From the NCBI GenBank assembly GCA_947088345.1, contig CAMUGE010000001.1, forward strand, positions 85,657 through 149,656: a stretch of 64,000 nucleotides of DNA. The letters are read 5' to 3'. The position numbers and the translations under genes were made by a program. Shown piece after piece: positions 1-64,000 of this stretch. This DNA comes from an uncultured Roseburia sp. Its GTDB lineage: Bacteria > Bacillota > Clostridia > Lachnospirales > Lachnospiraceae. Position 1 is the first letter of the stretch. Each line of letters starts with the position of its first letter. Below the pieces are notes generated by a model. It was not told the DNA's origin. It saw only the letters and a list, made by a program, of their open reading frames with translations, and searched no databases.

Positions 1-8
1 GACTTCCC

Positions 9-410
9 ATGAAAAAAGTAATCACTTACGGTACGTTTGATTTACTGCATTACGGACATGTCAATCTGCTGCAGCGCGCAAAAGAATTTGGGGATTATCT
101 GATTGTGGCGCTCTCCACAGATGAATTTAACTGGCAGGAAAAACAGAAAGTATGCTATTTTAATTTTGAGGAGAGAAAACGGCTGTTAGAGGCGATACGT
201 TACGTCGATCTTGTGATTCCGGAAAACTGCTGGGAGCAGAAAGTAAACGACGTAAAGGAGTTTCGTGTGGATACGTTTGTGATAGGGGACGACTGGGAGG
301 GGAAGTTTGACTTTTTAAAGAGTTATTGCGAGGTCATTTATCTGCCGCGGACTCCTGAGATCTCCACAACGCAGATCAAAGAAAATCTCAAAAATAAGGG
401 ACGGGGATAA
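9..410 (+). CDS. tagD: Glycerol-3-phosphate cytidylyltransferase
   Basis: VITYGTFDLLHYGH (HxGH), LEAIRYVDLVIPE, GDDWEGKFDFL and RTPEISTT are typical TagD motifs. Confidence 0.95.
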   Translation: MKKVITYGTFDLLHYGHVNLLQRAKEFGDYLIVALSTDEFNWQEKQKVCYFNFEERKRLLEAIRYVDLVIPENCWEQKVNDVKEFRVDTFVIGDDWEGKFDFLKSYCEVIYLPRTPEISTTQIKENLKNKGRG

Positions 411-1654
411 TGGCCGGTTTAAAGTGGAAAATCAGGCAGTGGCTTAAAAATTATATCAAACTGCCTCTTGAAAAACGATACAAGAGCCGATACCGAATTA
501 TTTATCTTGGAGAGGGCGCAACGGAGCGGCTGCGCGGAGGATCATTGATTCGGACAGAACGGATTTTCCGGGAGGAATACGCCGCAGAATGGCAGTTGAT
601 GGTGCGTCAGGCGGCGTTCCGATATTCCCGTGCGAAGAGGCGCTACAGGCGGAAAGGCGCTGAATTTGTGGGATATTATGCAAGAAGAAAAGACGGTGTC
701 TGGAAATGGTATGCGACAGATCGAAATTGGTATTCAAGTACCGAATATGCACAAAATCCGTCGCTGAAAAAGCGTTTGTTTTGTGCAGGGGACCGTATCG
801 GAGAGATTGACTGCGGCGGCAGCGTGTATCTTTGCGCGCAGTGGCGCTGTGCGTCAGATAAAAAGCCGATGCCCGCCGGTTATGATATCTTTTGTCATAC
901 GCTTCTTGCGCATGCGCTTGGCGGCGGACAGGTCAGGCAGACTTATGCGAATACGCTTGAAGCATTAGAAGAGTCTTACCGCGCAGGGATTCGATATTTT
1001 GAGGTTGATGTTGATGTGACTTGCGACGGGAGGATGGTGTTGAGCCATGGCTGGAGTGAGAGGGCATGTGAAAAGACCGGAATGCAGTATCAGCCGGAAT
1101 TTGAGCAGATGACGCTTGCTATGTTTCGGCAGCAGACGATACGGGGCATGCATACGATGGATATTCGGGATCTGCAGCAGTATATGGATGCACATCCGGA
1201 TACCTGTTTTGAGATTGACTTTCACAGAACCGGGGTGGCGGATAAGGTGAAAGTACTGCTGCAGGAATTTTCGGGAAGGGAAGATTTGTATGAACGGCTG
1301 CTGATTCAGGCCGGCGATCAGAAGATTTTTGGACGGATCGACCGGCAGTATCATTTCCGGCATTATCAGATGATTTTGCGCCCGGAGTGGCAAAATCATC
1401 CGGAGAACGGCGTAATTGATTTTGCCCTGGAGCATGGGATTGAGACAATTGCGGTACGTCATGCATTATTTCAGGATTTTTATGTCAGACTGTTTCATGC
1501 CGCAGGCCTTTCGATTATGGTATACACGATACAGGACGACGCTAAGCGGGCGGCGGAGCTTCTGAATATGGGTGTCGACACGGTTTGTACAGATTTTGTA
1601 ACGCCAAAGGAGCTTAGAGAGGCAGGATGCAGGGAAGAAAGGGGATCGCTATGA
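410..1654 (+). CDS. Glycerophosphodiester phosphodiesterase-domain protein with basic N-terminal extension
   Basis: LAHALGG..NTLEALE..GIRYFEVDV..TCDG..VLSH, and VYTI..GVDTVCTDFV at the C-terminus; start overlaps the tagD stop. Confidence 0.8.
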   Translation: MAGLKWKIRQWLKNYIKLPLEKRYKSRYRIIYLGEGATERLRGGSLIRTERIFREEYAAEWQLMVRQAAFRYSRAKRRYRRKGAEFVGYYARRKDGVWKWYATDRNWYSSTEYAQNPSLKKRLFCAGDRIGEIDCGGSVYLCAQWRCASDKKPMPAGYDIFCHTLLAHALGGGQVRQTYANTLEALEESYRAGIRYFEVDVDVTCDGRMVLSHGWSERACEKTGMQYQPEFEQMTLAMFRQQTIRGMHTMDIRDLQQYMDAHPDTCFEIDFHRTGVADKVKVLLQEFSGREDLYERLLIQAGDQKIFGRIDRQYHFRHYQMILRPEWQNHPENGVIDFALEHGIETIAVRHALFQDFYVRLFHAAGLSIMVYTIQDDAKRAAELLNMGVDTVCTDFVTPKELREAGCREERGSL

Positions 1655-2769
1655 AAACACTTTATGTACACATAGGCACACCAAAAACCGGAACAAAGGC
1701 AATTCAGCATTTTTGTATGGACAACAATGAAGTTCTGGGAAAATATGGGTTTTGTTATCCGGATCTGTCTGCGATAACGCCGGAAGTCATTCGGGAGAAA
1801 AACGGGCGTTTTCTGGTAGAAGAATTTAAAGATGAGGATCAGGCGGTCTGCCGGCAAAAGGAACGGGAAAAATATCGTGAGGGAATGGAGGTGATTGAGC
1901 GTCTTTTTTTGCAGTATGACAATGTCATTCTCTCGGACGAGGGGATATACCGTTGGACCTATAAAAGACGCAAAAAGCTCTGGGCCGAATTAAAAGAAGA
2001 CGGCGACCGCTGTGGGTTTACGCCGAAAGTTATCCTGTATCTGCGCAGGCAGGATGAATTTTTGTCGTCTCTGTGGAAACAGAATATAAAGATGAGCGTC
2101 CCTCCGGCCTCTGACTGGACCTGGGAACGATATATTGCAAATATACCGGCCAGACGCCAGATTAATTACTACGAGAAAATAAAGTCGATTGCCGATGTGC
2201 TCGGAAAAGAGAATGTGATTGTGCGTCGCTATGACAGGGAAAGATTTTACGGCGGCTCGATTTATCACGATTTTATGAATGCGGTTGGTCTTACGCTCAG
2301 CGATGAATATACGATTGTACAGGGGGAACGCAATAAAAGTTTCGACGGAAATACGCATGAATTTATGCGCATTGCGAACGGCGTTTCGCAGTTTAACGAC
2401 GCAGACCGCGCATTTATCCGGAAAATTTTATATGCGAACTGTGAAAACAGCAAAGAGTATCGATACTCTATGTTCTCGAAGAAAGAAAACAAGCAGTTTT
2501 TAAATAAATTAAAAAGTAGCAACCGCCTTGTAGCAGCGGAATATCTTGGGGAGCCGGATCGGGATCTGTTCGACCTTTCCATTGCAGACCTGCCAAAGTG
2601 GACGCCGGATAATTCGTATATGATGGAGGATTTGATCCGTTTTACAGCGATCGGCATGAGTTTTTTAAAGCAGGAGAACAGGAAATTTCAGGAAAAATGC
2701 GATCATATGCAGCGGCAGATTGAAGAAATGAAAGCGCTTTTGAAAGAGAAAGAGAACAAAGAGGAATAG
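1651..2769 (+). CDS. Sulfotransferase-like P-loop protein (surface glycopolymer modification)
   Basis: LYVHIGTPKTGT (5'-PSB-like) and YLRRQDEFLSS (3'-PB-like); ATG 1651 overlaps the upstream stop (ATGA). Confidence 0.7.
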   Translation: MKTLYVHIGTPKTGTKAIQHFCMDNNEVLGKYGFCYPDLSAITPEVIREKNGRFLVEEFKDEDQAVCRQKEREKYREGMEVIERLFLQYDNVILSDEGIYRWTYKRRKKLWAELKEDGDRCGFTPKVILYLRRQDEFLSSLWKQNIKMSVPPASDWTWERYIANIPARRQINYYEKIKSIADVLGKENVIVRRYDRERFYGGSIYHDFMNAVGLTLSDEYTIVQGERNKSFDGNTHEFMRIANGVSQFNDADRAFIRKILYANCENSKEYRYSMFSKKENKQFLNKLKSSNRLVAAEYLGEPDRDLFDLSIADLPKWTPDNSYMMEDLIRFTAIGMSFLKQENRKFQEKCDHMQRQIEEMKALLKEKENKEE

Positions 2770-2821
2770 TATCCGGCTGTCTCTGGTGCAGTGTCAGGCA
2801 GAATATTGATTGTAAATATTC

Positions 2822-2850
2822 TTGCTATTTCAGAAATTTTGGGTTACAAT
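2822..2850 (+). promoter_or_regulatory. Sigma-A-like promoter
   Basis: TTGCTA-17-TACAAT upstream of the beta-helix gene. Confidence 0.5.
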
Positions 2851-2941
2851 GGGGATGCCTATATGGAAAACCGATTATGGGAAGTACGAAAGCGGGCAAT
2901 TGTTAGAGTATGGAATCAGCGAAAGAAAACGAGGGAGGGAA

Positions 2942-5212
2942 ATGATGAAGAACAAAAATTTCAGAAAGATACTAATCACAATGGCAATGTGTTCGGCGCT
3001 TCTTGCAGTGGATTTATCGGCTGCAGCAGCGCCGGCGGTTTATGGCGCATGGGCCGGTATGCGGTCGGAAGCGGACGCTGCATATGATACGCTGCCGTCA
3101 GAACCGCGTGAGACGATGCGCATGTCGGCGGGCGCCGGATTTTATGCTTCCGTCCAGGATATGACGATGGTAGACGGCTATTATATCCGCAAGGTCAGCG
3201 CAGCCGAGATGGGGGCAAATCCAAAAGCGCTGCAGGCCGCTCTTGACGAGGCGGGGACGAACGCAACGGCGGCCAGGCCGTACAAAGTTGTGCTTGAGCC
3301 GGGAAAATATACGGTAAATACGGTAATCAGGCTGCTTGGCAATACCTGTCTGTATCTTGAGGGAGTGACGTTTGTTCAGGCAAAAAACGAAGGGTATAAT
3401 ATGCTTGTCGTCGGCAACGAGAGCGGAGCGGAAAAGGGTTACTGCTATGAGAATATCACAATCTGCGGCGGTACGTTTGACAAGAACGGCAATGCGAGCA
3501 AGACGCTGATGAAAGTCGGTCATGCCGCAAATTTCATAATGGAAAATGTTACAATGACAAATATCAAAGACGCGCATTTTATGGAGGTAGCCGGCGTCAA
3601 CGGGTTTACAATGCGCGGCTGTACGGTTTCCGATATGACTGTCACTGGCAAAGCCATTGCTACATATGAGGCGATCCAGTTTGACATTCTGGTCGACAAA
3701 CATATCGGCGGTTATGGCTATGAGGATTTGATCAGCCAGAATATTCTGATAGAGGGCTGTACGTTTACAAATCTCTCAAGAGGGGTCGGAAACCACAATG
3801 CGGTTTTGAATAATCCGATGCGGGGCATCGAGATTAAAAATAATACATTTCAGAACATCAAAAGCCTTGCGCTGCGGTTTATGGATGTGCGAAATTGTTC
3901 GATTACAGGCAATACAATAACCGGTACGCCGCGCGCCATTGAATTTGATTCCGTGATGCAGGAGGGAACTTATTTTGGGACGACGCTTGACAAGAGCTCC
4001 GGTACGCCGAAAAAATATATCAAACCGGATGCAGATCAGCAGATTTTAGTCAGCGGTAACACCATTAACTGCAGCGGTAAGGATGCGGACGGCGAAAGCC
4101 CGACGGTTTGCGTTTACTTGAGGGGAATGGAGATCACAAAAGCTGTGAAAGCAAAAGACGGCGATAAGGTGCCGAAAGGCGATTACTATCTGAGCGGCGT
4201 TACGATCGAAAATAATAAGATGACTACGACGCAGCACGCGGTATTTTTCAGAAACGGAAGAAATTCTACTGTGAACAATAACCAGATTGTGTGCAAGGGA
4301 AAGACGGACTCGGACGACGCGATTTATCTGATTCAGAAGAGTATTGATAATACTGTAACAAAGAACACGATTAAGAATCCGTCTGGCAGCGGTATTTCGC
4401 TCTACACCAAAGCTTCGGCGAAATTGATTGCGGATAATAAGATTACTTCTGCGCGTAACTGCGGTATTTTTGTGGATGCCTGTACGGCGGAGGAGATTAC
4501 GGGAAATACGATCAGCAAACCCAAAAAGATCGGTATTGTTATGACGGCATATTCCGGATCAGAAAATATTTCACGCAATACGATTACCTCGGCGCCGGAA
4601 GGCGGAATTAATGTCGGGGCGACCAACACGGATCTGAATATGTCCGGCAACATCATCAAAAAATGCGGTTCCGCGCAGATCCTTTTAAATAACAACAGCA
4701 CGGCGCAGACGATTTATGTCAGCAAGAATACACTGACAGGCAAATCAACGGCGGACGGGGTTCTGTGTACAGGCGGAAATGTTGTGATTGCAAACAACAA
4801 AATTTCTTCCAATCGTTATTCCATTCTGCTGACGGATAATGTTAAGGGAACTGTTGTGTTTAACACCTGCAAAAAGAATAAGCACAATGATCTGAGCATT
4901 GGATTCGGGCAGTATTTCGGGTATGGTCTTGCGAAACCGGCGTCTCTTAAGGCAAAAGCGAAAGGCGCAAAAGCGGCACAGCTGACATGGAAAGCAGTCA
5001 GCGGGGCAAAAGGATATCAGGTATTTCGTGCGACCGAGAAAGACGGTTTCTATACGAAAGTTGCAACTGTGAGCAAGCCGTCGTACAAAGATCAGAAATT
5101 AAAGAAAAAGACAACCTATTATTATAAAGTTGTGGCATGTAATTACAGCGGCAACAAGAATATTGCGGTTGGCGGCGATTTTAGCCAGACAGTTACATTA
5201 AAAACAAAGTAA
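2942..5212 (+). CDS. Secreted right-handed parallel beta-helix (pectate lyase-like fold) protein with C-terminal FN3 domain
   Basis: RBS GAGGGAGG before ATG 2942; signal peptide; many I.NN.I/I.GN.I repeats; C-terminal LTWKAVSGAKGYQVFR..YYYKVVA. Confidence 0.8.
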   Translation: MMKNKNFRKILITMAMCSALLAVDLSAAAAPAVYGAWAGMRSEADAAYDTLPSEPRETMRMSAGAGFYASVQDMTMVDGYYIRKVSAAEMGANPKALQAALDEAGTNATAARPYKVVLEPGKYTVNTVIRLLGNTCLYLEGVTFVQAKNEGYNMLVVGNESGAEKGYCYENITICGGTFDKNGNASKTLMKVGHAANFIMENVTMTNIKDAHFMEVAGVNGFTMRGCTVSDMTVTGKAIATYEAIQFDILVDKHIGGYGYEDLISQNILIEGCTFTNLSRGVGNHNAVLNNPMRGIEIKNNTFQNIKSLALRFMDVRNCSITGNTITGTPRAIEFDSVMQEGTYFGTTLDKSSGTPKKYIKPDADQQILVSGNTINCSGKDADGESPTVCVYLRGMEITKAVKAKDGDKVPKGDYYLSGVTIENNKMTTTQHAVFFRNGRNSTVNNNQIVCKGKTDSDDAIYLIQKSIDNTVTKNTIKNPSGSGISLYTKASAKLIADNKITSARNCGIFVDACTAEEITGNTISKPKKIGIVMTAYSGSENISRNTITSAPEGGINVGATNTDLNMSGNIIKKCGSAQILLNNNSTAQTIYVSKNTLTGKSTADGVLCTGGNVVIANNKISSNRYSILLTDNVKGTVVFNTCKKNKHNDLSIGFGQYFGYGLAKPASLKAKAKGAKAAQLTWKAVSGAKGYQVFRATEKDGFYTKVATVSKPSYKDQKLKKKTTYYYKVVACNYSGNKNIAVGGDFSQTVTLKTK

Positions 5213-5283
5213 GCGATTTTTAGGGGGCCGGGAGTAAGCGAACCGGAGACAGGATTCGATTTGCTTTTAAACAGATGACAGGA

Positions 5284-5322
5284 AAAAGAATAGCATCTTG
5301 CCCGGATGCTATTTCTTTTTTT
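5284..5322 (+). terminator. Intrinsic terminator
   Basis: AATAGCATC-ttgcccg-GATGCTATT followed by a T tract. Confidence 0.75.
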
Positions 5323-5364
5323 GTGTCTCATAATGCCGTCGGGCCGGCCCGATACAACGTGTGA

Positions 5365-5392
5365 TTGACAGGCCGCGGATATCTGTTAGAAT
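5365..5392 (+). promoter_or_regulatory. Sigma-A-like promoter
   Basis: TTGACA-16-TAGAAT with extended -10 TG. Confidence 0.55.
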
Positions 5393-5420
5393 AAGAGGGA
5401 GAAAGGATACGGGCAATAAC

Positions 5421-5759
5421 ATGGAACAGAGAGAGAATCAGCCGCTTCAGGACAGGAAGAGCAGTGAATGCAAAGAAGCCGCCGATGAAAAAAACAGGGG
5501 CTGCGATTTAAGAAAAATACCCGGAGTGGGCGAAAAGATGGAACGTCATCTTAAGAATATAGGAATCAACTGTATTGCAGACTTAAAAGGAAAAGACCCC
5601 GAGCAATTGTATTATCTGGACAGTCTGCAAAAGGGTTTTTTGGACGACAGATGCGTATTGTATGTATATCGCTGCGCGGTGTATTATGCAGAACATGAAC
5701 AGCATGATCCGGAAAAGTTAAAATGGTGGTATTGGAAAGAGAAAGAACAGGGGAAATAG
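5421..5759 (+). CDS. Helix-hairpin-helix protein (Cdd1/pathogenicity-locus-like family)
   Basis: IPGVGEKM HhH motif, DRCVLYVYRCAVYYA and KWWYWK; start moved to ATG 5421. Confidence 0.7.
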   Translation: MEQRENQPLQDRKSSECKEAADEKNRGCDLRKIPGVGEKMERHLKNIGINCIADLKGKDPEQLYYLDSLQKGFLDDRCVLYVYRCAVYYAEHEQHDPEKLKWWYWKEKEQGK

Positions 5760-5907
5760 ACATTCTGCAATCGGGAGATTCCGGATGTTTGACATTGCTC
5801 CGCTGCTTTTTCTCTACTTTGTTGTGAGCCGCTTTACTTTTTTTTACGATCGAGTATAATAAAAGAAGTCACATTTTGAAAACGGAAGACAGAAAGGAAG
5901 ATATCAT

Positions 5908-7029
5908 ATGGGATATTTAGGAGAAGGAATTAAAAAACTGGGGTTTGGCCTGATGCGTCTGCCAAAAAACGGAGAAGAAATTGATATAGAGCAGACTAAG
6001 GAAATGGTAGATCTGTTTCTTGAGGCGGGATTTACATATTTTGACACGGCATGGGCTTATGCGGGCAGCGAGGACGCGGCGCGCAAAGCGCTTGTGGAGC
6101 GCTATCCCAGGGAGAAATATCAGTTGGCCACAAAAAATGCGGCGTGGATCGACTGTAAGACAAAAGAGGAGGCCTATGCGCAGTTTGACACCTCTTTAAA
6201 ACAGACAGGCGCCGGATATTTTGATTTTTACCTGCTTCATAACCTGGGCGAGGCGAGATCGCATTATTTTGACGATTTTGATATGTGGAACTGGGTACAG
6301 CAGAAGAAAAGAGAGGGGCTGATCAAACATGTCGGATTTTCGTTTCACTCCACGCCGGAGGAACTTGACGAGATCCTGACTGCACATCCCGAAATGGAAT
6401 TTGTACAGCTGCAGATTAATTATGCCGACTGGGAAAATCCGATGGTTCAGTCGGGGCGCTGCTACGAGGTGGCGAGGAGACATAACAAACCTGTCATTAT
6501 TATGGAACCGGTAAAGGGCGGTATGCTTGCAACGCCGCCGGAATCGGTGGAAAAAATCTTAAAAGATGCGGAACCGGAGTCCTCGGCTGCATCTTGGGCG
6601 ATTCGGTTTGCGGCGGATCTGCCCGGCGTAATCACGGTTCTTTCGGGAATGAGCGATTTAACACAGATGAAAGATAACCTCTCTTTTATGAAATCTTTTG
6701 AAAAGCTGACGAATCTGCAGAAAGAGACCATAGAAGCGGCGCAGCAGGAACTGAAAAAAATTCCGCTGATTCCTTGTACCACATGCAATTATTGTGCAAA
6801 AGTATGTCCGAAGAATATCGGAATTTCCGGCTCCTTTACCGCGATGAACTACCTGACGCTCTACCGTGATAAGGAACGGGCGAGAGGGCAGGAGGACTGG
6901 CTTGTGGGAAGCCATGGAAAGGCGAGGGCGACGGAATGTATTGAATGCGGAAAATGCGAGGAAGCCTGTCCGCAGCATATCGCAATCCGGGAAACGTTAA
7001 AAACGGTGAGCAGAGAATTGCTGGCATAG
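5908..7029 (+). CDS. Aldo/keto reductase with C-terminal 4Fe-4S dicluster
   Basis: GFGLMRL, YFDTAWAY, YFDFYLLH, MEPVKGG; CxxCxxCxxxCP twice. Confidence 0.9.
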   Translation: MGYLGEGIKKLGFGLMRLPKNGEEIDIEQTKEMVDLFLEAGFTYFDTAWAYAGSEDAARKALVERYPREKYQLATKNAAWIDCKTKEEAYAQFDTSLKQTGAGYFDFYLLHNLGEARSHYFDDFDMWNWVQQKKREGLIKHVGFSFHSTPEELDEILTAHPEMEFVQLQINYADWENPMVQSGRCYEVARRHNKPVIIMEPVKGGMLATPPESVEKILKDAEPESSAASWAIRFAADLPGVITVLSGMSDLTQMKDNLSFMKSFEKLTNLQKETIEAAQQELKKIPLIPCTTCNYCAKVCPKNIGISGSFTAMNYLTLYRDKERARGQEDWLVGSHGKARATECIECGKCEEACPQHIAIRETLKTVSRELLA

Positions 7030-7084
7030 TGGGGCCGCGAAAGGGAATGCAGCCATAAGAGGCAGACAGCAGAAAGGGAAAAAG

Positions 7085-7780
7085 ATGTCCGCAGGGAGAA
7101 AAGTACGTTCGGCGAAAGCCGTAACCGTAATCGGAGGAGCAGACGGACCGACCAGCATTTTTCTGGCCGGTTCTTTGCACGGCAAAAAAGAAAAAAATAT
7201 CATAAGGCGTGTTAAAAACAGGTTACAGCAGGCAAGGTATGAGCGAAAGCGTATGGCGGTCCAAAAATCAATCACGGCCGGCGCTCATACCATGGAAGAA
7301 CTGATGCTGTATATCAGGCAGCGCTATCAGGCGAAGGAGGCAGACGAGTCCTATCCCGATTATTTCCAGCGGAAAAGACAGATGAAGCATGAGCTGATCC
7401 GGCTATTTGCACCGGAACTTCTGGGAGAAGAGAGAGCTGTACCTCCGCCGGAGGATTTTTCCGATCAGAAAGCCGTATCGCAGTGGCTGCGGAAAGTGGA
7501 AAGCCAAAACGAAGAATATCTGCAGCGGGCGGAGCAGATTCCGGAAGAAATGTTCCCGTCAGAGTATCATCTGTTTTTGATCGAACAGGGCGAGAACGGG
7601 ACGATGGAGCTGGAGCTGGACGCCTTTTATCCCAAAATCGGGATTTCCTGGTCCGGAAAAAAAGAGCGGATGGAGCCGATTGTAAAGGATGTTTATCGCT
7701 ACCTGGGGGTTTCACAGCAGGATATCGAGCAGAAGACCGACCGCTATCAGACGCTCCTTACCGTGCTGAGTGCGGATTAA
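7085..7780 (+). CDS. Hypothetical soluble protein with an N-terminal IGGADGPT (OadB-like) motif
   Basis: 231-aa ORF with RBS; VIGGADGPTSIFLAG near the N-terminus; no hydrophobic TM segments. Confidence 0.65.
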   Translation: MSAGRKVRSAKAVTVIGGADGPTSIFLAGSLHGKKEKNIIRRVKNRLQQARYERKRMAVQKSITAGAHTMEELMLYIRQRYQAKEADESYPDYFQRKRQMKHELIRLFAPELLGEERAVPPPEDFSDQKAVSQWLRKVESQNEEYLQRAEQIPEEMFPSEYHLFLIEQGENGTMELELDAFYPKIGISWSGKKERMEPIVKDVYRYLGVSQQDIEQKTDRYQTLLTVLSAD

Positions 7781-7820
7781 ATACAGCGGTTATTTCAATA
7801 GAAAGGGATGGAATACGGGG

Positions 7821-8129
7821 ATGAAACGCGGCGTTACAGTCTGGAAGCGTATTGCTTTCTGTATCCTGTGTGCTCTGGAAACAGCTGCTGCCGTGATCTA
7901 TAAGACTTCGGCAGCGTATAAACTTGCGGCCAGACATAACGATGAGGCGGTGGATGGTCCAATTTTGTTTTTTCTTGTGTCGCTGGCAGGTTTTTTTGCG
8001 GTGGAAACGATATCGTTTCTGACAAAGAAAAAATTTGTATGGATCAAGCGTGTAGGGATCAGTTTTCTTATTCTGGCGGTTGTTTTATTTATGATCGGTT
8101 ATACAACGGACTGCTGTGTGAAAGAATAG
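7821..8129 (+). CDS. Small membrane protein (about 3 TM)
   Basis: Three hydrophobic segments; same strand as its neighbours. Confidence 0.55.
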   Translation: MKRGVTVWKRIAFCILCALETAAAVIYKTSAAYKLAARHNDEAVDGPILFFLVSLAGFFAVETISFLTKKKFVWIKRVGISFLILAVVLFMIGYTTDCCVKE

Positions 8130-8318
8130 GGATGCGGAAGAAAGTACTGCTTTTGATTCTGTCGGGGTTAGTGGGAATTTTGCAGGCGGGCTGTTCGGAC
8201 AGGGGTGGCCCGGCGGCTTTTTTATTTGATTGGAGTCAGGAGAGGCAGGTTTTTGTAAAGCGCTGTATGTCCTGAGCGAGCATGGAAATATTTACGGGAA
8301 AGACGGTCAAAGGGGAGA

Positions 8319-10667
8319 ATGAAAATGACACTGAAAGACCTGGAAATTGCAAAAACGGCAACGATTTGTTCTATTGGAGGAGAGGGCGCGCTGCGCCAGC
8401 ATTTTCTTGATATGGGGCTGATTCCCGGGGCGAAAGTGACAATGGTAAAATTTGCGCCTATGGGAGATCCGCTGGAAGTTATGATACAGGGATATGAACT
8501 GACGCTTCGGGTAGCAGATGCGGCGAAAATTGAGATTGAGCATGTGACGGAACAAAAAGCGTCGGTGGGATCAAAAAAGGAACGTCGCCCGGTTCCGCAT
8601 CCCGGCCTTGGAGAGGGCGGCAGGTATCACAGGAAAGAGGAGGAACATCCGCTGCCAAAAGGACAGTCGCTTACCTTTGCGCTGATCGGCAATCAAAACT
8701 GCGGAAAGACAACGCTTTTTAACCGGCTGACCGGTTCTAACCAGCATGTCGGAAATTTTCCGGGCGTTACGGTTGACCGGAAAGACGGCTCGATACGCGG
8801 ACACGACGATACGTGTATCACCGACCTGCCGGGAATCTATTCCATGTCTCCATACAGCAGCGAGGAGATTGTGACAAGGGAATTTTTACTCAGAGAGCGT
8901 CCATGCGGCATTATCAATATTGTAGATGCGTCCAATGTTGAGCGAAATCTCTATCTGACGATGCAGCTGCTGGAACTTGACATGCCTATGGTTGTTGCGC
9001 TCAATATGATGGATGAGGTCAGGGAAAACGGAGGTTCCGTACATATCAATGAAATGGAAGAAATGCTCGGTGTTCCCGTCATTCCGATTTCAGCGGCAAA
9101 AAACGAGGGAATCCATGAAGTCGTGGACCATGCGCTCCATGTCGCGAAATACGGGGAATGTCCGCAGCGCATTGATTATTGCGACGGAGACGGCGGGGAG
9201 AGCGCGGTGCACCGATGTATTCACGGAATTATGCATCTGATTGAAGATCATGCAAAGGGAGCGGCAATTCCGGTGCGTTTTGCTGCAAGTAAGCTGATTG
9301 AGGGGGATTCGCTGGTCACAGACAGCTTAAACCTAAACCAAAACGAGAAAGAAATGATCGAGCATATTATTATTCAGATGGAGGAGGAATGCGGACTGGA
9401 CCGGGCGGCGGCGCTTGCCGATATGCGGTTTCAATTTATACGCCGCGTCTGTGACGAATCCGTAGTTAAGCCGAAAGAGAGCAGGGAACATGTAAGAAGT
9501 GCGAAAATTGACCGTATTCTGACCGGAAAATACACGGCGATCCCGATGTTTGTTTTGATTATGGGTCTTGTATTCTGGCTTACTTTTCATATCATTGGAG
9601 CCGGTCTTGCCAGTCTGCTTGATTTTTTTATCTCCGGTCTTACAGAGCTTACCGATCAGGCGCTTACAGCTGCCAGTGTCAGTGATGTGCTCCATTCGCT
9701 TGTCATTGACGGAATCTTTAACGGGGTGGGAAGTGTGTTGAGTTTTCTGCCGATTATTATTACGTTGTTTTTCTTTTTGTCTATTCTGGAGGACAGCGGA
9801 TATATGGCAAGAGTTGCTTTTGTGATGGATAAGCTGCTTAGAAAGATAGGCTTATCCGGACGAAGTATTGTTCCGATGCTGATCGGATTCGGTTGTACCG
9901 TGCCGGGCGTGATGGCGAGCAGGACGCTCTCTTCCGAGCGCGACCGCAAAATGACGATCCTGTTAACGCCATTTATGAGCTGTTCTGCAAAGCTTCCGAT
10001 CTATGCGTTTTTTACTGCTGCATTTTTTCCGGGATACGGAGCGCTGGTGATGGTCGGCTTGTATTTTATCGGTATTTTGGCGGGCGTTTTGATAGCGCTT
10101 GTGATGAAACGCACGATGTTTCAGGGCGAGGCCGTGCCGTTTGTAATGGAACTTCCAAATTACAGGATGCCGGGAATCAAAAATGTGGCGCAGCTTTTGT
10201 GGGATAAAGCAAAGGACTTTTTGCAGAGAGCTTTTACTGTGATATTTATCGCGACTATTATAATATGGTTTTTGCAGACATTCGATATCCGTCTGAATGT
10301 TGTGGCGGATTCCAAAGACAGTATGTTAGCTGCGGTGGCAGGAGTGCTCTCTCCGATTTTCGTTCCGCTGGGTTTTGGCGACTGGAGGATTTCGACAGCG
10401 CTTTTAACCGGATTTATGGCAAAAGAAAGCGTTGTCTCAACGCTGTCTGTATTGATGGGGTCTGTCGGTGTTTTGACTAACGCCGTCGAGACGGCGGGCG
10501 CGGCGTCCCTGCTGGTTTTTAGTCTGCTCTACACGCCATGTGTTGCGGCCGTTGCCGCGATAAAGCGGGAACTTGGCGGCAAATGGGCGTTTTTGGTTGC
10601 GGTTGGCCAGTGCGTGGTCGCATGGCTTGCGGCATGGCTGGTATATGCAGTTATTAAGGCGCTGTAA
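8319..10667 (+). CDS. feoB: Ferrous iron transporter, FeoA-FeoB fusion
   Basis: N-terminal FeoA (LDMGLIPGAKV..APMGDPLEV); GTPase GNQNCGKTT, NFPGVT, DLPG; gate motifs PMLIGFGCTVP and PFMSCSAKL. Confidence 0.95.
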   Translation: MKMTLKDLEIAKTATICSIGGEGALRQHFLDMGLIPGAKVTMVKFAPMGDPLEVMIQGYELTLRVADAAKIEIEHVTEQKASVGSKKERRPVPHPGLGEGGRYHRKEEEHPLPKGQSLTFALIGNQNCGKTTLFNRLTGSNQHVGNFPGVTVDRKDGSIRGHDDTCITDLPGIYSMSPYSSEEIVTREFLLRERPCGIINIVDASNVERNLYLTMQLLELDMPMVVALNMMDEVRENGGSVHINEMEEMLGVPVIPISAAKNEGIHEVVDHALHVAKYGECPQRIDYCDGDGGESAVHRCIHGIMHLIEDHAKGAAIPVRFAASKLIEGDSLVTDSLNLNQNEKEMIEHIIIQMEEECGLDRAAALADMRFQFIRRVCDESVVKPKESREHVRSAKIDRILTGKYTAIPMFVLIMGLVFWLTFHIIGAGLASLLDFFISGLTELTDQALTAASVSDVLHSLVIDGIFNGVGSVLSFLPIIITLFFFLSILEDSGYMARVAFVMDKLLRKIGLSGRSIVPMLIGFGCTVPGVMASRTLSSERDRKMTILLTPFMSCSAKLPIYAFFTAAFFPGYGALVMVGLYFIGILAGVLIALVMKRTMFQGEAVPFVMELPNYRMPGIKNVAQLLWDKAKDFLQRAFTVIFIATIIIWFLQTFDIRLNVVADSKDSMLAAVAGVLSPIFVPLGFGDWRISTALLTGFMAKESVVSTLSVLMGSVGVLTNAVETAGAASLLVFSLLYTPCVAAVAAIKRELGGKWAFLVAVGQCVVAWLAAWLVYAVIKAL

Positions 10668-11946
10668 CAATTTTCTGCGCCATGTCGGACGAGGCGGACA
10701 GCGGCATGTTTTCCGCCGCTTGTCGTTTTGTGTGTGCGCCAGAGTGATATTTCATAAATTTTACCTGTTCGTAGAGGTCGGCCGCATAGATATCTTTCTG
10801 AAACAGAGCAAGGGCATTTGCGGATAATATATTTTTGGCGGCGGAGGCTTTGGAGATCAGCGGAATATCCGCTGATTTTTTTATAACAGAAAGCAGCGGA
10901 GAAGCCGTTTTGTTCAGGCCAAGTATGCGCAGATAGGGAATTGATCCTGATTCCCGAAAACGAGCATAATCTTTTTTTGTGTGGCCGAGCATGATATGAA
11001 GCAGGATGCGGCTCATTCTGGCGTATGTGACATTGCGGCTCTTCATCAGGCCGGTAAACTGTGAAAAAGATTGAAACATAGGCAGGCGGTTTTTCAGGCG
11101 GTTTGCGATTTCAGGCGTCAGGTCGGCTGCGTCTGACAATTCGTCGGCGCTTTTGGAGAGAAGCGCATAATAAAGGATTGCCGAAAAATCATCCTGAGAC
11201 AAAAATACGCTGTTTCTTTGATATTCGTCAATCATATGCAGAGAAGAGTCCGGCATGATTCGGGAAAATACTGTTTTTTCCAGACGTCCGTAACGGCCTG
11301 TTTTTTGCCGCAGCAGGAAGCTTCGAATTGCGGAGGCGGACGGATTTTTGGCAGAAAGACTCCTGTCGTGATAACCAGCTCCTGACCGTTTAATCAGATA
11401 AGGCGTAATGGGGGAGTTTTGCCGGCGGAGCGCTTTGATATATTCCAGTGCAAGAATATTGTTGGGAGAGGACAGGAACGCCGTATCTTCGACGCCGGCC
11501 TTTTTCAGCGCATATTCTGCAGCGAGCGGATAGGAAAGACCCTGTTTTAAAAAGCCGGTGACTGCGTGTGAAAATGTGGGCGGTTCGTCAACCAGCAGAT
11601 CTGCCAGATCATAAAACAGAGAAAGATTCTCTGTCTCTGCGCCAAAACACAGATAATCAATACAGTGCATCCGGTCAAAGAGCAGGACGCCGGACTCTGC
11701 AAAATAAGGAGCGCTGGAAGCGGACCAGAGCGACGGAAGTTCCAGTACCAGGTCAATCCCGCAGGATAAAGCCATTTTGGCGCGCGCATATTTGTCCATG
11801 ACGGCAGGAGCGCCGCGCTGCACAAAATCCCCGCTCATAGCGGCGATGACATAATCGGCGCCCGTCTTTGATTTTAATTCCCTGATCTGATATGCATGGC
11901 CGTGGTGAAACGGGTTATATTCTGCGATAATACCGGCGATTTTCAT
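10654..11946 (-). CDS. tmcAL: tRNA(Met) cytidine acetate ligase (HIGH nucleotidyltransferase)
   Basis: IIAEYNPFHHGH, MSGDFVQRG, PNNILALEY, SASAIR; RBS GGAGG before ATG 11946. Confidence 0.9.
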   Translation of the reverse strand: MKIAGIIAEYNPFHHGHAYQIRELKSKTGADYVIAAMSGDFVQRGAPAVMDKYARAKMALSCGIDLVLELPSLWSASSAPYFAESGVLLFDRMHCIDYLCFGAETENLSLFYDLADLLVDEPPTFSHAVTGFLKQGLSYPLAAEYALKKAGVEDTAFLSSPNNILALEYIKALRRQNSPITPYLIKRSGAGYHDRSLSAKNPSASAIRSFLLRQKTGRYGRLEKTVFSRIMPDSSLHMIDEYQRNSVFLSQDDFSAILYYALLSKSADELSDAADLTPEIANRLKNRLPMFQSFSQFTGLMKSRNVTYARMSRILLHIMLGHTKKDYARFRESGSIPYLRILGLNKTASPLLSVIKKSADIPLISKASAAKNILSANALALFQKDIYAADLYEQVKFMKYHSGAHTKRQAAENMPLSASSDMAQKIVTAP

Positions 11947-12012
11947 ATTGCCTCCATAAATATATTTTTGTTTTGCAGCGGCGTGCGGGAACATAGGGCC
12001 GGTTGCTTTTCC

Positions 12013-12041
12013 AGTATAGCGATATTTGTATTTTTGTGCAA
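12013..12041 (-). promoter_or_regulatory. Sigma-A-like promoter for tmcAL
   Basis: Minus strand TTGCAC-17-TATACT. Confidence 0.55.
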
Positions 12042-12058
12042 GAGCGCCGATCTTTTTC

Positions 12059-12087
12059 TTGACGCATTCTGCAGGTATCCGTACAAT
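12059..12087 (+). promoter_or_regulatory. Sigma-A-like promoter for the YD-repeat gene
   Basis: TTGACG-17-TACAAT, divergent from the tmcAL promoter. Confidence 0.6.
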
Positions 12088-12132
12088 ATAAGAAATCATA
12101 GGAAAGCGTGCGCGTTAATTGGGAGGATTCTG

Positions 12133-13419
12133 TTGAAGAAGAAAAAAAATACCTCAAAAATACTATACAGAGTGATTGTGGCGGCGTTGTTTAGCTCTAT
12201 GGCAATAGCGGTCATTGCCTCATTGTCAGGCGGTTATGAAAATCTCGTTCATGAGACGGCAGTACCGCGCACAGTGCGTGCAAGGTTAAACGGTTCGCTG
12301 CACGTTCCGCTGCGAAAATTATATTGTTCCCGGACAGATACCAATGACAATATTGCGGCAAAGGAGGGGGCTGTCTCTTTGCGTAATGTAACAGTATATC
12401 AGTATGATACGAACGGGAACACCATACATTGGTATCAGTACGATAAAAATGGGTGGCTTTCGGATTATTCCAATTCCTATTATGATTTATACGGAACAGT
12501 TATCTGCAATCAGGAGTATGATATGCTGACAGGAGAGGAAGAGGAGACGCTTTATGACAATCATTATGATGAAAAAGGACGGATCACGGAGCAGACTGCG
12601 TACCAGGACGGGAAAGTAAGTCTGTTTAAAACGTTTTAATACAGGGATGGGGTTGTCATCGTGGTATCTTCCGGCAAAGACAGTCAGGACAGGATGGTTA
12701 TGATCTCTACGGAGGAACAAAAAAAGCTCTGTGAATATGTATATGATAAAGACGGCAGAAAAAAAACATATCTGTACAGATATTATGACGGCAGGGGGCG
12801 TGATCTCTTGCAGGTGGCCGGATATGGACTGACGGACGATCACCCGCAGAAAGCGCTTTACACAGAGTGGGACGACAGTTCATACGCCAGCACGGAGTCA
12901 CTCTATATACCGGGAGATTCCCGGGCGCCCGCCGCATACCAGCAAAACCGGTATACAAACGACTGGCAGCAGACAGACGGCGTGCGTTTCGATTGCAGCG
13001 GAGAAGATCCATGCGTTACTGACGCTTATCAGGCAGTTTTTTTGGAAGATGAGGAGACGGGTGACATACAACGGAGCCATGAAGTGAAATTTGACGGACA
13101 TAAACTGGAATATTTTCATGTCTATCAATACCGCAATACAGAGCATGGCAGAGCGCTGACAACAAAATTTTCCTATAAAGTGACAGGCGGCGCAGCGGAG
13201 CGCACCTTAGAGCATTACGAATACAACGAGTCCGGAGACGTTGTAACAAACTTTAAATATATTGTCAATGGTGATTTTACGTTAAACGGAACTTCCGGCA
13301 GCAGAAAACTCCGGTTTTATGACAGCGGGAAACTCCGGTCGTTTCTGATGGAGGAAGACAGTGAGGGTATGGCGGAAGAGTATGAATTTCGTGAGGATGG
13401 AACAGCGATTTTTTCATAA
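12133..13419 (+). pseudogene. Membrane-anchored YD-repeat-like protein interrupted by an in-frame TAA at 12637-12639
   Basis: RBS GGGAGG plus TTG 12133; N-terminal TM helix; YxYD..G repeats on both sides of the stop; both ORF-track pieces share one frame (FKTF*YRDGVVIVVS). Confidence 0.75.
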
Positions 13420-13779
13420 CTTTTCGCATTGCAGATTTATGCCCCAATTGTTATTCTCAATGGGCGCACGTTCAGTACGCCTCAACTGTCTGCCTTAAAA
13501 AAGCCGAAATTTTCTTCCTTTGAGCTCGAAGGGCCATGCAAAAATAAATCTTTTGCACTGACGGCGTGCATACCTGTCAATTGATGGGGAGGATCATAAA
13601 AACTTATCCATATATTAAGAAAAAATAAATGGAAAAAATCCTGTACTTGTGTATAATGCCAGTTAGGATGTATCAATATAGCATCAGAACGCCGTTGCCT
13701 GACAGGAGCGTGTGTTTTGTAGAATGTCGGTAGACGAACTGATCATCGTTAAAAATAAGAGAGGAAATGGAGAATACGA

Positions 13780-14754
13780 ATGCAGGCAGGATTAGACATG
13801 ATCGATATCACGCATATAAGCGCAGAACAGACAGATCAGAGATTGAATACGAATGTATATCGTTCCAAAGACTATGATAAAACAAAGCGAAAGAGAGCCG
13901 CAGGGAAACGCCGGCGGAAAGTTCGACTGATTGGACGCATAGTCGCCGCTCTTTTCGGTGTGGCGGTATGTCTGACGGCCGCTAATTTTATAAAACAGTT
14001 TCGTTCCGGCAATCCGGAATATGAATCTATTACAGAATCTTATCGGCCAAACCGGCCGAAAGTGATAGAGACGTATGAGGCAATGAACGAGCTTGCGCAG
14101 CAGGCTTTAAAATATCCGGAATTTGAGGAGATTTACAACAGTGCACAGGAATATCCGGAAAAACTGATTGCAGCGCTTTGCAACAATCCGGAAATGTATG
14201 AATTTGTAAAAGGGTATCCACAGTCGGACGGTACAGTAAGCGGCGGAATCAGCAGACAGGAACTTGACGAGGATTATCCGTTGTTTTTACAGTGGGACAA
14301 GCGCTGGGGATACTATTCATATGGGGATAGTATGATAGGGCTTGCCGGATGCGGGCCGACCTGTCTGTCCATGGTGATTGTGTCTCTGACGAAAAATGCG
14401 GAGGCGACGCCGGACAGGATCGCGTCTTTTAGTATGGATCACGGTCATTATGTGGAGGGTACAGGAACCGCGTGGAGCCTAATGACGGATGCGGTATCCG
14501 ACTATGGAATCACCGCGAAGACAATCTCGCTTGACGAGTACATTATGAAAAAGAATCTTGACAGCGGCTCCATGCTGATCTGTTCGGTAGGCGCCGGTGA
14601 TTTTACGGCAGCCGGTCATTTTATTGTAATTTATGGTTATAAAGACGGGGAGTTTCTCGTGAACGATCCCAACTGCATCGAGAGAAGCGACAGAACATGG
14701 TCTTTCGATGAATTATCTCATCAGATCAGAGGGCTGTGGTCATATACCATATAA
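13780..14754 (+). CDS. Membrane-anchored peptidase C39-like cysteine protease
   Basis: QWDKRWG..GCGPTCLSMV..GHFIV..VNDPN; one TM helix after a basic stretch. Confidence 0.85.
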   Translation: MQAGLDMIDITHISAEQTDQRLNTNVYRSKDYDKTKRKRAAGKRRRKVRLIGRIVAALFGVAVCLTAANFIKQFRSGNPEYESITESYRPNRPKVIETYEAMNELAQQALKYPEFEEIYNSAQEYPEKLIAALCNNPEMYEFVKGYPQSDGTVSGGISRQELDEDYPLFLQWDKRWGYYSYGDSMIGLAGCGPTCLSMVIVSLTKNAEATPDRIASFSMDHGHYVEGTGTAWSLMTDAVSDYGITAKTISLDEYIMKKNLDSGSMLICSVGAGDFTAAGHFIVIYGYKDGEFLVNDPNCIERSDRTWSFDELSHQIRGLWSYTI

Positions 14755-14771
14755 TTCTGCCGCATGTTCTT

Positions 14772-15422
14772 TTACAGTTTCTTAATTATTTTTTCAATAT
14801 CCATCTGGTGGCCAATGACCATCAGATGTTCTTCCCTGCGGAACACATAATCCGGTCCCGGCATAAGCGTCATTCCCTCGTCTGTCTTAACGCCTATAAT
14901 ATTCGTGTGATATTTTGCACGTATATCAAGGCTTTTGATGGAATGGCCAATCCATTCCGGGAGCGGCGCAATTTCGTAGATGGAAAATCCTTTTCCGAGT
15001 TCTACATAGTCAAACACCTGATTGGCCGAGAAGCGCACTGCTACTTTTTCCGCAATGTCCCGGTCAGGGTAAATCACTTCGTCCGCTCCGTTTCGAAGCA
15101 GAAATTTTGCATGGATATCGCGGTTTGCCTTGCTGACTACATACTTCGCGCCGAGTTCTTTTAACTGGCTTGTAATTTCAAGACTGCTCTGAAAATTGTT
15201 GCCGATACAGACAAAGCAGATGTCAAAATTTCCAACGCCAAGGCTTCTGAGTACTTTTTCATTGCTGCAGTCGCCGATTTTTGCGCTGATCACATGCGGC
15301 AGCAGATCTTCCAGTCTGGATTCGTCCTGATCGACAATCATAATTTCATTGTCCAGCTTTGAGAGATCCATACACAGATGAGAGCCGAAACGGCCAAGTC
15401 CGATAATTAAAATTGATTTCAT
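14772..15422 (-). CDS. ktrA: Ktr/Trk potassium uptake RCK subunit
   Basis: IIGLGRFG Rossmann motif, GADEVIYPD, C-terminal RCK_C; RBS GGAGG before ATG 15422. Confidence 0.9.
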   Translation of the reverse strand: MKSILIIGLGRFGSHLCMDLSKLDNEIMIVDQDESRLEDLLPHVISAKIGDCSNEKVLRSLGVGNFDICFVCIGNNFQSSLEITSQLKELGAKYVVSKANRDIHAKFLLRNGADEVIYPDRDIAEKVAVRFSANQVFDYVELGKGFSIYEIAPLPEWIGHSIKSLDIRAKYHTNIIGVKTDEGMTLMPGPDYVFRREEHLMVIGHQMDIEKIIKKL

Positions 15423-15472
15423 AATTTCCTCCGATTTTACGCGCAGTTTGCGTGAATTTTGAAAAATAACAA

Positions 15473-16852
15473 TCAACCGATATTTACATGTTCCACCGGC
15501 TGCATAACGTGTGTAATTTTTTTATGGTCGGTAAAAGAAAGTGCAAACGAAAGGCTTCCCAACCGGCCGATATACATCAGAAATGCAAGGATACAAAGCG
15601 ATATATGGTTCATCGAACCGGTTATTCCGGTACTCATGCCGACCGTACAGACTGCGGATACAACTTCAAACAAAACGTCTCCGATGGGAAAGTTTTGCAT
15701 TCCGCATATGGCAAGCGTTGCCGCAATCACTGCGAAAAGATAAGTACAGAGCAGCGCGGATGCTTTTGTAATCGTATCGGTATCAATTCGTCTGTGAAAA
15801 ATATTCGTTCCCATCGTACGTAACAGCGTGGAGCGCAGATATAGCAATAATACAAAGATTGTAGCCATTTTAACGCCGCCTGCGGTGGAACCGGAACCGC
15901 CGCCGATAAACATCAGAACAATGGTAAGCAGCTTTCCTCCCTCGGAGAGCGCGCCGGTGTCGGTTGTATTAAATCCGGCGGTGCGGGGCGTTACTGCATT
16001 AAAAAATGCGCTGCATATTTTTCCGGTTGCGCTCATGTCGGCATAAAGCCGGTTTCCTTCCAACAGGTAAAAAAGAAGCGCGCCGCCGAAAATCAGGACG
16101 GCAGACATGCTTAAGACCATTTTGGTCTGCAGGGAATATTTTCGCAGGCGCCATTTGTGATCTGCGATGTCGTTCCAGACAATAAAGCCAATTCCGCCGG
16201 TTAAAATTAAAAAGCATAAGGTAAAACAGACAATCGGGTCGTCATAATAGGCAGTGAATGACGAATACTGTTTGTAGCGGCCCATCAGGTCAAACCCGCC
16301 GTTGCAGAATGCGGAGACAGAGTGAAAAATACCATAGTAGATGCTCTGTAACAGACCCATGCGGGGAAGAAAGCGTATCGTTAAGATCAGTGCGCCAATT
16401 CCTTCCAACAGCAGCGTTCCCTTTAACACGCGCCGGATCAGACGCACAACGCCGCCGATATCAAGTACATTAAAGCTCTCCCGTATCCAGCCGCGCTCCC
16501 GTAAACCGATTTTCCTGTGCAGGATCAGCGCGACGGCAGTTCCGATTGTGATAAACCCAAGTCCGCCGATTTGAATTAGGAGAAGCAGGATCAGCTGGCC
16601 AAAGACGGACCATTGTGTAAAAGTGTCCGCTACAATCAGGCCGGTTACGCAGGATGCGCTTGTCGAAGTAAACAGGGCGGTCATAAAAGGCGTTCCGGTA
16701 TTGGTTCTGGAAGAAATCGGAAGCATTAAGAGAAAAGTACCGGTCATAATCAGCAGGAAAAATCCCAGCGCAATCAATTGCATTCCTGACAGTTTTTTTG
16801 GCGTAAATTTCTGTCTGTCGGATTTCCCGTTCCGGAAAAGTTTATCAAACAT
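15473..16852 (-). CDS. ktrB: Ktr/Trk potassium uptake membrane subunit
   Basis: Four pore-loop motifs: SCVTGL, FCNGGF, PRTAGF, VCTVGM. Confidence 0.92.
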   Translation of the reverse strand: MFDKLFRNGKSDRQKFTPKKLSGMQLIALGFFLLIMTGTFLLMLPISSRTNTGTPFMTALFTSTSASCVTGLIVADTFTQWSVFGQLILLLLIQIGGLGFITIGTAVALILHRKIGLRERGWIRESFNVLDIGGVVRLIRRVLKGTLLLEGIGALILTIRFLPRMGLLQSIYYGIFHSVSAFCNGGFDLMGRYKQYSSFTAYYDDPIVCFTLCFLILTGGIGFIVWNDIADHKWRLRKYSLQTKMVLSMSAVLIFGGALLFYLLEGNRLYADMSATGKICSAFFNAVTPRTAGFNTTDTGALSEGGKLLTIVLMFIGGGSGSTAGGVKMATIFVLLLYLRSTLLRTMGTNIFHRRIDTDTITKASALLCTYLFAVIAATLAICGMQNFPIGDVLFEVVSAVCTVGMSTGITGSMNHISLCILAFLMYIGRLGSLSFALSFTDHKKITHVMQPVEHVNIG

Positions 16853-17137
16853 AGCGGAAAATTCTCCTTTTTTGCGAAATATCTGTAATACATTTAAAAA
16901 CGATATCTATTATAGTACAAACTTTTTCGTTTGTATAGCGTTAAATTTCACGATCCTGAAGGAAGAGCCCGCCAAAGCGGGCGGATAGGAGTGATGCGCT
17001 GCGGAATCAATTTCTTACGGTATGTGCGGCTTTTGAACAGATCTTTGTGAACCGTATCCAGTTGTGACAATATAATTCAGGACAGTAAGGTTTGTGTCGA
17101 TATAGAGTGAGAAGAACTTTATAAGGAAAGGCAGGTT

Positions 17138-17719
17138 ATGTTGATGCAGACGATCAATTTCAGCGGGTTTGGGAAAACCCTGCAACCGCAGAAGGGGAAA
17201 AAGACGATGACGGACCGGCTGATCGGGAATCTCGGAAAAACAAATTATGGCTGCAATAAGAGAAAAATGCCGCTTGTCTCAGGCAAAGATACCTTTTCCG
17301 TTTCGGGTCTGATCTCTGATCTGGTGAGTCCTGCCTGCGGCATGACAGAAGAGGAAAAGCAGGCGTATCTGGCCAAAATACGTGCCAAACTTGAACGCGG
17401 CGAAAAGCTGACTGCGGAGGAAATGCGGTTTTTGCAGGCGGAGGACCCTGTTTTGTATCAACAGGCGGCGCGCGTAATGGCAATGCGCGAAGCGCTTGAA
17501 AACCAGCTGAAGCAATGTACGTCCAAAGAACAGGCGCAGAACGTCTATTCTGCGGCAGTCTATTCTGTTTCAAAGGACGATCCAATGAAAACATGTATCA
17601 TTGCCGCATACAACAATGTGATGAAAGAATATATGGAGTCCGACGAATATAAAAGTCTTCCGGATACGGAGAAAGAAGCGAAAGAGAAGAAGACAGGCTC
17701 GATGACAAAGAGTAAATGA
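17138..17719 (+). CDS. Hypothetical helical protein
   Basis: 193-aa ORF with RBS; charged helical composition; no motif recognised. Confidence 0.65.
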   Translation: MLMQTINFSGFGKTLQPQKGKKTMTDRLIGNLGKTNYGCNKRKMPLVSGKDTFSVSGLISDLVSPACGMTEEEKQAYLAKIRAKLERGEKLTAEEMRFLQAEDPVLYQQAARVMAMREALENQLKQCTSKEQAQNVYSAAVYSVSKDDPMKTCIIAAYNNVMKEYMESDEYKSLPDTEKEAKEKKTGSMTKSK

Positions 17720-17811
17720 AATCTATTTCTTTGAATGTCGGAAAAATTGGAGTGTTGCAAAATTTTGTTGTATTTTTTGCAGTTTCCCAAAAAATAATTG
17801 TATAAAAATGG

Positions 17812-17839
17812 TTGACGAAAGCAAAAAATCTGCTATAAT
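17812..17839 (+). promoter_or_regulatory. Sigma-A promoter for rpsU
   Basis: TTGACG-16-TATAAT with extended -10 TG. Confidence 0.65.
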
Positions 17840-17916
17840 AAATTGCAGTGCAATCATATTACCCAAACAGTTGAATATGCACAATACGCAACTGGAGGGA
17901 GGTTAGGTGTGAGAGG

Positions 17917-18093
17917 ATGTCTAGTGTAATAGTAAAAGAAAACGAGACTTTAGACAATGCTTTACGCCGTTTCAAAAGAAACTGCGCAAAGGCAGGTATC
18001 CAGCAGGAGATTCGTAAGAGAGAACATTACGAGAAGCCGAGCGTAAAGCGTAAGAAAAAATCTGAAGCAGCAAGAAAAAGAAAGTACAATTAA
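17917..18093 (+). CDS. rpsU: 30S ribosomal protein S21 (58 aa, absent from the ORF track)
   Basis: Manual translation [58 protein letters not shown]. Confidence 0.97.
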
Positions 18094-18098
18094 TCTAT

Positions 18099-18130
18099 AA
18101 AAAAGCTACCACGGTTGTGGTAGCTTTTTT
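18099..18130 (+). terminator. Intrinsic terminator of rpsU
   Basis: AAAAAAGCTACCAC-ggtt-GTGGTAGCTTTTTT perfect inverted repeat. Confidence 0.9.
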
Positions 18131-18180
18131 AGTGGCTTTTATGATTGGAGTTCAATTTGGCGAAAGGAAAGAATCGGGAG

Positions 18181-18389
18181 ATGAATTTAAGAAAATATAA
18201 ACCGGACGACTGCCGTCTTTTCTAAAGCATTATACCGTGATAGCGGAACACAGAGGAACGATTGTGGGTTTTGGCGATATTTCGGCAGACGGGTATCTGG
18301 ACAGACTGTATGTGCATAAAGACTATCAAACGCAGGGAATCGCGTCGATGATCTGCAGCGAACTGGAACATATTCATGGAAAAATTTGA
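18181..18389 (+). pseudogene. GNAT acetyltransferase remnant (internal deletion and truncation)
   Basis: MNLRKYKPDDCRLF* then, in another frame, HYTVIAEHRGTIVGFGDISADGYLDRLYVHKDYQTQGIASMICSELE (GNAT motif A). Confidence 0.8.
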
Positions 18390-18481
18390 AAATAAAATGA
18401 ACTTATCCTGCAGTTATTACAATGTATCAGTGAAGGGCAGAAAAAAACTCCCTAAAAGACGTCTTAGAATTGGAGAAACAA

Positions 18482-19021
18482 ATGACAAACAAAGAATTGG
18501 AACACTGCATCCAGGAATATGGAAAAGACATTTATTCATTCTGCCGGCATCTGACAGCTATGACGCAGGAAGCCGACGATTTGTATCAGGATACGTTTGT
18601 AAAAGCAATGGAGCTTGGCGCCGGGATAGAGACTGACGGTAATCCGAAAAGTTATTTGCTTTCGATCGCGCTGCGTATCTGGAAAAATAAAAGAAGGAAA
18701 TTTGCATGGCGTAATCGTATCTGGCAGGAACAGGCAATAGGAGGCGAATATAGGGCTGCGGCGGAATACGACGAGCAGGGTTCGCCGGAAGAAATGATGC
18801 TGCAAAAAGAGGAGCTTGATACGGTAAATGCGGCAGTTGCGAAACTTCCCGCACGGCACAGAGTGGCGGTGCTTTTGTATTATATGGAAGAAATGTCAGT
18901 GTCAGAGATTGCAGCGATCACAAAAATTCCTGCCGGTACCGTGAAAAGCAGACTGCATACGGCAAGAAAAATTTTGAAGAAAGAACTGGAGGATATTTTA
19001 AATGAAGAAAGATTTAGATGA
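18482..19021 (+). CDS. ECF RNA polymerase sigma-70 factor
   Basis: EADDLYQDTFVK, KSYLLSIA, region 4 EIAAITKIPAGTVKSRLHTAR. Confidence 0.92.
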   Translation: MTNKELEHCIQEYGKDIYSFCRHLTAMTQEADDLYQDTFVKAMELGAGIETDGNPKSYLLSIALRIWKNKRRKFAWRNRIWQEQAIGGEYRAAAEYDEQGSPEEMMLQKEELDTVNAAVAKLPARHRVAVLLYYMEEMSVSEIAAITKIPAGTVKSRLHTARKILKKELEDILNEERFR

Positions 19022-20168
19022 AATCTTAAAATATGCCCTTACTCCAAACGAGGAACCGGATTTTTGGCTGAACCAGAAAATCCAAAACAGAATCAATCAA
19101 AAAGAGAGGACGGCATCAGATATGAAAAAATCAGGCAGGAAAATACAGGCAGCCATAATTTCCATGGCGGCAATACTGGGAATCGGGAGCGCAACGACAT
19201 ACGCGGCATGGAGGCTTTTAACGCCGGGACAGGCGGCGATGGAGGTCGGCGACCATAAATTAAAAGAAACATTTGAGAGCAGCGACGCCGTACAGATTAA
19301 CGAGACGCAGGTGTACGGGGATTATCGCGTTACGTTGCTTGGCATTGCGTCGGGCAAAGATATTGCGGATTATCTTACGCCGACGGACGGCGGGGAACCG
19401 GCCGGACAGACGTATTCGGTGGTGGCGATTGAACATGCGGACGGGACGCCGATGCCGGATACCGCAGATGATGATTACGGAGAAGAAAGTTTTCTTGTAT
19501 CACCGCTGATCAAAGGCTGTGCGCCGCACCTGTATAATGCGTTTACACTGGGCGGCGGTTATTCCGATACGGTGGAGGACGGCGTTTTGTACCGGATCAG
19601 CGAGTGCGATAATGTTGAAATTTTTGCCGATCGCGGTTTATATCTCTGTGTGACCGATTCGACTTTTTATAATGTGGAGGCATACAATTACAGCGAAGAG
19701 ACGGGAGAGATTACAAGAAATGATTCCTATCAGGGTTTAAACGCACTGTTTGAGCTGCCGATTGATCCGGCAAAGGCAGATCCGGCTGCGGCCGAAGAAT
19801 GTATCAAAAAGATAGACAATCCTGACGAAGAGGAGCCGTATGAGCCGACGCCGGAAGAAAATGAGGTTGACAGTTTTGTGAAGCAGCTGACATCCGAAAA
19901 TATGCATGAGTACTGTGATGCGGTTGAGAGCACAAAACAGGTTGTAAAACGGGGCGAAAACGGGATTATTAAAGTCAGAGGATGGGAAGTAGAAGGAAGA
20001 GGGTCAGGGGGAGACGGAGAGTTTTTCCTGCCGGAGGACGCAAAAACGGGTCAGCTGCAGATTATCGGCTGGTCAGGGGACGGGACATTGGACGGTCTTG
20101 TAATCGAGACATGTGTTTTAAATGAAGATGATACCGTATCTTTTCTGGTTTATATTCCGAAAAAATAG
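19002..20168 (+). CDS. Putative anti-sigma factor (single TM, DUF4179-like extracellular region)
   Basis: Overlaps the ECF gene end; short cytoplasmic N-terminus, TM IISMAAILGIGSATTYAA, acidic extracellular domain. Confidence 0.7.
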   Translation: MKKDLDEILKYALTPNEEPDFWLNQKIQNRINQKERTASDMKKSGRKIQAAIISMAAILGIGSATTYAAWRLLTPGQAAMEVGDHKLKETFESSDAVQINETQVYGDYRVTLLGIASGKDIADYLTPTDGGEPAGQTYSVVAIEHADGTPMPDTADDDYGEESFLVSPLIKGCAPHLYNAFTLGGGYSDTVEDGVLYRISECDNVEIFADRGLYLCVTDSTFYNVEAYNYSEETGEITRNDSYQGLNALFELPIDPAKADPAAAEECIKKIDNPDEEEPYEPTPEENEVDSFVKQLTSENMHEYCDAVESTKQVVKRGENGIIKVRGWEVEGRGSGGDGEFFLPEDAKTGQLQIIGWSGDGTLDGLVIETCVLNEDDTVSFLVYIPKK

Positions 20169-20228
20169 ATGTGCAGTTATTTTTTTCTTCTGTCTGCTGT
20201 GCAGCTTTTTACTGAGGTGTGTGCAAAT

Positions 20229-20268
20229 AAAATCCGGAGCCGCAAAGTGATCGGCTCCGGATTTTTTT
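20229..20268. terminator. Bidirectional terminator between convergent genes
   Basis: AAAATCCGGAGCCG-9-CGGCTCCGGATTTT. Confidence 0.85.
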
Positions 20269-20277
20269 ACAATCGTA

Positions 20278-20916
20278 TCAATACCCAAGCATTTCTTCAA
20301 TTAAAATTACTTTAATACGTCCCGGTATGCTGCTGCGTCTTGTGATTACGGTATGGCTGCAGATGCAGTCCGGGGAGAGGCAATCGCCGCAGATTCCGGT
20401 TTTGGCGCACGGCGTATCCCTATGTAAACGCTGGCAGTTAATCGGAGCGGCAGACATGCGGATGCGGTCGATTGCATCGTCAATGTTTAATGCAACTTTA
20501 TTCATGCCGACCATCAGAATCACATGTTCCGGTCCATACATCAAAGCCGCTACACGGTTGCCGGTGCCGTCTACATTGACAAGCTCGCCGTCAATCGTTA
20601 TGGCGTTTGTGCTCATAAAATAGTAATCAGCAGATAAGGAGTCATGATATATTTTTTTGATTTCCTCCGGGGTGGACGCTTTGGATCGGTCGATCAGATT
20701 GATATGCGGGTCATGTCTTAATGCGGTCAGCATGCCCATATCATTTAATGTCATTGATCCGCCAAAAGCGATTGTGCAGCCGGGTGTGAAATGGGAGAAC
20801 GCTTCCTTTTCCGCATCTTCGATCGAAGTACAGTAACAGGCGTCAATCTGGCGTTTGTTCAAATTTTTAATGATGACATCGGCGAGTGCCTTTGCATGTA
20901 ATTGTTCTGGAGTCAT
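20278..20916 (-). CDS. LUD-domain (LutC/YkgG-like) protein
   Basis: FGGSMTL, MSTNAITIDGELVNVDGTGNRVAA, TPCAKTGICGDCLSPDCIC. Confidence 0.88.
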   Translation of the reverse strand: MTPEQLHAKALADVIIKNLNKRQIDACYCTSIEDAEKEAFSHFTPGCTIAFGGSMTLNDMGMLTALRHDPHINLIDRSKASTPEEIKKIYHDSLSADYYFMSTNAITIDGELVNVDGTGNRVAALMYGPEHVILMVGMNKVALNIDDAIDRIRMSAAPINCQRLHRDTPCAKTGICGDCLSPDCICSHTVITRRSSIPGRIKVILIEEMLGY

Positions 20917-21194
20917 ATCGATTTACCATTCCTTTCTGTTATGAAGTATCTGTTAAAATTGTACCATACGCAGCAAAAAATGTCACTTAATTTTGTGAGT
21001 TTTTTATTACAAATTCGTAACAGTTCAGTGTTCGGCTTCGCTGTCGCGACGGATGCGCACAAAACGCTCCAATGCCGATACTGTGAATTTCATGGGTTTT
21101 CTATTTCACGAAATATGCGGGAGAAAGATTACTTTTGCTTGACTTTTTCTTTTAAGAAGTTACAATAAGAAGAAATTGTGAGGAGGAAATATGC

Positions 21195-22931
21195 ATGGGA
21201 GCGAATTTGAAAAAAATGATTTCTTATTATAGACCATACCTGGGAATTTTTTCGGCGGATATGTTTTTTGCTACGTTATCCGCAGTGATCGCTTTGGTAT
21301 TTCCGCTGGTGGTACGATACGTTGCCTATACGCTTGTCTATCAGGATACGGAAGTGATATTACGTCAGATTGTATACATAGCGATTCTGCTCCTGCTTTT
21401 TGTGGCGGCAGAGTGTTACAGCAAATTCTTTATCGGAACTTACGGTCATATTATGGGAGCCAAAATCGAATATAATATGCGGGCAGAGATTTTTGATCAT
21501 TTGCAGAAACTGTCATTTTCCTATTATGACAATCAAAAAGTCGGTCAGCTGATGTCAAGGATAACGACAGATCTGTTTGATATTACAGAATTGATGCATC
21601 ATGGGCCCGAAAATCTGATCTTGTCGCTGATAAAAATTGCAGGTGCGTTTGTCATTCTTGTCTGGATCAATCCGCTGCTTTCAATTGCGGCTTTTCTCGT
21701 TTTGCCGCCGATGTTTTTGTTTGCCTATCATTTAAACCGCAGAATGCGGAAAGCATTTCGGCAGAACCGCGTGAAGATTGCAGAAATCAATGCGCAGATC
21801 GAAGATAATCTGTCTGGGATACGCGTAGTAAAATCATTTGCAAACGAAGCGGTAGAAAACTACAAATTCAAAAAGGGGAACGACGGGTTTCTTGCGGCAA
21901 AGAAAAACAGCTACTATTATATGGGAAGCTTTCAGGCAGGGCTTTCGGCGTTTACAACGCTGATTCAGGTAAGCGTTATCGTAGCGGGCGCAGTGCTGAT
22001 TGCAAAAGGCCATGTCGCTGTCAGTGACCTTGTCACATTTTTACTCTACATTGGCGTATTTACAGAACCGGTGCGTATGCTGGTCGATTTTACGGAGCAG
22101 TTCCAGAACGGTTATACCGGGTTTGAGCGTTTTCGGGAGATTATGGAGATTGTACCGGACATTCGGGATAAGGAGAATGCGACGGAACTGAAAGAAGTGC
22201 GCGGAGATATCTCGTTTGAGAATGTATCGTTTCGCTATGAGGAGAATGCGGCAAGTGTTTTAAGCCATATCAACCTGAATGTTCCGGCAGGGGCTTATAT
22301 GGCGCTTGTCGGTTCTTCCGGCGCCGGAAAGAGTACGCTCTGTTCGCTGATTCCGCGTTTTTATGATGTCACCGGTGGAGCCGTGAAAATAGACGGCAGC
22401 GATGTGCGCGATGTGACTGCCAAAAGTTTAAGGAGCAAAATCGGCGTCGTGCAGCAGGATGTCTATTTGTTTGTCGGTACGGTTTATGACAATATACGAT
22501 ACGGCAAACCGGATGCGACAAGAGAAGAAGTGATCGCAGCAGCAAAAAATGCAAATGCTCATGATTTTATAATGTCGCTGCCAAATGGATATGATACGGA
22601 TATCGGCCAGCGCGGGATCAAGTTGTCCGGCGGACAGAAACAGCGTCTTTCGATTGCGCGTGTATTTTTGAAAAATCCGCCGATTTTGATTTTCGATGAG
22701 GCAACCAGCGCGCTTGACAATGAGAGTGAACGCATAGTGCAGGATTCTCTGGAAAAGCTGGCGAAAAACAGAACGACGATCGTGATCGCGCACCGTCTTT
22801 CTACCATAAAGAACGCGCAGCAGATTCTTGTTCTGACCGAATCCGGTATAGAGGAGACAGGAACGCACGACGAACTGATGGCAAAAAAAGGAAACTACGA
22901 GAAACTGTACCGGATGCAGTTTCAGAAATAG
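21195..22931 (+). CDS. ABC exporter, fused permease/ATPase (MsbA/MdlB type)
   Basis: Multi-helix TMD; GSSGAGKS, LSGGQKQR, DEATSALD, IAHRLST. Confidence 0.95.
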   Translation: MGANLKKMISYYRPYLGIFSADMFFATLSAVIALVFPLVVRYVAYTLVYQDTEVILRQIVYIAILLLLFVAAECYSKFFIGTYGHIMGAKIEYNMRAEIFDHLQKLSFSYYDNQKVGQLMSRITTDLFDITELMHHGPENLILSLIKIAGAFVILVWINPLLSIAAFLVLPPMFLFAYHLNRRMRKAFRQNRVKIAEINAQIEDNLSGIRVVKSFANEAVENYKFKKGNDGFLAAKKNSYYYMGSFQAGLSAFTTLIQVSVIVAGAVLIAKGHVAVSDLVTFLLYIGVFTEPVRMLVDFTEQFQNGYTGFERFREIMEIVPDIRDKENATELKEVRGDISFENVSFRYEENAASVLSHINLNVPAGAYMALVGSSGAGKSTLCSLIPRFYDVTGGAVKIDGSDVRDVTAKSLRSKIGVVQQDVYLFVGTVYDNIRYGKPDATREEVIAAAKNANAHDFIMSLPNGYDTDIGQRGIKLSGGQKQRLSIARVFLKNPPILIFDEATSALDNESERIVQDSLEKLAKNRTTIVIAHRLSTIKNAQQILVLTESGIEETGTHDELMAKKGNYEKLYRMQFQK

Positions 22932-22987
22932 CAAGCCTTTTGTATACGAATCTGTTGCCCCGCATGCAGGAGAGTCGGGGATAAATT

Positions 22988-23020
22988 AAATTTGCAAATT
23001 TGTGAAAGATGGGGTAAAAT
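22988..23020 (+). promoter_or_regulatory. Promoter with a palindrome over the -35 box
   Basis: TTGCAA-17-TAAAAT; perfect 14-bp palindrome AAATTTGCAAATTT at 22988-23001. Confidence 0.5.
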
Positions 23021-23064
23021 ACAAATGTTTTTAATCGAGGGAGAAAAAGGGCAAAGGAGCAGAC

Positions 23065-23094
23065 GCGAACTGCGTTCGCAATGCAGAAAAGGAG
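23065..23094 (+). repeat. Dispersed palindromic leader repeat, partial copy 1
   Basis: GCGAACTGCGTTCGCAATGCAGAAA also occurs within 39526-39611 and, with one mismatch, within 41945-42021. Confidence 0.85.
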
Positions 23095-23100
23095 ATTAAA

Positions 23101-24306
23101 ATGACAAAAATTGATATTATCTCAGGGTTTTTAGGCGCAGGAAAAACAACATTCATTAAAAAAATGCTTGATGAAGTCTATACAGAAGAAAAAATTGTAT
23201 TGATCGAGAATGAGTTTGGCGAAGTCGGAATCGACGGCGGATTTTTAAAAGACGCAGGTATCGAGATTACGGAGATGAACAGCGGCTGTATCTGTTGTTC
23301 GCTTGTCGGTGATTTTGGAAAGAATTTGCATGAAGTAATCGGAAAATTTCATCCTGACCGCATTTTAATCGAGCCGTCCGGCGTTGGAAAGTTGTCGGAT
23401 GTTATGAAATCGGTAATTGATGTGGAGAAAGAGGAGGATGTAAAATTAAACGGACTTGTTACGGTTGTCAATGCGTTGAAAGCGAGTAAACAGATGAAAG
23501 CATTCGGCGAGTTTTTCAATAACCAGATTGCATATGCGACCACCGTTGTGTTAAGCCGCACCCAAAAGGCGACGCCGGAACAGTTGGAACTGTGCGTAAA
23601 GCAGATCCAGACGCTGAATCCGAAAACGGCAGTGATTACAACCCCATGGGATTCCATCAAAGGGGAACAGATTTTAAATGTCATGGAGGGACAGGATTCG
23701 CTGGAGGTTAAATTGCTGGCGGAACAGCATGCACAAAAAGAGGCGGCGGAACATGCGCACCACCATCATGGGGATGAGGCGGAACATGATCATGACAGTC
23801 ATCATGAGCATGACCGTGATCATCATAGCTGTGACGGTCATCATCATGCGCATGAAAGCTGCCACGGGGAAGAGCATGATCACGACAGTCATCATGAGCA
23901 TGACCGTGATCATCATCATAGCTGTGACGGTCATCATCATGCGCATGAAAGCTGCCGCGGGGAAGAGCATGACCACGATTGTCATTGTCACGGCGGCCAT
24001 CATGACCACGCCGGTCATCACCATGCGGACGATATCTTTACAAGCTGGGGCAGGGAGACGCCGCATAAATTTACCCGCGAGAAGATTGAGGATGTCTTGA
24101 AGACATTATGCGAGACGGACGATTACGGTACGGTTCTGCGTGCAAAAGGAATGGTGGAAAATGAGAACGGTTCCTGGATTTATTTTGATATGGTACCGGG
24201 AGAATATGAAGTGCGGGAGGGGCAGCCGGATTACACGGGACGTCTTTGTGTCATTGGCGCCGATCTCGACGAACGCAGGCTGGAAGAATTATTTGGAATT
24301 GCCTGA
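23101..24306 (+). CDS. COG0523/CobW-family G3E GTPase metallochaperone with His-rich insert
   Basis: GFLGAGKTT, ENEFG, GCICCS (CxCC), IEPSG; C-terminal CobW_C (LRAKG). Confidence 0.92.
   Translation: MTKIDIISGFLGAGKTTFIKKMLDEVYTEEKIVLIENEFGEVGIDGGFLKDAGIEITEMNSGCICCSLVGDFGKNLHEVIGKFHPDRILIEPSGVGKLSDVMKSVIDVEKEEDVKLNGLVTVVNALKASKQMKAFGEFFNNQIAYATTVVLSRTQKATPEQLELCVKQIQTLNPKTAVITTPWDSIKGEQILNVMEGQDSLEVKLLAEQHAQKEAAEHAHHHHGDEAEHDHDSHHEHDRDHHSCDGHHHAHESCHGEEHDHDSHHEHDRDHHHSCDGHHHAHESCRGEEHDHDCHCHGGHHDHAGHHHADDIFTSWGRETPHKFTREKIEDVLKTLCETDDYGTVLRAKGMVENENGSWIYFDMVPGEYEVREGQPDYTGRLCVIGADLDERRLEELFGIA
23782..23964 (+). repeat. Coding tandem duplication (90 + 93 nt) of a His/Cys-rich unit
   Basis: EHDHDSHHEHDRDHHSCDGHHHAHESCHGE then EHDHDSHHEHDRDHHHSCDGHHHAHESCRGE, near-identical DNA. 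Confidence 0.95.
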
Positions 24307-24364
24307 AAACGAGGCCGGACGATGACTTTGGTTCGGCCGGTACTGGCAGGAGGGAGGCTTTTGG

Positions 24365-25306
24365 ATGGACGAGATACCCGTGTATCTTTTTACCGGATTT
24401 ATGGACAGCGGCAAGACGACGCTGATCAAAGAGACATTGCTGGAAAATGGTTTTTCGGAGCAGGGAAAGACATTGATTATCTGCTGTGAGGACGGCGAAA
24501 TTGAATATGACAAACAGGAACTTGCACAGGCAAACGCACAGATTGTAATGGTAGAAAACGAGGAGGATTACACAGAGGACTTGCTGCAGAAAGCGTTTGT
24601 CAAATATCTGCCGGATCAGGTTTTTATTGAATACAATGGAACCTGGGGTATGGATACGCTGATGGAGACGCCGATGCCAGAGGCTTGGACGATTGTGCAG
24701 TCGCTGGCAACGGTGGATGCGACAACATTTGACATGTATCTTGCCAATATGCGCACCATGATTATGGAACAGCTATTTATGGCTGACGTTGTGATTGTAA
24801 ACCGCTGCGACGATGACACTGACAAGGGAAAATACAGAAGAAACATCAAGGCCAGAAACCGAAAGGCGCAGATCGTATACGAGAGAGAGGACGGTTCCAT
24901 AGACAATCGGGAGGAAGAGCTGCCGTTTGACATATCGGGGAACGAACTTGATATCACGGACGCTGATTATGCGATCTGGTATATGGACTGCATGGAGCAT
25001 CCAAAGAATTATGTCGGAAAGAAAATTACTTTTTTAGCGCTTGTATACAATCCGGAAAAACTGAAAAAAGGCGTATTTGTGCCGGGACGGTTTGCCATGA
25101 CATGCTGTGTGGATGATATTACATTTATTGGATTTAAATGTAAATATCCGAAAGAGGAGGAACTGCCTCATCGCTCCTGGATCAGGATTACAGCGGAGGT
25201 AGCCTACGAATTTGCAAGGGAATATAAGGGGAAAGGTCCTGTACTTTACCCGGTTTCCATCGAAAAAGCAAAGAAACCGGATGATGAGCTGGTGTATTTT
25301 TCCTGA
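24365..25306 (+). CDS. Second CobW-like GTPase with C-terminal DUF1980/TIGR03943-like domain
   Basis: GFMDSGKTT, CCEDGE, IEYNG, NRCD; C-terminal PGRFAMTCCVDD. Confidence 0.8.
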   Translation: MDEIPVYLFTGFMDSGKTTLIKETLLENGFSEQGKTLIICCEDGEIEYDKQELAQANAQIVMVENEEDYTEDLLQKAFVKYLPDQVFIEYNGTWGMDTLMETPMPEAWTIVQSLATVDATTFDMYLANMRTMIMEQLFMADVVIVNRCDDDTDKGKYRRNIKARNRKAQIVYEREDGSIDNREEELPFDISGNELDITDADYAIWYMDCMEHPKNYVGKKITFLALVYNPEKLKKGVFVPGRFAMTCCVDDITFIGFKCKYPKEEELPHRSWIRITAEVAYEFAREYKGKGPVLYPVSIEKAKKPDDELVYFS

Positions 25307-25372
25307 CGGAACAAATTTGAGCGATACTTTGATGGAAAGTGAAATATTTACATGATAAATAAGGAGGAAATT

Positions 25373-26251
25373 ATGTACCAAATTGTGAAAAGAGAAAAGC
25401 TGGCGGATAAGATTTATCTAATGGATGTAAAAGCGCCGCGTGTAGCACAGTATTGTGAGCCGGGACAGTTTGTGATTGTAAAAATCGACGAAGTCGGGGA
25501 GCGTATCCCGCTTACAATCTGCGATTATAACAGGGAGGAAGGAACGATTACGATCGTATTTCAGACAGTCGGGGCATCCACAGAGCGCATGGCATGTCTG
25601 AAAGAGGGCGACTTCTTTATGGATTTCGTGGGGCCGCTCGGCTGTCCGTCCGATCTGGTACATACCGATTTAGAAGAATTAAAAAAACAAAAAATTGTTT
25701 TTATTGCCGGCGGCGTAGGGACAGCGCCTGTATATCCACAGGTAAAATGGCTGCATGAACATGGGATAGACTGCGATGTGATTATGGGTTCTAAGACAAA
25801 AGATTTGCTGATTCTTGTGGAGGAGATGCAAAAAGTCGCTGCAAACCTGTATGTAACAACAGACGACGGCTCCTTTGGCTTTCATGGAATGGGTACAAAT
25901 CAGCTGCAGGAACTCTACGACAAAGGCGTCCGTTATGACCACTGTGTTGCGATCGGTCCGATGATCATGATGAAATTTGTCTGCAAACTGACAAAAGAAC
26001 TGGGACTTAAGACGATTGTCTCAATGAATCCGATTATGGTGGACGGTACCGGAATGTGCGGGGCATGTCGTCTGATGGTGGGCGGAGAAGTTAAATTTGC
26101 GTGTGTGGACGGACCGGAATTTAACGGGCATCTGGTAGACTTTGACCAGGCGATGCAAAGACAGCAGCAGTATAAGACCGAGGAGGGGCGGGCAATGCTT
26201 GCGCTTGCCGAGGGAGATACGCATCATGGCGGATGCGGAAATTGTCAATAA
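25373..26251 (+). CDS. nfnA: Electron-bifurcating transhydrogenase small subunit (NfnA/SudB-like)
   Basis: GQFV..GERIPLTI, GGVGTAP, MNPIMVDGTGMCGACR..CVDGPEF. Confidence 0.88.
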   Translation: MYQIVKREKLADKIYLMDVKAPRVAQYCEPGQFVIVKIDEVGERIPLTICDYNREEGTITIVFQTVGASTERMACLKEGDFFMDFVGPLGCPSDLVHTDLEELKKQKIVFIAGGVGTAPVYPQVKWLHEHGIDCDVIMGSKTKDLLILVEEMQKVAANLYVTTDDGSFGFHGMGTNQLQELYDKGVRYDHCVAIGPMIMMKFVCKLTKELGLKTIVSMNPIMVDGTGMCGACRLMVGGEVKFACVDGPEFNGHLVDFDQAMQRQQQYKTEEGRAMLALAEGDTHHGGCGNCQ

Positions 26252-26277
26252 ACTGGAAAAAACGGAGGTTTAAAATA

Positions 26278-27669
26278 ATGGACGTGATGAAAAAAGTACC
26301 TGTTCGCGAGCAGGAACCGCAGGTTCGGGCGGCTAATTTTGAAGAAGTATGTCTGGGTTACAATATGGAGGAAGCAGTGGAGGAGGCATCGCGCTGCCTG
26401 AACTGCAAAAATGCACAGTGTATCAAGGGCTGTCCTGTCTCCATTGACATTCCGGCATTTATCTCACAGGTAAAAGAGGGAAAGATCGAAGATGCCTATC
26501 AGGCGATCAGCGAAGCGTCAGCGCTTCCGGCCGTATGCGGCCGCGTCTGTCCGCAGGAGAGCCAGTGCGAGGGAAAATGTATCCGCGGTATCAAAGGGGA
26601 GCCGGTTTCCATCGGAAAATTGGAGCGGTTTGTCGCTGACTGGGCGAGAGAGCATGAGATAAAACCGAAGAAAGCCGAAAAAATGAACGGACATAAGGTT
26701 GCCGTTATCGGTTCCGGACCGGCAGGACTTACCTGTGCCGGAGATCTGGCAAAACTGGGATATGACGTAACTATATTTGAAGCGCTTCATGAGGCCGGCG
26801 GCGTATTGAGTTACGGCATTCCGGAATTTCGTCTTCCAAAGCAGGAAGTTGTTGCAAAAGAAGTCGATAATGTGATTTCACTCGGCGTTAAAATAGAGAC
26901 AAACGTTGTAATCGGACAATCCGTTACCATTGATGAATTAATGGAAAATGAGGGGTTTGAGGCTGTCTTTATCGGTTCCGGCGCCGGACTGCCCAAATTT
27001 ATGGGGATTCCTGGAGAACAGGCGCTCGGCGTTTTTTCCGCCAATGAATATTTAACCAGAAACAATCTGATGAAAGCGTTTAAAGAGGAGTATGATACCC
27101 CGATTAAGGCGGGCAGAAAAGTTATTGTGGTCGGCGGCGGCAATGTTGCGATGGACGCTGCGAGAACGGCAAAACGTCTGGGCGCAGAGGTACATGTTGT
27201 GTACCGCCGCAGTGAAGCGGAGCTTCCGGCGAGGGTGGAGGAAGTACACCACGCGAAAGAGGAGGGCATTATTTTTGATCTGCTGCAGAATCCGGTTGAG
27301 ATTCTGGTAGACGAAAACGGCTGCGTCAGAGGGGCAAAAGTGATCAAAATGGAACTCGGAGAGCCGGACGAGTCAGGCAGAAGAAGTCCGGTTGAGATTG
27401 CGGGTTCCGAATATGAGATTGAGGCAGATACGGTTATCATGTCGCTCGGCACATCGCCGAATCCGCTGATTTCCGCGACGACGAAAGGACTTGACGTAAA
27501 CCGCAGAAAATGTATCGTAGCGCAGGAGGCAGACGGCTCCACATCAAAGCCGGGCGTATTTGCCGGCGGAGACGCCGTAACCGGCGCAGCGACTGTGATC
27601 CTTGCGATGGGCGCAGGAAAAGCGGCGGCAAAGGGGATTCACGAGTATTTATCAAACAGGAATATGTAG
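26278..27669 (+). CDS. nfnB: Transhydrogenase large subunit (NfnB/SudA; often annotated gltA, NADPH glutamate synthase-like)
   Basis: CLNCKNAQCIKGCP, CGRVCPQESQCEGKC, GSGPAG, GGGNVAMD; follows nfnA. Confidence 0.88.
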   Translation: MDVMKKVPVREQEPQVRAANFEEVCLGYNMEEAVEEASRCLNCKNAQCIKGCPVSIDIPAFISQVKEGKIEDAYQAISEASALPAVCGRVCPQESQCEGKCIRGIKGEPVSIGKLERFVADWAREHEIKPKKAEKMNGHKVAVIGSGPAGLTCAGDLAKLGYDVTIFEALHEAGGVLSYGIPEFRLPKQEVVAKEVDNVISLGVKIETNVVIGQSVTIDELMENEGFEAVFIGSGAGLPKFMGIPGEQALGVFSANEYLTRNNLMKAFKEEYDTPIKAGRKVIVVGGGNVAMDAARTAKRLGAEVHVVYRRSEAELPARVEEVHHAKEEGIIFDLLQNPVEILVDENGCVRGAKVIKMELGEPDESGRRSPVEIAGSEYEIEADTVIMSLGTSPNPLISATTKGLDVNRRKCIVAQEADGSTSKPGVFAGGDAVTGAATVILAMGAGKAAAKGIHEYLSNRNM

Positions 27670-27688
27670 TAGTTGAATGGAGATATTT

Positions 27689-28708
27689 ATGAGAGAGAAA
27701 CTGCAAAAAATCAAGGAAGAGGCAATTCGCCAGATTCAAAATTCTACCGATCTTGGCAAGCTGAACGATGTGCGCGTGGCTGTTCTTGGAAAAAAAGGCG
27801 AACTGACTGCCGTCCTGAAAGGAATGAAAGACGTTGCGCCGACGGACCGGCCGATGGTTGGCCAGCTGGTCAATGACACAAGAGAAAGCATTGAAAAAAT
27901 GCTGGAAGATACAAAGGCGAAACTGGAAGCGGCTGAACTGGAAATCAAATTAAAACACGAGGTAATCGACGTCACGCTTCCGGCGAAGAAAAGTAAAGTC
28001 GGACACCGTCATCCAAACACAATTGCGCTGGAGGAGGTAGAGCGCATCTTTACCGGCATGGGCTATGAAGTTGTTGAGGGGCCGGAAATAGAGTACGACT
28101 ATTATAATTTCGAGGCATTAAACATCCCGGCGAACCATCCGGCAAAAGACGAGCAGGATACATTCTATATCAATGATAAGATTGTGCTTCGCACGCAGAC
28201 TTCTCCGGTTCAGGTGCGCGAGATGGAAAAGGGGAAACTGCCGATTCGCATGATTGCGCCCGGACGTGTATTCCGCTCCGACGAGGTGGACGCAACGCAT
28301 TCGCCCTCATTCCATCAGATTGAGGGACTTGTCATTGACAGACATGTTACACTGGCTGATTTAAAGGGAACGCTTGCCGAATTTGCAAAAGAACTGTTCG
28401 GCGCCGATACAAAAGTAAAGTTCCGTCCGCATCACTTTCCGTTTACCGAGCCGTCGGCCGAGATGGACGTCACCTGCTTTAAATGCGGAGGGAAAGGCTG
28501 CCGGTTTTGTAAGAACGAGGGCTGGATTGAGATCCTGGGCTGCGGAATGGTTCATCCGAGAGTGCTGAAAATGAGCGGCATTGATCCTGAAACATATACT
28601 GGTTTTGCATTTGGAATTGGCCTGGAGCGCATCGCATTGTTAAAATATGAAATTGACGATATGCGCTTATTATATGAAAATGACCAGAGATTTTTAAATA
28701 TGTTTTAG
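27689..28708 (+). CDS. pheS: Phenylalanine-tRNA ligase alpha subunit
   Basis: GHRHP, HPAKDEQDTFY, LRTQTS, HSPSFHQIEG, FPFTEPS, GFAFGIGLER. Confidence 0.98.
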   Translation: MREKLQKIKEEAIRQIQNSTDLGKLNDVRVAVLGKKGELTAVLKGMKDVAPTDRPMVGQLVNDTRESIEKMLEDTKAKLEAAELEIKLKHEVIDVTLPAKKSKVGHRHPNTIALEEVERIFTGMGYEVVEGPEIEYDYYNFEALNIPANHPAKDEQDTFYINDKIVLRTQTSPVQVREMEKGKLPIRMIAPGRVFRSDEVDATHSPSFHQIEGLVIDRHVTLADLKGTLAEFAKELFGADTKVKFRPHHFPFTEPSAEMDVTCFKCGGKGCRFCKNEGWIEILGCGMVHPRVLKMSGIDPETYTGFAFGIGLERIALLKYEIDDMRLLYENDQRFLNMF

Positions 28709-28765
28709 AAACGAAATTTTCATTTGGAAATTGGTTTCCAATTTGTTTGTAAGGAGAAAATCAGC

Positions 28766-31183
28766 ATGAATACTTCATTAAAATGGATTCGGGATTTGGT
28801 GCCGGATTTGACTTGTACACCGCAGGAATACCGGGATGCAATGACATTGTCCGGTTCCAAAGTGGAAAATTACACCTGTATGGACAAGGATCTGGAGAAG
28901 ATCGTAATCGGGCAGGTAGTATCCATCGAAAAACATCCGGATGCGGATAAACTGATTATTTGTCAGGTTGATATCGGTTCAGACACGATTCAGATCGTAA
29001 CAGGAGCGCCCAATGTGACGGAGGGCTGTAAAATTCCCGTTGTCTTAGACGGCGGAAAAGTTGCCGGCGGACATGACGGTACGGTTACTCCGGGCGGAAT
29101 AAAGATAAAAAAGGGAAAATTGCGCGGCGTCGAGTCAAACGGCATGATGTGCTCAATTGAAGAACTGGGTTCGAACAGGGATATGTTCCCGCTTGCGCCG
29201 CAGGAGGGAATTTATATTCTGCCAAAAGACGCGCCAGTTGGGGCGGATGCTGTCGCCTATCTTGGGCTTGATGACGTTATTGTGGAATATGAGATCACGT
29301 CAAACCGCGTAGACTGCTTTTCTGTTCTCGGTATTGCAAGGGAAGCGGCTGCAACATTCGGAAAAGAATTTCATCCGCCAAAGATAACGGAGACAGGCAA
29401 CGGGGAAAATGTTTCCGACTATATCAAAGTAAAAATTCAAGACAGCGATCTGTGCTCCCGCTATGTGGCGAGAGTCGTAAAAAATATAAAGATTGCCCCC
29501 TCTCCGGAATGGATGCAGCGCAGGCTGCGCGCGCAGGGCATACGTCCGATCAACAATATTGTAGATATCACAAATTATGTGATGGAGGAGTATGGCCAGC
29601 CGATGCATGCTTACGATCTCGATACGATTGAGGGGCATGAGATTGTCGTGCGGCGCGCTAAAAAAGAAGAAAAATTTGTCACGCTGGACGGTCAGGAGCG
29701 CACGTTAGACGATAGTATTCTGATGATCTGCGACGGGAAGAAACCGGTCGGCATCGCGGGGATTATGGGCGGCGAAAATTCAATGATCACAGACAGCGTG
29801 ACGACGATGTTGTTTGAAGCGGCCTGTTTTGACGGTACAAATATACGTCTGTCCGGCAAAAAAATCGGAATGCGTACAGACGCGTCCTCAAAATTTGAAA
29901 AAGGTCTGGACCCGAATCAGGCGCTTGACGCAATTAACCGCGCCTGTCAGCTGATGGAAGAGCTTGGCGCAGGGGAAGTTGTAGGCGGAGTTGTTGACGT
30001 CTATGAGAGAGTCAAAGAGGGCAGGAAAATTCCGTTTGAGCCGGAAAAATACAATGCACTGCTCGGCACGGATATTCCGGCGCAGACAATGCTTTCCTAT
30101 TTCAGAAATCTGGATCTTCAATATGACGAAAAAACGAACGAGGTGCTGATCCCTTCATGGAGGCAGGATCTGGAGTGTGGCGCAGATCTGGCGGAGGAAG
30201 TAGCGCGTTTTTATGGATACGATAAGATTCCTGTTACACTTCCGAGCGGAGAGGCGACGATGGGCAAGCTTTCTTTTAAATTAAGAATAGAGGCGGTGGC
30301 AAGAGAAGTCGCTGAGTTTTGCGGGTTTTCGCAGGGGATGTGCTATTCGTTCGAAAGCCCGAAAGTATTTGATAAACTGCGCCTGCCCATTGACTCTTCG
30401 CTTCGCAATGCCGTTGTAATCAGTAATCCGCTGGGAGAAGATTTCTCCATTATGCGCACCATTTCCTTAAACGGAATGTTGAATTCACTGTCTGTTAACT
30501 ATAATCACAGAAATAAAAATGTACGTCTGTATGAACTGGGCAATATTTATCTGCCAAAACAGGTTCCGGTGACAGAACTGCCGGAAGAGCGGATGCAGTT
30601 TACGCTCGGTATGTACGGTGAAGGGGATTTCTATTCTATGAAAGGCGTGATCGAAGAATTTTTAAATAAGACGGGCCTTTCGCAAAAACCGGAATATGAT
30701 CCAAATGCCGAAAAACGTTTTCTGCACCCGGGACGCCAGGCAAATGTCATCTATGACGGCAGTGTGATCGGTTATCTGGGCGAGGTGCATCCGACTGTCG
30801 CGGCGGCTTATGAAATTAAGGAACGCGTTTATATAGCGGTAATCGATATGCCGCAGATTGTTGAAAAAGCTTCGTTTGACTATAAATATACGGGAATTGC
30901 AAAATTTCCCGCCGCCATGCGCGATATCTCCATGGTTGTCCCAAAAGAAGTACTTGCCGGCGATATTGAAAAAGTATTTGATGCAAAAGGCGGAAAATTA
31001 CTGGAAAGTTATGAACTGTTTGATGTCTATGAGGGCGTACAGATAAAGCCCGGCTGTAAATCCATCGCTTACTCGCTGACATTCCGGGCAAAAGACCGGA
31101 ATCTGGAAGAAGCGGATATCACCGGGGCGATGAATAAAATCATCAAAGCATTGGAAGGATTGGGAGCAGAGCTTCGCAAATAG
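28766..31183 (+). CDS. pheT: Phenylalanine-tRNA ligase beta subunit
   Basis: [52 protein letters not shown]. Confidence 0.98.
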
Positions 31184-31193
31184 CGTGAGAAAC

Positions 31194-32216
31194 ATGGACG
31201 TAAAAGATTTTTATTATGAACTTCCGCAGGAACTGATTGCGCAGGACCCGCTTTTTGACCGCTCGGGTTCCAGGCTAATGGTATTAAATCGAAAAGACGG
31301 AGGGATCTCACATCAGGTGTTTCGGGATATTGTGCAATATTTAAATCCCGGGGACTGTCTTGTGGTTAATAACACAAAGGTAATTCCGGCGCGTCTTTAC
31401 GGTGTGAAAGAAGGAACGCAGGCAAAGATAGAGATCCTTCTATTAAAGCGCAGGGAAAACGATGTCTGGGAGACACTGGTACGGCCTGGGAAGAAGTGCA
31501 GAATCGGAACAAAGATTCAGTTTGGCGACGGTATTTTGTCAGGTGAAGTGATTGGTATAGAGGACGAAGGAAACCGGCTGATTCATTTTTCCTATAACGG
31601 CATTTTCGAAGAGATTTTAGATCGTCTGGGCCAGATGCCGCTGCCGCCTTATATCACGCATCAGTTAAAAGACAAAGAGCGCTATCAGACTGTCTACGCA
31701 AAATATGACGGTTCTGCCGCCGCGCCGACGGCAGGGCTGCATTTTACGCCGCAGCTGCTTGCGCAGATTCAGGAGATGGGCGTTGCAATTGCCGAAGTTA
31801 CGCTGCATGTCGGGCTGGGGACGTTTCGTCCGGTCAAAGAGCAGGATGTGTTAAAGCACCATATGCATTCCGAATTTTATTCCATAGATCAGTCGGCCGC
31901 AGATCTGATTAACAGGACAAAGGGGCGCGGCGGCAGGGTGATTGCAGTCGGTACGACGAGCACAAGAACGCTTGAGTCAGCTTCGGACGACGGAAAACTG
32001 TCTGCAAAAAGCGGCTGGACAGATATTTTTATCTATCCGGGGTATCAGTTTCAAGTGATTGACGCACTGATTACAAATTTCCATTTGCCGGAGTCAACTT
32101 TGATTATGCTGGTATCGGCGCTTGCAGGCAGAGAATCTGTGCTGCGCGCTTATGAGACTGCCGTGCAGGAGAAGTATCGGTTTTTCAGCTTCGGGGATGC
32201 GATGCTTATCATTTGA
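31194..32216 (+). CDS. queA: S-adenosylmethionine:tRNA ribosyltransferase-isomerase
   Basis: [56 protein letters not shown]. Confidence 0.97.
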
Positions 32217-32357
32217 TGCAGAATGCTGCATTTGTGAAGTGGCGGCAGATTTAAGAGTAATGAGCAAAGCCGCACATGGGGCAGACTAAGAAATTGACAT
32301 GGGATTGGTATTGATCGGGCGTATGCGAAACAGGCAGTCGGCTCAGTGGACAATAGT

Positions 32358-32399
32358 ATTACCTGGCAGGTAGAGATTACCTGTCGGGTAATTTTTTTT
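32358..32399 (+). terminator. Intrinsic terminator downstream of queA
   Basis: ATTACCTGGCAGGTA-gagat-TACCTGTCGGGTAAT (two GU pairs) followed by a T tract. Confidence 0.75.
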
Positions 32400-32503
32400 A
32401 GTTTTTCCAAAAAACTTTCTGTAATGGCAATTGAGGATGGAGAAAATGAACCGGATATCTACAAACTGCGGAAGATATTTTTGATAAATTGCATAAAAAT
32501 TTA

Positions 32504-32532
32504 TTGCCATATTAATAAAAAATTGTTATAAT
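32504..32532 (+). promoter_or_regulatory. Sigma-A promoter for the giant pectinase gene
   Basis: TTGCCA-17-TATAAT with extended -10 TG. Confidence 0.65.
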
Positions 32533-32643
32533 ATACAATGAATTTATTTCCTATAAGGAATGAGTTGTACAATTAGGAGTGAAAAGTGGTGAAAATCAAA
32601 GTGTTGTCAGCAGGATTCACAACACAAAAAAAGGAGGTTATTT

Positions 32644-35600
32644 ATGAGAAAGAAATTGTCGGCGTACATACTGGCGGCTGCTATGGCGATAACCGGTATT
32701 GTACAGACAGACGCGGCGGCATTTGGACAAAATGCGACGGATGCCGCCATGGAAAGGATCGCAGCGTCGGGCGTGGATGTAACAGACACTGCGAAAGCCG
32801 AGGAACTGGGCAGCGAAAGCTATAAACAGATCACGCGGGAGACATCCACATTTGTTTTCGGTAAGGATGTGACGGATAAAAGCGGTTATTCCCAGGCGGC
32901 GGGTAAGGGCTTTTCCCGTGTAGAGTTTCCGAACGATGCAGTCGGCTGGGATGGCGGCGGCAGCGGCAAAGGCGTTTATCATCCGAGAGAGGCCGTGAGA
33001 ACAGAGGGCGATACCATTTATGTCGCGGCTGCAGACGGAGCGCTTGCAATCTCTTCCAGGGTGTGGACGGAGAAAGAAAGCACAGGATACGGCGTTTATA
33101 CATATGAAGAGACAGATACATTTGATCTTGATTGTGCGAGCGCTGATTATGAGATTGCAGTGGAATTTGTAAATCCCGGATCTGCACCATATACGGCTTA
33201 TGTAGAGGCGGAAGATATCTCCAGAGGATATGATTATACAGAGGACGCCAACAAAAATAAGGTTGCAGTGACAAATGTTACGGTGGCCCCGGGCGAGACA
33301 AAGCCGATTACGGTAAATGCATGTGTTTACGATGGTCAGCTGAATCTGAAGTTTCTTGCGGCAAGCGATGCCACATCAAGGGCGGGAGCAGCCAAACAGA
33401 CCGTATATGTCTCTGAAGTGACCGTGACGAGAAAAGCGACGGAAGAAGCCGGCGCAAAGCCGACGATCTATCTTGTCAGCGATTCTACCGTACAGTCCTA
33501 CACAGATTATTATGCTCCGCAAACCGGGTGGGGCGAAGTGCTCTGCGAGTATTTTGGGGCTTCTGATTATAAGAAGACGGCAAAGGATTGCGCCAACAGT
33601 GTGCGTCATGAATCGCAGGTTTATGAAACCGAGCATGTGATTGTGGAGAACCGTGCGCTTGGCGGCCGTTCGTCCGCTTCCTTTATACAGGAAGGTCTGT
33701 TGGACGATGTGCTCGAGGATGTAAAGCCGGGGGATTATTTGTTTGTTCAGTTTGGCCATAACGATAATACTCCATCGAGGCCGAACCGCTATGTGGCGCC
33801 TGCAGATTTTGGAAAGTGGATACAGACGTATGTAAACGGCGCGATACAAAGAGGCGTGACGCCGGTTCTTGTGACGCCGGTAGCCCGTTACGATTATTCG
33901 ACAAATTCAGACGGTTCCTTAAAATCCTTTAACAGCGGTTTTGCCAAATATGGCGCTGTAATGAAAGAGATTTCAAAAGAACAGAATATTCCGCTGATCG
34001 ACCTGACAGCGCGCACGATCGCAGTGTGCAACAAATACGGGATCGAGGGAAGTAAAACGCTGTTCCTTCATGTTGCCGCGGGGGTATACGAAGGGCAGTA
34101 TAAGAACGGTGCGACGGATAATACGCATTTGCAGGTACTCGGTGCAAGAGAGTTTTCCAAGTGCGTGGCGCAGGGATTAAAGGCGGGCAAACATCCGGCG
34201 CTCTCTGCGATTGCACAGTATGTGGATGTGGAAATGCCGCCGAATGCGCCGGAGAATGTGCATTGCGTCAGTCCGTCCGAGGGGGAGACAACACTGCAGC
34301 ATTCTGTTACGATTGCATGGGACGCTTCAGAGGGTGCAGAGAGCTATATTGTTTACCGGCGCTCTTCCAATGGTGAATTTGAAAAAATTGCCGAGGTAAA
34401 CACGACATCTTACGAGGACAGCAATGATATTGCGACAAATATTCACCACTATTATACGGTTGCAGCAAGCAATTCCGTCGGTGTAGGCGAGCAGTCAGAT
34501 GTCTGCGAAACGCCGATTGCAGGTTCGCTGACACAGGCCAACAGGGAGACGTACAGCGACAGGGCGCTGACCGGTATTGACCTGGCAGGCGGCAAGGGAG
34601 CTAAAACGCTCTTATCCGCTACAGACGCGGACGGAAATGAATATACTTCCGGCGTATATTTAAGCTGGAGAAGTTATGAGGCAGATTTTGACGCGCAAAA
34701 TAAGTTGGAAACCACGTTTGATGTATATAAGGGTGAGACAAAGATCGCTTCGGGTATTCAGGTGACAAACCTGATCGACCCGTCAGGCAGTGCAGCCGAT
34801 ACCTACAGAGTAGTCGGAAGCAACGACGACACGATCGGGGTAACGTCAAAAGAAATCAAACCGTGGAATAAACAGTATCTCGAATTTAGCCTGTATGCTC
34901 CGGCGGACGCTGTAATGCCGGATAAATCAAAATGTACTTACAGCGCAAACGATATGTCGGTTGGCGATGTGGACGGCGACGGCGTTTTAGAGCTGATTGT
35001 AAAATGGTATCCGTCCAATGCACAGGATAATTCCAAGGGCGGTTATACAGGAAATACATTTTTGGATACTTATAAGCTTGACTGTTCTGCGGGGACGGCA
35101 AAATTAATGACCCGTATCGATATGGGGGTCAATATTCGTTCCGGAGCTCACTATACACAGTTCCAGGTATGGGATTTTGACGGCGACGGGAAAGCGGAAT
35201 TAGCAGTAAAAACTGCAGACGGAACGACAACTTACAAAAGCAAGGACGGGACGGCGGCCAATTTAGAGAAAGTGACGCATGTTGGAGCTGTAGATACGGA
35301 TGCGCTTCCGGTTGGCACACAGCAGTCGGCGGCACAGCACGATCATCGTAATTCTTCTGGCTATGTACTGGACGGTGAGGAATATTTTTCATTTTTTAAC
35401 CTGGACGACGGAACGAAAGCAGGAGACGAGGTAGAGTATGTGCCGGTGCGCGGAAAGGTTGATGACTGGGGGGATAGTTACGGTAATCGTGTTGACAGGT
35501 TTTTATCGGCTGTAGCATATCTGGATGGCGAGAATCCTTATGCCGTATTCTGCCGCGGTTATTATACAAGAACAACGCTGACTGCATATTATTACGACAG

Positions 35601-38600
35601 GGCGGATGGGAAGATTAAAACGCTTTGGAAATTTGATACGGACAAGGACGGTAAGTCATACTGTTCTCAGGGTAACCATGGCATTTCTGTCAATGATGTA
35701 GACGGCGATGGAAAGGATGAGATTGTCTATGGTTCTCTGACAATTGACCATAACGGAAAAGCGCTGTATACGACAGGCCTTGGGCACGGGGATGCAATGC
35801 ATGTATCCGACTGGATGCCATGGCGCGACGGATTGGAGATCATGAATGTTCATGAGGAGGGCGCAGCGAAATATAAAGCGGAAATTCATGACGCCGCCAC
35901 AGGCGAAATTCTGATGGGATATTGGATTAAAGAGGATACCGGGCGAGGCGCAGCGGCCGATATCGACCCGACGGCTCCCGGCGCAGAGTGGTGGACCATT
36001 GCAAAACCGGGATATAACGGCAAGCCGGTATGGAATTCTTTGGACGGCGCCGTGATGTCTACGACTTCGACATTGGAAAATACTGTAATGCTGGCAGATG
36101 TGAATCCGCCTGCAAACTTTACGCTGTTCTGGGACGGAGATCTGTTAAGCGAGATTCAGGATCACAATTTTAATGAATCCAACGGATATGTTCCGGTCGG
36201 AAGTAATATCTTAAAGTGGGATTATGAGAATAACAGAACGGAAGAATTGCTGTATTCCGAAGAAATTTGGTCAAATAACGGTACGAAAGGAAATATGGGA
36301 CTTGTAGCTGATATCCTTGGCGACTGGCGGGAGGAGATTATTACAAGGACAACGGACGCTGCGAATGCGGATGGAAGCTATATTGATGCCAACAATAAGA
36401 TACGCGTTTATATGACGACAATTCAAACCGACTATGTTGTACCCTGCCTGCTTGAAAATCTTGCGTACAGAGAAGGAATTGCATGGCAGAATGTAGCTTA
36501 CAATCAGCCGGCAAACCTGGATTACTTATTGTCAGAGAATGTGATTACCGCACAGCTTACTGCGATTGACAGTGATGCAAAGGAGACAAAAATCGGGTTT
36601 ACCGCAGCTAATGACGGTAAGTATGGCCATAAGATTGTGGGCTACACTATTTACAGAGCAGATGTGGATGCAGAGGGAAAAGCCGGCGCATATACAAAGA
36701 CAGAAACGCTTACGGCAGAGCAGCTTACAGCGGCAGAACCGGGTGCGCAGTATGATTATGTATATACGGATACGGCAGTAGATTACAATAAGACTTACAG
36801 TTATAAGATTGCAGCTGTTGTAGAAGCGCAGGGCGTTATCGCAGGAGACAGTGCAACGGCAGGCCAGGCAGTGACGAGAGATTCCTACTTGTCGAGAGCG
36901 GTTACGGCAGACACACCAGTGGATATTGCTTCTGTCGATCCTGTTGTATTAGAGGATCTTGTGCAGGGGACGCCATGCGAGAGTGTTGCGGATTTACTGC
37001 CAAAGACCGTTAAGGTAACAGATAAAGACGGCAACAAAGCGGATGCAAAAGTTACCTGGGACGTATCGGGCGTTAACCTGGCAGAGGTTGGCACATACAA
37101 TGTGAAAGCCAAAATAAAAGGGTATGCGCAGGAAATGAGCGCAACGCTGAAAGTTATCGCAAACGTGATGACGGACCAGAGTATTAAAGAATTTAATATT
37201 GTAAAAGACAAGACAGATTTATACGAAGTGCTGCCGAGGACGATGACACTGAAGTTTTTGAATGGGGTAGAAGCAGAAGTAACAGTTATATGGGATAAGG
37301 AGAGCGTAGAACAGATTGATACTTCTGTGGTTGGCGCTTCCTATGAAGTGAAAGGTATCTGGAAGAATGACGAGATCATTGCATCGGATCGGACAATTAC
37401 AATAACGGCAAAGATTGTAACAAACTTTATTGTTTCGGTGGAACAGGTCAGCGTGGATGTCGAAACCGGCACGGGCGATCTGCTGGCAGTACTTCCGAAG
37501 AATGTGCTGGCAACCTATCAGAACGGAGATCAGCAGCAGGTAGAGATTGTATGGTCGCAGGAAGACCTTGCAAAAGTGGATACGACGAAACCGGGCGCTT
37601 ATGAGGTTGGTTTTACGACAGATGGGTACGAGGGCGTATTTAAAGCAGAGATTCATGTTTTGTATCCGACCTTGCATAAGTTTGATTTCGGTATTGATCC
37701 AAAGTTGAAAGACGATGGATGGACTGCGATTACATTGAATCCAAAGAAAGGTACCAAGACAATCGATGAGCTTCAGCTTACTTACTCTGATGAAAAAGGT
37801 TATGGTTTTACGGACGGAACAGCAGTGATAGAAGGACGTACCGAGACCTATACACAGGAAGGTATTTATTCCAAGAATGTTTATCAGGATTTGGCAATTC
37901 CGAATCCCGGCAATACATTTGCGGTAAAAGTACCGAACGGCAGGTATCAGGTTCTGATTATGTCAGGAAGTCAGGACAAATCAAGAAACGTAATCACGGG
38001 CACTCTCGAAGGAACGGTTGATGTCAATGTAAGCTCTGATTCAAAGACATATACGGTAGGAACTTTTGAGGTGGATGTCGAGGACGGAAGACTTGATTTC
38101 ACATGGACAGGAAAGAACGGCAGAACCAATATGATGATTATCAGGCGAATGGCAAGCATGACCCTGTCTAAACAGACGGCGGAACTTCATCCGGACGAGA
38201 CGCTGGAATTGTCTGTTTCCTATTTCCGAGACGAGTATAATCCGGAAGAAACGGCGGAGGGCGCTGTCTGGTCATCTGACAATGAGAGCGTTGCGACAGT
38301 CGATGAGAACGGTACGGTAAAAGCAGTTGCGCTTGGCACAGCGGTAATCACTGCGGCGAAGAACGATGTGAAAGCTTCTTGTATCGTGACAGTAGTTCCG
38401 AAATCAGGAGGAGACGATAACCCGCCGGGACCGGGAGGAGACAATAACCCGCCGGGACCAGGAGGAGACAATAATCCGCCAGGACCGGGAGGAGACGTAA
38501 CACCGCCGCCAGGAGGAGACAATAACCCGCCGGAACCGGGAGGAGACGTAACACCGCCGTCGGGAGGAGACATTACACCGCCGGGAAGTAATCTTACAGA

Positions 38601-39327
38601 AGAACAGAAAAAACAGGTAGAGACGCTGACGAAAAAACTGGGAGTTTCAGAGGAGACAGCAATTAAGATCCAGGCAGTGGGAGAGCAATACGACGTACCG
38701 GAACAGACGCTTTTGATCAGTGACAAAACGATCACAGGACAAAAATCAGAGGCGGATATCAAGGGATCTACGTTTGCAGTTCTTCAGGCGCGCGTATCAA
38801 AAACCACGAACACGCAGATTACGCTTAAGTGGACTAAAGTAAAGGGTGCGGACGGTTATCTGATCTATGGAAACAAGTGCGGTAAATCTAACAAATACAA
38901 ATTGATTAAGACAATTAAGAAAAACAGTACTACTACTTTCACGCAGAAGAAATTAAAGAAAGGAACTTTCTATAAGTACATTGTGCGTGCATACAAAGAA
39001 GTAGACGGTCATAAGATTACGCTTGCCGCGTCGAAGACGATCCATTTTGTGACGAACGGCGGCAAGAGCGGAAATGAGAAATCCGTCAGCGTAAACAAGA
39101 CGAAAGTGAACCTGAAAAAAGGCAGGAGCTTTACCATTAAGGCAAAGGCAGTAAAAGGTTCCAAGAAGATTGTATCGCACAGAAAGATCAGCTATGAGTC
39201 AGGAAATCCGAAAGTGGCGAAAGTGACGGCAAAAGGAAAAGTCACTGCGCTGGCAAAGGGCACATGTACGATCTATGTGTATTCACAGAGCGGATTATTC
39301 AAAAAAATTACAATTACCGTCAAATAG
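32644..39327 (+). CDS. Secreted multimodular rhamnogalacturonan acetylesterase (CE12-like SGNH) plus rhamnogalacturonan lyase (PL11-like) with FN3, Ig-like and beta-sandwich modules
   Basis: Signal peptide; SGNH blocks VSDST/GGRS/QFGHND/DNTH; PL11 motifs YSANDMSVGDVDGDG..KW, IRSGAHYTQF, QGNH, GHGDAMH; Ig-like repeats; C-terminal FN3 and Big_2-like domains. Confidence 0.9.
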   Translation: MRKKLSAYILAAAMAITGIVQTDAAAFGQNATDAAMERIAASGVDVTDTAKAEELGSESYKQITRETSTFVFGKDVTDKSGYSQAAGKGFSRVEFPNDAVGWDGGGSGKGVYHPREAVRTEGDTIYVAAADGALAISSRVWTEKESTGYGVYTYEETDTFDLDCASADYEIAVEFVNPGSAPYTAYVEAEDISRGYDYTEDANKNKVAVTNVTVAPGETKPITVNACVYDGQLNLKFLAASDATSRAGAAKQTVYVSEVTVTRKATEEAGAKPTIYLVSDSTVQSYTDYYAPQTGWGEVLCEYFGASDYKKTAKDCANSVRHESQVYETEHVIVENRALGGRSSASFIQEGLLDDVLEDVKPGDYLFVQFGHNDNTPSRPNRYVAPADFGKWIQTYVNGAIQRGVTPVLVTPVARYDYSTNSDGSLKSFNSGFAKYGAVMKEISKEQNIPLIDLTARTIAVCNKYGIEGSKTLFLHVAAGVYEGQYKNGATDNTHLQVLGAREFSKCVAQGLKAGKHPALSAIAQYVDVEMPPNAPENVHCVSPSEGETTLQHSVTIAWDASEGAESYIVYRRSSNGEFEKIAEVNTTSYEDSNDIATNIHHYYTVAASNSVGVGEQSDVCETPIAGSLTQANRETYSDRALTGIDLAGGKGAKTLLSATDADGNEYTSGVYLSWRSYEADFDAQNKLETTFDVYKGETKIASGIQVTNLIDPSGSAADTYRVVGSNDDTIGVTSKEIKPWNKQYLEFSLYAPADAVMPDKSKCTYSANDMSVGDVDGDGVLELIVKWYPSNAQDNSKGGYTGNTFLDTYKLDCSAGTAKLMTRIDMGVNIRSGAHYTQFQVWDFDGDGKAELAVKTADGTTTYKSKDGTAANLEKVTHVGAVDTDALPVGTQQSAAQHDHRNSSGYVLDGEEYFSFFNLDDGTKAGDEVEYVPVRGKVDDWGDSYGNRVDRFLSAVAYLDGENPYAVFCRGYYTRTTLTAYYYDRADGKIKTLWKFDTDKDGKSYCSQGNHGISVNDVDGDGKDEIVYGSLTIDHNGKALYTTGLGHGDAMHVSDWMPWRDGLEIMNVHEEGAAKYKAEIHDAATGEILMGYWIKEDTGRGAAADIDPTAPGAEWWTIAKPGYNGKPVWNSLDGAVMSTTSTLENTVMLADVNPPANFTLFWDGDLLSEIQDHNFNESNGYVPVGSNILKWDYENNRTEELLYSEEIWSNNGTKGNMGLVADILGDWREEIITRTTDAANADGSYIDANNKIRVYMTTIQTDYVVPCLLENLAYREGIAWQNVAYNQPANLDYLLSENVITAQLTAIDSDAKETKIGFTAANDGKYGHKIVGYTIYRADVDAEGKAGAYTKTETLTAEQLTAAEPGAQYDYVYTDTAVDYNKTYSYKIAAVVEAQGVIAGDSATAGQAVTRDSYLSRAVTADTPVDIASVDPVVLEDLVQGTPCESVADLLPKTVKVTDKDGNKADAKVTWDVSGVNLAEVGTYNVKAKIKGYAQEMSATLKVIANVMTDQSIKEFNIVKDKTDLYEVLPRTMTLKFLNGVEAEVTVIWDKESVEQIDTSVVGASYEVKGIWKNDEIIASDRTITITAKIVTNFIVSVEQVSVDVETGTGDLLAVLPKNVLATYQNGDQQQVEIVWSQEDLAKVDTTKPGAYEVGFTTDGYEGVFKAEIHVLYPTLHKFDFGIDPKLKDDGWTAITLNPKKGTKTIDELQLTYSDEKGYGFTDGTAVIEGRTETYTQEGIYSKNVYQDLAIPNPGNTFAVKVPNGRYQVLIMSGSQDKSRNVITGTLEGTVDVNVSSDSKTYTVGTFEVDVEDGRLDFTWTGKNGRTNMMIIRRMASMTLSKQTAELHPDETLELSVSYFRDEYNPEETAEGAVWSSDNESVATVDENGTVKAVALGTAVITAAKNDVKASCIVTVVPKSGGDDNPPGPGGDNNPPGPGGDNNPPGPGGDVTPPPGGDNNPPEPGGDVTPPSGGDITPPGSNLTEEQKKQVETLTKKLGVSEETAIKIQAVGEQYDVPEQTLLISDKTITGQKSEADIKGSTFAVLQARVSKTTNTQITLKWTKVKGADGYLIYGNKCGKSNKYKLIKTIKKNSTTTFTQKKLKKGTFYKYIVRAYKEVDGHKITLAASKTIHFVTNGGKSGNEKSVSVNKTKVNLKKGRSFTIKAKAVKGSKKIVSHRKISYESGNPKVAKVTAKGKVTALAKGTCTIYVYSQSGLFKKITITVK
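38407..38586 (+). repeat. Coding Gly/Pro linker repeat (7 units of 24-27 nt)
   Basis: GGDDNPPGP, GGDNNPPGP x2, GGDVTPPP, GGDNNPPEP, GGDVTPPS, GGDITPPG. Confidence 0.9.
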
Positions 39328-39352
39328 CTTTTAAACTGATCCGGGCTTAAAC

Positions 39353-39399
39353 AAAAACACCATACCCCTGTCATAATGAAGTGGGGTATGGTGTTTTTT
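39353..39399 (+). terminator. Intrinsic terminator
   Basis: AAAAACACCATACCCC ... GGGGTATGGTGTTTTT perfect 16-bp inverted repeat. Confidence 0.9.
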
Positions 39400-39525
39400 C
39401 GTAAAAGATACCGTAAATTTTTGTCTTTTTTCAGGAATGCTTGTCATAAAGGTAATTTTATTGTTATGATGAAAAGGAACAGAAAGCGGGGAGGGGGCAT
39501 CGTGTGAAAAATACGTTTTTCACAC

Positions 39526-39611
39526 GGCGATTTGTGTCTGCACTCTGCCTGCCACAAAGTCGCTTATGCGCATAAAGCGAATGCGAACTGCGTTCGCAAT
39601 GCAGAAATGGA
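39526..39611 (+). repeat. Dispersed palindromic leader repeat, copy 2
   Basis: GGCGATTTGTGTCTGC..AAAGTCGCTTATGCGCATAAAGCGAATGCGAACTGCGTTCGCAATGCAGAAATGGA, near-identical to 41945-42021. Confidence 0.9.
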
Positions 39612-39617
39612 GTATTT

Positions 39618-48444: not shown

Positions 48445-49518
48445 ATGGAGACGGACAACAGAAAGGCGGAACCGCTGCGCATTTTAATTGTAGACGATGT
48501 GAAAGCGAACCGATTTGTGCTGAAGAATATTATCGCCGATATGGGATATGAACCAGTGCTGGCAGAAAACGGTGTTCAGGCGTTGAAAATATTTCCGGTC
48601 TGTAAACCCAAACTGATTCTATTGGATATTTCCATGCCGGAGATGGACGGATATGAGCTGTGCGGTATTCTAAAGAGCAGCGCGCAGACCAGGGATATCC
48701 CGATTATATTTATTTCCGCCTGCGATAATCCGGGGGATATCATCAAAGGTTTTAATCTGGGCGGGGAGGACTATATTACAAAACCGTTTATTCCGGAGGT
48801 CGTAAAGGCCAGAGTTGGCGTTCACCTTAAGCTGTCCGAAGCAAATAAAAACAGCAAAGATATTAACCGCAGGCTTCAGGCGCTGATCAGTGAGCAGATT
48901 AAGCAGATTGAGCAGGAAAAAAAGAATGTGCTCTATGCGCTTGCGCATGTGGCAAGAGAAAATTCCTGTTATCCGGACGGGCATATCGAGCGCATCAGTT
49001 ATAACTGTCGTATTCTGGCACAGGCCATGCAGCTTTCCCCGTTGTATGAACATTTGATTTCGGATACCTATGTGGAGACGATTGTGCTGGCGGCGCCGCT
49101 CTGTGATATCGGAAATGTCGCAGTTCCCATGGAGATTCTTCAGAAAGAAGCTTTGCTGGATGAGAGGGAGCGCAAAGCGATGGAACGGCATACGACAATC
49201 GGAGCACAGCTGTTACAAGATATACGCTCAGACGGGGATTATAATGATTTTATCGATATGTCAATTGATATTGCATACTGCCACCATGAAAACTGGGACG
49301 GCAGCGGGTATCCGCGCGGTCTTTCCCGCGATGAGATTCCGCTGTCTGCACAGATTGTGTCGCTTGTCAGCAATTACTGCGCACTAACGGAAAAGCGCAG
49401 TTACCGGGGAGCTTGTGGCAGCAGGGAAGCTTTGGAGGAACTGCGGTGTGAGGCGGGCGTAATGTTTCATCCGGATATCTTCGATATCTGTTCGCGTGTC
49501 GCCAGACAGCTTCGGTAA
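48445..49518 (+). CDS. Response regulator REC plus degenerate HD-GYP domain (RpfG-like)
   Basis: ILIVDD..LLDISMP..ITKP; HHENWDGSGYP present but the HD dyad reads CD (APLCDIGN). Confidence 0.9.
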   Translation: METDNRKAEPLRILIVDDVKANRFVLKNIIADMGYEPVLAENGVQALKIFPVCKPKLILLDISMPEMDGYELCGILKSSAQTRDIPIIFISACDNPGDIIKGFNLGGEDYITKPFIPEVVKARVGVHLKLSEANKNSKDINRRLQALISEQIKQIEQEKKNVLYALAHVARENSCYPDGHIERISYNCRILAQAMQLSPLYEHLISDTYVETIVLAAPLCDIGNVAVPMEILQKEALLDERERKAMERHTTIGAQLLQDIRSDGDYNDFIDMSIDIAYCHHENWDGSGYPRGLSRDEIPLSAQIVSLVSNYCALTEKRSYRGACGSREALEELRCEAGVMFHPDIFDICSRVARQLR

Positions 49519-49526
49519 TAAGAGGA

Positions 49527-49790
49527 TAGCGTGAGAATAACTTCTAAAGCTCGCAGCAGATCCTGCTTCGCTAAGAAGTTCTAAGTCTCACGCCAGAGAA
49601 TCCCCAAAAACAGGGGATTCTCCGCGCAGATTTCAGTCGCGGCAGAGCCGCGACATGTTGGTAGCGTGAAAAGTACGTGTAAGGCTCATGCCAGAGGGCA
49701 TTTCGCCAACAAGTACTAAGTTTCACGCCGAAAAACGCCAAAAACAGGCGTTTTTCATCTTGATTTGAGATTCCGCGAAGCGGAATCATG
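49527..49790. repeat. Tandem pair of about 130-nt structured elements with compensatory base changes
   Basis: Units 49527-49657 and 49662-49790 share TAGCGTGA start, CATG end, AAAAACA loop and three covarying hairpins. Confidence 0.85.
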
Positions 49791-49798
49791 GGGGGCGT

Positions 49799-52522
49799 GT
49801 GGAATATATAGAATATCAGAGGCTGGTTCAGGCCAAAATAGAAAAAATTGTGTTGGCTGCTTATACGGTCTATGATCTGTGGATGACGTATGTGGCAATC
49901 GAGGGCGGATTTGGCAGCGCATATATTCTTATTTTTAATATGGGGCTTTTTATTGGCTGGCTGATCTATGCGGGACGGCGTAAGACATATTATTTCAGGG
50001 CAATGGTCATTTCGTGTATGATTCAGGCAGCAGTTGTCTCTTATGTAATACAGATGCCGGGCCTTGTGCGGTCGCTCTCCTTATACCTGACAATGATTAT
50101 TTTGCTTGGCCTATACGGAATCCCGGAAATTTTTTATACTACGCTGGTTTCTGCAACTGTGATGATCGTTTATCATGTCTTTCTATGGGTCAATGAAGCT
50201 GCGAATGACAGTGCCGGAAGTATGCATCTTCTGCTTCAGGTTGTATCGGTGTATTTTGTGGAATATATCATGTATTCTCTGGTAAAAAAGCAGCGGGACG
50301 CAAATGAACAGCTGCTAAAGACGATTGTAGATCTAAAGGAGGCTGAGCGGATCAAGAACGACTTTCTTTCTAATGTCAGTCATGAGATCAGGACGCCTGT
50401 CAATACGATCTGCGGGATGAGCGAGATTTTGCTGAGAGAAGAAATTTCAGAGGAGGAAAAAGACGGGATTACAAAAATGCAGAATGCGGGCAGAAACCTG
50501 ATGTCGATTGTAGGAGATATCCTTGACTTCTCAGAGCTGCATTCTGAAAAATTTGATCTTGCGGAGGAGACGTATAACATTACGTCTACGATAAATGATG
50601 TAATTAATATGACGCTGGCAAAGAAAAGCGAGAAAAATATTGAGCTGATTGTTGAATGCGATGCGGACATTCCTTCTGCACTGGTCGGAGACGAACAGAA
50701 GATTCGGCGTGTGATTTTAAATCTGGTCAATAACGCGGTCAAATATACAGATAACGGCGGCGTCGTATTTTCGGTCGGCTTTCGAAAGACAGAGTATGGC
50801 GGAAATTTATGCGTGACTGTCAAAGATACCGGAATCGGGATGCGGCAGGAGAGCATGGAAAAACTGTTTACCTGTTTCGGACAGGTGGATACAAGAAGAA
50901 ATCGTCAGGAGGGCGGACTTGGACTTGGACTTGCGATTTCGGAGGCGCTTGTCAGCAAAATGGGCGGGTTTATCACTGTCCACAGCGAGCTGGGGCGGGG
51001 AAGTGAGTTTCAGTTTGTTGTTCCGCAGAAAGTGAAAGAGGAGACGCCGATTATCTCCGTGAACAACCGGGAAAACTTAAATATCGCTACCTATATCAAT
51101 TTTGAACAGTTTAAAATGGTAGAGATCCGGGACGAGTATGCGGGCAGTCTCTTAAATCTGTACCGACAGCTTGGAGTGTCCGGACATTTATGCCGCAGCC
51201 TTGCAGAGCTGAAAAGACGTGTGGAACGGGAATCCTATACGCATATTTTTGTAAGCCTGATTGGTTATCGGGAAGATATGGCATATTTCGACAGGCTTTC
51301 AAAAGTATGTGAGGTTTATGTCATTATGAACCGGGAGGACGAAAATCCGGTAAAAGAAGCGCAGACAAAGATATTATATAAACCGTTCTATACGCTTTCG
51401 TTTGCGAGGATTTTAAACGGGGAGGATAAGGGCGGCGACGATTTCTTTCACAAAGATAAATTTATTTCGCCGCAGACGCATATTCTTGTTGTCGATGACA
51501 ATGTGATGAATATCAAAGTTCTGGAAGGGCTTTTAAAGCCGTATCAGATTCGAGTCAGCGCTGCGTTAAGCGGTCGGGAAGCGCTGGATATGATTACAAC
51601 GGAGGACTATGATCTCGTCTTTATGGATCATATGATGCCGGAGATGGACGGGATAGAGACACTCCAGCGCATCCGGGGAAAAAGCGGAAGCTATTTTGCC
51701 GAGGTGCCGATCATAGCGTTTACCGCAAATGCGGTGGCTGGTATGCGGGAAATGTTTCTGGAGGAAGGGTTCGCCGATTTTATTGCAAAACCGGTGGAAG
51801 CTTCCGTTTTAGAGCGCGTACTGCGCCGAAGAATACCGGAGAGTAAGATAAAACCCATTACAGATGCTGACCGGTTTGCGGACCATACCGCAGGGCAGAG
51901 AAAAACGAGAGAGCTTTCCCTTGGCGATCTGGATACGGAGCGCGGCGTTTCTTACTGCGGCGGCATGGAAAATTATCTCGAAGTGTTAAAGATGCACTGT
52001 ACTGAGGGGGGAGAGAATAAGAACAAAATCCAGCGTTATTTTGATGCGGCCGACTGGAAGAATTATACGATCCTGCTGCACGCTCTGAAAAGCTCCATGT
52101 TGAGTATCGGTGCGGTAACTCTTTCCGGGATGGCCAAAGAGCTGGAACTTGCGGGAAAAGAAAACAATACGGAAAAAATACGAAGAGACCATGCGGCAAT
52201 GATGGAAGAATACGAGCGTATTCTGGGTATTTTGCGCGGTAATGTTGTTCCGGAGTCAGAGGATATTCTGTCAGTCAGCGATATGCCATTGCTCACCGAT
52301 GCAGAATTTGCAGAGCTGATCAAAGCGTTTGAGGACGCGGTCTTTACGTTAGATGGCCAAAATGTGACCCGCGCGCTGGAAGAGCTGCAAAAATACAGCT
52401 ATCGGGGGCATTCTTTAAAAGAATTGTTGCAGCCGCTGGAGGAGAAAGTGGAGATGAGCGATTTTATGTCTGCCTATGAAGCAGTGTCAAAGCTTGGGGA
52501 ACAGCTTAAGGGGGATTTATGA
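49799..52522 (+). CDS. Membrane hybrid histidine kinase (TM-HisKA-HATPase-REC-Hpt)
   Basis: NVSHEIRTP, NLVNNAVKY, DTGIG, GLGLGL; REC VVDD..FMDHMMP; Hpt LLHALKSS. Confidence 0.92.
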   Translation: MEYIEYQRLVQAKIEKIVLAAYTVYDLWMTYVAIEGGFGSAYILIFNMGLFIGWLIYAGRRKTYYFRAMVISCMIQAAVVSYVIQMPGLVRSLSLYLTMIILLGLYGIPEIFYTTLVSATVMIVYHVFLWVNEAANDSAGSMHLLLQVVSVYFVEYIMYSLVKKQRDANEQLLKTIVDLKEAERIKNDFLSNVSHEIRTPVNTICGMSEILLREEISEEEKDGITKMQNAGRNLMSIVGDILDFSELHSEKFDLAEETYNITSTINDVINMTLAKKSEKNIELIVECDADIPSALVGDEQKIRRVILNLVNNAVKYTDNGGVVFSVGFRKTEYGGNLCVTVKDTGIGMRQESMEKLFTCFGQVDTRRNRQEGGLGLGLAISEALVSKMGGFITVHSELGRGSEFQFVVPQKVKEETPIISVNNRENLNIATYINFEQFKMVEIRDEYAGSLLNLYRQLGVSGHLCRSLAELKRRVERESYTHIFVSLIGYREDMAYFDRLSKVCEVYVIMNREDENPVKEAQTKILYKPFYTLSFARILNGEDKGGDDFFHKDKFISPQTHILVVDDNVMNIKVLEGLLKPYQIRVSAALSGREALDMITTEDYDLVFMDHMMPEMDGIETLQRIRGKSGSYFAEVPIIAFTANAVAGMREMFLEEGFADFIAKPVEASVLERVLRRRIPESKIKPITDADRFADHTAGQRKTRELSLGDLDTERGVSYCGGMENYLEVLKMHCTEGGENKNKIQRYFDAADWKNYTILLHALKSSMLSIGAVTLSGMAKELELAGKENNTEKIRRDHAAMMEEYERILGILRGNVVPESEDILSVSDMPLLTDAEFAELIKAFEDAVFTLDGQNVTRALEELQKYSYRGHSLKELLQPLEEKVEMSDFMSAYEAVSKLGEQLKGDL

Positions 52523-55193
52523 AAAAGAGATTTTTCAGAAATTTAATCTTGGAAAGTGATATGCAGTTTCGGGAACGCCTGTTTCGGATCATATTGCTTG
52601 TCTGTGCCGCGGTCTCGGTGCTTGCTATCCTGGAAGGGATGATTATGGATAATACCGGAATCGTAGTTGTTCCTCTCTGCGCGCTGATGGCGGTTGTGGG
52701 CGCTTCCCTGCTACTGGCATTTAAATATAATAAAACGGAGTTTGCATCAGTTCTTCTTGGCATTTATGTGATCTGTATTTTGTTTCCGGTTATTTTTTTT
52801 ATGAGCGGAGGCATCAAGAGCGGAACTATGATCTGGTTTGTGCTTGCGCTGATCTATGTGTTCCTGATGTTTTCGGGGAAGCGGCTGATTATTTTTCTTG
52901 TGCTGACCGTGGCATCCGATGTGGCGGTATATGCGGCGGGATATCTGCATCCGGAATGGATCAATCCAATGGCGTCAGAGCTTGAAGTTTATGTGGATTC
53001 TCTTTTTTCAATTTTTGTAGTTGGATTTTCGGTGGGGGCGATATTAAAGGTTCAGACAGCTGTTTTTGAGTATGAACGAGACAAAAATATCAGGCAGACA
53101 GAGGAGGTCGAAAAAATCAGCCATTACCGCGAATCATTTTTTGCAAATATCAGCCATGAGATTCGCACGCCGATCAATACAATTGTAGGACTAAATGAGA
53201 TGACGCTGCGGGAGGAGATCTCAGACGAGGTTGCGGAAAATGCGGTTAATATACAGAATGCAAGCAGCCTGCTGCTCTCCCTGGTAAATGATATTTTAGA
53301 TCTCTCACAGCTGGAAAATCAGAAAATGAAAATTATTTCGGTCAGCTATGATACAAAGAAAATGTTCGAGGAGATCATTCGTTTCATTCAGGTTCAGACG
53401 CACAAAAAACGTCTGGAATTTTATATTGATATTGACGGGAAGATTCCGTCCGTACTGTATGGGGACGAGCGGCGCATACGTCAGATTATGGTGAACCTGC
53501 TGACGAACGCCGTCAAATATACGCAGAGAGGTTCGGTCACGCTTGCGGCAAACGCGGACCAGATCTATAAGGACACATTAAAGCTGCGTATTTCAGTAGC
53601 GGATACTGGTGCGGGCATACGCAAGGAGGAACTGGAAAATCTTTACGACAGTTTCCGCAGAGTGGACGAGAAAAAAATATTCGTATTGAGGGGAGCGGAC
53701 TTGGACTTTCCATTGTAAAACAGCTGGTAGACCTGATGGGCGGTGAGATTACTGTGGACAGTATCTATACAAAAGGTTCGATATTTACTGTAGTATTGGA
53801 ACAGAAAATTATAGATACGGCCCCCATTCAGAATATTGTAGTGGCTGCCGTTGGAAAAAACAGGAAAAAAGAGGCATATTGGCAGAGTTTTGAGGCGCCG
53901 GAAGCAAAAATCCTGGTTGTAGATGACGACGAGCTGAATTTGATTGTGGCGGTAAAACTTTTGCGTGCGACGAAAGTAGCGGTCGATACGGCGCGAAGCG
54001 CCGCAGAATGCCTGGAACTGACAAGGAAGAGGCTTTACAATGTGATCCTGCTGGATCATATGATGCCGGATGTAAATGGAATCGAGGCGCTCTCAAGAAT
54101 CCGAAAACAGGAGAACGGTCTGTGCAAAGAGGCGCCGGTCATTGCGCTGACTGCGGCTTCATTTTCAGGGAGCGAGAGGGAGTATCTGGATTACGGTTTC
54201 GACGGTTATCTTTCAAAACCGGTGGATGCAAAGCTTTTGGAAGAACAGATTATGCGGCTGCTTCCGGACGAACTGATTGAGTATCGCAGAGAGTCGCAGC
54301 AGCCTGTGGAGAGTACGGATTCCATACAGATTATGGCGAAGCGCAAGAGAAAAAGGATCTATGTCACTTCCGACTGTGCGTGCGATTTACAGGAGAGCCT
54401 GCTGGAGAAGTATGACATCAGACTGATCTATCTCTATATCAAAACGGAACATGGGATTTTTAAGGATACGAAAGAGATTGAGTTAAATAATCTTTCCAAA
54501 TATCTGACGGATTCCGCGAGCACGGCTGCGGCCGTAGCGCCGTCTATGGAAGAGTATGAGGCATTTTTTGCGGATGTGCTTACGCAGGCGGATCATATTA
54601 TTCACGTTTCCCTTGCAAGCCATGCAGGGGAAAGCTATCATAACGCAGTGATGGCAGCGCGGGGATTTGGGCATGTGCATATTATTGATTCCGGCCATAT
54701 TTCCGGCGGACAGGCGCTTACTGTTTTGTATGCGGCGTCTCTGGTAAAAGACGGGAAAAATGTAAGGGAAGTCTGCCAGGCGGTAGAACAGGTGAAAGGA
54801 AAGATTTCTTCTACTTTTCTGATTCCGTCTGCCAAAATCATAAAAGACAACGGTTATGTTAATTCTGCCGTTACGAGACTGTGCGAGTGCTTCCACTGGC
54901 ATCCGCAGCTTAAGATGCGTCAGGGAAGGATTCGTTTTACCAATATCCAGATCGGCAAACTGGAAAATGCGTGGAGGCGCTATATCTGGCAGCAGCTGTT
55001 GTTTCCCAAATACATTAATGCAGATATTATTTATATCACACATGCCGGTTTAAGCGTGCGGCAGCAGGAGATGATAGTGCGCGAGGTAAAACGGCATATG
55101 CAGTTTCAGAAAGTTGTGGTTCACAAAGCTTCGGTATCATGTTCGGCAAACGGCGGACTCGGCTCAGTCGGAATTGCCTATATGACAAAATAG
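52519..55193 (+). pseudogene. Hybrid histidine kinase-REC-DegV fusion frameshifted at an A7 run (53671-53677)
   Basis: ORF1 has H, N and G1 boxes; one extra A restores KKNIRIEGSGLGLSIVKQLVDLMGG into ORF2 (REC, then DegV IYVTSDCACDL..HIIDSG). Confidence 0.85.
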
Positions 55194-55208
55194 CAGCAAA
55201 AAAGGACG

Positions 55209-56834
55209 GTGAAATCTATTAAAATTACGGTTTTAAACAGCAGCGGGGAGCAGATCGCTTCCGTAGACGGGACAAGGGGGAAGACGATTCTATCCATACT
55301 GCAGGAGCAGCAGATTTATCTGGATGCGCCGTGCGGCGGAAAGGGGATCTGTAAAAAGTGCCGGGTGAAAGTTACTTATGAGAATTTTGAAGCGGAATCG
55401 GGGCATACCGCGCCGAAAGAATGCCTGGCCTGCCGCACTGTTTTGGAGAGTGACTGCACCGTGCAGCTATCCGCGGCCGGTACAGGAGAGCAGATCATTG
55501 CCGCAGTTTCTGAGAACACAAATCACGGAGAGGATTCTTTCTCACAGGGAAGAGAAGGACAGATGCAGGGAAACCGGCGTGGATCTGGCTATAGGCGTTC
55601 CTGTACACAAAATACAGACGGATATGGAATCGCTGTTGATATCGGCACGACTACGATTGCAGCCGCATTGATTCATCTGCCGACAGGAAAGCAGGCAGGC
55701 GTGATGACAGGGATCAATCGGCAGCGCATGTACGGCGCGGATGTGCTGACCAGAATTGCAGCGGCAAACGACGGAAAACTGGCAGGTTTACAAAAGTGTC
55801 TGCAGTCCGACCTGGTACAGATGTTTGTCTCGCTTCTGGCAAAATCGCATACGGCTGCGTCTTCCGTAAAGAAGATTGTAATTGCCGCTAATACGACAAT
55901 GTGCCATCTGCTGCTCGGTTATTCCTGCAGAACGCTTGGCGAGGCGCCGTTTGTTCCGGTAGATATTTCACTGACAAAAAAAACATACCGGGAAGTTTTC
56001 CATGCGTCAAATCTGACTGCACAGGTGACGATTTTGCCTGGAATTTCAGCTTTTATCGGGGCTGATATTGTCGCCGGTATCTACGCCTGTGACCTGATGA
56101 AAAAGAAAGAGGATACGCTTTTTTTGGATATCGGGACAAACGGGGAAATGGCAGTCGGCGGCAGCAGCGGATTTTGTGCGGCGGCAGCGGCGGCGGGACC
56201 TGTTTTTGAGGGCGGAGGTATTTCCTGCGGCGTGCCTGCAGTATTCGGAGCAGTCAGCCATATCTCGATTAAACCGGACGGGACCGTCAATCATTTGGAA
56301 CATATCGGGGAGAGCGGTGATCTTTTTTCCTTTGGGGGAAAAAGGCCTGTCGGGATCTGCGGCGCCGGGGTGATTGATCTGATCGCCGGGTTAATCGAGA
56401 GCGGTATCGTGGATGAGAACGGACTGCTTAGCGAACCGTATTTTTCGGGCGGATTTCCATTTGGAGGCGGAATGCGTTTTATGCAGAGCGACATACGCGC
56501 ATTCCAGATGGGAAAAGCTGCTATTCGCGCCGGAATTGAGACAATCGTTTCACATTACTATGGGGGGGAAAAAAGCGCGTTTGATATCAGCCTTGCGGGC
56601 GGATTCGGCGCATATATGGATACGCGGAATGCGGTGAAAACAGGCCTTTTTCCAACAGATTTTACCGGTCGGGTAAAAGTGGTGGGAAACAGCGCCCTGA
56701 AAGGAGCGATACGCTATCTGCGGGAGGAGGATGAGGAGGCGCTTCATTTGATTGTGGGGAGTACGGAAGTAATTACGCTTGCGCAGGAAACAACATTTTC
56801 GGATTCCTACTTTCAGTATATGTCGTTTTCGTAA
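55209..56834 (+). CDS. ASKHA-domain [2Fe-2S] protein (RACo-type corrinoid reductive activator, DUF4445-like)
   Basis: DAPCGGKGICKKC..CLAC; AVDIGTTT, YGADVLTRI, FLDIGTNGE, GPVFEG, GICGAG, LAGGFG. Confidence 0.88.
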   Translation: MKSIKITVLNSSGEQIASVDGTRGKTILSILQEQQIYLDAPCGGKGICKKCRVKVTYENFEAESGHTAPKECLACRTVLESDCTVQLSAAGTGEQIIAAVSENTNHGEDSFSQGREGQMQGNRRGSGYRRSCTQNTDGYGIAVDIGTTTIAAALIHLPTGKQAGVMTGINRQRMYGADVLTRIAAANDGKLAGLQKCLQSDLVQMFVSLLAKSHTAASSVKKIVIAANTTMCHLLLGYSCRTLGEAPFVPVDISLTKKTYREVFHASNLTAQVTILPGISAFIGADIVAGIYACDLMKKKEDTLFLDIGTNGEMAVGGSSGFCAAAAAAGPVFEGGGISCGVPAVFGAVSHISIKPDGTVNHLEHIGESGDLFSFGGKRPVGICGAGVIDLIAGLIESGIVDENGLLSEPYFSGGFPFGGGMRFMQSDIRAFQMGKAAIRAGIETIVSHYYGGEKSAFDISLAGGFGAYMDTRNAVKTGLFPTDFTGRVKVVGNSALKGAIRYLREEDEEALHLIVGSTEVITLAQETTFSDSYFQYMSFS

Positions 56835-57007
56835 TACGAAAAACGCAGTTTGGCGGGGGATGCGTCATTTCAGCCTTTGGCGCGCCGGTTTTTGGTCAGG
56901 ATGTATTTGAAGAAAAACATCATGACCTATATGCAAATCTCAGGTTATGATTTATAATGTTGGGTGAAAAGAGGCGAGTTAACAAAGTTTAGAGTGAGGG
57001 AAAACAT

Positions 57008-58459
57008 ATGTATGCAGATGAAAATGTAATCCGAATCAAACACGATGTACTGTACGAGATCGCAAAGCTTGCATTTGCGGGGGAATTGGAGGAAAAACGG
57101 GATCATATTGCGCTGAAGCTGATTCCGGGGCCGAAGCCGCAGTTTCGCTGCTGTATCTACAAGGAGCGTGAGATTATCAGGCAGAGAGTACGCCTTGCGG
57201 AGGGCAAAGCGCCCGGACCAACAGATGATGGAAATGTGATTCAGGTCATAAGCTCCGCGTGCGAAGACTGCCCGATCTCCAGTTACACAGTAACGGAAAA
57301 CTGTCAGAACTGTCTTGGAAAAGCATGTATCAACGCATGTAAGTTCGGCGCAATCGAGTCGGGGCGGGATCGCTCCCATATTGATCCGCAAAAGTGCAAG
57401 GAGTGCGGCAAGTGCGCACAGGCATGTCCTTACAATGCGATAGCGCATTTAAAGCGGCCATGTAAATTCAGCTGTCCTGTCAATGCGTTAACTTACGACG
57501 AAAACGGTATTTCCGTAATCGACAAGGAGAAATGTATCCGCTGCGGCAAATGTATCCATAGCTGCCCGTTTGGGGCAATCGGTTCCAAGACATATATTGT
57601 GCCGGTAATTGAGGCGTTAAAGAGCGGAAAGCGTGTGTATGCGATGGCGGCTCCGGCTACCGAGGGTCAGTTTGGCACAGATATTACAATGGAAAGCTGG
57701 CGTCAGGCGATGGTCGAACTCGGCTTTGAAGATTTTTATGATGTAGGGCTGGGCGGCGATATGACAGCCGCGTATGAGGCAATGGAGTGGTCGGAGGCTT
57801 ACAAGGAGGGCATTAAAAAAGTGACGTCCTGCTGTCCTGCATTTGTCAATATGGTGCGTCTGCATTATCCGGAACTTGCGGAGTGCGTCTCCACAACGGT
57901 ATCTCCGATGTGCGCTGTTTCAAGGCTGATTAAGGCAAGAGATCCGGAAGCGGTAACTGTATTTATCGGACCGTGTATTGCAAAAAAATCAGAAGTTGTC
58001 GATCAGGCAATCGAGGGCAATGCGGACTATGTTCTGACTTACAGCGAGATACGCGCCATTATGCGTGCGAGAGATGTGGCATTAAAATCATGTGAAAACA
58101 GCAGCCAGATTGCTTCTGTTTACGGGAAACGTTTTGCCAATTCCGGCGGCGTGACAGAGGCTGTCATGCAGAGTCTGACTGAGTCTGACGATGAGATTGC
58201 AGCTACCGTATGCAAAGCGAACGGCGCTTCCGAATGTAAAAAGGCGCTTCTGCTGTTAAAAGCGGCAAGACTGCCGGAGGATTTTATCGAGGGAATGGCG
58301 TGCGAGGGCGGCTGTGTCGGCGGACCAAGCGCATATAATAACCAGACTGCATCCAAAAAGAGCAGGGATGCGCTGCTTGCGCAGGCGGATGACAGAGGAA
58401 TCCATAAGAATCTGGAAAATTACGATATGAATAGTTTTTCGATGCACAGAAAGGCATAG
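57008..58459 (+). CDS. Monomeric group B [FeFe]-hydrogenase with N-terminal ferredoxin domains
   Basis: H-cluster motifs TSCCPA, GPCIAKKSE, EGMACEGGCVGG; several CxxCxxCxxxCP. Confidence 0.9.
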   Translation: MYADENVIRIKHDVLYEIAKLAFAGELEEKRDHIALKLIPGPKPQFRCCIYKEREIIRQRVRLAEGKAPGPTDDGNVIQVISSACEDCPISSYTVTENCQNCLGKACINACKFGAIESGRDRSHIDPQKCKECGKCAQACPYNAIAHLKRPCKFSCPVNALTYDENGISVIDKEKCIRCGKCIHSCPFGAIGSKTYIVPVIEALKSGKRVYAMAAPATEGQFGTDITMESWRQAMVELGFEDFYDVGLGGDMTAAYEAMEWSEAYKEGIKKVTSCCPAFVNMVRLHYPELAECVSTTVSPMCAVSRLIKARDPEAVTVFIGPCIAKKSEVVDQAIEGNADYVLTYSEIRAIMRARDVALKSCENSSQIASVYGKRFANSGGVTEAVMQSLTESDDEIAATVCKANGASECKKALLLLKAARLPEDFIEGMACEGGCVGGPSAYNNQTASKKSRDALLAQADDRGIHKNLENYDMNSFSMHRKA

Positions 58460-58467
58460 AGTCTGTG

Positions 58468-58508
58468 AAAGGGGTATTTCATACAATGTTTGTATGGAAT
58501 ATCCTTTT
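58468..58508 (+). terminator. Probable terminator
   Basis: Imperfect inverted repeat AAAGGGGTATTTCATACAA-tgt-TTGTATGGAATATCCTTTT. Confidence 0.55.
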
Positions 58509-58563
58509 GCTTGTAATGGCGATTGTGTTTGGAAAATAATTCGGAAAGGGGCAGCCGGGAAAG

Positions 58564-64000: not shown

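Follow-up and report, generated by a model that had tools for sequence, protein, structure and literature searches.

Among the short interspersed repeats described in bacteria, the mycobacterial MIRUs and the BOX elements of Streptococcus pneumoniae are the most instructive for the locus considered here. MIRUs were first described in the senX3-regX3 two-component operon. BOX elements are composed of modular sub-units in varied combinations and numbers; they form strong hairpins, are intergenic and co-transcribed and reach high copy numbers, and they are not known to have a transposase of their own. The REP/BIME, REPIN and ERIC/IRU families are extragenic palindromes located at transcribed gene ends, where their stems undergo compensatory changes and stabilise the upstream mRNA. 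A REP is a single palindrome of 20-40 nt with a GTAG-type head and a cognate RAYT, and ERIC is one imperfect palindrome of 127 bp. Miniature elements derived from IS200/IS605 (PATEs) have no terminal inverted repeats, carry hairpins near both ends and insert strand-specifically beside a short motif. As to their mode of insertion, MIRUs are said to enter at start codons, which couples the MIRU ORF to the downstream gene, and the logic of near-neutral insertion has been used for these mycobacterial elements (PMC12548453).

The window (the whole 64-kb stretch of DNA that was analysed) contains a tandem pair of structured, non-coding units between a response regulator gene and a hybrid histidine kinase gene. 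The element works most like a MIRU, is built most like BOX and is a member of no compared family. Both the MIRU and the Lachnospiraceae unit are short, non-coding, single or tandem, intercistronic and sense-oriented, and the translation signals of both mesh with the flanking stop and start codons; the sense orientation, intercistronic position, tendency to tandem arrangement and stop/start meshing thus place the unit in the same functional class, which is not a sequence family. In contrast to it, MIRUs belong to Actinobacteria, show no evident sequence relation, measure 40-100 bp and are not defined by three covarying hairpins; the unit, for its part, has a full Shine-Dalgarno (SD) site instead of the -4 overlap and no conserved coupled small ORF. 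The likeness to BOX is architectural only (modular hairpin sub-units, sequences not compared), the host differs, and BOX has no fixed relation to stop codons or SD sites, unlike the unit. REP, REPIN and ERIC share with the unit the extragenic location and the stem-conserving evolution, but the latter is 135-140 nt long and combines three different hairpins with a stop codon and an SD site, and no RAYT was found with approximate queries in 613 kb of its loci. The features listed above for PATEs recur in the unit, whereas its end hairpins are unlike each other (P1 of 65 nt with bulges, P3 of 19 nt), no tnpA/tnpB was found nearby and the preference for stop codons is strong. From classical (DDE-derived) MITEs the unit differs by the absence of terminal inverted repeats.

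Organisation of the tandem units

All coordinates are positions within the 64-kb window and refer to the + strand unless stated otherwise. The two units are arranged head-to-tail with a period of 135 nt. The features of the locus, together with a related solo module located upstream of it, are the following.

42122-42161, + strand: solo 3' module, GAATTTAAG followed by a TCGCAG/TATT/GCTGCGG-like hairpin and CATGGAGGGG, directly before the in-frame ATG 42162 of a subtilase ORF
48439-49518, + strand: upstream gene, response regulator with HD-GYP-type HD domain (Pfam Response_reg + HD_5); a neighbour, not part of the element
49527-49661, + strand: unit 1, consisting of TAG, P1, P2 (type without U-run), linker, P3 and CATGTTGG (degenerate SD); covariance model R1 132.8 bits, E = 8e-30
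49527-49529, + strand: 5' TAG of unit 1, conserved in the family, not used as a stop at the window locus
49529-49593, + strand: P1 of unit 1, 8 bp, 3' AAG bulge (49583-49585), 9-bp stem with one mismatch, internal loop AA/A, 3 bp, internal loop TC (49551-49552)/TTC (49567-49569), 4-bp apical stem and loop
49596-49622, + strand: P2 of unit 1, GAGAATCCCC / AAAAACA / GGGGATTCTC, type without U-run
49636-49654, + strand: P3 of unit 1, GTCGCGGC / AGA / GCCGCGAC
49662-49798, + strand: unit 2, consisting of TAG, P1, P2 (U-run, terminator-like type), linker GATTTGAG, P3 and CATGGGGGGCGT; R1 148.8 bits, E = 1e-33
49664-49728, + strand: P1 of unit 2, with one G.A mismatch (GTACGTGT/ACAAGTAC)
49730-49756, + strand: P2 of unit 2, GAAAAACGCC / AAAAACA / GGCGTTTTTC, U-run type, flagged as terminator-like
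49769-49787, + strand: P3 of unit 2, GATTCCGC / GAA / GCGGAATC, preceded by the conserved linker GATTTGAG
49788-49801, + strand: 3' terminal motif and kinase start, ATGGGGGGCGT (family consensus CATGGAGGTTAG), an SD site followed by GTG 49799-49801
49799-52522, + strand: downstream neighbour outside the element, encoding a hybrid histidine kinase with HisKA, HATPase_c, receiver and Hpt

Both units are opened by TAGCGTGA (at 49527 and 49662), and CATG is located 3' of the third hairpin in each of them (49654-49657 and 49787-49790). The first-pass annotation had described two tandem structured units by these starts, by CATG and by their stems and loops, and every listed detail is found in the sequence. 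Its unit starts stand; its end of unit 2 at 49790 has to be moved to 49798, because GGGGGG (49790-49795) serves the kinase gene (GTG at 49799) as ribosome-binding site. That annotation had missed what is most distinctive of the unit, a stop codon built into its 5' end and an SD site at its 3' end. The TAG of unit 1 is not the stop at this locus because the upstream gene already ends with TAA TAA (49516-49521), 5 nt before the unit. A further in-frame stop of unit 1 is TAA 49545-49547, and TGA 49532-49534 lies in another frame.

The stems of units 1 and 2 differ through paired substitutions, and both units have the same TC/TTC internal loop, AAAAACA loop, CTAAGT bulge region and linker GATTT.AG. 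At the position of the G.A mismatch of unit 2, a near-identical copy (locus L016) has perfect pairing. The combination of a G+C-rich stem and a U-run, characteristic of intrinsic terminators, is present in P2 of unit 2 and absent in unit 1. The two-unit region has an RNA minimum free energy of -121.9 kcal/mol (z = -7.75) when the + strand is folded and of -129.8 kcal/mol (z = -10.3) for the - strand; none of 200 shuffles matched the folding energy of this region. A protein-coding reading of the units was rejected: all + frames contain stops, and the 72-aa minus-strand ORF, a mechanical by-product of the repeat, and the small GTG ORF are unconserved.

No further occurrence of either conserved motif was found in the 64-kb window, which holds two full units and one solo 3' module. 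The region of the latter gives a weak match to R1 at 42072-42159 (17.9 bits, E = 0.008). If the units are rightly read as repeats of operon junctions, as proposed below, the family marks true gene ends and starts, and the subtilase gene then probably begins at 42162 and not at 42078.

Conservation of the structure

The covariance model R1 was built from the alignment A2 of 34 non-identical units. In these members 96.3% of the cells are Watson-Crick or G-U paired, and double changes occur in 25 of the 42 base pairs (217 cells). The covariation score is 0.376 vs 0.141 in shuffles, none of 500 shuffles reaching the observed value, and pairing falls to 45% or less when the partner columns are slid by 1-3 positions. 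The base of P1 covaries in diverged copies, where GCGTGA/TCACGC is replaced by GTGTGA/TCACAC, ATGCGA/TCGCAT or ACGCAA/TTGCGT. This covariation takes in even the third base of the stop codon: TAG is found with the partner C and TAA with the partner T. Covariation across the whole family thus lends strong support to selection on single-stranded structure, which had been proposed earlier from the two units. Compensatory substitutions maintain the three stems, and the unpaired linkers and both ends are kept in sequence. The conservation of the unpaired CTAAGT bulge, of the TC/TTC loop and of GATTTGAG also fits an RNA that binds a protein or an RNase and has a host function.

The wobble test gave 20 G.U cells vs 19 A.C cells of 1392. 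As the conserved TC/TTC loop reads GA/GAA on the minus strand, this strand has the higher predicted stability in 46 of 56 units. The equal numbers of G.U and A.C cells and the stability of the minus strand are compatible with selection on the folding of either strand, as RNA or as DNA.

Distribution and copy number

A pattern scan with AGCGTGA-N40-52-CTAAGTNTCACGCC over one genome per GTDB species, for which we estimate ~14 chance matches, returned 59 loci. 58 of them are true, all with a complete three-hairpin unit, and come from 32 assemblies, with up to 9 loci per single assembly; the false one (L019, Lentisphaeria) lacks the structure. The hosts are almost all Lachnospiraceae, represented by metagenome-assembled genomes and isolates that come mostly from mouse gut and in part from other animals, and include Acetatifactor, 'Roseburia', Parablautia, Kineothrix and relatives. 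The model R1 found 80 units in 510 kb, including diverged copies and solo modules beyond the reach of the pattern; pattern scan and covariance model together thus give 80 units in 58 loci of 32 assemblies.

Over the element, the k-mer depth in mouse-gut DNA metagenomes exceeds that of flanking single-copy genes by a factor of 10-100. From the rate of second, independent insertions inside 8-kb loci, the density can be estimated at approximately one copy per 35-40 kb, which would correspond to the order of a hundred copies per genome in element-rich species. Tandem arrays are 8 among 72 arrays. Copies are 82% identical within an assembly and 76% identical between assemblies; as this difference is modest, it does not prove recent bursts.

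The whole window has no match in Rfam 15 at the gathering score, in agreement with the earlier statement that the units could not be matched to a known riboswitch, and at E up to 10 the only match in 49400-49900 is sroD with 13.8 bits, which is a chance one. No match was obtained by blastn (distant mode) in plasmid and phage collections. Three pattern matches in viral contigs were rejected as chance ones: all of them lie in one phage coding region and the structure is absent. In the literature on Lachnospiraceae repeats and on MITEs with stop-codon or SD features no description of the family was found.

Gene context and orthologous loci

The genes adjoining the copies are functionally unrelated and belong to housekeeping operons, among others. 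Among 37 downstream genes 58 Pfam families are represented, and among 48 upstream genes 79, with no family in more than 3 genes on either side. The neighbourhoods include argB-argD, mnmE-mnmG, the junction before gatC, ABC transporters, a T2SSE-type pilus operon, the ribosomal protein L1 gene and glycogen genes.

At the kinase locus itself, the strain at L068 (kinase 99% identical) has both units with 280 of 282 nt identical. At L063, where the kinase is 89% identical and the operon is the same, a 42-nt spacer with a P3-like hairpin and SD is found, without P1 or P2; this locus shares with the window the GGGGGG-N-GTGGAATATATAGAATATCAGAG region of the kinase start. The element is absent from the kinase loci L064-L067; at the loci of kinase homologs with 58% identity its place is taken by an ordinary terminator and promoter region. 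No unit was found in 80 metagenomic loci (486 kb) encoding MnmG at 70-80% identity to that of L022, a locus described below.

These data bear directly on the possibility that the pair is a tandem riboswitch or a ligand- or protein-responsive attenuator of the hybrid kinase, as had been suggested before. Such a role would suit the highly structured units lying directly upstream of the kinase start, the terminator-like P2 of unit 2 and the tandem layout, which is known from some riboswitches. However, copies adjoin unrelated genes and many are found after the last gene of an operon, orthologous kinase loci lack the element, about half of the copies have P2 without a U-run, and Rfam offers nothing besides the chance match. 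The first-pass annotation had itself named many context-independent copies as the observation that excludes a riboswitch; such copies are found, and the reading of the pair as a riboswitch or dedicated cis-regulator is therefore refuted by the distribution of the family, so that we leave it hardly any probability. The other suggestion, a REP/MITE-like element, is borne out as far as dispersal is concerned; the part of it that concerns a transposase is considered below.

Position relative to the flanking genes

A unit is 135-140 nt long and modular: TAG, the long bulged P1, P2, the single-stranded linker GATTTGAG, P3 and CATGGAGGTTAG. Units are single or tandem and are almost always located on the sense strand of the flanking genes (72 of 79 share the strand of the ORF upstream). 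Orientation relative to genes and relative to replication, confounded in Firmicutes, is inseparable here because 68 of 70 units are on the G-rich strand.

The placement relative to genes is fixed. The 5' end of a unit is found at the stop codon of the upstream gene or a few bases past it. In 29 of 65 first units a long upstream ORF terminates, in frame, at the initial TAG; in 5 others the TGA at nt 6-8 serves as the stop, and in 12 the native stop lies no more than 45 nt upstream of the element. Upstream ORFs run into the element in 36 cases, and 29 of them end at the TAG of nt 1-3, where 1/3 is expected (p = 8e-9). A unit opens with TAG or TAA (positions 1-3) in 67 of 77 cases, and in 77 of 78 it has another TAA or TAG in this frame at positions 19-21. 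The consensus 3' end CATGGAGGTTAG is a strong SD site, separated by 1-3 nt from the start codon or unit that follows. The start of a long ORF (ATG, GTG or TTG) follows within 12 nt of the end in 20 of 59 last units and within 40 nt in 31 of 59. Some arrays follow the last gene of an operon, ahead of a genuine terminator.

In tandem arrays, TAGCGTGA of the next unit places a GTG at start-codon spacing after the SD site of the preceding one. The small ORF that begins with the GTG of TAGCGTGA has 14 or 17 codons in most units (6-44 overall, open to the end in 9), and neither its length nor its peptide is conserved across units.

The mnmE locus L022 illustrates the precision of the placement. Related mnmE genes end with ...TGY ATG GGN AAR TAA; at L022 MnmE keeps its C-terminus ...CMGK, and the unit starts at the position of the stop codon (...TGC ATG GGA AAG TAG-CGTGAG...), with the native SD site retained downstream of the unit. 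As the unit begins exactly at the mnmE stop position, the upstream protein is intact to the residue.

Modularity and probable spread

The terminator-like type of P2 with a U-run (GGCRTTTTTC) is found in 32 of 80 copies, including unit 2, and the type without it (GGCATTCTC) in 36 of 80, including unit 1. P3 occurs in at least 5 sequence types. The genome MGBC123502 contains all four combinations of two P2-loop variants with two P3 types, which shows that copies exchange parts. Solo P1 fragments and solo modules of linker, P3 and SD exist as well. The P2 loop of some units (L033, L036) contains a nested 20-nt palindrome.

As to the mechanism of spread, no credible tblastn match to a Y1 transposase was obtained in 613 kb of flanking loci with approximate IS608 and IS200 TnpA queries. 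Terminal inverted repeats are absent: the left end TAGCGTGARAAGTAC has no similarity to the reverse complement of the right end CTAACCTCCATGATTC. No unambiguous target-site duplication was found; TAG is present at both ends of the unit, but it is conserved as part of the unit. At one locus, L032, a 12-nt duplication of the native SD region is found on both flanks, and the empty-site comparison for L022 shows no clean duplication. With neither a transposase nor inverted termini nor a clear target duplication, mobility is inferred from distribution only. The left flanks are purine-rich and SD-like. At stop codons they weakly resemble the 3' end of the element itself (mean 2.8 vs 2.2 of 9 in the control, p = 0.015). 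This likeness and the duplication at L032 fit integration or recombination at mimics of the joint ATGGAGGT-TAG-CGTGA, and they fit a site-specific enzyme equally well.

It might also be supposed that the element is non-autonomous and is mobilised by a Y1 (HUH) transposase like those of IS200/IS605 or the RAYTs; the enzyme would recognise the hairpins on single-stranded DNA and insert the element 3' of a short target, TAG or TTAG. The absence of terminal inverted repeats, TAG at the left junction with TTAG at the right end, the almost pure Watson-Crick hairpins free of an RNA-type wobble bias and the location of 68 of 70 units on one replication-skew strand are all in agreement with this mechanism. 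However, besides the negative transposase search with approximate queries in 613 kb around the copies, P1 (left) and P3 (right) are dissimilar, while the ends of IS200/IS605 carry similar hairpins; P1 starts at the G of the terminal TAG, directly at the supposed cleavage site, and not at some distance from it; and a target consisting of TAG only predicts many random intergenic TAG insertions, not 29 of 65 at stop codons. The unit is, moreover, neither a short palindrome nor a MITE with inverted termini. HUH-transposase involvement, which the earlier REP/MITE-like suggestion had included, is thus unsupported, and we consider it unlikely.

Other repeats of defined anatomy were also compared. CRISPR and type III antitoxin repeats were rejected on anatomy. 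Integron attC sites, with their core motifs R''/R' (RYYYAAC ... GTTRRRY), were rejected by inspection, as GTTAGCG and GTTAGTG misfit GTTRRRY; the flanking genes are ordinary operon genes.

The preferred reading, an interspersed repeat of operon junctions, is compatible with two routes of spread. The element would spread among operon junctions and then be duplicated in tandem, either by a recombinase or transposase acting on folded single strands or by integration of excised units, through short homology, at junctions similar to the joint between two successive units (SD-like purines, TAG and a start codon). Self-insulation would then keep the element in place. Its 5' end closes two frames within 8 nt (TAG and TGA), frame 0 again at nt 19-21 (TAR) and the third frame usually within P1, so the protein encoded upstream would be left unchanged or nearly so, and the strong 3' SD site would restart translation of the downstream gene. 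Owing to these stop codons and the terminal SD site, insertion between co-transcribed genes would cost little.

Transcription and possible effects on mRNA

In metatranscriptome contigs the element is joined to flanking genes. These assembled contigs, broken at the repeat, demonstrate transcription and contain information on neither RNA ends nor strand. The RNA-to-flank depth ratio is not above the DNA-to-flank ratio, and there is therefore no sign of a stable processed RNA. No promoter-like site was found inside or before the window units. A possible antiterminator formed by the 3' strand of P1 and the 5' strand of P2, hinted at by linked GAGAA/GAAAA variants, was rejected: only 4 bp are possible, and mixed combinations occur in L014, L051 and L053.

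The resemblance of P1 with a U-run P2 to a small RNA with a Rho-independent terminator, as well as the abundance of element sequences in metatranscriptome contigs, might suggest that the units are tandem small-RNA genes, each consisting of P1 and a terminator P2 and having its own promoter. This is very improbable in view of the negative promoter search, of units that begin at upstream stop codons, of the half of the copies that have no U-run and of an RNA depth relative to the flanks that is no higher than that of DNA.

The element could instead be a host-domesticated cassette of RNA processing and stability, its structure being selected in the mRNA, where an endonuclease cuts the polycistronic transcript, the hairpins protect the fragments and stoichiometry is set at about a hundred junctions per genome. 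The cut would be made by an RNase Y-like enzyme at the AU-rich linker GAUUUGAG just upstream of P3, or by RNase III within P1 of ~25 bp; P1 and P2 would guard the 3' end of the upstream fragment, and P3 with the strong SD site would do the same for the 5' end of the downstream one and promote its translation. The sense orientation of 72 of 79 units, the exact placement between stop codon and SD site, stems kept as structure only next to single-stranded linkers kept as sequence, transcription together with the flanking genes and the solo P3-SD modules ahead of genes all speak for it. It is opposed by the lack of a G.U excess over A.C, by the higher stability of the minus strand, by the depth ratios just mentioned and by the fact that a close ortholog can dispense with the element, which is missing at 80 related junctions as well; a dispersal mechanism would also still be required. 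We therefore regard such a cassette as a tentative possibility. This reading and that of an HUH substrate refine the main explanation rather than exclude it.

Under the main explanation, an operon-junction repeat, the inserted element would be co-transcribed and its hairpins would probably modulate the operon mRNA. P1 and P2 are possible 3' stabilisers of the upstream cistron, the U-run subtype may act as a partial terminator, and P3 with the SD site could shield the downstream cistron at its 5' end and promote its translation. The hairpins may be needed for spread on single-stranded DNA, as a cassette for mRNA processing, stability or attenuation, or for both. In the window, the pair of units probably lowers the expression of the hybrid kinase or uncouples it from that of the response regulator gene, as a side effect and not as a dedicated signalling function.

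Conclusions

The units are likely to be high-copy, lineage-restricted, small non-coding interspersed repeats of gut Lachnospiraceae, neither ligand sensors nor dedicated regulators of the operon. That they form a new family within a known kind of bacterial interspersed repeats is strongly supported, and the family is probably a new operon-junction repeat that is mobile or recombining. Its design, from stop codon to SD site, is unusually clean. A more specific proposal, which we put forward with reserve as one that may well fail, is that of a self-insulating element of operon junctions: a repeat without a transposase or with a novel recombinase that homes by mimicry to the joint of stop codon and SD site and brings its own stops and ribosome-binding site, the hairpins being either a substrate of single-strand recombination or a co-opted device of mRNA processing and stoichiometry at about a hundred operons per genome.

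If this is true, the spread of such units without inverted repeats or a found transposase becomes a testable question. In a major group of gut Lachnospiraceae, about a hundred strongly folding 135-nt segments per genome would have to be regarded as a repeat family and not as riboswitch or sRNA candidates, and their copies would break short-read assemblies at operon junctions. The element would be a natural intercistronic part that possibly tunes operon stoichiometry and a possible VNTR-like marker for strain typing. For the biology of these bacteria, the family would be an example of selfish DNA residing inside operons at little cost.

Solo 3' module and the start of the subtilase gene

Around the 5' end of the subtilase/PLC-like ORF the window carries two features, listed here by window position:
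41837–41950, + strand: match to group II intron domains D1–D4 (Rfam RF02001, 59.7 bits, E = 2e-9)
42122–42164, + strand: solo copy of the linker-P3-SD module from the repeat family to which the units at 49527–49798 belong, immediately 5' of an in-frame ATG at 42162

The listed start of the ORF is 42078. Since the solo module directly precedes the in-frame ATG at 42162, the latter is probably the true start. The RF02001 match is placed between the subtilase gene and a terminator-like hairpin that follows the 39618–41705 ORF. It is adjoined by no reverse-transcriptase ORF, and RF02001 was the only intron-domain family found by Rfam in 39300–42300. The match may correspond to a fragmentary intron or to one without an ORF.

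Comparison of the signalling operon with its relatives

Two features are compared here:
Window 52519–55193, + strand: histidine kinase-receiver-DegV gene, present as ORFs of 399 aa and 485 aa
L063 1265–3342, opposite orientation: extra sensor kinase (HATPase_c_5) and response-regulator pair, compared with window 46370–47000

The histidine kinase-receiver-DegV gene is divided in the window by a frameshift near 53700, and is a single 891-aa ORF both in the strain with a 99% identical hybrid kinase (L068) and in L063, a relative with a kinase 89% identical to that of the window. The split gene is either a pseudogene or the product of an assembly error. The extra pair of L063, which has the LRR genes on one side and the signalling operon on the other, is absent from the window.

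Variation and distribution of the repeat

Further variation was seen at loci carrying repeat units:
L033 2897–3052: 156-nt unit with a nested insertion
L036 3473–3628: 156-nt unit with a nested insertion
L036 3000–5300: four units or partial units between consecutive small genes

The length of the 156-nt units is explained by a nested ~18-nt insertion that carries a palindrome (TGTGACGTAAACGTCACA) and sits in the P2 loop; a small palindrome has inserted into the repeat. The small genes of L036 are of unknown function and lie downstream of a T2SSE-type ATPase gene, and nearly every junction of this operon is occupied by the element.

Among the pattern-scan loci, the L021 contig is labelled Bacillota bacterium and that of L045 Muribaculum sp. 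The latter contig, although its bin is Muribaculum (Bacteroidota), bears a typical unit. Probably, this is a mis-binned Lachnospiraceae contig and not a genuine occurrence of the repeat outside Lachnospiraceae.
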